Shown: piece after piece, positions 1-40,894 of the stretch
Layout of the letters: every line of letters starts with the position of its first letter
How positions within the stretch are numbered: the first letter of the stretch is position 1
Assembly (NCBI GenBank): GCA_045863395.1
Contig: BTVJ01000065.1
Coordinates: forward strand, 1 to 40,894
Direction: 5' to 3'
DNA: 40,894 bases
Source of the DNA: Myxococcales bacterium
GTDB lineage: Bacteria > Myxococcota_A > UBA9042 > JABWCM01 > BTVJ01
Program-made: the position numbers and the translations under genes
The notes under the pieces: model-generated
Told to the model about the DNA's origin: nothing
What the model saw: the letters and a program-made list of their open reading frames with translations, nothing else
Databases searched by the model: none

Positions 1-699
1 CAGTCCCCCTCCGGCGTGCTGTGATTTGCGCGGTTTCCGATGCGCGTCAACAACCTGTAACCGAGCGCGACCGGCCTTCGTCTGGAAGGCCTGCCGGCCC
101 TTGCGACGACGACGCTGGGCGCCGGGGTCCTCGTCGTCCTCCTCGTCCTGCCACTGGTGAACCTCGACGGCGACAACGATGAGCGACTTCGACTCGGCCC
201 CCCGGCCACGGTGCTCGCTGCCGTCCTCCTTGCCGCCGACGTAGACTTCGTCGACCTCCACCCAGTGGTCCGTGTGGCCCTGGTCGGTACAGAAGGAGGA
301 CAGCTTCTCACGGCCGGGGGCGAACATGGTGCCCCGCAGCTTGTGCAGCATCGTCCACGCCGTCTCGATGCGCTTAATACCAAGCTGACGCTGAAGTTCG
401 ACGCCCGAGACCCCCGGCTTGAGAGTCGCGAGGAGCCACGCGGCATAGAACCACAGGCGAAGAGGCTGCTTCGTGCGATGGAGCGCCGTGCCGGCTGTCA
501 CGCTGATCTTGTGGTGGTTGGAGCACTGCATCATGCCTGGCTTGCTCTTGACTGCAGCAGCACAGGCGCTGCCGCACTTGGGGCAGGCGTAGCCGTCGGG
601 GTAGCGCAACTCGAAGAGGTAGTCGGCGCACGCTTCGTCGGTGGCGAAGCGAGCAGCGAACTCCATGATGCTCTTCGGCGGATCGGGGTAACGGGTCAT
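1..699 (-). mobile_element. IS1595-family transposase, partial (frame open to the window edge)
   Basis: Not in the ORF track; translated by hand from ATG at 699 (GAGG RBS): MTRYPDPPKSIMEFAARFATDEACADYLFELRYPDGYACPKCG...QCSNHHKISVTAGTALHRTKQPLRLWFYAAWLL...GVSGVELQRQLGIKRIETAWTMLHKLR...VEVDEVYVGG...RGRGAESKSLIVVAVE. This is the IS1595 Zn-ribbon, HTH and first catalytic Asp (VEVDE) pattern. Confidence 0.92.
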
Positions 700-758
700 G
701 ATCAACCTCTGCCTCTGATTCGTCACCGGGGGGCAAGCCACAACAGGACGTCATAGTA

Positions 759-774
759 GGCAACCGGAAAGGCA
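759..774 (-). repeat. Candidate left terminal inverted repeat of the IS1595 element
   Basis: GGCAACCGGAAAGGCA lies about 60 bp upstream of the transposase start and resembles, from memory, ends of IS1595-type elements. The partner repeat is outside the window. Confidence 0.4.
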
Positions 775-899
775 GGATCAGAAATCCCTCTGCGCCACCC
801 CAGGTGCGTCCACAGTCTGGACGGCGCCAACGCACCAGTCTGTGTCAAGCCCCAGAAACAAACCTCCGAGACTCATTTCCCACTTGCCTTCCCGAGGAT

Positions 900-1115
900 C
901 TGCCGAGCTGCTGGGCGGGGGAGGCGAACAGTTACAGTGAACTCGCCAGTGCGACGAGCCTGGTAAGTGAGCCGGCGACCCAGAGGGACCGGATGGCGTC
1001 ACGGAGCGCGTTCAACGGACCCTCCGAAGCTGGCATGATCGTCGAGGAAGAGGCCGACCGGACAACTCGAGCCTGTCCCAATGATGGCTCCGGGCCCACG
1101 CCGTTACCTGCGTAA
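900..1115 (+). pseudogene. Possible decayed winged-HTH protein remnant
   Basis: SYSELASATSL...SRSAFNGPSEAGMIVEEEADRTTRACPN resembles an HTH recognition helix plus wing. No good start/RBS; codon usage is atypical. Confidence 0.25.
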
Positions 1116-1346
1116 CGCGATGCATGTCGTCTTGTCAAGCACCCGCCCCGCAAGCGACGTTCGCCCGCCAGGAACATGGGGTATAGCAGTTCGGTCCACG
1201 GAATCCGTGCAGGTCGAAGAGAGGCCACGAGACACGGACGTCGTGGTCCCAGGACCGCATGGGCGGCGCCGGTCGGGTCCCTCGACCGGTGCACGCAACC
1301 GGCGCACTCTTGAACGCGGAGCGTCGCCCCCGAAAGGGTGGCGTCC

Positions 1347-1815
1347 ATGGGGCCTCCCGAGAGACTGGCGTCGTTCCGAGACAGGCTGCTGGCGACGCTG
1401 CGCCTCGCGCAGCCCGTCCTGGACGTAGTTGGAGTCCTCGTGGCGGGCTCGGACGTGCCAAACCTGGTGGAGCCTGGCGCCGGAGCGACGCTCGTCGTGT
1501 CGAAGGATGTGGACATCGCCGTCCCCGTTGCCGCTCACGAGGAGGTGAAGCGCCGTCTGGCGGCCCTGAGGGGCACCCACCCAGCGAAGGACGAGCTGTC
1601 GGTGTGGGTTGCGAACGACCCGGCCCTCCTTGAGTTCAGACTCATCGGCTACGACCCGTCCTGTCAGGACCGACGGACACATGGGTGTTGGAGGACGCCA
1701 GCCTGCCGCTAATGGTGTTCGGCCTGCTGTCACTGGTGCGACCCGGCCCGGTCGTCCATGTCAACAGCTCGGGCACGCCCGCGGCGTCTGGACACGCCTC
1801 GCGCGTCTCCTGGCC
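1347..1815 (+). pseudogene. Frameshifted nucleotidyltransferase-like gene
   Basis: VLVAGSDVPNL...LVVSKDVDIAV fits a pol-beta superfamily GS...DxD motif. Protein-like sequence continues in a different frame after about 1670 (TDTWVLEDASLPLMVFGLLSLVRPG) and shifts again near 1765. Confidence 0.45.
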
Positions 1816-2052
1816 ATGCAGGAGTCGGCCTGGGTCATCGACGAGGCCGCCGCCCGAGCGCTCCGGGAGGGGGGACACGAGCCCGAGCCCGTCGGCGCAG
1901 AGCTGGAGCCGCCGAAGGAGCTGTACGTGGTGTCCGCAGCCGACCTGGAAGCCATCGGCGAGCGGGCTCCCATCCCGGTGCGGCTGGGTCCGGAGCTGCT
2001 TGGCGCCCGAACCGTCGCGCTCGTCCCGTTCGAGCTGGGTGCGAACGTCTGA
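1816..2052 (+). CDS. Small hypothetical protein (78 aa)
   Basis: MQESAWVIDEAAARALREGGHEPEPVGAELEPPKELYVV... with host-like high-GC3 codons; it is the 3' part of ORF 1609..2052. Confidence 0.5.
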   Translation: MQESAWVIDEAAARALREGGHEPEPVGAELEPPKELYVVSAADLEAIGERAPIPVRLGPELLGARTVALVPFELGANV

Positions 2053-2238
2053 CCCACGCGGGACCTTGGGGTCGCCATGGGGGCCAATCGGCATCCCAGC
2101 GCAGTCCACCACGGTGCGCCCTTCAGGCCCGCGCGTGCGCAGCTTCGCCGCCCGAGACACAACAGCGGCCGCGTGCCGGCTCGTGACGTACCCGGGTGGT
2201 CCGTGTACCCTCTCCCGTGTGGCGACGGGAGGCCGCGG

Positions 2239-3684
2239 ATGGTCGAGACGGTGGTAGTGTCCGACATGCACCTCACGGACGCTGAGCCGGTGAACCCGAA
2301 GCGCCCGCTGTGGAAGGCCTACAAGCAGGCGCGGTGGTTCTTCGACGAGGACTTCGCGCGGCTGCTCGACCACGTGGCCAGCGAAGCGGCGGGGCCCGTC
2401 GAGCTGGTCCTCAACGGCGACACCTTCGACTTCAACAACATCACGCGGCTGCCGGAGGAGCCCGAGGGGGAGATCGGGTGGCTCGCGCGGCGCAGGGGCC
2501 TCGGCGCCGAGGAGTGGATGAGCGCCTTCAAGATGGGCTGCATCATCGCGGACCACCCGGCCTGGTTCGCAGCCCTGGCGCGCTTCCTCGAGCGGGGGCA
2601 TCGGGCCGTCTTCGTCGTGGGCAACCACGACGCCGAGCTGCTCTGGCCGCGGGTCCAGGGGCTCGTTCGGGAGGCCCTCCGTGCAGACACCGACGCAGTG
2701 ACCTTCTGCAACTGGTTCACCCTGAGCGGCGACACCTACATCAGCCACGGCAACCAGTACGACCCCTACTGTGTGCTGCCGAACCCCGTGGACCCGCTCA
2801 TCGAGGTGCGCCGGCGCCCCCGCATCCGCCTGCCCTTCGGCGACCTGGCGCAGCGCTACATGCTCAACGGCATGGGCTACTTCAACCCCCACGCGACCAG
2901 CAACTTCATCATGACCGGGCGGCAGTACGCGGTGTTCTTCTTCCGCCACATGCTGCTCACCCAGCCGTTCCTGCTCTGGACGTGGTTCTGGGGGGCCATG
3001 GCGACGCTGCTCGTGTCCCTCAACGAGTTCATCCGGCCGGCCATGCGCGACCCGCTTTACGTCGACGAGAAGACGGAGGCCCTGGCCCGCGCCGCCAACG
3101 CCACGCCCTCCATGGTCCGCAAGCTCCACGCCCTGCAGGTGCCGTCCGCGTGCACGAGCCCGCTCATGGTGCTGCGCGAGCTGTGGCTCGACCGGGGGCT
3201 GCTCGCACTTGGCGTGGTGCTGCTGGCCTGGCAGATCGTGCTGATGGTCAACATGGTGCTGCCGGCCAACCCGCTCTGGGTCTTCGTGCCCCTCGCCGCC
3301 ATGTCGCCGGCGGTGATCGTGTACGCCTCGCGGGTGCGCTCCGGCCTGTTCACGGCGCCCCTGCTCACGGAGGAGCGGGCCTCTCTCATCCACCGCATCA
3401 CCGGGGCGACGCGGGTCGTCTTCGGGCACATCCACATCCCGGAGCGGCGTCAGGTGGGGCCCGTCGAGTACATCAACGGTGGCTTCTGGTCCGCCGCCTT
3501 CGCCGACCCGGCGTGCAGCCGCCGCATCGGCACGCAGACCTTCGTCTGGATTCGCCCAAGCGAGCCTGGCCGGCGGGCGGAGCTGCTCGAGTGGCCCCCG
3601 GGAGCCACGGCCCCCCGCCTCTTCCGGGATGAGGCGCCCTCCCCCGCTCTGACCGCAGCTCCTGACCCGTCTGCGGCGGGTTGA
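2239..3684 (+). CDS. Calcineurin-like metallophosphoesterase with a membrane-spanning insertion
   Basis: GGAGG RBS before ATG 2239. Motifs SDMH, NGD, GNHD, SHGN and FGHIH. Hydrophobic helices lie between motifs IV and V. Confidence 0.85.
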   Translation: MVETVVVSDMHLTDAEPVNPKRPLWKAYKQARWFFDEDFARLLDHVASEAAGPVELVLNGDTFDFNNITRLPEEPEGEIGWLARRRGLGAEEWMSAFKMGCIIADHPAWFAALARFLERGHRAVFVVGNHDAELLWPRVQGLVREALRADTDAVTFCNWFTLSGDTYISHGNQYDPYCVLPNPVDPLIEVRRRPRIRLPFGDLAQRYMLNGMGYFNPHATSNFIMTGRQYAVFFFRHMLLTQPFLLWTWFWGAMATLLVSLNEFIRPAMRDPLYVDEKTEALARAANATPSMVRKLHALQVPSACTSPLMVLRELWLDRGLLALGVVLLAWQIVLMVNMVLPANPLWVFVPLAAMSPAVIVYASRVRSGLFTAPLLTEERASLIHRITGATRVVFGHIHIPERRQVGPVEYINGGFWSAAFADPACSRRIGTQTFVWIRPSEPGRRAELLEWPPGATAPRLFRDEAPSPALTAAPDPSAAG

Positions 3685-3779
3685 GGCTCAGGCCCGGGTC
3701 GGGGCCAGCGCTGCTCGCCACGCACGAGACGAGCCGAAGCGCCGCCACGGGTCTGGCCTGTGGGCTTGCTTCGCCCCCG

Positions 3780-3800
3780 AGCATCCCGTATCAGGATGCT
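3780..3800. promoter_or_regulatory. Inverted repeat AGCATCC-N7-GGATGCT, candidate operator or leader hairpin
   Basis: Perfect 7-bp arms ending 24 bp upstream of the ATG at 3825. Confidence 0.4.
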
Positions 3801-3824
3801 TTCACCGTCACCGCAGAGGTCTCC

Positions 3825-4175
3825 ATGCGCAGGTCACGGCTGTTTCACGCCGTCGTCGTCATCGGGTGCTCCCTGGGGGCAGCAGCGTGCGACGGCGAGG
3901 TCTCCGGGGAAGACGCCCTCTCGGGCACGCCTGCGTACGGCAAGGGCCACCCGGGCTCGCTTGCCCGAACCGACGAGGACGCATCCGTGGCGGGGGATCC
4001 GCACGCGGGGCACGGCGCTGGGGCGCAGGATGCGTCGGCCTCGGGGGGCGCGTCGGGCGCCGGCGACAATCGCGCCACCGGCGACGGCTCTGGGGCGGGT
4101 GACGCCCGCGAAGCCACGGACGCGGTGCAGGATGGCGAGCCTGGGGAGGAGGACGGATGGCAGCCGACGAAGTAG
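3825..4175 (+). CDS. Small low-complexity lipoprotein, candidate RiPP-like precursor (116 aa)
   Basis: GAGGT RBS; signal peptide with lipobox (MRRSRLFHAVVVIGCSLGAAA-C); G/A/D/S-rich disordered body with DPHAGHG; C-terminal GWQPTK contains the only Trp. Confidence 0.75.
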   Translation: MRRSRLFHAVVVIGCSLGAAACDGEVSGEDALSGTPAYGKGHPGSLARTDEDASVAGDPHAGHGAGAQDASASGGASGAGDNRATGDGSGAGDAREATDAVQDGEPGEEDGWQPTK

Positions 4176-4966
4176 CCTTCGACCCGGCGGGACGCTGGGG
4201 CGGGCGCCTGACCTCCAGGGACCTGCCCGACGACCCCACCGTCGAGGCGCTGCCCGCCGCAGACCGCGCGGAGCTCGCCACCCACTGGCTGCAGCGCGGT
4301 GCGTCCGAGCTGCGGGTCGGAGAGTCCTTCGCCGTCATCCGGGACGCCCTGGCGGAGCACGGCTCCGACCACCTGGCCGCCCTTGCCGCACGGGCGGTCG
4401 ACGACGAGGCACGGCACGCCCAGCTGTCGCGCGTCGTCGCCTCCCGCTACGCCGGCGTGGAGCTGGCCCCGCTGCCCCGCCTGCCCCACTCCGTTCCAGC
4501 GCACGCATCCGCGCCTCCCGCGCTGCGCCGCTCCCTGTGGGTGGTCGGGCAGTGCTGCCTCAACGAGACCATCGCGACCGCGGTCCTGGAGGCGTCCTTC
4601 GCTGCGACGCGCGCTCCGCTGGCCCGCGCCGCGCTCCGGGAGCTGCTCGCCGACGAGGTGGACCACGCGCGCATCGGCTGGGCCCACCTGGCCGAGCTCG
4701 ACGCAGGCGTCCGGGACTCCCTCGGCCCGTGGCTCCTCCCGCTGACCCGCGCCAACGTCCGCATGTGGCGCACCACCCCGCGAGACTACCCGAGCCGGCC
4801 CGAGCTGGTGGAGCACGGAGCGCTGACCCGAGAGCTCCTGGAAGGCGCCATCCAGGCGGCGCTGCGAGACCTCGTGATCCCGGGCTTCACCCGCCTGGAG
4901 CTCCAGACCGAGCCCCTGCGCCGCTGGGCGGACGCGGGCACGCCGACCGAGCAGGAGACGCCATGA
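4157..4966 (+). CDS. Ferritin-like four-helix diiron protein
   Basis: Ligand pattern E / ExxH / E / ExxH in RGASEL, DDEARH, CCLNET and DEVDH. No signal peptide. Start overlaps the upstream gene by 19 nt, with GGAGGAGG RBS. Confidence 0.85.
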   Translation: MAADEVAFDPAGRWGGRLTSRDLPDDPTVEALPAADRAELATHWLQRGASELRVGESFAVIRDALAEHGSDHLAALAARAVDDEARHAQLSRVVASRYAGVELAPLPRLPHSVPAHASAPPALRRSLWVVGQCCLNETIATAVLEASFAATRAPLARAALRELLADEVDHARIGWAHLAELDAGVRDSLGPWLLPLTRANVRMWRTTPRDYPSRPELVEHGALTRELLEGAIQAALRDLVIPGFTRLELQTEPLRRWADAGTPTEQETP

Positions 4967-5850
4967 GCCGCGCGTTCGCCACGGCCCTCGCCCTGAGCCT
5001 TGGAGCATGCGGCGCGGCGGATCCAGAGCCCTCGAACCCGGCGGCGGAGTACGCCCCGACCGGGCACACCGTCGAGGTGGACCTGGAGATCGAGGAGATC
5101 GACTGGGAGGTCGCCCCCGGGGCCATCTACGGCGCCGTCGCCTACAACCGCTCGGTTCCGGGCCCGATCATCGAGGCGACGGCGGGCGACCGCATCCGCA
5201 TCCGCCTGACGAACCGCACCGGCACGCCGCGCAGCATCCACACGCACGTGGTGCACTTCACCGAGAACAGCGACGGGACCAAGAAGGGCGTGGCCCAGCC
5301 CGGCGAGACCATCACCGTGGAGTGGGAGGCCGTGCATCCGGGGACCTTCCCGTACCACGACCACGCGGGCCACGGCGAGGCGGAGGGGATGGCGGCGGGC
5401 CTGATCGGCGCCCTGGTGGTGCACGACCCGAAGGCTCCCGCAGCGCAGGTCGAAAACGTGGTCGTGTTGTCGGACCTCGACATGAGCCGCTTCAAGACGC
5501 TCCCACCCATGGACCACGCGAGCGGCGACGGCGGCCACCACTTCATGCACGTGATCAACGGCCGCGCCTACGAGCAGTGGGTGCCCACGTTCGGCGCCAA
5601 GGTCGGCGACCGGGTCCGCTGGCGCGTCCTGTCCCTGGGCACCGAGTTCCACACCTTCCACGTCCACGGCCACCGCTGGGTCGGCGCCGATGGCGTCCTC
5701 ACCGACAACATCAACCTGGGACCCGGCACCTACGCGACCTTCGACTGGGTCGAGGACAACCCCGGCTCGTGGCTCTACCACTGTCACGTCCCCTCCCACA
5801 TGGAGGGCGGTATGGTCGGCTTGTACCTGGTGGAGCCTGCGGGGCCTTGA
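4963..5850 (+). CDS. Two-domain multicopper oxidase (small laccase, SLAC-like type B), lipoprotein
   Basis: ATGA overlap with the upstream stop; lipobox LGA-C; Cu motifs SIHTH, YHDH, HTFHVHGH and YHCHVPSHMEGGM, with the T1 site in domain 2; 295 aa. Confidence 0.92.
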   Translation: MSRAFATALALSLGACGAADPEPSNPAAEYAPTGHTVEVDLEIEEIDWEVAPGAIYGAVAYNRSVPGPIIEATAGDRIRIRLTNRTGTPRSIHTHVVHFTENSDGTKKGVAQPGETITVEWEAVHPGTFPYHDHAGHGEAEGMAAGLIGALVVHDPKAPAAQVENVVVLSDLDMSRFKTLPPMDHASGDGGHHFMHVINGRAYEQWVPTFGAKVGDRVRWRVLSLGTEFHTFHVHGHRWVGADGVLTDNINLGPGTYATFDWVEDNPGSWLYHCHVPSHMEGGMVGLYLVEPAGP

Positions 5851-5911
5851 CCCCCTGTCGCACCTGGACTAGAGAGGGCGCGGGGGGCTCACCCACCCAC
5901 GGAGGCGACCG

Positions 5912-7555
5912 ATGCCCACCTTCCACTACCAGGAGCTGCTCCCACTCGGAGAGGATGACACGCGCTATCGCAAGCTGAGCGGCGATCACGTCACCCTCGG
6001 GACGTACAAGGGGCGCGAGGTGCTCGAAGTCGCCCCGGAGGGGCTCACGCTGCTGGCGCGCGAGGCCATGCGGGACGCGGCCCACCTGCTCCGCACGGGG
6101 CACCTGGAGCAGCTCGCCGCGATCTTGAAGGACCCGGAGGCCTCGCCCAACGACCGGTTCGTCGCGCTGGACCTGCTGAAGAACGCCGTGATCGCTGCGG
6201 AGGGCGTGCTGCCGTCGTGCCAGGACACCGGCACGGCGGTCGTGTTCGGGAAGAAGGGGCAGGCGGTGTGGACCGGCGGCTCGGACGAGGAGGCCCTGTC
6301 TCGCGGCATCTACCAGACCTACACGGAGACCAACCTGCGCTACTCCCAGGTCGCCCCGCTCTCCATGTTCGAAGAGAAGAACACGGGGACCAACCTGCCG
6401 GCGCAGATCGACCTCCTGGCCACGCCTGGCGACGACTACCGGTTCCTGTTCCTGGCAAAGGGCGGCGGCTCCGCCAACAAGACCTACCTGTTCCAGGAGA
6501 CCAAGGCGCTGCTCACGCCGGAGAGCCTGGAGCGCTTCGTCGCCGAGAAGCTCCAGACCATCGGCACGTCGGCGTGTCCTCCCTACCACCTGGCCCTGGT
6601 CATCGGCGGCACCTCCGCCGAGGCCACCATGAAGGTGACGAAGCTCGCCAGCACCAAGTACCTGGACCACCTCCCGACGACCGGCAATGAGCACGGGCGC
6701 GCCTTCCGGGACCTGGAGACCGAGGCCCTCGTGCTGCGCCTCGCCCAGCAGACGGGCATCGGCGCCCAGTTCGGGGGCAAGTACTTCGCCCACGACGTCC
6801 GCGTCGTCCGCCTGCCGCGGCACGGCGCCTCGTGCCCCGTGGGCCTGGGCGTGAGCTGCAGCGCGGACCGCAACATCAAGGGCAAGATCACGCGGGACGG
6901 CATCTTCCTGGAGGAGCTGGACCGCGAGCCGGCTCGGTTCCTACCGGGGCCCGGCGGCACGGCGGACCACGACGACGCCGTCCGCATCGACCTGAGCCGC
7001 CCCATGGCAGAGATTCGCGCCGCGCTGTCGCACCTGCCCGTCGGCACCCGGGTCATGCTCAACGGTCCGCTGGTCGTCGCCCGCGACATGGCCCACGCGA
7101 GGCTCAAGGAGCGCCTGGACCGGGGCGAGGGCCTGCCCGCGTCCTTCCTGAACCACCCGGTCTACTACGCCGGCCCCGCCAAGACCCCGGAGGGCTACGC
7201 CAGCGGCAGCTTCGGCCCGACCACCGCGGGGCGCATGGACTCCTACGTGGACCTCTTCCAGAGCCACGGCGGCTCCATGGTCATGCTCGCCAAGGGCAAC
7301 CGCAGCAAGCAGGTCACCGACGCGTGCAAGGCCCACGGCGGCTTCTACCTCGGCTCCATCGGCGGCCCGGCGGCGCGCCTGGCCAAGGACTGCATCCGCA
7401 AGGTGGAGGTCCTGGAGTACCCGGAGCTCGGCATGGAGGCCATCTGGCGCATCGAGGTCGAGGACTTCCCCGCCTTCGTCATCGTCGACGACAAGGGCAA
7501 CGACTTCTACGCGGCCTTGCGGGGCGCGTCCCTCGGCGGCGTCGCCATCCGCTAG
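5912..7555 (+). CDS. fumA: Class I fumarate hydratase (Fe-S)
   Basis: [43 protein letters not shown] and ELGMEAIW motifs. fumA and fumB cannot be distinguished from sequence alone. Confidence 0.96.
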
Positions 7556-7658
7556 CGCACCAGACGCGCTGTCGGGGAATGACCGCCCGGCTCCCCCGGT
7601 TTGACTCCTCGCCTTCGGTCGCCTACGGTCAAGAGGCACCCGCTCACGAGGAGGACCC

Positions 7659-8543
7659 ATGCTTCGACTGTTCCTGGCCCTGGCCGCGCTGGCCGCCGGG
7701 TCGGCCACCGCCGACACCAAGACGACCAGCGTCAGCAGCTACGCCTATGACGCGCGGGGGCGCATCCAGACCGAGCTCATCAAGTCCTACGGCCCCGACG
7801 CCGCGCTCACGTCCACGACCGACGTGCGCTACCGCTACGACGAGGCGGCGGGTCACCTCCTCGACCAGACCTGGACCACGAAGAGCCCCGGCGGCGACGT
7901 GATCTCGAGCGCGCTCACCACCCACTCGTGGCGCGACGGGGAGCTGGTGCAGACCGAGCGCTCGTGGATGAACGCGGCAGGGCGCCAGACGCGGCGCGAG
8001 GTGGACACCTGGGAGAAGGACGACTCCATCCGCCTCAAGCAGCGCCAGACCGACGTCTATGACGCCGAGGACCTGCTCGTCGAGACCCGCTACGGCATCC
8101 ACACCTTCGACACGCGGGGGCGCTCCCTGGCGCGGGACGAGTCGCGGTTCGACGCGCGGGGCCTCCAGACCGGCCGCCAGCTCGACGAGCTGCGCTACGA
8201 CACCGACGGCCGCATCGCGGGGCGCACCATCCACGACTTCGACGTCCACGACGAGATCACCAAGGTCGTCAAGGAGCGCTGGACCTGGGGCCGCCCGGCG
8301 GCCGGTGGCGGTGAGCGCCTGGAGCGCATCGACACCACGGTGAAGGACGGCGCGGGCCGCGTGCAGGAGACGTCCATCGACAAGCGGGCCTACGAGGGCG
8401 GGCGCATGGTGCAGCGCACCTGGTCCGTGTTCGACGCCACGGGAGAGATCACCCGTCAGCTCGTCGAGTCGCTGGCCTACGACGGGGCGGGTCACCTCCA
8501 GGCCCGCCGGGGCACCTGGGAGTACTTCGCCGACCCGCGCTGA
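7659..8543 (+). CDS. Secreted protein with YD/RHS-like beta repeats
   Basis: GAGGAGG RBS; Sec signal ending ATA; recurring YDARGR, YDEAAGH, FDTRGR, FDARG, YDTDGR and YDGAGH. Confidence 0.7.
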   Translation: MLRLFLALAALAAGSATADTKTTSVSSYAYDARGRIQTELIKSYGPDAALTSTTDVRYRYDEAAGHLLDQTWTTKSPGGDVISSALTTHSWRDGELVQTERSWMNAAGRQTRREVDTWEKDDSIRLKQRQTDVYDAEDLLVETRYGIHTFDTRGRSLARDESRFDARGLQTGRQLDELRYDTDGRIAGRTIHDFDVHDEITKVVKERWTWGRPAAGGGERLERIDTTVKDGAGRVQETSIDKRAYEGGRMVQRTWSVFDATGEITRQLVESLAYDGAGHLQARRGTWEYFADPR

Positions 8544-8610
8544 CCCGCTTCGCACCAGGGAACGTCGCTTCCCTTCGACCCGCCGCTTCCATCTGCTATC
8601 ATTCGCCGCC

Positions 8611-10665
8611 ATGACCCGACCCTGGCCCCTGGCGCTGCTCCTGACCGCCTGCACGACCTTCACCGGGACCATCCCTGCCGAGACGTCTGGCAGTGACGGT
8701 GGGGGCGGGTTCGGCGGAGGCGGGGGAAAGCCAGCGGACGGCGCCACCGCCGAGCCCCTCAAGTGCACCGCGGCCGTCTGCTGGACCTCGGCCTCGGCGC
8801 CCGACGCCCCAGCCGTGCTCGCGCCCGCCTGCAACCCGGCGGGGGTGCAGCCCGGCTGCCCCGATGGCTGGACCTGCACGACCACCACGGCCAAGGTCCT
8901 CGCTCAGGGGGACCTCCCGGCCCACGAGGCTGCCGAGTGCGTGCCGGGCGCCCCCGCGCAGAAGGTGACGCTCGACACGGCGCCCCGCCCGACCGCGATG
9001 GTCAACGGCGTGGACGTGGCGCTGACCATCACCGTGAACGGCGCGGCGCCGGGGCCCGCGACGAAGCGACCCGGCACCCTGCGCCTGACCCACCGGGACG
9101 ACGGCGCCACCGTCTGGATGGCCCTGCCGTCGAGCGGACCCGTCACCGTGTCCGGCTCGCTGCGGCCAGGGCGCTTCGACGCACGGCTGGACCTCGGGGA
9201 CCGGGGCGCGACGGCCCCTCCGCTGCCGGTCTTCGGCGTCCTGGACGTGACCTCGGGAGGCGAGGCCACCGTCGACGTGGCAGCGCCGCTGAACCAGCTC
9301 ACCGTCCTGCTCGATGGCATCGACGTCAGCGAGGCGGAGCCGGGCGGGTCGCGGGGGGAGCTGGTCATCGTCGACGCCGCGGACCAGGAGGCCCGGGTGC
9401 CGCTCCCGACGACGGGGCCGACGACCGCCGCGGTGGCCCTCCCCGAGGGCACCTATCGGCTGAGCTGGGATGCCTCGGGCGCCACGGCGCTGTTCGTCCC
9501 CCGCCAGCACGTCCTGCTCCAGGAGGGCGCACTCGACGGCTCCCCGCAGACCTTCGAGCTGGAGACCGTCTCCCTCTTCGTGGCTCCCACCATCGACGGC
9601 GCGCCGCCACCGGCCGCCTCGTCCGTGGTGCTGGACACGGGCCTCTTGCCGCCGCGCACGGTCAGCGTCAAGGACGGCGCGGTGGCGACGACGGCCTTCG
9701 TCACGCCCACGGACCTGGCGCTCGTGGTGCCCCCATCGAGCCAGACGGCGCCGCCGGGCACGGTGCGCCTCGCGCAAGGGCACGTGCCGAAAGACCAGGA
9801 GACGGTTGCAGCGGCCCTGCAGACCGTCACGCTGAGCGGCACGGTCACGGTGAACGGAGGCCCCATGGCGCCCCAGTCCGTCGGGACCGCCGCGCGCGTG
9901 GAGCTGCGGGCCGCGCCGGGCCTCACGCCTTGCGCGGTGTCCATCGCGGTGCAGGACGGGTCGTTCAGCGGCAAGGTGTACGCGGCGGAGGCGGACGCCT
10001 GGTACGTCCCGAGCTCCCCGCCCTCAGTGGAGAGACCCCTCCAGGAGCAGCGCCTCGCCTCGGCGGTGGACCCAGGGGACGGCACCACCTTCAACGTGCA
10101 GGTGGCCTCGGTCAGCGTCCAGGTGCTCGCCGGCGGGGCCACGCCCGCCGATGCAGCCCCGGGCGCGGTCCGCGGAGCCGTCAAGCTCGCCCCCAGCGAT
10201 CCCGAGGCGGGCCTCGGCACCCTGTCGGCGCCGCTCCCGACCGAGGGAGTCGCCAGCGTGACCATCCCCGTGACGCCTGGTACCTACGACGTGCTCGTGG
10301 AGCTGCTGCCGGGCGACCCGGCCTGGCCGTCCGAGCCCGCGGTGGCCCTCCCCGCCCGGACGATCACGGGCGCCGAGTCCCTGATCGTCGACGTGGCCGC
10401 CGCGCCCCTGACGCTGGAGCTGACCCTGGGAGGCGCGCCGCCGCCGGCCCAGCCGACTGCCGGTGGGCGGGGGTCCATCCGCCTGGTGTCCAGCCGCGGC
10501 GAGTCCGTGGAAACGCCGCTGGCTCCCGCGGGGCCTGCCGCGGTGACCCTGCCGCTGTGGGCGGGCACCTGGAGCGCCTACTACCTCTGCAATGAACCCT
10601 GCAAGAGCCCGCTCGCTCCCGTGTGGCCGACGCCGCTGGCCGAGGGGCTGCGCGTCTCCCCGTAG
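8611..10665 (+). CDS. Surface lipoprotein with Cys-rich N-terminus and repeated beta-sandwich domains
   Basis: Lipobox LTA-C. Four to five degenerate repeats of LT.T..G.P...RG.L.L....LP..GP....L.PGTY, resembling carboxypeptidase-regulatory/prealbumin-like domains. Confidence 0.7.
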   Translation: MTRPWPLALLLTACTTFTGTIPAETSGSDGGGGFGGGGGKPADGATAEPLKCTAAVCWTSASAPDAPAVLAPACNPAGVQPGCPDGWTCTTTTAKVLAQGDLPAHEAAECVPGAPAQKVTLDTAPRPTAMVNGVDVALTITVNGAAPGPATKRPGTLRLTHRDDGATVWMALPSSGPVTVSGSLRPGRFDARLDLGDRGATAPPLPVFGVLDVTSGGEATVDVAAPLNQLTVLLDGIDVSEAEPGGSRGELVIVDAADQEARVPLPTTGPTTAAVALPEGTYRLSWDASGATALFVPRQHVLLQEGALDGSPQTFELETVSLFVAPTIDGAPPPAASSVVLDTGLLPPRTVSVKDGAVATTAFVTPTDLALVVPPSSQTAPPGTVRLAQGHVPKDQETVAAALQTVTLSGTVTVNGGPMAPQSVGTAARVELRAAPGLTPCAVSIAVQDGSFSGKVYAAEADAWYVPSSPPSVERPLQEQRLASAVDPGDGTTFNVQVASVSVQVLAGGATPADAAPGAVRGAVKLAPSDPEAGLGTLSAPLPTEGVASVTIPVTPGTYDVLVELLPGDPAWPSEPAVALPARTITGAESLIVDVAAAPLTLELTLGGAPPPAQPTAGGRGSIRLVSSRGESVETPLAPAGPAAVTLPLWAGTWSAYYLCNEPCKSPLAPVWPTPLAEGLRVSP

Positions 10666-10692
10666 CACCTCTGCCCGGGCCCTGGGCCGTCG

Positions 10693-12087
10693 TCACGCAC
10701 CGCTTCGCAGCAGCCGGCCCAGCGACGCCGGGTCCAGGTGGGCCACGGAGTGCCGCCCGATGTCCAGGAGGGTGCGCAGCCGCCCCCCCGAGGGCGCCGC
10801 GACGGTGCGACCCATGGCCCCCGCGACCACCCGCAGGTACTCCCGCGCGAAGACCGCCGGGCTCGTCGTGTCTCCACCGAGCAGGCCCAACGTGGCGCGA
10901 CGAAAGTGGGGGCTGGCCTCCCAGGATCGGAACACGCCGCCCCGAAGCGCGCCCGCGCCCGGCTCCGGCGACCGGAAGACCTCGTACAGCGCCCGCGCCA
11001 GGAGCGCCCGCGTCTCGAAGAAGGGCCGGCGGTCCCGCTGGTACCGGCGCAGAGGCGCGTCGTCCCGGCCGCCCCCGTCCAGGTACGCGTCCACCCCGGC
11101 GAGCAGATGCCGCACGTCGTTCAGCCCGTTGGTCATGCCTGCCGCCGTCATGGGGTGGGCGCACCCGCAGGCGTCTCCGACCAGCACGGCGCCCGGCAGC
11201 CAGACCCGCTCGGCCGCCATGCGGTAGTTGGGGGCGATCTGGAGTTGGTCCGGGCGCTCGATGGCCGCCTCCACCGCGGGCCGGAACTCCGCGGGCAGGA
11301 GCGGTACGTACTGCTCTCGCAGGTGCGCGGCCAGCCGGTCGCGCCGCCCCTCCGAGAAGTCCGGCGGGAGATCGAACACCATGCGGGCCTCGGTGGCGCT
11401 GATCGGGTAGGCCAGCACGGGTCCCCAGGCGCCGAGGAAGATGTGCCCGTGGCCGGCCACCGGCAAGGCACTGGCTGGGACGGTCGCGCCCCCGCTGAAG
11501 CTGATGCGCTCCTCGTCGGGATCCAGCCCCAGCGCCTTGCGCACCCGCGAGTGGCGCCCGTCGGCGACCACCAGGAGCGTCGCGTAGATGTCGCGCGGCT
11601 CCCCGGAGCGACCCGCGAGGCGGGCTCCGAAGACGCGCCCTTGTGAGACCAGCGGCGCCTCGACGCGCCCGTGGACCCAGGTCACTCCCGTCGCCGCGGC
11701 GGCGCGCTCGCGCAGCGTCTCCACCAGGACGTGGTGGGGAATGGCCAGGCCCCGGGGCGGCACGCCGCGGATCTCGTCGTAGCGGAGCAGCGTGGGGTCC
11801 TCGTGCGAGCTGCCCGGGAACACCGCGAACCCGTGGACGTCGATGGCGCCGGCCCCGTGGAGGGGGCCCAGCAGACCGAGGCGCTCCAGGATCGCGACGC
11901 CCGCCGGGTGCATCAGCTCCCCGGCGAGGCGCTTGTGGGCCGCCCCCGGCTTCGCCTCGACGACCGCCACGCGCCGCCCCTCCCGCGCGAGCGCGCTCGC
12001 CACGACGCTCCCGATGAAGCCGCCGCCAGCCACGATGACGTCCACGGTGCGGGGCAGGTCGCTGACCGACGCGTAGGGCACACCCAT
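10693..12087 (-). CDS. FAD-dependent monooxygenase, squalene epoxidase-like
   Basis: GGAGGAG RBS. Motifs DVIVAGGGFIG, GELMHPAG, ADGRHSRVRK, HGHIFLG..GPVLAYPISATEAR and GDACGCAHPMTAAGMTNGLND parallel SQLE motifs GELLQPGG, HGHVIL..YxIS..E.R and GDA.NMRHPLTGGGMTV. Confidence 0.75.
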   Translation of the reverse strand: MGVPYASVSDLPRTVDVIVAGGGFIGSVVASALAREGRRVAVVEAKPGAAHKRLAGELMHPAGVAILERLGLLGPLHGAGAIDVHGFAVFPGSSHEDPTLLRYDEIRGVPPRGLAIPHHVLVETLRERAAAATGVTWVHGRVEAPLVSQGRVFGARLAGRSGEPRDIYATLLVVADGRHSRVRKALGLDPDEERISFSGGATVPASALPVAGHGHIFLGAWGPVLAYPISATEARMVFDLPPDFSEGRRDRLAAHLREQYVPLLPAEFRPAVEAAIERPDQLQIAPNYRMAAERVWLPGAVLVGDACGCAHPMTAAGMTNGLNDVRHLLAGVDAYLDGGGRDDAPLRRYQRDRRPFFETRALLARALYEVFRSPEPGAGALRGGVFRSWEASPHFRRATLGLLGGDTTSPAVFAREYLRVVAGAMGRTVAAPSGGRLRTLLDIGRHSVAHLDPASLGRLLRSGA

Positions 12088-12121
12088 TCCAGGCTCCTCC
12101 AAAGTGCAGCATGTTCGTGGA

Positions 12122-12140
12122 ACCCGACCATTGGTCGGGT
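12122..12140. promoter_or_regulatory. Perfect palindrome ACCCGACCA-T-TGGTCGGGT, TetR-like operator candidate
   Basis: 9-bp perfect arms in the divergent intergenic region, at the predicted transcription start of the minus-strand promoter. Confidence 0.6.
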
Positions 12141-12146
12141 CTGGCG

Positions 12147-12175
12147 ATGATGGCCAGCGCCCCACGCGCCGTCAA
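12147..12175 (-). promoter_or_regulatory. Sigma70-like promoter for the squalene-epoxidase-like gene
   Basis: Minus strand TTGACG-N17-CATCAT. Confidence 0.5.
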
Positions 12176-12289
12176 CAAATTTCGACTCACGGTCTGGTTT
12201 TTCTCGAACGCCGGTCGCCTGTCATGGATGCGACACCGCGGCGGCTCTGCTATGCTCCGCACCCCCGGAGGGTGCCCCTCGGAGGTGTC

Positions 12290-15028
12290 ATGCGGAGCAG
12301 GTTCCTCGCGACGGCAGTCCGGCTCGCCGTCGATCATCGGCGGGTCGTTTTCGCGGTGTGGGTCGCCCTGTGCGTGGCGTCGGTGGCCGTGCTCCTGACG
12401 CGCGGCCTGCGCATCGACACGTCCCGGCAGGCCATGGTGAGCGAGGACAACGTCGACTCCCGGCGCTACCAGGAGCTGCTGCGGGAGTTCGGCACGCCGC
12501 TCCACGTCGTGCTGGTGGTCGAGGGGGACGACCCGACCACGAACCGCGCCTACGCGGACACCCTCGCCGCAGCGCTCCGCACCCAGGACACCGTCGGAGA
12601 CGTGCTGTACCGGGCGGACACGGCGGCCATGCGCAGCTACGCCCTGCTCTATGCGCCGCTGCCAGAGCTCCAGGCCCTGCGAGAGCGCCTGCGCGCGGCC
12701 GCCGACGCCATGGGACGCACCGCGGAGACCAATGCCCGCCTGGACATCCAGGGTCTGACGGGCGCCCTCGAGGAGGCCAACCAGGCGCTCTCGTCCCTGG
12801 AGGAGGGCGACACGGAGGGCTGGGGGCGGGCCCAATCCCTCGCAGACCACGCGGGGCAGGTCAATGACGCCGTCGGGGCCATCTTCCAGGTGGTCCGGGA
12901 CGCCCTGTCCACCGACGGGTGGACCGAGCTGCAGCTCGTCAAGTCCGTCGGCGCGACCGACGTCGCCGCGGCCGGCATCGACGACCACGGCTACCTCTCC
13001 GCGAGGGACGGGCGCCTCCTGCTCCTGTTCGTGAAGCCTGCGAGCCCGAGCGAGCAGGTCGGCTACCTCATCCCCATGGTGGACGCCGTCCGCCGCACCG
13101 CCGAGGCCCTCGCCCCGCCGGGCGTCACCGTCGGCGTCACCGGCTCCCCCGCCTTCGTCGCCGAGGAGATGCTCCAGGTCAACCACGACATGATCCTGAC
13201 CGGGACGGTCTCACTGGTCGCGGTGCTCCTGCTGTTCCTCCTCGCCTACCGCTCCCTGGTCAAGACGGCGCTCGTCTTCGTTCCGCTGCTCGCCGGGGTG
13301 CTGCTCGCGGTCGGCGTCGTCTCGCTGGTGCTCGGGCACCTGAACCTCATGTCGAGCATGTTCTTCGCCATCCTGGTGGGCCTGGGCATCGACTTCGGCA
13401 TCCACCTGATCACGCGCTTCGACGAGGCGGTCGGCGGCGGCGCAGACCGCGCCGCGGCCCTGGAGGAGACCCTCCACAGCGCGGGCCCCGGCGTGCTCAC
13501 CGGCGCCCTGACCACCGTCGCCGCCTTCCTGACCATGACGGCCAGCGAGTTCACCGCCATGCGGGAGCTGGGCCTGGTCGCCGGGACCGGGGTGCTCCTG
13601 GTGCTGCTCGCGACGCTCACGCTGCTGCCCTGCATGCTCGGCGGGGCGAGCGCCCCAGCGACCGCGGCCCCAAGACACCACATGCACCGCTTCCTGTCCC
13701 GCTTCGCCCGCTACCCTGGCTGGAGCCTCCTGGTCTCGGCCGCGATCACCGCCGCGCTGGCGTCCGCGATCCGCCCGATCACCTTCGACTTCGACATCAA
13801 GCAGTTCCTGCCGGCCGACAGCCCGGCCATGAAGGCGTTCACCACCATCGAGGAGAGTGACTACTACAACCCGGACTTCGCGGTGCTCGTCGCCGGCAGC
13901 CTCACCGAGGCGCGGGAGTGGACACGCGCCCTGGAGCGTCAGACGGATCTGGTCGCCCGCGTCGAGTCCATCGCCACCTACCTGCCTGCCGACCAGGACA
14001 CCAAGGAGCCGGTGGTGCGCGAGGTGGCGGCCCTGGCCCGCCGCTTCCCGCTGCTGAAGCTCCAACCGGACGCGACCCCCGACGCGGCCCGCTTCCGCGC
14101 CGCGCTGAGCAAGACCGTCGAGTACCTGGAGGTGGATGTCCCGCTGACACTGCAGATGCACGGGCTCGCCACGCTGGCCCCGGGCGCCCGACAGCTCGCC
14201 GAGGAGGCGCGGCGCACCCTCGAGGCCATCGAGGGTCTGCCCGACGCGACCCTCTCGGCACGCCTCGCCAACCTGGAGACGCGCCTCGCCGGCATGCTGG
14301 ACGGCACCGAGGAGCTGATCCACTCGGGCAGGACGCGCGTCGCCCCAGAGGACCTCCCCGAGGAGGTCGTCAACCAGTACTACCGAGTGTCAGAGAACGG
14401 CGAACGGCTCGTGGTGCGCGTGTTCCCCAAGGGCAGCATCTCGGACCCGGAGTTCATGGGCCGCTTCCGCGCGGCCCTCGCCGCCATCTACCCCGACGTC
14501 ACCGGCTACCCGATCACGTTTCTGGCCTTCGGGGAGCTGCTGCGCGACGGCCTGGAGCTGGCCGGGGTCCTGGCGCTCATCTTGATCGTGGTGCTGCTCG
14601 GCGTCGACCTCCGCTCCGCGCGCGACGTGGTGGCGAGCCTCGTCCCCCTGGCCCTCGGCGTCGTCTGGATGATCGGCGGCATGAACCTGCTCGGCATCGG
14701 CTACAACTTCGCCAACCTCATGGCCGTCCCGCTGCTGCTGGGCATGGGCATCGACAGCGGCGTCCACATCGTCCATCGCTGGCGCCAGGGGACGGCCCCC
14801 GCAGACGTGGCCGGCACGGCGGGCAAGGCGGTCACCCTCTCGTCGCTGACCACCATGGCGAGCTTCGGCTCCATGGCGCTCGCAGATCACCGGGGCATGC
14901 AGTCGCTGGGCGAGACCCTGCTCCTGGGCATGGGGGCGTGTCTGGTCCTGTCCGTGGTTGCGCTGCCGGCGCTGCTCGCCCTCTACGAGAGGTTCACCGC
15001 TTCACGGCGGTCGCCGGGTGGACCTTGA
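12290..15028 (+). CDS. MMPL/RND lipid transporter, HpnN/BstA-like
   Basis: GGAGGT RBS; two TM bundles with GLGIDFGIH and GMGIDSGVH motifs; large periplasmic loops; HRGMQSLG near the C-terminus; 912 aa. Confidence 0.88.
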   Translation: MRSRFLATAVRLAVDHRRVVFAVWVALCVASVAVLLTRGLRIDTSRQAMVSEDNVDSRRYQELLREFGTPLHVVLVVEGDDPTTNRAYADTLAAALRTQDTVGDVLYRADTAAMRSYALLYAPLPELQALRERLRAAADAMGRTAETNARLDIQGLTGALEEANQALSSLEEGDTEGWGRAQSLADHAGQVNDAVGAIFQVVRDALSTDGWTELQLVKSVGATDVAAAGIDDHGYLSARDGRLLLLFVKPASPSEQVGYLIPMVDAVRRTAEALAPPGVTVGVTGSPAFVAEEMLQVNHDMILTGTVSLVAVLLLFLLAYRSLVKTALVFVPLLAGVLLAVGVVSLVLGHLNLMSSMFFAILVGLGIDFGIHLITRFDEAVGGGADRAAALEETLHSAGPGVLTGALTTVAAFLTMTASEFTAMRELGLVAGTGVLLVLLATLTLLPCMLGGASAPATAAPRHHMHRFLSRFARYPGWSLLVSAAITAALASAIRPITFDFDIKQFLPADSPAMKAFTTIEESDYYNPDFAVLVAGSLTEAREWTRALERQTDLVARVESIATYLPADQDTKEPVVREVAALARRFPLLKLQPDATPDAARFRAALSKTVEYLEVDVPLTLQMHGLATLAPGARQLAEEARRTLEAIEGLPDATLSARLANLETRLAGMLDGTEELIHSGRTRVAPEDLPEEVVNQYYRVSENGERLVVRVFPKGSISDPEFMGRFRAALAAIYPDVTGYPITFLAFGELLRDGLELAGVLALILIVVLLGVDLRSARDVVASLVPLALGVVWMIGGMNLLGIGYNFANLMAVPLLLGMGIDSGVHIVHRWRQGTAPADVAGTAGKAVTLSSLTTMASFGSMALADHRGMQSLGETLLLGMGACLVLSVVALPALLALYERFTASRRSPGGP

Positions 15029-16355
15029 AGTAGGCCTCCAGGGCGGCCCGCCCCAGGTGGGTGCCCTTGATGCGCCAGGCGCCTGCGTTGGACACCAGCG
15101 CCGCGACGGCGATCTGGGGCGCCTCCGCCGGCGCCAGCGCGACGAACCAGGTGTTGAAGTGGCCGATGCCGCTGTCCTTGCTGGACAGGGAGCCCGTCTT
15201 GCCCGCGATGGCGACACCCTGGAGCGGCGGCTCCGCCTTCTTGAAGTACTTGGCCGCGGTGCCCTCGGTCGTCGTGGTGACCATCATGCGGGTGACGGTG
15301 CGGGCGGTCTCCGGCGAGACGATCTGCCGCAGCTCCCGCGGCTTCGCCTCGTAGATGGTCACGCCGCCGCGCTCGATGCGGTCGACGAGCTGCGGCTCCA
15401 GCATGCGCCCGTCATTGCCGAGCGCGCCCATGAAGAGCGCGGCGTGCAGGGGGCTGAGCTTCGTGTGGTGGAAGCCGGCGGCCGACGCCGCGTACTTCAC
15501 GCGGTCCTCCGGGAGGTCCGCCCGGCTCGGCTGGACGTCCATCACGAACGGGATGCGCGCGTTGAAGCCGAAGCGCTCCGCCCAGGCGGTCAGCTCGGCC
15601 CGGTCGAGCAGGCGGTCCGCCAGCTTGGCGAACACCGGGTTCGTGGACTTGCCGAGGGCCTGGGCGAGAGTGATGCACGCCGTGTCCGCCTTCGGGTTGT
15701 CCGTGATGTGCTGCTTCGTGATGCCGTGCAGTCCCCCGTGGTAGCACGTCTTCTGGTCCGGCGAGACGCCCTCCCCCTCCACGAGCGCGGCGGTCGTCAC
15801 GATCTTGAACACGCTCGCCGCCGGCTGGGTCGCCTCCAGCGCGAACCGACGTCCGGGCTTCTCGGCCGAGTGATCCGCCAGGGCCAGGACGCGCCCCGTG
15901 GCCGGCTCCACCGCCACGAGAGCACCGATGGGCACGTCGTACTTCTGCAGCACCTGCTCCGCCCGCTGCTGCAGCGCGGGGATCAGCGTCAGCGTCACCC
16001 TGCGGCCGTCCGCCAGGTCGATCACGTACCGCCCGTCCACGACCTTGGCCGCCTTGAGATCGAGCGCCTCGGGCGGCACCAGGTCCGCCGCGCGGGTGGC
16101 CACGGCGACCGGGTCCTCGGGCTTGATGGCGGCCGGCTTCGCCAGGGGCGAGGACGCGACCAGCGGGATGGCGTCGGCCCGGGCGAGGTCGAGCCCCTGC
16201 GTCCACACGTGGGCGCCTGCGCCCAGCCCCAGCCCGATCCCCGCCAGCACCGCGATGGTCATGCGCCCGCGGCGCGACAGCGGCGTTCGTGGGCGCTTCT
16301 CTTCCGTCTGCCGGGTGACCCGCGACTTCCTGTTGACCGGTCTTCGCTCTGCCAT
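14994..16355 (-). CDS. Penicillin-binding protein, transpeptidase domain with N-terminal anchor
   Basis: SxxK (ASVFK), SxN (STN) and KTG motifs; single N-terminal TM; no transglycosylase domain; 35-nt convergent overlap with the RND gene. Confidence 0.9.
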   Translation of the reverse strand: MAERRPVNRKSRVTRQTEEKRPRTPLSRRGRMTIAVLAGIGLGLGAGAHVWTQGLDLARADAIPLVASSPLAKPAAIKPEDPVAVATRAADLVPPEALDLKAAKVVDGRYVIDLADGRRVTLTLIPALQQRAEQVLQKYDVPIGALVAVEPATGRVLALADHSAEKPGRRFALEATQPAASVFKIVTTAALVEGEGVSPDQKTCYHGGLHGITKQHITDNPKADTACITLAQALGKSTNPVFAKLADRLLDRAELTAWAERFGFNARIPFVMDVQPSRADLPEDRVKYAASAAGFHHTKLSPLHAALFMGALGNDGRMLEPQLVDRIERGGVTIYEAKPRELRQIVSPETARTVTRMMVTTTTEGTAAKYFKKAEPPLQGVAIAGKTGSLSSKDSGIGHFNTWFVALAPAEAPQIAVAALVSNAGAWRIKGTHLGRAALEAYFKVHPATAVKR

Positions 16356-16479
16356 GTGGAGACCCCGCTGTGCGCCGAAACGCGCGGACTCTAGCACACG
16401 AGTCATATTGAGCAAGAACAGTTGCCGGAGCGAGCCCACCCAACGTCTCTGGCAACGCCCGGAGGCGGCGATCCCATCC

Positions 16480-16509
16480 TTGACACCCCCGGGAGCGCCG
16501 CGATAGGTT
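16480..16509 (+). promoter_or_regulatory. Sigma70-like promoter upstream of the AMP-binding/GT2 operon
   Basis: TTGACA-N18-TAGGTT. Confidence 0.4.
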
Positions 16510-16582
16510 CCGGCGCTGCTCGCGGCCCTCGCGGCCACGAGCGACGGCGCCCCCGACGGCCGCAAGGCACCGGAGAGACGGC

Positions 16583-18346
16583 ATGGCCGACGCCCGGTCA
16601 CTGGCCCGCATGTTCGACTGGCGGGTCAAGCGCAGCCAGAACCTCGCGGCGCTCCGCTTCCGCGTGGCCGGAGGCTTCCGCGATCTCACCTACGGCGAGT
16701 GGCAGGCGCGCGCCCGCAGGGCTGCCCGGGGCCTGATGGGCCTTGGCGTCGGCGTCGGCGACCGCGTCGCGCTGCTCACTCGCCCGAGCGCCCCCTGGGC
16801 GGTCATGGAGATGGGCACCACCCTGGCCGGCGCCGTCTGCGTGCCGCTCTACCCCACCGCTCCGGTCGATCACCTCCTCGACACGGTCGCCGCCTGCGAG
16901 GCGCGCGTCCTGGTCGTCGACCGCCCCGAGCAGCTTCGCCACATCTGGGACGAGCGCCATCGCATCCCCACGGTCGAGCGGGTCGTCGTGCTGCACCGGG
17001 ACGGGCCCTCGACGAGCGGCACCGACTCCGAAGGCCCGCGCCAACCCCACCTGTGGCTGGACGAGCTGCTCGACGCCTGGAGCGCCACCGACGGGGACGA
17101 CCAGCTCGCGCGCGAGGAGCGCCTGACCGCTTCCTCGCCCGCAGCCGTGGTCATGACCGCGGGCACAACGGAGGCGCAGGAGGCCGTCGCCCTCACCCAC
17201 GGGCACCTGACCTCCCAGGCGGAGGCCCTGGCAGACGCGCTCGCCCTCTCGGACGGCGACGTGCTGCTCCTCGGCCAGCCACCCGCCTGGGCGTTCGCGC
17301 GAGCGCTCCTGCTGGCCTCGGTCCGCGCCGGCGCGATCACCGCCCTGTCCCCCGACCAGGAGACCGCCCTGGAGGACGCGCGAGACGTCCACCCGACCCT
17401 CTTCGCCGCGACCACCACGCTCTGCGAGCGCTTGTACCGGGGCGTCGTGGCGGACCTGCCCGACCGCAGCGTGGCCGGCCAGCGCGTGCTGGCCTGGGCG
17501 CGCTCGCTGGGTACGGAGGTCTCCCGCATGAGGGAGTCGGGCAAGCCCCCGGACCGCTTCCTGTCCCTTCAGCGGTCCCTGGCGAGCCGCCTGGCTTTCG
17601 GTCCACTCCGCGCCCGGTTCGGCGGACGCCTCAGGCTGCTGGTGGGCTCGGGCGGCCGCATGCCGCGCTCGGTGGCAGAGCTCTTCGACGCTGCTGACCT
17701 GCGGCTGGTGGAGGCCTACGCCCTGACCGGCGCCTCCGGTGTCGCCCATGTGGGCTCCCCGACCGGCTGCCCCCCCGGCTCGGTGGGCCGCGCGCTCCCT
17801 GGGATCGAGTCGCGGGTGGAGGACCAGCAGATCCTGCTGCGGGGCCCGTCCGTCGTGGGCGACTGGCTCGCCACGGGGGACCTCGGGCGCCTGGACGACG
17901 ACGGGCTCCTCTGGCTCATCGGTCGGCGCTCGCAACGCATCACCCTCGCGGGGGGACAGACCGTGGACCCGGCCGCCCTGGAGTCGCTCCTGAGGCAACA
18001 CCCGTTCGTGGAGCACGCCGCGGTCTGCGGCCACGGGCGCGACTACGTGGGCGCCGTCATCGCGCTCGACCGCCGCACGGTCACCCGCTGGGCGGAGCGC
18101 CGCGGCCTGTCCATGCCCTTCGAGGATCTGTGCAGCCACCCGGACGTCTACGGCCTGGTCCAGGGCCACGTCCAGGAGAAGAACAGCGAGCTGGCGGACT
18201 TCGAGTGCATCAGGAAGATCGCGCTGGTGGACGGCGCCCCCTCCGAGGAGACCGGTGACTTGACGCCGATCGGCCTCCTGCGCCGCGCGCCCTTCCTGGA
18301 GCGCTACCGGTGGATCGTGGACAGCTTCTACAGCGAGGCATACTGA
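16583..18346 (+). CDS. Long-chain acyl-CoA synthetase homologue with degenerate catalytic motifs
   Basis: FadD15/ACSL-like layout (VPLYPT, RFGGRLR, ATGDLG, VCGHGRDY). P-loop reads MTAGTTEAQEA, A5 reads AYALTG, A10 reads LTPIGLLRR. Confidence 0.82.
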   Translation: MADARSLARMFDWRVKRSQNLAALRFRVAGGFRDLTYGEWQARARRAARGLMGLGVGVGDRVALLTRPSAPWAVMEMGTTLAGAVCVPLYPTAPVDHLLDTVAACEARVLVVDRPEQLRHIWDERHRIPTVERVVVLHRDGPSTSGTDSEGPRQPHLWLDELLDAWSATDGDDQLAREERLTASSPAAVVMTAGTTEAQEAVALTHGHLTSQAEALADALALSDGDVLLLGQPPAWAFARALLLASVRAGAITALSPDQETALEDARDVHPTLFAATTTLCERLYRGVVADLPDRSVAGQRVLAWARSLGTEVSRMRESGKPPDRFLSLQRSLASRLAFGPLRARFGGRLRLLVGSGGRMPRSVAELFDAADLRLVEAYALTGASGVAHVGSPTGCPPGSVGRALPGIESRVEDQQILLRGPSVVGDWLATGDLGRLDDDGLLWLIGRRSQRITLAGGQTVDPAALESLLRQHPFVEHAAVCGHGRDYVGAVIALDRRTVTRWAERRGLSMPFEDLCSHPDVYGLVQGHVQEKNSELADFECIRKIALVDGAPSEETGDLTPIGLLRRAPFLERYRWIVDSFYSEAY

Positions 18347-18347
18347 C

Positions 18348-19064
18348 ATGGCCGTGCACGACGAGCGGCGGATCCTCATCGTCACTCCGACCTACAACGA
18401 GGCCCAGAACATCGAGCGGCTCGTCGACCGCATCCACGAGGTGGTGCCCGACGCCCACGTGCTCATCGTGGACGACGCGTCCCCGGATGGGACGGGCCAG
18501 CTCGCCGACCGCATGGCCGAGGCGGACCCGCGCGTCCACGTGCTCCACCGCGCGGGCAAGCTCGGGCTCGGGACCGCCTACATCGCCGGGTTCCGGTGGG
18601 CGCTCGCCGAGGGCTTCGACCTGGTCTTCGAGATGGACGCCGACTTCTCCCACCGTCCGGAGCACCTGCCCCAGTTCCTGGCGTTGGCGCGCGAGTTCGA
18701 CCTGGTGCTCGGCTGCCGCTACATCCCTGGCGGCGGCACCCAGGACTGGGGGCTCTATCGCCAGATGCTCTCCCGCGGCGGCAACCTGTACGCACGCAGC
18801 ATCCTGTGGCTCCCCTTCCACGACCTGACTGGCGGCTTCAAGTGCTTCCGCCGGGAGGTCCTGGAGGCCATCGATCTCGACGCCGTGCAGAGCGAGGGGT
18901 ACGCGTTCCAGATCGAGCTGACCTGGCGTGCCTGGCGCCGAGGGTTCCGCATCGCGGAGACGCCGATCCTCTTCCCGGATCGGACCCGGGGAAAGTCCAA
19001 GATGAGCCGGAAGATCTTCGCAGAGGCGATCTGGCGCGTCTGGCGCCTGCGGCTCGGGCGGTAG
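18348..19064 (+). CDS. Polyprenol-phosphate mannose synthase-like GT2
   Basis: PTYNEA, VDDASPDGT, KLGLGTAY, EMDADFSH, DLTGGFKCFRR, GYAFQIE and SKMS motifs; starts 1 nt after the upstream stop. Confidence 0.92.
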   Translation: MAVHDERRILIVTPTYNEAQNIERLVDRIHEVVPDAHVLIVDDASPDGTGQLADRMAEADPRVHVLHRAGKLGLGTAYIAGFRWALAEGFDLVFEMDADFSHRPEHLPQFLALAREFDLVLGCRYIPGGGTQDWGLYRQMLSRGGNLYARSILWLPFHDLTGGFKCFRREVLEAIDLDAVQSEGYAFQIELTWRAWRRGFRIAETPILFPDRTRGKSKMSRKIFAEAIWRVWRLRLGR

Positions 19065-19213
19065 CCCCCAAAACGACGCCTCTCGCGCCCGCACGCTCGT
19101 GATCACGACGCCCCGCATCTCCGCGCACCCAGTGAGCGCCTGCGGTGGCATACTTCCGATTCTCACGATTCGGTGTATCCTAGCGTGCTGACACAGACCG
19201 ACCAGGGAGCAGC

Positions 19214-22096
19214 ATGCCTGAGCCCACAGCAGCGCAGACCGTGCAGGGCCACAACACCGACGACCGGAACCTCCGGGACGGTGTCGAGCAGGACTGCTTT
19301 GACAGCTTCGAGCGCTTCCGCGACCTGGTGGAGGGCATCGCTGCGGTCGTGTGGGAGGCGGACCCGGACCGCTCGCTCTACGCCTACGTGAGCCGCCACG
19401 CGGAGCGCCTGCTCGGCTTCCCCGTCGCCATGTGGACCACCCAGCCCCACTTCTGGGTCGAGCGCATCCACCACAACGACCGGGCCCGCACGGTCCTCAG
19501 TGGCCGCCGCGCCGCCACAGAGGGGCGCGACCACGAGCTGGAGTACCGCATCCTCGGCGACGACGGGCGCGTGATCTGGGTGCGCGACATCGTCCAGGTG
19601 CTGCGCAGCCGTGACGGGCGCCCCATGATGCTCCGGGGGGTGATGACGGACGTGACGGCGCGCAAGCGGGCGGAGGAGGCCCTGACCGTCCGCGCTCGCC
19701 AGCAGGCCGCCGTCGCCGAGATGAGCCACCGCGCGATCACCCACGTGGAGTGCGGGGCGCTGCTCGCGGACACCGCCGAGCTCGTCGCCGTCGCCCTGGG
19801 CGTCCCCATGGTCGAGGTCCACCGCGCGACGCGATCGGGCGCCCTGGAGGTGGTCGCCTCCGCCGGCATGGACGGCGGCGTGGGGTCCCGCCCGGTGCGC
19901 CTGGCACCCGCTGCCGAGCCCGACCAGGCCTCGTGGGCGTGGCGGGAGGATCAGGCCGTCATCGCCGACGACCTCAGCACCGACGTCCGCTTCTCGCCAG
20001 ACCCCTTCCTGCTCGCTCTGGGCGCGAAGAGCGGCATCACCGTGGTGATCCCCGGCAACAAGCGCCCCTTCGGCCTGCTGAGCGCCTACGCGAAGCACCG
20101 CCGCAGCTTCGCGTCCCACGACCTGCACTTCCTCCAGGCCATCGGGCACATGGTCGCGGCCGCCCTGGAGCGTCTCCAGGCATCCGAGGAGCTGGCCCGC
20201 AGCGAGCGGCGCTTCAACCTGCTCGCCGCCACGGCGCCCGTGGGCATCCTCCAGACCGACGCGACGGGGCGCTGCACCTACGTCAACGAGCGATGGCGGG
20301 AGCTGGTCGGCTTCACACCCGCCGCAAGCCGGCGCCTCGACTGGCTCCGCGCCGTGCACCCGCAGGACCGGCGCCGCGTGCGGACCGCGTGGGGCCGGGC
20401 CGTGCGCCTGGGGGCGCCCTTCGCGGTGGAGTGCCGCCTCACCGGACCGGACGGCGCGGTGCTCTGGGGGCTGCTCCAGGCCCAGCCAGAGCGCCGCCCG
20501 GACGGCGCGGTCGTCGGCTGGGTGGGCACGGTCACGGACATCTCCGAGCTCAAGCGCGCGGAGGAGGCGCTGAAGGAGAGCCAGCGCAAGATCTCCTCGC
20601 TGATGGCGGACCTCCCGGGCATGGCGTACCGGTGCCGCAACGACTCCACGTGGACCATGGAGCTGGTCAGCGACGGCTGCCGGGAGCTGACGGGCTACGA
20701 GCCTGCGGATATCGTTGACAATGGGCGCTTGTCCTTCAGCGACCTGATCCTGCCCGAGGACCAGGCGATGGTCTGGAGCGAGGTGCAGACGGCAGTCCAG
20801 GCCCGCTCCCCGTATCGCCTCTCCTACCGCATCCGCCACCGGGACGGGAGCGCGCGCTGGGTCTGGGAGCAGGGCCGCGCCGTCTACGGGAGCGACGAGT
20901 CGGTGCTGGCGCTGGAGGGCTTCATCACCGACATCTCCGAGCGCAAGACGCTGGAGGAGCAGCTCCGCCAGTCGCAGAAGCTGGAGGCCGTCGGGCGCCT
21001 TGCAGGGGGCATCGCCCACGACTTCAACAACCTGCTGACCGCCATCCTGGGGTTTGCCGTGCTCGTCATGGGTCAGCTCGGCGAAGAGCACCCCCTGTGG
21101 CGCCGGGTCGCGGAGATCAAGAAGGCCGCCGAGCGCGCGGCGTCCCTGACGAGCCAGCTCCTCGCCTTCGGCCGCAGCCAGATCCTGCAGCCGCGGGTGC
21201 TCGACATCTACGCGGTGGTCTCCGACATGGACCAGATGCTCCGCCGCCTCATCGGCGAGGACGTGGACCTGGTCACCGTGCGAGGGCCGGTGCCGGGCCG
21301 GGTCAGGGCGGACCGGGGGCAGCTCGAGCAGGTGGTCGTCAACCTCGCCATCAACGCCCGCGACAGCATGCCCGGCGGCGGCCGCCTGGAGATCGAGGTG
21401 AGCGTGCGCGACGTAGCGCCAGGCTCCCGAGAGCATCAGGGCGGGCTCCCTGCCGGGTCCTGGGTGGTGCTCTCGGTGCGCGACAGCGGCGGCGGCATGG
21501 ACCAGGACACCCAGAACCGCATCTTCGAGCCGTTCTTCACGACCAAGGAGAAGTCGAAGGGGACCGGACTCGGCCTCGCGACGGTCTACGGCATCGTCAA
21601 GCAGAGCGGCGGCGAGATCCGCGTCGAGTCCGCGCCTGGCGAAGGGTCCCGCTTCGACGTGCTCCTGCCGCGGGTCGACGACGAGGTGGAGCCGGCGCGA
21701 AGGCGCCAGGAGGACGAGGCGGAGCGCGGGACGGAGACCGTGCTCCTGGTCGAGGACGAGGACATGGTGCGGGAGCTGGCCTGGCGGGCCTTGGAGATGC
21801 ACGGCTACCGCGTCATGGAGACCGGGCGCCCCGAGGAGGCCCTCGCCATACTGCGAGACTTCGAGGGCACCATCGACATCATGGTCACCGACGTGGTCAT
21901 GCCCGTGATGAGCGGGGGCGCCCTCGCGCAGCACGCCTCGATGCTGCGCCCGACCATGCGGGTGCTCTTCATGTCGGGCTACACGGACGACGCCATCGTC
22001 CACCACGGCATCAACGACCGCCGCCACGCCTTCCTGCAGAAGCCCTTCACCCCGAGCGACCTCGCCCGCATGGTGCGGAGCGTGCTCGACGAGTAG
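19214..22096 (+). CDS. Hybrid sensor histidine kinase (PAS-GAF-PAS-PAS-HisKA-HATPase-REC)
   Basis: [13 protein letters not shown]-box, [25 protein letters not shown] domain VEDE...TDVVMP...MSGY...KPF. Confidence 0.95.
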
Positions 22097-22119
22097 AGCA
22101 GCGGCCCCCCCATGGCGCG

Positions 22120-24627
22120 CTACTCGGGCGAGAACACGAAGGGGTAGGTCACCACCACGATCCCGCCCTGCTTCGGGAACACGATCTTCTTGATGACGGC
22201 GACGAGCCCCTTGGTGGTCTCCTCGTCGCCCAGCGTGTCCGACTCGACGCGCACCTCTGAGACCGAGCCGTCCTTGTCGATGGTGATGCGCACGACGATC
22301 TTGCCCTTCAGCGCGGGGTTGCTCTGCAGGGACCGCTCGTAGACCGCGCGGATGGCACCGGTGTGACGCCGGATCTGGCGCTGGACCGTCTCCCGGTCCG
22401 CGCTCCCCGACACGACGGCGCTCGCCACCTTGACCGCGGGGGCCTTGGCGACCCGGCCGCCGCCTTTGCCCATCCCCACAATGCGCCCGTAGCCGACGGC
22501 GCCGCCTCCTCCCGCACCAGTCCCCCTGAAGCCCATCCCGCCCGAGCCGTGCCCCATGAGGGCTGCGCCCTCGGCCGCCTTCATGGTGAAGACCCCTGCG
22601 ACGGGCATCGCCGTGGACAGGTTCACGCCCTCGGGAGCGTCGCCGGGCTGCGTGATCGTCCGGGTGGTGCCGTCGCCGACCCTCTTGGAGCGGTCGACGG
22701 CGACGAAGCTGGTGTACGCGGTGACCAGCCGGTAGTCGAGGCCCAGGGCGGTGATCTGCTCAACGACGCCCGCGTCGTGGCCACCCCAGAGGAGCCGGTC
22801 CAGGGACTCCACCCGGGCACGGGCCCAGAGGGTCTCCAGCGAGCCGTTGCGCTCCTCGCTGGCGGCGAGGTCCACCTGGATGGGGAGCGAGATCGGCGTG
22901 CCCTGGGAGGTGGCGTGCAGGGTGACGGTGGCGGCCCCGGGCTCGAGGTACCGCCCGTGGATGACCAGCGGTCGGGACGCGACCAGGTCCGGCAGCGCCG
23001 CGGGCTCCACGTCGGCGACCGCAAGGCCGCCCCAGTCGATGGAGATCCCGCTCAGGACCGGCCGGTCGATCATGCGGTAGAGCGCGGCGACGGCGCGGGA
23101 GGGGTCCTCGCGGCTGGTCAGGTAGACCGTGGCGCCGTTGCCCGCCTTGCCGATGCCGTCCATCAGCATGCGATTGACGCTCGAGCCCGTGCCGAAGCCG
23201 AAGGCCCGGGCCGTGAGGCCGCGCGCCTTGAACCCACGGACGAGCCCCTCGATCTGAGCGAGGATCTGCGCCTCGTTGCCCACGTAGCCGTCCGTCAGGA
23301 ACACGACGACTCGGTCTCGGCCCCGCTCCACGTCGGCCTTCTTCGCCGAGAGGGCGTCGGTGACCGCCGTCGCCAGGTACGTGCCGCCGCCAGCCATGGC
23401 GGCGTCGACGAAGCCCAGGCCCAGCCGCACGTTGCCAGCGTTGGCAGGCCGCGACGCCTCGAAGACGCGCCCGGTCTGGCCGGCGAAGGTGACGACGTTG
23501 AAGGTGTCCACGGGGCGCAGGCGAGAGATGGCCTGGCGGGCGGCGTCCTTGGCCATGGCGAGGGGGAGCCCGCTCATCGAGCCGCTCACGTCGATGACGA
23601 AGATCACCTCGCGGGGGGCGAGCACCTCGGTGGTGGCCGGCGGCTGGACGATGAGCTGGAAGAAGCCTCCACGCTTGACCCGGTGAGCGTAGACGGCGGC
23701 CGTGGGCGTCGGCGCGTCCGTGCGGAAGCGCAGCACGAAGTCTCGGTTCGGCAGGCGCTCGTGGGGCGCGAGCTGCACGATCATGGCGCCGTCCACCTCG
23801 GCAAGCTCCACGTCGTGGGTCGGCACCTCCAGGTCCGCCACGGGCAGGCCGGGGGCGATGACCACCTCGATGGAGATGTCGTTGCCGCTGCGGAAGCCGG
23901 CGCCGACGATGGGGGGAGTGACGCGCGAGGCGTCGGGCACCGCGTCCGTGTCGCGGGACCAGCCGGTCCCCTGCTTGCCGCCCTTGGCGCCGGGGATGAA
24001 GCGGGGGCCCACGACCATGGGGAAGACCACCTCCACCTCGCCCGCGTCCCAGGTGAGGTCCTGGACGTAGCGGATCACGACCTCGATGTCCTTCCCCGGC
24101 TCCATGTTGGCGATGCTCTGCGTGAAGACGTTGGGGCGCTCCTGCTCCAGCAGGGCCGCCGTGTGGCCGTCGCGCTTCGCGTCCTCGTAGGTGCGCCGCG
24201 CGTCGTCGCGGCGCTGGATCTCGGCCTCGATGAGCCGATCCCCCACGCGGATCTTCATGTCGTCGACGGCGCTGTTCTCGGGGAGGGGGAAGACGTAGAC
24301 CGCCTCGATGGGCTTGTCGAGGGGGTTCCTCCAGGTCTGGGTGACCTCGACGCGGGCCGTGAAGCCGCTCACCTCCATGGAGACGTGGGTGCGCTGGAGC
24401 GGCAGGTCGGTGGTCTTCTTGCCCACCTTCACCTGCAGGCGGGGCAGATCCCCTGGGTCAGTGAGGACCCGGCGGGCGGCGAGGAGCACAGAGTCGTCGA
24501 TGGCCTCCGGGGCGGCGCCGGAGGTGCTCCCCGCGCGGGTCGGAGCATCGAGCCAGGTGGTCACGGGCGGCGGCGGGGCGAGGAGCGCGCCGAGCAGCGC
24601 GGTCAACACGATGACGGTCAGGTGCAT
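22120..24627 (-). CDS. Secreted VIT + vWA protein with C-terminal TonB-like (AgmX/PglI-type) domain
   Basis: Signal peptide; VIT (EAVYVFPLP, LLEQERPNVF); MIDAS DVSGSM and FLTDG; LVTAYTSFVAVD; Gly-rich linker; C-terminal YERSLQSNPALKGKIVVRITI...YPFVF. Confidence 0.88.
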   Translation of the reverse strand: MHLTVIVLTALLGALLAPPPPVTTWLDAPTRAGSTSGAAPEAIDDSVLLAARRVLTDPGDLPRLQVKVGKKTTDLPLQRTHVSMEVSGFTARVEVTQTWRNPLDKPIEAVYVFPLPENSAVDDMKIRVGDRLIEAEIQRRDDARRTYEDAKRDGHTAALLEQERPNVFTQSIANMEPGKDIEVVIRYVQDLTWDAGEVEVVFPMVVGPRFIPGAKGGKQGTGWSRDTDAVPDASRVTPPIVGAGFRSGNDISIEVVIAPGLPVADLEVPTHDVELAEVDGAMIVQLAPHERLPNRDFVLRFRTDAPTPTAAVYAHRVKRGGFFQLIVQPPATTEVLAPREVIFVIDVSGSMSGLPLAMAKDAARQAISRLRPVDTFNVVTFAGQTGRVFEASRPANAGNVRLGLGFVDAAMAGGGTYLATAVTDALSAKKADVERGRDRVVVFLTDGYVGNEAQILAQIEGLVRGFKARGLTARAFGFGTGSSVNRMLMDGIGKAGNGATVYLTSREDPSRAVAALYRMIDRPVLSGISIDWGGLAVADVEPAALPDLVASRPLVIHGRYLEPGAATVTLHATSQGTPISLPIQVDLAASEERNGSLETLWARARVESLDRLLWGGHDAGVVEQITALGLDYRLVTAYTSFVAVDRSKRVGDGTTRTITQPGDAPEGVNLSTAMPVAGVFTMKAAEGAALMGHGSGGMGFRGTGAGGGGAVGYGRIVGMGKGGGRVAKAPAVKVASAVVSGSADRETVQRQIRRHTGAIRAVYERSLQSNPALKGKIVVRITIDKDGSVSEVRVESDTLGDEETTKGLVAVIKKIVFPKQGGIVVVTYPFVFSPE

Positions 24628-24697
24628 GGGGGCCTCCGGTGTGGGTCAGAAACGACCCACCCGCAGACGCCGGCCTCTCAGAGAAGTTCCCGCGAGG

Positions 24698-26236
24698 TCA
24701 GAGCGGGTAGCTCGGCAGGATGTCGATGGGCAGGTCCGACAGGGCCTCCACCGTCGCCACCAGCTCGGCCGGCGGCTCCCCGTAGCGGCCGGTGAAGGCG
24801 CGCAGGTCGGCCTCGGTGCCCTCCGCCTGGAGGCGGGTCAGCTCGTGGAGCAGCGACGTGGCGGCGGGCAGCAGAGCCTCCGGGTCGACCCCCGTGCGCC
24901 CGTCGCGGGCGCGGATGGCGCCCTTCTCTTTGAGCCACGTGTACTGGATGACGTTGGCCTTGCCGTGGGCCTCGTGGAGCCCGAAGCGGATCGACCGGAA
25001 CAGCCCGCCGAAGGTGGACGCCCCGATGGAGTGGCGCGACAAGGCGGGGATGCCGAAGCGCCCGTTGAACTGCATCAGGAGCACCATGGAGCCCGTGTCG
25101 GCCTTCGCCTCCTCGATGGCGGTGTACGACGCCCCGCACGCCTCCGACACCTTGCGGCCGTCGCTGCGATAGGCGGGCCCCAGGCCGTGGCTCACCTCGT
25201 GGAGCAGCACGTGGAAGAAGTAGGCGTCGAAGGAGGTCGCCTCGAAGTCCGCGTCGGCGAGCACCCGGCGGGCGATGGGGCGAGTGCAGGCGTCGAACTT
25301 GGCGCGCATGACGTTCCGGACCATGACCTGCTTCCAGCCGACCGTGGCGCGCACGCCAGCGTCGTTGGGCAGGTTGAAGGCCGAGGCGAGGATGCCCGCC
25401 CGCGCCTCCCCGGCGCCGAGCAGCTCATCGGCGACGACCATGGGCGCCATGCCCCCGAGCGCGGGGCGCGCGCCGGCGGGCACGGGGAACGCGGCCGCCA
25501 GCTCAGGGAGAGCGCGCTCGATGGAGGCGAGCCGCGCACAGGCGTCCCGGTCCACGGCGAGGAGCATCGCCTCGTAGAACGCCTTCTGGCCTTTCAGCGC
25601 GTCGGCGTAGACCTCGAAGGGGCCGATGACCACCTCCAGGGGGGCGTCCACGAGGCGGACCCAGTCGGCGTCCGATGCAGCCAGGTCGCCGTCCCCGACC
25701 AGCGCGGCCGCGCGGCCCCGCAGGAAGGCGGCGAGGCCGGGGTGATCCACCGTGTCGGCGGCGGCGCGCAGCCCGCTGGCCACCGTCGCGAGCTCGGTGG
25801 CATAGCGCGTCGCGTAGGGGACGGCGACCAGGGCGCCGTCACGCCGCTCGACGGCGGCGTTGGGGTCGAGGAGCGCGTCCCGGTCGTCCGGGTGCGCCTC
25901 CAGCCAGGCGTCCAGCGCGGCGGCGGTCAGGTCCGCCGGGTACACCGCCTTGCCCGGGAGCATGGGCGGCACGTCTGGCAGGAAGGGCTCCCCGCCCGCG
26001 AGGGTGTCATAGGGCCCGTTGAAGTACCGCAGGGCGCGCCGCGCCTCCAGCGACAGGTCCGGCCGCGCGAAGGTGGCGGGTACGTGCTCCCCGATTTGGC
26101 GCCGGTAGATGGCGTCGATGCCCTCGAAGGCCGCCGCGAGGTGCGGGAGCGCCGCCCGCGTCGCGGGAGAGAGAGCGCCGAGATCCGCGCCGAGCGTTGC
26201 CGGCGAGAGGCCGCCGAGGCGTTCGTCGATGTTCAT
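24698..26236 (-). CDS. Peptidase M49 (dipeptidyl peptidase III-like, HEXXH type)
   Basis: IGPFEVYAD, AFNLPND, HEVSHGLG, EEAKAD and FRSIRFG...EAHG motifs; start at MNIDERL. Confidence 0.88.
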   Translation of the reverse strand: MNIDERLGGLSPATLGADLGALSPATRAALPHLAAAFEGIDAIYRRQIGEHVPATFARPDLSLEARRALRYFNGPYDTLAGGEPFLPDVPPMLPGKAVYPADLTAAALDAWLEAHPDDRDALLDPNAAVERRDGALVAVPYATRYATELATVASGLRAAADTVDHPGLAAFLRGRAAALVGDGDLAASDADWVRLVDAPLEVVIGPFEVYADALKGQKAFYEAMLLAVDRDACARLASIERALPELAAAFPVPAGARPALGGMAPMVVADELLGAGEARAGILASAFNLPNDAGVRATVGWKQVMVRNVMRAKFDACTRPIARRVLADADFEATSFDAYFFHVLLHEVSHGLGPAYRSDGRKVSEACGASYTAIEEAKADTGSMVLLMQFNGRFGIPALSRHSIGASTFGGLFRSIRFGLHEAHGKANVIQYTWLKEKGAIRARDGRTGVDPEALLPAATSLLHELTRLQAEGTEADLRAFTGRYGEPPAELVATVEALSDLPIDILPSYPL

Positions 26237-26346
26237 GGTGTCGTCTCCGTGACCCCCCAAGGGTGCGGCGGCATTGTGCCCCACCCGGCCGGGGAGCAAC
26301 ACCCTCTGCGGAGCATGAGCGGTTGCGAGGGTGGCTTCTCGGCGGG

Positions 26347-27021
26347 TCAGCCCTGGGAGCCGGCGCGAAGGCTGGTCGCCAGGGTGTCGCGCTGCTGGGC
26401 GTTGTAGAAGTAGGGGTAGCGCGGGTGGCCGCTGTTGATCTCGGGGCGAAGCGTTCCGTCCGGGCGCAGGAAGAGCAGGCGCGGGACGTAGCCGCCGATG
26501 TCGGCGAAGCGCTCTTGGAGGAAGGCGGGCTTCTCGTCCTGGTCGGCGATCACCATCACGAGACCCCGGGTCAGCTCCTGGATCTGGGGGTCCTCGAAGA
26601 CGGGCGCCAGCGCCTTGCACTTCGGGCACCAGTCCGCATAGACCAGCAGCGCCATGTTGCGGTTCTCTGCGCGGGCCTGGGCGAGGCCCTCCTCCCACGT
26701 CTTCCAGGCGACGGCGCTCGTCCAGTGGATGTCCGTCGGGCTGCGCGGGGGGGCCGCGGGGGTCGGGATCACTCCGGGTGGGGCGGCGACCGCGGGGGCG
26801 GCGGTGCCTGGGGGCTGTACCGCCACGACCGGGGCCTGAGCCACGGCCGCCGGAGCCTGCTCCGCGGGTTGTTGAGCGGGCGCGGCCTGCGGCGCCGGCG
26901 CCACGACCTGGGGAGCAGCCTGGGGCTGCGCGGCCTGTGGTGGAGCCGCGGGGCGGTCGCCGTAGCAGGCACTGACCAGCACACTGGACATCCACAGACC
27001 GATCCTGATGGCTTGCTTCAT
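26347..27021 (-). CDS. Thioredoxin-fold lipoprotein, ERp18/AGR-like
   Basis: GGAGGAG RBS; lipobox VSA-C; P/A/Q-rich linker; WCPKC; GGYVPRLLFL. Confidence 0.85.
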   Translation of the reverse strand: MKQAIRIGLWMSSVLVSACYGDRPAAPPQAAQPQAAPQVVAPAPQAAPAQQPAEQAPAAVAQAPVVAVQPPGTAAPAVAAPPGVIPTPAAPPRSPTDIHWTSAVAWKTWEEGLAQARAENRNMALLVYADWCPKCKALAPVFEDPQIQELTRGLVMVIADQDEKPAFLQERFADIGGYVPRLLFLRPDGTLRPEINSGHPRYPYFYNAQQRDTLATSLRAGSQG

Positions 27022-27176
27022 GACTCCTCCGCGTGGTCGTCCCCCGGGGACCGGGTCATGGTGGCGATCCGCGCTCCGGGACGCAAGCGCGACGATTCGC
27101 CAGCCCGGGTGTAAGCGCCCTCGTCGGGCGCCGTTGTCCTCGCAACAGACGGACCACACCCCCCCGGAGGACGGCA

Positions 27177-27995
27177 ATGAAGACCTCGATGCTCCTGACC
27201 CTCGCCGCGACCACCCTCGGCGCCTGCGGCATGTCTCGCTCCGCCATGGCGCCGGACATGGCGCCGCTCCAGCTCACCCAGGTGGACGCCCCGGCCCCCG
27301 CAGCCCTGGAGCGCAACCACTTCGTGCGGGACAAGCCGGCGGGCCTCACGGAGGACGCCCTTCGGGAGATCCTCGCCGCGCCGGTCTACCTGGAGGACGG
27401 CGCCCGCATCGGCGTGCTCCCCGTGGAGACCGGCTACGAGCCCGACCCGGACCTCCCCCTGGCGGCGGTGCCCGCCTCGCTGAGCACGGCGCTGGAGGGC
27501 TCGGGCCTCTTCGAGGTGACGACCGAGGTCTCGACGGGCTTCCCCACGGGGATCGGCGTGGCAGGGCTGCGCGAGCTGGCGGCCCGCTACCGTTCGGACT
27601 ACCTGCTCCTCTACCGGCACCGCTTCGTCGACCGGAGCTACGTCAACGAGTGGGGCGTCATGTGGCTGACGGTCCTCGGGGTGTTCTTCGTGCCCAGCGA
27701 GACCCTGGAGTCGGCGGGCGTCCTGGAGGCGACCCTCTTCGACGTGAAGACCGGCACCATCCTCTTCACGGTGTACGAGCGCGTCACTGCGCGGTCCGAC
27801 GAGAACATCTGGCACAATGACAGGAAGCGCCGCGAGATGAAGCAGGCGCTCCTGGACGGCGCGGCGAAGAAGCTCGCCGACCAGGTGGTGTGGAAGTCCC
27901 AGCGCCTCGCCGCCGCCCGCCCCTCGCAGCCGGCGACGGCCGCGCGCCCCGTGGCCGCGAACCCGGACGGCAGCGCGAGCGGCGCGCTGGAGTGA
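27177..27995 (+). CDS. Lipoprotein of unknown function (resembles the rhombotarget-lipoprotein/CsgG-like group)
   Basis: GGAGG RBS; lipobox LGA-C; LRELAARYRSDYLLLY; hydrophobic WLTVLGVFFVP; EATLFDVKTGTILF. Confidence 0.65.
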   Translation: MKTSMLLTLAATTLGACGMSRSAMAPDMAPLQLTQVDAPAPAALERNHFVRDKPAGLTEDALREILAAPVYLEDGARIGVLPVETGYEPDPDLPLAAVPASLSTALEGSGLFEVTTEVSTGFPTGIGVAGLRELAARYRSDYLLLYRHRFVDRSYVNEWGVMWLTVLGVFFVPSETLESAGVLEATLFDVKTGTILFTVYERVTARSDENIWHNDRKRREMKQALLDGAAKKLADQVVWKSQRLAAARPSQPATAARPVAANPDGSASGALE

Positions 27996-28206
27996 CGACG
28001 ACCGGCGCCTCCGCTCCACACCCACGAAGGCCGCAGCGATGCCGGCGCGCGATCCCCTCACGACGCGGCCAACGGCGGGGCGGCACGTGAGACCAGGGAC
28101 CCGCTGGTGAGGGAGACCTCGCGAGGGCGTCGCGTTGCCCCTTCCGCTGACCTGTGCTACACACACCGGGTCGAGCCTCAACTCAAACTGGAAGGACGCG
28201 CCCCCC

Positions 28207-28992
28207 GTGGACTCCCTGCGACCACGACTCGCCGCCGCACTCGCGCTGCTTGCCGGCTGCGTGCAGGCGGGCGACCCGCTCTTCCAGACCGTCGCGCCGG
28301 CCGCAGATGCGGCGAGCGGCGGCCCATGCGACCAGCCGGTGGACTTCGCGACCCAGGTCGTGCCCATCCTGGAGGGCAACTGCGCCCTGTCTGGCTGCCA
28401 CAAGGGCCCCGGCGGCGCGGCGGGGCTCGTGCTGGACGGGGACGTGGCGCACGCCAACCTCGTCGGCGTGACGGCCGGTGGGTCGAGCAAGAGCCTGGTC
28501 GCGGCAGGGGACGTCGGGGGGAGCTTCGTGGCGGACCGCATCCAAGCGGCCAACGGCGCGTCCATCATGCCTCCGGTTGGGGACCCGCTGGGCGAAGACG
28601 ACCTCCAGACCGTGCTGTGCTGGATCGAGCAGGGGGCCACGCAGGCGGCAGCCGACCCGTGCGCCACGCCGGTGGACTACGAGAAGACCATCCAGCCCAT
28701 CTTCAGCTCGACGTGCGCCCTGGGGGGCTGCCACAAGGGCCCGAGCGGCGTGCTCGGCCTCGTGCTGGACGTCGGCGCGTCCTATGACCTCATCGTGGAC
28801 AAGGTGGCGAAGGGATCGTCGAAGAAGCTCATCGCCCCGGGAGACCCGGACGCCAGCTTCCTCTTCGATCGGGTCCGGGCGGCCAACGGCGCGTCGATCA
28901 TGCCCCCCGTGGGCGATCCGGTGCCGGCGGCCCAGGTGGAGCAGATCCGGTGCTGGATCCAGCAAGGCGCGCCCCGCGAGGTGGCCCCATGA
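28207..28992 (+). CDS. Di-heme c-type cytochrome lipoprotein with CX4CH motifs
   Basis: GTG start; lipobox LAG-C; two near-identical domains carrying CALSGCH and CALGGCH, each with a distal IMPP. Confidence 0.8.
   Translation: MDSLRPRLAAALALLAGCVQAGDPLFQTVAPAADAASGGPCDQPVDFATQVVPILEGNCALSGCHKGPGGAAGLVLDGDVAHANLVGVTAGGSSKSLVAAGDVGGSFVADRIQAANGASIMPPVGDPLGEDDLQTVLCWIEQGATQAAADPCATPVDYEKTIQPIFSSTCALGGCHKGPSGVLGLVLDVGASYDLIVDKVAKGSSKKLIAPGDPDASFLFDRVRAANGASIMPPVGDPVPAAQVEQIRCWIQQGAPREVAP
28324..28971 (+). repeat. Internal tandem domain duplication, 333-nt period
   Basis: Units start at 28324 and 28657; both read PC..PVD[FY]...CAL.GCHKGP.G..GLVLD...GSSK.L.A.GD...SF..DR..AANGASIMPPVGDP....CWI.QGA. 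Confidence 0.9.
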
Positions 28993-30344
28993 CGCGGTTG
29001 TCCCTGGCCACGCTCGCGCTGCTCGTCGCCTTGCCCGCCGCCGCGGCCGAGTTCCAGATCCGCTCGGACACCATCGGCGACTTCTACGGGACGCTGCGCA
29101 GCGACGGCGAGGAGATCTCACGCCGCCGCCTGCACCAGATGCTCGGCCTCGACGTGTTCGACCTGTCGGGCGACGGGTCCAACGACCTGTTCTTCGTCTC
29201 CAGCTTCCGGTTCGACAGCGATCTGGGCATCGCGCAGGAGGAGCTGGACCGGGTGGGGCAGCTCCGCCGCGAGCGCGTGAGCATCATGTACGCCTACTTC
29301 GAGGCGCGGGAGCTGCTCGGCTTCCTGGGCATCCGCCTCGGGCGCCAGATGGAGATCGACGCGGTGGACATGCTGCTCTGGGACGGGCTGAAGCTGCGCT
29401 TCGACACGCCATGGTACTTCGGCGTCGAGACCCTCGTCGGGGTGGAGGCGCGCAACGACTTCGGCCCGCTGACCACCAGCAGCTTCGAAGGGGACGGGCG
29501 CCGCGAAGGCGACCTGCTCATGGATGGCAGCTTCGGCGACGTCTCGCCGGGCCTCGTGTGGGGCGGCTCCATCTACTTGCGAGATCTGACGTGGACGCAC
29601 CTCGCCGTCACCTTCCGCGAGATCCGCAACACGGACGACGACGACATCGAGCAGCGTCGCCTCGCGGTGGCCTTCCAACAGCGCATCCAGGACTGGCTCT
29701 TCGTCGAGGGGACGGCCAGCTACGACTTCTTCCTGGAGTTGGGCAACGAGTACCGCGCTGCGCTGCGCTTCCGTCCGGTGGACTGGTTCGACGGGCGGGT
29801 CCAGTACCACTACCTGCTGCCCAGCTTCTCCGCGGACTCCATCTTCAACGTCTTCTCGTGGCGCCCCATCAACCGGGCGGAGGGCACGGGCACCTTCGAC
29901 GTGGGCCATGGCCTCACAGTGTACGGCGGCGGCTATGCCTCCTTCCTGGAGACCGACGCCCTCGGCGAGAAGGTGACCGACCGCATGGTGCAGGACACGG
30001 GCATCCAGGCCGGCGCGCGGTGGGTGCCGGGGCCCGAGGGGCAGGTGTGGCTCGACGCCCAGACCCAGTTCGGCTACGGCGGCGACCAGACGTTCGTCAG
30101 CGCGGGCGCCGAGTGGTGGTTCCTGGAGCGCACCCTGGGCGTGGACGGCCGCGTGGTGCTCATCCTCTGGGACGATCAGGTCCAGCAGAACCTGGAGGGC
30201 ACGCTGTTCGGGGTGCAGGCCGGCGGCACGTGGCAGTTCGTGCAAGGTGGCAAGCTGCGGCTCCTCGTCGAGGAGGCGACCACCGAGCTCCAGCCGAGCT
30301 GGTTCCGGGCGATGGGCATGGTGGAGATCTCACGGTGGCTGTGA
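28989..30344 (+). CDS. Predicted outer-membrane beta-barrel (porin partner of the cytochromes)
   Basis: Sec signal ending AAA; alternating amphipathic strands rich in G/Y/F/W; 4-nt overlaps with both flanking cytochrome genes; 451 aa. Confidence 0.8.
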   Translation: MTRLSLATLALLVALPAAAAEFQIRSDTIGDFYGTLRSDGEEISRRRLHQMLGLDVFDLSGDGSNDLFFVSSFRFDSDLGIAQEELDRVGQLRRERVSIMYAYFEARELLGFLGIRLGRQMEIDAVDMLLWDGLKLRFDTPWYFGVETLVGVEARNDFGPLTTSSFEGDGRREGDLLMDGSFGDVSPGLVWGGSIYLRDLTWTHLAVTFREIRNTDDDDIEQRRLAVAFQQRIQDWLFVEGTASYDFFLELGNEYRAALRFRPVDWFDGRVQYHYLLPSFSADSIFNVFSWRPINRAEGTGTFDVGHGLTVYGGGYASFLETDALGEKVTDRMVQDTGIQAGARWVPGPEGQVWLDAQTQFGYGGDQTFVSAGAEWWFLERTLGVDGRVVLILWDDQVQQNLEGTLFGVQAGGTWQFVQGGKLRLLVEEATTELQPSWFRAMGMVEISRWL

Positions 30345-31630
30345 ACGCAAGACGGATCATCATCGGGGTCGCGCTCGTGGGAGTCGGGGTTGCCAGCGTG
30401 TCCGCCCAGAGCTGGGACGGCACGAACCCCGACGCGACCGTCGTCGACCGGCACCACACCCCGTCGGGCGTGATCTTCCCGGACCAGCGCCTGCCCCTCC
30501 GCATGCTCCACGGAGTTCACCTGAAGCTCGGGCTCCAGTGCGTCCAGTGCCACGAGGACGCCGAGTCCAGCACGCGCGCGTCGGACAACCTGCTCCCGAA
30601 GGGTGAGTCCTGCGATATGTGCCACCAGCTCACCGAGCCCGACCCGGGCAAGCTGGTCCCCGCGGCGGCGTGCAGCACCTGCCACCTGGGCGCGAAGGAC
30701 GGCGCGCTGGCGACGGGAGTGAACCCCCACGAGGCGAAGCCGGGGACGCTGCCCAGAGAGGCGCTCCCGCCCTCGGTGCACCTGCCGCCCCCGAACCTGA
30801 AGTTCAACCACAAGGTCCACGTGGACCGGAAGATCGAGTGCACCACCTGCCACGAGGGCATGGACGGCATCGGCACCGCCACGCGAGACAACGCGCTGCC
30901 GGTCATGGGCAAGTGCCTGGAGTGCCACGACAACAAGCAGGCGCCCTCGGCCTGCGGCACCTGCCACGTGACCACGCCCGACAACCTGGTCGTCAAGGAC
31001 TACCCCACGGGCAAGCTGGCCCCGAAGGGCTACTACCGGAGCGACAACCACGGCGCGCCCGACTGGGTGAGGGCCCACGAGGTGGCTGCGCGCGCCGACG
31101 AGAGCTACTGCGCGGCCTGCCACACGAAGCGGGAGTGCACCGAGTGCCACAACGGCATCCTGCGCCCCATGAGCATCCACCCCGCCAACTGGGTGCTCCT
31201 GCACCCGACCACGGCCCGCAAGAACAGCCTGGAGTGCCAGAGCTGCCACCGGGAGCAGAGCTTCTGCCTCGACTGCCACCAGCGCTCCCGCCTGTCGGAC
31301 CTGTCGCCCAACGACAACCCGGGCGTGCTCGTCCACCCCCGCGGCTGGGTCAACAACCTCGTCGGTGGGGAGAGGCCTGGCCCGAACCACCACAAGTGGC
31401 AGGCACAGCGAAACATCCGCACCTGCGCGAGCTGTCACCAGGAGAACACCTGCGTCAAGTGCCACTCGGCGCGGGACGTGCCAGGCTTCGGCGTCACCCC
31501 CAAGTTCAACAAGGTCAACCCGCACCCCGCGGACTTCGCGACCCGGTGCGGCACCATGCTCGCCGCCAACAAGGGCATGTGCAGCAAGTGCCACGACCCG
31601 GGTGACCCGCACCTGGCCCGCTGCCGCTGA
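30341..31630 (+). CDS. Periplasmic multiheme cytochrome c with 13 CxxCH motifs
   Basis: GTG start with signal peptide. Motifs: CVQCH, CDMCH, CSTCH, CTTCH, CLECH, CGTCH, CAACH, CTECH, CQSCH, CLDCH, CASCH, CVKCH, CSKCH. Also c3/c7-like HxxH motifs (LHGVH, FNHKVH). Confidence 0.95.
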   Translation: MNARRIIIGVALVGVGVASVSAQSWDGTNPDATVVDRHHTPSGVIFPDQRLPLRMLHGVHLKLGLQCVQCHEDAESSTRASDNLLPKGESCDMCHQLTEPDPGKLVPAAACSTCHLGAKDGALATGVNPHEAKPGTLPREALPPSVHLPPPNLKFNHKVHVDRKIECTTCHEGMDGIGTATRDNALPVMGKCLECHDNKQAPSACGTCHVTTPDNLVVKDYPTGKLAPKGYYRSDNHGAPDWVRAHEVAARADESYCAACHTKRECTECHNGILRPMSIHPANWVLLHPTTARKNSLECQSCHREQSFCLDCHQRSRLSDLSPNDNPGVLVHPRGWVNNLVGGERPGPNHHKWQAQRNIRTCASCHQENTCVKCHSARDVPGFGVTPKFNKVNPHPADFATRCGTMLAANKGMCSKCHDPGDPHLARCR

Positions 31631-31796
31631 CCCCCCGAGGTAGGGGCACCACGCGCCTTCCACCACACCACGGGAGCCCTGGCCACGCGCAGGCGTCTCC
31701 GACTGGGGCCCCGACCCATGCCTCCCCGCCCCCTTGCGCAGCGAGACCCTCGCGCCCCTTGACCGGCGGCGCGCGGATGGGGTTGGATCCCCCGTG

Positions 31797-32753
31797 ATGA
31801 GCGACCGGCCGGACACCAGCCTCCGAGAACTCGTGCGCGGGGGCGTGGAGGCACTGCTGGAGGAAGGCAAGTACGTTCGGGACCGCCTGGCGGCAAATGC
31901 GGCGGCACGGGAGCGCACAAAGCCGTCCGCTGGCGAGCTGCTCCTGATGAAGCGCGAGCGCAAGCGCAGGCGCCTCCGATCTCACACGCACTCCTTCGTG
32001 TCGGTCATCCTGGGCCTTGCCGTCATCAACGTGATCACAGGGCTCGCGTCGGGCGCCTTCTTCCCGTGGGTCCTGCTCGTCGCGGCGTCCTGGGGAATGG
32101 GCCTCTCCATGCACGCCATGGGCTTCCGGTCCTGGGTGCAAGACCACGAGAGAGCTCTGGTCGCCGCCGAGGCCGAGCTGGGGGTGAGCCCGCCGCCGCA
32201 GCTCCCCCCGCTACAGAGAGGCAGGCCTCCGGTCTCTGGAGACCCGGCCTGGGAGGCTCTGCTCGCCCGATGCCGCGCCGCCGTCACCAGCGCGCAGGCC
32301 GCGCTCGCCGATGCAGGCAGCGACCGGGACACGATCGAGCGCCTGAGGTCGGGCCTCACCGACGTGGAGCACCTCGCGGCTGGAGCCGAGAAGGTGCGGC
32401 GGGCGCTCGCCGAGATCGCCCCCGAAGGGGCGAGCCTCGACGGCGAGATCGCGCGCCTGGACGGCCGCATCAACGCGGCGGACGACGAGCGGCTGCGCGG
32501 CGTGTACCTGGCCAACCGCACTCTGCTGCAGGCGCGCAAGGCCAAGGTCACCGCGCTGCGGGCGGAGCGGGAGCGCATGGCGGCGAGCGCCGAGGGCTTC
32601 CTGCTCGCCGTGGAGAACGTGAGGCTGGACGCGGCACGCATTGGGGCCGGGCACGTGCCCGCCCTGTCCGCGGCCCTGGGGGACACACTGGACAGGCTCT
32701 CTACCGAGGTCAGCATCCTGCGGCAGGTGGAGGAGGAGCTGGAGACGCTATGA
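31797..32753 (+). CDS. 2TM-domain membrane protein with C-terminal coiled coil
   Basis: H..SFVSVILGLAVIN....FPW.....SWGMGL.MH is a typical 2TM domain; long A/E/R/L-rich helical tail. Start position uncertain. Confidence 0.7.
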   Translation: MSDRPDTSLRELVRGGVEALLEEGKYVRDRLAANAAARERTKPSAGELLLMKRERKRRRLRSHTHSFVSVILGLAVINVITGLASGAFFPWVLLVAASWGMGLSMHAMGFRSWVQDHERALVAAEAELGVSPPPQLPPLQRGRPPVSGDPAWEALLARCRAAVTSAQAALADAGSDRDTIERLRSGLTDVEHLAAGAEKVRRALAEIAPEGASLDGEIARLDGRINAADDERLRGVYLANRTLLQARKAKVTALRAERERMAASAEGFLLAVENVRLDAARIGAGHVPALSAALGDTLDRLSTEVSILRQVEEELETL

Positions 32754-33412
32754 TGGTCGATGGGGCAGACACCGCCCCGCACAAGCTCGAGGTGATGCGC
32801 GACATCATGGAGCAGGGCATCGCCATGGTGCACCTGGACCCGCGCAAGGAGGGGGTCCAGGTCCCCGAGCGGTTCAGGCACGACCCGGTGCTCCGCCTGA
32901 ACTTCGCCTATGGCTTCCGCCTGCCCGCGCTGACCGTGGACGACGAGGGGGTCTACGCCATCCTCAACTTCCAGGGGGAGCGGGCCGCCTGCAACATCCC
33001 CTGGAGCGCGGTGTTTGCCATCACGGCTCCCGAGCACCCGGGGCTCGGGCACCTGTGGCCGGAGGACGTCCCCCAGGAGCTGGTCGAGCACGTGGTCGCC
33101 AAGGCGTCCCGGCCCGCGCTCCGGGAGGTGGGGGTAGCCGAGGGGCCCGGGGAGACCACGAAGCCCGACAAGCCGCGGCCCGGCCCGAAGCCCCGCGCAA
33201 AGCTGAGCGTGGCCGCCAGCGCCAAGGGGACCTCGCGAGGAGGTGAGGACACGCACAGCGCAGGGCCCGGGAACGAGGTGAGTGTCGACGACGGCCCCCG
33301 GGAGATCACCAAGCCCGGCAAGCCGCGGCCTGGCGCCAAGACCAAGGTGGAGCGCCACACACCGCCCCCCGACGGGCCCCGCCCCAAGGGGCACCTGCGC
33401 GTGATCAAGTGA
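32750..33412 (+). CDS. sspB: SspB-like ClpXP adaptor
   Basis: MVHLDPRKEGVQVP...LRLNF...IPWSAVFAI core, disordered linker and C-terminal HLRVIK (ClpX-binding LRVVK-like motif). Confidence 0.82.
   Translation: MMVDGADTAPHKLEVMRDIMEQGIAMVHLDPRKEGVQVPERFRHDPVLRLNFAYGFRLPALTVDDEGVYAILNFQGERAACNIPWSAVFAITAPEHPGLGHLWPEDVPQELVEHVVAKASRPALREVGVAEGPGETTKPDKPRPGPKPRAKLSVAASAKGTSRGGEDTHSAGPGNEVSVDDGPREITKPGKPRPGAKTKVERHTPPPDGPRPKGHLRVIK
33143..33340 (+). repeat. Imperfect direct repeat of about 48 nt in the SspB linker
   Basis: GPGETTKPDKPRPGPK at 33143 and GPREITKPGKPRPGAK at 33293, 150 nt apart. Confidence 0.7.
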
Positions 33413-34278
33413 AGAGCCGCCAGTTGCAGGCCGCCGGCCTGCGCTGGCGGTGCCTGGAGGCCGGCGAGGGACCGCCGCTGGTGCTGCTCCACGGCTTCCC
33501 CGAGGACGCCCGCAGCTTCGACCGCGTGCTTCCGGCGCTGCCCGGACTCCGCTTGATCGCGCCCGACCTCAAGGGCTACGGGGAGACCGACAAGCCGCGC
33601 CCCGGGGGCCCCAACGGCGACTACCGCCCGAGCCGTATGGCGGACGAGCTTGCGGCCCTCCTCGACGTCCTCGCGGCGGAGGCCGGCGTCCAGCAGCTCG
33701 ACGTGGTGGGGCACGACTGGGGGGGCATCCTGCTTTCGGCGCTCGTCGCCCGCCACCCGCGCCTGGTGCGCCGGGCGGTGCTGCTCAACGCCCCGGTCGT
33801 GCGCTTCGTCCCGTGGCGCCCGGTCCACGTCTACGCGTTCAACCTCCCGTGGCTCCCCGAGGCGGCCTTCGCTCGCGATCCGCGCGCCTTCGTGCGGGGC
33901 ATCCTCCGCTGGTGGACGGCCGTGGACGAGGCCTTCACCGAGGAGGACGTCGCCCGGTACGCCGAGGCCCTCTCCGGCGGCTCCATCCGGTGCGCCCTGG
34001 CCTACTACCGGGGGCTCCCCCGGGACCTGCCGTTCATCGTGGACGCGTGGCGGAGCCTACGGACGCGCCCCGCTCCCCCGACCCTGATCATCTGGGGGGC
34101 GCGGGACCCGATCCTTCCGCTGGCGGTGGGCCGCATGGGGGCCGAGGACCTCCGCGCGCGCCTGGCCGTCATCCCTGCCGCGGGGCACTTCGTGCACCGG
34201 GAGGCACCGGCGGAGGTCGCGCGCCTGATCCTGGAGCACCTGGAGGTCAGTCCGAGCCGGCGAGGGACCCGACCGTAG
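33409..34278 (+). CDS. Alpha/beta hydrolase, epoxide hydrolase-like
   Basis: HGFPE, DLKGYG, GHDWG nucleophile, LAYYR, WGARDP and GHFVH; GTGA overlap with sspB. Confidence 0.9.
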   Translation: MKSRQLQAAGLRWRCLEAGEGPPLVLLHGFPEDARSFDRVLPALPGLRLIAPDLKGYGETDKPRPGGPNGDYRPSRMADELAALLDVLAAEAGVQQLDVVGHDWGGILLSALVARHPRLVRRAVLLNAPVVRFVPWRPVHVYAFNLPWLPEAAFARDPRAFVRGILRWWTAVDEAFTEEDVARYAEALSGGSIRCALAYYRGLPRDLPFIVDAWRSLRTRPAPPTLIIWGARDPILPLAVGRMGAEDLRARLAVIPAAGHFVHREAPAEVARLILEHLEVSPSRRGTRP

Positions 34279-34609
34279 CGCGTGGGGCTGCCGGTGCCTT
34301 GGGGGCTCCCTCCCCTTCCAGCTTCGTGACGTCCCCCGTCGTGAACAGGTAGGTGCGCAGCTCCTCGTCCAGCTTGGGGACGCGGCGCCGCAGCCACTCC
34401 AGGGTCATCACGGCGTGCTCTATCTCCTCGTTCATGTTGTGCACGAGGATGGCGCGCAGCTCCTCGTCGCTGGCTGCGTCGGAGCGCTGGCGATACCAGT
34501 CCACGGCCTCCAGCTCCTCGATCAACGAGATGATGGCCCTGTGGATGTCGATGGTCTGTGGCGTGAGCTTGTCGGCAGGCTCGTGGAGTCCGGTGTGTGC
34601 ATCGCCCAT
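34247..34609 (-). CDS. Encapsulated ferritin (EncFtn/Flp) with encapsulin targeting peptide
   Basis: [19 protein letters not shown]...[15 protein letters not shown]...LRTYLFT matches R. rubrum EncFtn; C-terminal ATVGSL. Confidence 0.93.
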
Positions 34610-34722
34610 GGGTTCCTCCAGGTCAGTACGGCGCGACCACTCTAGTGAATCCGTCCGCCGGGTGTCCACCCTTGCCAACCGCAGACCCGCCCGCTATACA
34701 TCGCGCGACGACGGAGAGGGCG

Positions 34723-36276
<1,554 letters not shown>

Positions 36277-36296
36277 CATTGATTGGAGCCAATCCC

Positions 36297-36764
36297 ATGA
36301 GTGAGCTCGAGGTCAAGAAGGTCCTGATCCCCGTCGACTTCTCCGACACGTCGCGCAAGGCGTTCTACATCGGGCTCAAGATGGCCAAGATGTTCGACGC
36401 CGACACCTACGTGCTGCACGTCAACGAGCCCCTGAGCACCTTCGACAGCGGCTTCGAGGCGGTCGAGGACACGGCCGGCAAGGTCCAGCGCCTGGAGGAC
36501 GGGGTCAAGCGGCGCATCAACGAGCTGTTCGAGAAGGGCGGCATCGACCAGGTGGACCGCCGCCGCGTCTTCACCGAGATCCAAGGCGGCAAGCCCCACG
36601 TGGTCATCGTCCAGTTCGCGAAGGAGAAGGGCATCGACCTCATCGTCATGGGCACCCACGGCCACACGGGCCTGAAGGCCGCCCTCATCGGCAGCCAGTC
36701 GGAGCGTGTCGTGCGCCGCGCCCCGTGCCACGTCTTCGTGGTGAAGGCCGACGAGGAGGCATAG
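36297..36764 (+). CDS. Universal stress protein
   Basis: VLIPVDFS...DLIVMGTHG...IGSQSERVVRRAPCHVFVV. Confidence 0.93.
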   Translation: MSELEVKKVLIPVDFSDTSRKAFYIGLKMAKMFDADTYVLHVNEPLSTFDSGFEAVEDTAGKVQRLEDGVKRRINELFEKGGIDQVDRRRVFTEIQGGKPHVVIVQFAKEKGIDLIVMGTHGHTGLKAALIGSQSERVVRRAPCHVFVVKADEEA

Positions 36765-36839
36765 CCCCGACGATCTGGTGCCAGTCCCCCCGCGCGCGGT
36801 ATACTGCTCCGTCGACTGCCAGACCAGGACGGAGGAACC

Positions 36840-38339
36840 GTGACCGATCCGCACGGCGCGTGGGTGCCCGGCGCCCACCCGGCGCTCTTCAACGACGACC
36901 TCGCCCCGACCCGCCCCGAGCAGCGCACCTGGAACGTCTGGAGCTTCGCCGCCCTGTGGGTGGGCATGGCCGTGTGCATCCCCACCTACATGCTTGCCAG
37001 CAGCCTCATGGGCAAGGGCATGGCCTGGTGGCAGGCCATCGTCACCATCCTCCTCGGCAACGCCATCGTGCTCGTCCCCATGGTGCTCAACGCCCACGCG
37101 GGCGCGCGCTACGGGGTCCCGTACCCCGTGTTCGCCCGCGCGGCCTTCGGTGTCTTCGGCGCCAACGTACCCGCCATGCTGCGGGCCATCGTGGCGTGCG
37201 GCTGGTTCGGCATCCAGACGTGGATCGGCGGCGCCGCGATCTACCAGGCGGTCGAGGCCCTGTCGCCCGGCCTGCTGGAGCTGCCGCGCGTCTTCCCCGC
37301 AGCGCTCGGCCTGGAGACGGGCCCCTTCCTCTGCTTCTTGATCTTCTGGGTCATCAACATGGCCGTCGTGTGGCGAGGGCTCGAGTCCATCAAGTGGATC
37401 GAGGTGTGGGCCGCCCCGTTCCTGCTGGTCTGCGGCTTGGCGCTGCTCGGCTGGGCGGTGGCGCGCGTCGGCGGCTTTGGCCCCATCCTGGACCGCCCGG
37501 CGAGCTTCCCCGTGGGCGAAGACTTCTGGTCCGTGTTCTTCCCGGGGCTGACGGCCATGGTGGGCTTCTGGGCGACCTTGTCCCTGAACATCCCCGACTT
37601 CACCCGCTACGCCCGGAGCCAGCGGGATCAGGTGCTCGGACAGGCCATCGGGCTGCCCACCACCATGACGCTCTTCTCGTTCATCGGGGTGGCCGTCACG
37701 GGCGCGACGGTGATCCTCTTCGGCAAGGAGATCTGGGACCCCGTCGCCCTGGTCGGGCGCTTCGGGAGCCCGGTGGTGGTCTGCGTCGCGATGGTGGCGC
37801 TGGCCATCGCCACCCTGTCGACCAACATCGCGGCCAACGTGGTGGGGCCGGCCAATGACTTCTCGAACCTGGCGCCGAAGCGCATCACGTTCAAGCTCGG
37901 CGCGACGATCACGGGCATCCTCGGCATCGTGATCATGCCCTGGAAGCTGCTGGCCAACCCGGACGGCTACATCTTCACCTGGCTCATCGGGTACTCGGCG
38001 CTGCTCGGCCCCATCGGCGGCATCCTCATCGCGGACTACTTCATCGTCCGGCGGACGGAGCTCCTCGCGACGGACCTCTACCGCCACCCCGGCTCGTACA
38101 GCTATGGCGGGGGCGTCAACTGGGTGGCCATGTTCGCGCTCGTCGCGTCCATCCTGCCCAACGTGCCCGGCTTCCTCGCCAAGGTGGGGGCCGTGCCGGA
38201 GGCCACGGTCACGCCTGCCTTCCACACCATCTATACTTATGCGTGGTTCGTGGGCTTCTTCAGCGCGGGGGCGATCTACGTCATCCTGACCTGGGCAGCC
38301 ACCCGATCCGCGGCGGGTGCTGCGGCCCCGACCGCCTGA
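36840..38339 (+). CDS. NCS1 nucleobase:cation symporter
   Basis: LWVGM, GWFGIQTW, LNIPDFTRY, NIAANVV and MPWKL motifs; about 12 TM segments; GTG start with GGAGG RBS. Confidence 0.95.
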   Translation: MTDPHGAWVPGAHPALFNDDLAPTRPEQRTWNVWSFAALWVGMAVCIPTYMLASSLMGKGMAWWQAIVTILLGNAIVLVPMVLNAHAGARYGVPYPVFARAAFGVFGANVPAMLRAIVACGWFGIQTWIGGAAIYQAVEALSPGLLELPRVFPAALGLETGPFLCFLIFWVINMAVVWRGLESIKWIEVWAAPFLLVCGLALLGWAVARVGGFGPILDRPASFPVGEDFWSVFFPGLTAMVGFWATLSLNIPDFTRYARSQRDQVLGQAIGLPTTMTLFSFIGVAVTGATVILFGKEIWDPVALVGRFGSPVVVCVAMVALAIATLSTNIAANVVGPANDFSNLAPKRITFKLGATITGILGIVIMPWKLLANPDGYIFTWLIGYSALLGPIGGILIADYFIVRRTELLATDLYRHPGSYSYGGGVNWVAMFALVASILPNVPGFLAKVGAVPEATVTPAFHTIYTYAWFVGFFSAGAIYVILTWAATRSAAGAAAPTA

Positions 38340-38342
38340 CCG

Positions 38343-39341
38343 TCACGGCAGGCGCGCGAGGAGGCCGTCGAGGACCTCGCGCACCAGCTCCGCCGGCCGC
38401 GCCTTCTCCACGGTGGCCCCGCAGGCGTGGGCGTGGCCCCCACCACCGAAGCGCCGCGCCACCTCCACCACCTCCACCGCCAGCTTGGACCGCAGAGAGA
38501 TGCGCACCGTCGCCCTCCCCTGTCCCTCCACCTGGAAGGTGGCCGCAATGAGGGCGCCGTCGACGCCCAGGAGGTGGGCGATGACCTCCCGGTAGGCCTC
38601 CCGGTCCACCGTCAGGCCGTGGGTCAGGTGCTTGTCGATCATCACCCACCCGAGGCGCCCGCCGGCCTCCCAGGTCGCCGCCTCGGTGGCCCGCGCCACC
38701 AGGCGCGCATGGTCCCGCGGCCGCGCCCCCCACAGCGCCTCCTGGATGGCCGCCGCGTCCGCCCCCCGATCGATGAGCTCGGCCGCGACGCGCAGGGTCT
38801 CCGACTGATTGCGCAGCCACCGGAACGAGCCCGTGTCATAGGAGATGGCCGTGTAGAGGGCCGACGCCGCGACCGGGTCGACCGCACCGCCCAGCCACCA
38901 GATGAGGCGCCACCCCAGCTCCCCGCACGATGACACGTCCGGGTCGATGATCCCGCCCACGCCGCGGGCGTCCTCCAGGTGGTGGTCGAGGGCGATGACC
39001 TTGTGCACGCGGGCCCGCAGCGCCTGCTCCATGTCCCCCGTGCGCTCGATGTCGGCCACGTCCACGAGGACGATGAGATCGGCGGCGTCCAGGGCGGCAA
39101 GCGCGTCCGGCACCTCGCGCCAGCGGGTGATGGAGCGCTCCGGATCGAGGAAGTGGAGGCGAGCCGGCAGCGCATCCCCGTTGATGATGCGCGCGTCCAC
39201 CCCCTGAGCGCGGAGCGCGCGTGCCAGCGCCACCTGGGTGCCTAGCCCGTCGGCGTCAGGTCCCTTGTGCGTGGTCAGGACGACGCGCCCCGCCGCGCGC
39301 AGGCGCTCCACCTGAGCGGAGTCGACCCCCTTCTTGAGCAT
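38343..39341 (-). CDS. nrnA: DHH/DHHA1 phosphoesterase (nanoRNase/pAp phosphatase)
   Basis: THKGPDAD, LVD, LDHH, YDTGSF, ISLRS and GGGGH motifs; TGATG coupling to folE. Confidence 0.88.
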   Translation of the reverse strand: MLKKGVDSAQVERLRAAGRVVLTTHKGPDADGLGTQVALARALRAQGVDARIINGDALPARLHFLDPERSITRWREVPDALAALDAADLIVLVDVADIERTGDMEQALRARVHKVIALDHHLEDARGVGGIIDPDVSSCGELGWRLIWWLGGAVDPVAASALYTAISYDTGSFRWLRNQSETLRVAAELIDRGADAAAIQEALWGARPRDHARLVARATEAATWEAGGRLGWVMIDKHLTHGLTVDREAYREVIAHLLGVDGALIAATFQVEGQGRATVRISLRSKLAVEVVEVARRFGGGGHAHACGATVEKARPAELVREVLDGLLARLP

Positions 39342-39901
39342 CAGAGGCCGAGCCGCGTCGTGTGGCGGATGAGGCTGAAGAACTCGGCGCGCGTGGCTGG
39401 ATTCTCGTTGAAGACGCCGAGCATGGAGCTGGTGATGGTGCTGCTGTTCTGCTTCTCTACCCCGCGCATCACCATGCACAGGTGGGTGCCCTCCAGGACC
39501 ACCGCCACGCCCTGGGGCTGGAGCACGTCGTGGAGGGTGCGCGCGATCTGCACGGTCAGCCGCTCCTGCACCTGGAGCCGGCGGGAGAACACCTCGACCA
39601 CGCGCGCCAGCTTGGAGAGCCCGACGATTCGCCCGTTGGGGATGTAGGCCACGTGGGCCTTGCCGAAGAACGGCAGCATGTGGTGCTCGCAGAGGCTGAA
39701 GAAGTCCACGTCCTTGCAGACCACCATCTCGTTGTGGTCCTCCTCGAAGATGGCCCCGTTGATCACCTCGTGCACGTCCTCCTGGTAGCCCTTCGTCAGG
39801 AAGCGCATGGCCTTGGCGACCCGCTCCGGCGTCTTCTTCAGCCCGTCCCGCTCCGGGTCCTCCCCCAGGGCGGCCAACAACCTCGTGATCAGCTCTTCCA
39901 T
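39341..39901 (-). CDS. folE: GTP cyclohydrolase I
   Basis: [31 protein letters not shown] and HLCMVMRG motifs. Confidence 0.97.
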
Positions 39902-40012
39902 GTCGCCTCCGACGCAGGGACTCGCGCCCTGCAGTGGGGCGCGATGCTACGCCCGGCCCGAGCGCTTGTCACCACGGGGGCACCGTGTCGCGACGCAACC
40001 TATCGAAATCGC

Positions 40013-40369
40013 TTACTTGTTGTCGGCGAGCACCGCGCCGATGATCCCGTAGAGGCACTCAAGGTCGGTCGCGCCATCGGCGGAGAGGGCGCGGCCGTCG
40101 TCCTGGACGACCACGATGCGGACACGGCCCGGGTCGTCCAGCGGCGTCTCCGGGTGGCGCCAGCCGCGCTCGGCGAGCCAGCGGCGACAGTCCACCCACC
40201 CCGGCAGCCAGGTGTGACGCGAGGCCACGTGCCCCACCTCTCCGTGGCCGCGCACGAAGGCCACGAAGCCGTGGTCCGTGACGTACCAGTCCCCGAGCCG
40301 CGGCTTCCACACCAGGCCCGCCGCGCGCAGGGCGCGGGCGCGCGCAATCTCTGCCCGGGAGTAGCGCAT
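40013..40369 (-). CDS. Hypothetical protein (118 aa)
   Basis: MRYSRAEIARARALRAAGLVWKPRLGDWY...WLP...CRRWL; globular composition and high-GC3 codons. Confidence 0.65.
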   Translation of the reverse strand: MRYSRAEIARARALRAAGLVWKPRLGDWYVTDHGFVAFVRGHGEVGHVASRHTWLPGWVDCRRWLAERGWRHPETPLDDPGRVRIVVVQDDGRALSADGATDLECLYGIIGAVLADNK

Positions 40370-40421
40370 GGGCCTGTGTACCACCAGGCACCGCGGTGGG
40401 GCAACCGGGGGGTGATCGGCG

Positions 40422-40477
40422 TTGACGCGGCGGGAGGGTGGATCTATGATGCCCCGCGGCTGTGACGCGCCGCGTCA
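40422..40477 (+). promoter_or_regulatory. Sigma70 promoter with downstream palindrome
   Basis: TTGACG(40422)-N17-TATGAT(40445-40450), then TGACGCG-C-CGCGTCA at 40463-40477 and an AAGGAGG RBS. Confidence 0.6.
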
Positions 40478-40499
40478 TTCACCAGCGAAGGAGGCCGTC

Positions 40500-40894
40500 A
40501 TGCGGTGGAACAAGGTCGTCGAGGCGGGCAGGAAGGTCGTGGAGGCAGGCGTCGAGCGAGCGCTGGTCGCCGCCAACGCCGCGGAGCAGGTGGGGCGGCG
40601 CGCGGCCCGCGGCTACAACTGCCTGGCGGAGCGCGCCCCCTTCCCCCTGCCACGCATCCCGCTGGGTGGGGAGCGCCACGAGGAGGAGATCTCCCCACCG
40701 TCCCCCCCGGCGCCGCACCCCAACCCGGTGGTGACCACCACGTCGCTGATGGACGAGCCTGCGCTCAGGGTAGCCGCCGCGGAGGTCCCGGCCACGCCGG
40801 TCACACGGACAGCGGCTTCCAAGGCGCCGAAGGCCGCTCCCAAGGCGCCGAAGGCCGCTCCCAAGGCGCCGAAGGCCGCTCCCAAGGCGCCGAA
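40500..40894 (+). CDS. Partial protein with histone-H1-like KAPKAAP repeats (runs off the window)
   Basis: Not in the ORF track; translated by hand: MRWNKVVEAGRKVVEAGVERAL...AASKAPKAAPKAPKAAPKAPKAAPKAP; strong RBS. Confidence 0.75.
   Translation, partial: MRWNKVVEAGRKVVEAGVERALVAANAAEQVGRRAARGYNCLAERAPFPLPRIPLGGERHEEEISPPSPPAPHPNPVVTTTSLMDEPALRVAAAEVPATPVTRTAASKAPKAAPKAPKAAPKAPKAAPKAP
40819..40894 (+). repeat. 21-bp tandem repeat CCAAGGCGCCGAAGGCCGCTC
   Basis: About 3.6 perfect copies up to the window end. Confidence 0.95.

What the first reader, a model, noticed from the sequence alone, without database searches (positions are those of the whole stretch)
3825..5850. Candidate new system: lipoprotein precursor (…GWQPTK) + ferritin-like diiron enzyme + lipid-anchored small laccase
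Seen: three tightly coupled genes (19-nt and ATGA overlaps). Gene 1 is a lipoprotein that is almost entirely flexible G/A/D/S linker, with a His motif (DPHAGHG) and a distinct C-terminal tip GWQPTK holding its only Trp. Gene 2 has complete E/ExxH/E/ExxH diiron ligands and no export signal. Gene 3 is an exported copper oxidase. Established: signal-peptide-bearing precursors modified by cytoplasmic iron enzymes before export are known for MNIO-dependent, copper-binding bufferins, and ferritin-like diiron proteins include oxygenases. Inference: the diiron enzyme oxidatively modifies the C-terminal tip, giving a membrane-tethered modified peptide that binds copper or acts as redox partner or Cu donor for the laccase. 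I know of no described RiPP class with this gene set.
Basis: partly seen in the sequence, partly recalled or inferred. Interest (0 to 1): 0.85.

Follow-up and report, generated by a model that had tools for sequence, protein, structure and literature searches.

The report
Trp-tipped lipoprotein, diiron enzyme, copper oxidase
A small, likely membrane-anchored protein carrying a fixed Trp-x-x-Thr-Lys motif is encoded just before an unnamed iron-oxygenase-like gene in many myxobacteria; the enzyme is predicted to grip that motif and likely oxidises it, and in this branch the pair often sits beside copper oxidases, which points to a probably undescribed peptide-modification system that may serve copper handling.

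Summary
Confirmed and extended. The three genes, overlaps and ligand sets are as described. The GWQPTK tip is not an overlap artefact: 85 of 92 evaluable enzyme homologues have an upstream W-x-x-T-K ORF and the other 7 have the same leader with other cores; W, T and K are invariant. The enzyme has a ferritin-like oxygenase fold and no Pfam or NCBIfam family. A co-fold places residues 107-116 in a groove at the diiron site: 0.91 against best control 0.03. Enzyme Arg209 tracks a free C-terminus, 30/30 against 0/56, but in only two independent contrasts. The laccase is optional: multicopper oxidases of four kinds flank 11 of 16 C-terminal-type loci and 0 of 39 internal-type loci. DPHAGHG is not conserved. 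No modification, lipidation or copper binding is shown. Closest known: MNIO-made DAG-RiPPs and bufferins, which use another fold and Cys cores; ten literature searches found no description. This scan noted the wider diiron-lipoprotein family before on other genomes; its index did not hold the word WPTTK or the copper-oxidase link.

The parts
3825..4175 (+). Gene 1: precursor lipoprotein, 116 aa (leader/signal peptide, Cys22, disordered linker, C-terminal GWQPTK)
   Evidence: Translation; AF2 gives one helix at residues 4-21 and no other structure; invariant L6, C22, G111, W112, T115, K116 in 29 aligned C-terminal-type precursors
3825..3890 (+). Conserved leader [SHT]-[RK]-L-[FL]-H-[TAS]-[IVL]-V within a predicted type II signal peptide that ends at Cys22
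   Evidence: Logo of 81 precursors; Cys follows the hydrophobic stretch in 81 of 81, with G/A/S at -1 in 80 of 81 and a variable -3; pattern matches 1 of 6615 called proteins in the own genome. Lipidation is inferred.
4155..4172 (+). Core motif G-W-Q-P-T-K (family: G-W-x-[PT]-T-K-stop, or C-[ED]-x-x-W-P-[TIP]-T-K-G followed by a Cys-rich tail)
   Evidence: predicted to bind the enzyme
4157..4966 (+). Gene 2: signal-less ferritin-like diiron protein, 269 aa; ligands E51, E84, H87, E137, E167, H170; candidate peptide-modifying oxygenase
   Evidence: AF2 pLDDT 95.8, all-helical; VIA Z 16.8/rmsd 3.1/208 aligned to a PaaA-like protein, 16.3/4.2/245 to methane monooxygenase hydroxylase, 15.9/3.6/205 to aldehyde-deformylating oxygenase; six ligands intact in 86 of 86 WxxTK-linked enzymes; no Pfam or NCBIfam hit
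4963..5850 (+). Gene 3: two-domain multicopper oxidase (small-laccase type) with predicted lipoprotein signal; optional partner
   Evidence: PF07732 and PF07731; PDB small laccases E 1e-28 to 1e-24; motifs H93-x-H95, H132-x-H134, H230/H233/H235, H273-C274-H275 and H279; the only multicopper oxidase found in the genome with six seeds
3766..3800 (+). Possible promoter and operator: TTGCTT-17-TATCAG overlapped by the inverted repeat AGCATCC-7-GGATGCT (weak)
   Evidence: Read from sequence; the repeat is unique in the genome at up to 1 mismatch; one RNA-library contig starts at 3800. The consensus scanner reported no promoter and the repeat was not seen upstream of 18 homologues inspected by eye.

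Best explanation
Gene 1 and gene 2 form a conserved precursor-enzyme gene pair in which a ferritin-like diiron protein is predicted to bind the lipoprotein's W-x-x-T-K tip at its metal site and likely oxidises it with O2 before the precursor is probably exported and lipid-anchored, and the neighbouring copper oxidase is a replaceable partner that suggests a role in copper handling at the cell envelope. Steps: (1) shown: co-occurrence, fixed gene order, conserved leader and core, intact 4-Glu/2-His ligand set, ferritin-like fold in the model; (2) predicted: the tip lies in a groove between the E51 and E137 helices, with W112 in a pocket of V54, S57, G131, Q132, L135, N136, N200 and M203, T115 at S50/V54, and R47/R209 placed to hold the terminal carboxylate; (3) inferred: an oxygenation in the W112-T115 segment. 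My split, given that a modification occurs, is Trp ring oxygenation about 0.4, Thr115 or backbone oxidation about 0.35, Lys N-oxygenation or a cross-link about 0.25; electrons would come from housekeeping donors because no reductase recurs in the loci; (4) inferred: Sec export and diacylglyceryl-Cys22 anchoring leave the modified tip on an acidic tether of about 90 residues; (5) inferred, about 0.4: in the C-terminal clade the modified tip binds copper and works beside the multicopper oxidase in copper detoxification, as bufferins do.
For: 85 of 92 loci with enzyme score at least 250 bits and at least 250 nt upstream have a WxxTK ORF; the other 7 have the leader and Cys with different cores (the 92 include the window's own locus and three duplicate enzymes). 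W, T and K are 100% conserved in 31 C-terminal and 50 internal precursors, while Cys-to-Trp linker length runs from 26 to 180 aa. An evenly drawn sample of 400 phylum genomes gave 7 enzyme loci, 6 with WxxTK; four of the six appear to repeat loci already held. Fold: ferritin-like oxygenases. Co-fold 0.91 against best of 3 controls 0.03; the mark was reached by 116 of 157 solved complexes and 2 of 215 mismatched pairs (counts hold only roughly here); runs agree in at least 55% of contacts, partner pLDDT at least 51. Many predicted interface residues are invariant in all 86 enzymes: R53, V54, L109, P114, G131, N136, A140, N200, W204. R209, an interface residue, is Arg in 30 of 30 C-terminal-type and 0 of 56 internal-type enzymes. 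Multicopper oxidases flank 11 of 16 evaluable C-terminal loci (window included) and 0 of 39 internal loci; they fall into four kinds that are at most about 37% identical to each other, and CopA-type ATPases, CopM/DUF305, cupredoxin and Cys-tailed ECF sigma genes lie in the same loci. Precedent for the logic: DAG-RiPPs (PMC13056109) and bufferins (PMC11626156).
Against: No mass shift, lipidation, iron content or copper binding has been measured. The co-fold controls are unrelated proteins, not a motif-scrambled tip; the leader rode along unscored, so leader binding is untested; no distance to iron was returned, so the target residue is not fixed. R209 covariation rests on 2 independent contrasts and the oxidase link on 1-2, so the Fisher p of 4e-8 overstates. 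Most loci have no copper gene, so copper cannot be the purpose of the whole family. The window lacks the GTGACC-N5-GGTCAC box found at other copper loci, and no copper-resistance gene other than the oxidase was recognised among the window's called genes (not all were scanned). The lipobox -3 position is often non-canonical. Mean conservation of the interface (0.68) is only modestly above the rest (0.60).
Confidence: 0.66

Rival explanations
1. Two-step oxidative maturation: the diiron enzyme hydroxylates Trp112 in the cytoplasm and the exported multicopper oxidase then oxidises the hydroxy-Trp to a quinone that couples with Lys116 or with surface polymers, or cycles as a tethered redox mediator. 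The oxidase is a second biosynthetic enzyme and not just a regulon neighbour.
For: Invariant Trp and Lys four residues apart; W112 is buried next to N136 and V54, beside the ligand helices; unrelated oxidase kinds were recruited directly next to the pair, upstream or downstream; one kind carries CBM5/12 carbohydrate-binding modules and its best NCBIfam match is o-aminophenol oxidase PhsA, below cut-off. Trp- and Tyr-derived quinone cofactors are recalled precedent, not tested here.
Against: 0 of 39 internal-type loci and 4 of 16 C-terminal loci without any copper gene have an oxidase nearby; the two-domain oxidase also occurs without the pair in a Cus/CopA locus (L167); sister cores begin with Phe or Cys.
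Confidence: 0.15
2. Binding without catalysis on the peptide: the tip is a docking or gating element that plugs the active site of the diiron protein or tethers it to the membrane, and the diiron protein acts on a small molecule (peroxide, O2, NO or a lipid), for example against copper-driven oxidative stress.
For: The co-fold and the covariation show recognition, not turnover; no reductase, protease or transporter recurs in the loci; ferritin-like folds include non-oxygenase proteins (lower rows).
Against: The enzyme has no export signal while the precursor has one, so a lasting complex would have to cross compartments; twin-Arg occurs in only 4 of 81 leaders, so Tat piggy-backing is unlikely; the leader is kept while cores change in sister subfamilies, the usual precursor-enzyme pattern; top structural matches are substrate oxygenases.
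Confidence: 0.15
3. The tip is a by-product of the overlapping ribosome-binding site and start codon of gene 2 and the gene cluster is coincidental.
For: In the window the Trp codon shares bases with the ATG of gene 2 and GGAGGAGG lies just upstream; 7 of 31 C-terminal cases overlap the enzyme start by more than 4 nt.
Against: 24 of 31 C-terminal cases do not overlap the motif, synonymous codons vary inside it, and 50 internal motifs lie 26-99 residues before the stop; background is 0 of 1129.
Confidence: 0.01

Closest known systems
DAG-RiPPs (DybA/DybH, NedA/NedBC; PMC13056109, read: abstract, parts 1 and 4 of 7, term passages)
   Same: Precursor with a type II (lipoprotein) signal peptide and a short conserved motif, encoded before a cytoplasmic non-haem iron enzyme; C-terminal and embedded motif variants both occur; copper role proposed for some members.
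   Different: Described enzymes are MNIO TIM barrels acting on Cys motifs (CPACGMG, EGKCG); this enzyme is an all-helical ferritin-like diiron protein and the core is W-x-x-T-K. The paper's main text has 0 occurrences of 'ferritin', 'diiron' or 'tryptophan'; its supplements were not read.
Bufferins (BufA/BufBC; PMC11626156, read: term passages)
   Same: Sec-exported precursor modified by an iron enzyme; product buffers copper in the envelope.
   Different: Cys to 5-thiooxazole by MNIO plus DUF2063 partner; folded small protein. [quoted passage not shown]
Ferritin-like diiron oxygenases: PaaA, soluble methane/toluene/phenol monooxygenase hydroxylases, aldehyde-deformylating oxygenase, BoxB, AurF/CmlI, acyl-ACP desaturases
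   Same: Fold (Z 11-17) and E/ExxH/E/ExxH ligand set; 16 of 106 family members hit Pfam AurF weakly (best E 7.6e-08).
   Different: 8-20% identity; no named family; predicted substrate is a ribosomal peptide tip in a surface groove. I found no ferritin-like RiPP enzyme in the searches run.
Small two-domain laccases (SLAC, Ssl1 and relatives; PDB 3cg8, 3t9w)
   Same: Two cupredoxin domains with type 1 ligands in domain 2 and His pairs in both domains.
   Different: Predicted lipoprotein signal; belongs to a mostly metagenomic subfamily of at least 133 clusters at E 1e-50.

Membership tests
DAG-RiPPs | Type II signal peptide with a lipobox Cys | tested here: met
   By pattern only: Cys after a hydrophobic stretch in 81 of 81, G/A/S at -1 in 80 of 81, -3 variable; C22 invariant. 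No SignalP run.
DAG-RiPPs | Diacylglyceryl/acyl groups on the N-terminal Cys | not testable with these tools
   Needs MS of the membrane fraction
DAG-RiPPs | Core chemically modified by the co-encoded enzyme | not testable with these tools
   Only co-occurrence, co-fold and covariation
DAG-RiPPs (described members) and bufferins | MNIO/DUF692 TIM-barrel enzyme | tested here: not met
   The confident model is all-helical with no strands and matches ferritin-like proteins
DAG-RiPPs (described members) and bufferins | Conserved Cys as the modified residue | tested here: not met
   The window's precursor has no Cys after residue 25; the C-terminal logo has Cys at -2 in 32% only. Internal-type precursors do have Cys at -4 in 88%.
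Bufferins | Copper binding by the modified product | not testable with these tools
   Only gene context
Ferritin-like diiron oxygenases | Four-helix ferritin core inside a larger helical fold | tested here: met
Ferritin-like diiron oxygenases | 4-carboxylate/2-His ligand set | tested here: met
   86 of 86 intact; E51, E84, H87, E137, H170 invariant in 106 more distant rows
Ferritin-like diiron oxygenases | Iron binding and O2 activation on a substrate | not testable with these tools
   Metal identity (Fe or Mn) and activity need biochemistry
Small two-domain laccases | Two cupredoxin domains with type 1 site in domain 2 and trinuclear-site His pairs | tested here: met
   ligand roles assigned from the ceruloplasmin alignment and from recall of SLAC
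Small two-domain laccases | Homotrimer and laccase activity | not tested
   No job spent on it

The most novel reading that the evidence does not exclude
This is a new RiPP class made by a ferritin-like diiron oxygenase: the enzyme uses the lipoprotein signal peptide as leader, oxidises a Trp/Thr/Lys tip to a non-Cys metal-binding or quinone-forming group, and the lipid-anchored product works as a tethered copper ligand or redox arm for a multicopper oxidase. It would be one branch of a superfamily of thousands of myxobacterial enzymes (4521 representatives at E 0.001), each with its own core motif.
Probability: 0.45. Interest if true: 0.9.

Novelty: new variant of a known kind. Interest (0 to 1): 0.78.

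Why it matters
Ferritin-like diiron oxygenases were not found as ribosomal-peptide-modifying enzymes in the literature searched, and described lipoprotein RiPPs rely on MNIO chemistry at Cys. A five-residue invariant core, a one-enzyme cassette and a confident binding model make this an unusually cheap test of new peptide chemistry: two genes, one LC-MS/MS run. The link to multicopper oxidases gives the first functional handle on a large unnamed myxobacterial family and could reveal a Cys-free membrane metallophore or a protein-derived redox cofactor.

Tried and rejected
Overlap artefact: rejected. DPHAGHG as a conserved copper site: rejected; not aligned in 29 precursors, and linker His counts of 0-12 do not follow oxidase presence. 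Fixed three-gene system: rejected; the two-domain oxidase follows the pair in 3 fetched loci only (window, L032, L111) and occurs alone in L167. Tat export: twin-Arg in 4 of 81 leaders. Pfam and NCBIfam gave nothing for genes 1 and 2 or for five further WxxTK precursors and four enzyme homologues. Sequence search of PDB gave nothing significant beyond designed diiron proteins. Foldseek had no hit under E 0.001 (best 0.003). MNIO or HDO folds were not listed in the fold searches, which alone does not exclude them. Sigma-70 promoter and terminator scan found none. The GTGACC-N5-GGTCAC box is not upstream of gene 1. A natural leader-enzyme fusion (P0213) lacks WxxTK and may be a frameshift product; not used. 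Literature: 10 searches found no description; the motif search returned one unrelated human genetics paper; the CoiH and curacozole papers have no 'ferritin' or 'diiron' passages; the HDO review cites one RiPP link for HDOs, a different fold. The library lacks most subscription journals and no supplements were read. The tree is the quick IQ-TREE result; the careful search did not finish. RNA contigs cannot give strand, level or a single transcript. Three enzyme and three oxidase database entries share source and longest-contig length (1919, 8047, 2231), which hints at more trios; not verified.
Full report
Observation. The three ORFs are at 3825-4175, 4157-4966 and 4963-5850, with a 19-nt and an ATGA overlap; a codon-model gene caller trained on the genome picks the same three and their GC3 is 0.84-0.94. 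Gene 1 is 116 aa with one helix at residues 4-21 and no other predicted structure, a linker that is 65% G/A/D/S and a single Trp. Gene 2 has no Pfam or NCBIfam match. Gene 3 is a two-domain multicopper oxidase and the only such oxidase found in the 8.8-Mb genome with six seeds. The cassette is single-copy. Among 60 relatives, nearly all of the same class, the best match to gene 2 was E 3e-23, and only 7 of 400 sampled phylum genomes hold a close homologue, so the cassette is patchy. Twenty listed public runs hold the stretch, 6 on record as RNA from 3 studies; one RNA-library contig runs from 3800 to 7513, which fits expression but does not show it.

The pair is conserved. Gene 2 has 210 homologue clusters; a profile of 62 of them fetched 80 genome loci (best 80 of 153) and 55 metagenome loci. 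Named records are almost all Myxococcota. Of 101 loci scoring at least 250 bits, 92 have at least 250 nt upstream; 85 of these 92 have an upstream ORF with W-x-x-T-K, and the other 7 have the same leader and Cys with cores such as FPGIS, WPGIL, WGSILVK and FPGWA. The 92 include the window's locus and three duplicate enzymes. Below 250 bits, 5 of 19 have WxxTK and several have the leader with PPCYYIL or PPCAYIK cores. For the 81 WxxTK precursors with a callable start, the leader is [SHT]-[RK]-L-[FL]-H-[TAS]-[IVL]-V; 31 end in G-W-x-[PT]-T-K-stop with G, W, T and K at 100%, and 50 have C-[ED]-x-x-W-P-[TIP]-T-K-G followed by a Cys-rich tail; the Cys-to-Trp linker runs from 26 to 180 aa. None of 1129 other called proteins ends in the motif, and gene 1 is the only one of 6615 in its genome that matches either the tip or the leader pattern. 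The overlap does not explain it: by my start-choosing rule 24 of 31 C-terminal precursors do not overlap the enzyme within the motif, codons vary synonymously, and internal motifs are 26-99 residues from the stop. DPHAGHG is not conserved.

The enzyme. AF2 gives an all-helical model with pLDDT 95.8. The top structural matches are ferritin-like oxygenases: a PaaA-like protein (Z 16.8, rmsd 3.1, 208 aligned), methane monooxygenase hydroxylase (16.3, 4.2, 245), PaaA (16.2, 3.3, 221) and aldehyde-deformylating oxygenase (15.9, 3.6, 205); bacterioferritins and Dps score Z 10-12. Helical proteins can reach high Z by arrangement alone, but the ligand set agrees: all six ligands are intact in 86 of 86 WxxTK-linked enzymes. 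The wider family has 4521 representatives at E 0.001, and distant members in the genome's relatives sit behind lipoprotein-like ORFs with other tips such as PWGPPAPP and VGPLYPP.

Recognition of the tip. ESMFold2 was given the enzyme, the leader (1-30, unscored), two Fe and residues 87-116 as partner. The score was 0.91 against a best control of 0.03; this mark was reached by 116 of 157 solved complexes and 2 of 215 mismatched pairs, counts that hold only roughly here; runs agree in at least 55% of contacts and the partner's pLDDT is at least 51. Only residues 107-116 touch. W112 contacts V54, S57, P114, G131, Q132, L135, N136, N200 and M203; T115 contacts S50 and V54; the interface also lists 43, 46-51, 139-140, 143, 204, 207 and 209. 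These positions flank ligands E51 and E137; from recall, the equivalent positions line the substrate cavity of toluene and methane monooxygenases. R53, V54, L109, P114, G131, N136, A140, N200 and W204 are invariant. R209 is Arg in 30 of 30 enzymes whose precursor ends at the Lys and in 0 of 56 (one gap) whose precursor runs on; R47 is Arg in 30 of 30 and 22 of 22 but Gln in 34 of 34 of the second internal clade. This fits a carboxylate clamp, but it rests on two independent contrasts. The model shows binding, not catalysis, and its controls did not include a scrambled motif.

The copper link. After removing four duplicate loci and keeping those with at least 3 kb on both sides, multicopper oxidases occur in 11 of 16 C-terminal-type loci (window included) and 0 of 39 internal-type loci; 3 of 15 short C-terminal loci also show one. 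In the tree, 14 of the 23 rows of one enzyme clade (SH-aLRT 89, quick tree) have one. They are of four kinds: two-domain (window, L032, L111; 64-71% identical), three-domain lipoprotein type (L031, L113, L041), CopA-like (L041, L035) and CBM5/12-bearing (L050, L073, L080, L102, L114, fragments in L116 and L136), at most about 37% identical between kinds, upstream or downstream of the pair. Copper-type P1B ATPases, CopM/DUF305, cupredoxin, Cus-like efflux and Cys-tailed ECF sigma genes share several of these loci. A newly drawn locus, L175, again has a C-terminal WPITK precursor followed by an oxidase-like ORF (not scanned against Pfam). Against: the association amounts to 1-2 independent contrasts on the enzyme tree, most loci have no copper gene, one internal-type locus has a copper ATPase (L076), and the two-domain oxidase occurs without the pair (L167). 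A palindrome, GTGACC-N5-GGTCAC, lies upstream of the precursor in 5 of 15 oxidase loci and at other copper genes; it is about four times denser in copper-resistance loci (14 sites in 101 kb against 22 in 679 kb), but the pattern was derived from these loci, and the window lacks it.

Mechanism. I read gene 1 as a precursor and gene 2 as its modifying oxygenase (0.66). Shown: co-occurrence, motif, ligands. Predicted: fold and tip binding. Inferred: O2-dependent oxidation in the W112-T115 segment (Trp ring about 0.4, Thr or backbone about 0.35, Lys or cross-link about 0.25), export and lipidation, and a copper-handling role in this clade (about 0.4). Rivals are a two-step route in which the oxidase turns a hydroxy-Trp into a quinone (0.15) and binding without turnover (0.15).

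Comparison and novelty. The logic matches DAG-RiPPs (PMC13056109; abstract, parts 1 and 4 of 7 and term passages read) and bufferins (PMC11626156; term passages), but the enzyme fold and the core chemistry differ, and membership waits on a shown modification. Ten searches found no paper on this system; subscription journals and supplements were not covered. Earlier unchecked notes of this scan describe the wider diiron-lipoprotein family on other genomes; a sequence look-up with gene 2 found nothing, the word WPTTK was met in no finding and no finding held the copper-oxidase terms together. Verdict: real, new variant of a known kind, interest 0.78.

Noticed in passing
G000:C122:564-2086 (L027), minus strand: A second, distant pair in the same genome: a 245-aa lipoprotein-like ORF ending ...CNPWGPPAPP... 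plus tail, coupled by a 4-nt overlap to a 262-aa ferritin-like protein. The PWGPPAPP type recurs in class relatives (L004, L005, L010, L013, L029).
   Followed up: partly
G000:C23:71908-74164, minus strand: A third distant ferritin-like gene (294 aa) directly after a 459-aa Cys-containing lipoprotein-like ORF.
   Followed up: no
L113:758, L113:3368, L031:2277, L111:3693, L035:5564, L032:5587, L041:409, L167:2933: Palindrome GTGACC-N5-GGTCAC upstream of copper-resistance genes in several Myxococcota loci; candidate operator of an unidentified copper regulator.
   Followed up: partly
L050:2956-5577, L073:3133-5616, L080:3223-5643, L102:3005-5617, L114:3100-5733: 800-880 aa multicopper oxidases fused to CBM5/12 carbohydrate-binding modules, directly upstream of precursors that carry an extra 8-Cys module before GWPPTK.
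   Followed up: partly
L031:8204-8548, L041:3558-4070, L175:2312-2674, L167:2403-2831: A small lipoprotein-like ORF with a shared C-terminal SNE motif recurs next to multicopper oxidases in copper loci; one member hits fn3 weakly.
   Followed up: no
L078, L083, L103 (upstream ORFs ending near 5995): Sister precursors with the same leader but repeated cores (FPGIS/FPTIA; WGGIR/WPTIA/WPGIL), and enzyme pocket changes at N200 and V54.
   Followed up: partly
window 1-699, minus strand: IS1595-family transposase ORF running off the contig end.
   Followed up: no
window 10693-15028: Squalene-epoxidase-like FAD monooxygenase divergent from an MMPL-family transporter; possibly sterol-related.
   Followed up: no
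window 28135-31630: Three coupled genes: a PSCyt1-domain ORF, an unannotated 451-aa exported protein and a 13-CxxCH multihaem cytochrome.
   Followed up: no
window 34247-34609, minus strand: Encapsulin-associated ferritin-like protein (EncFtn, PF22277).
   Followed up: no
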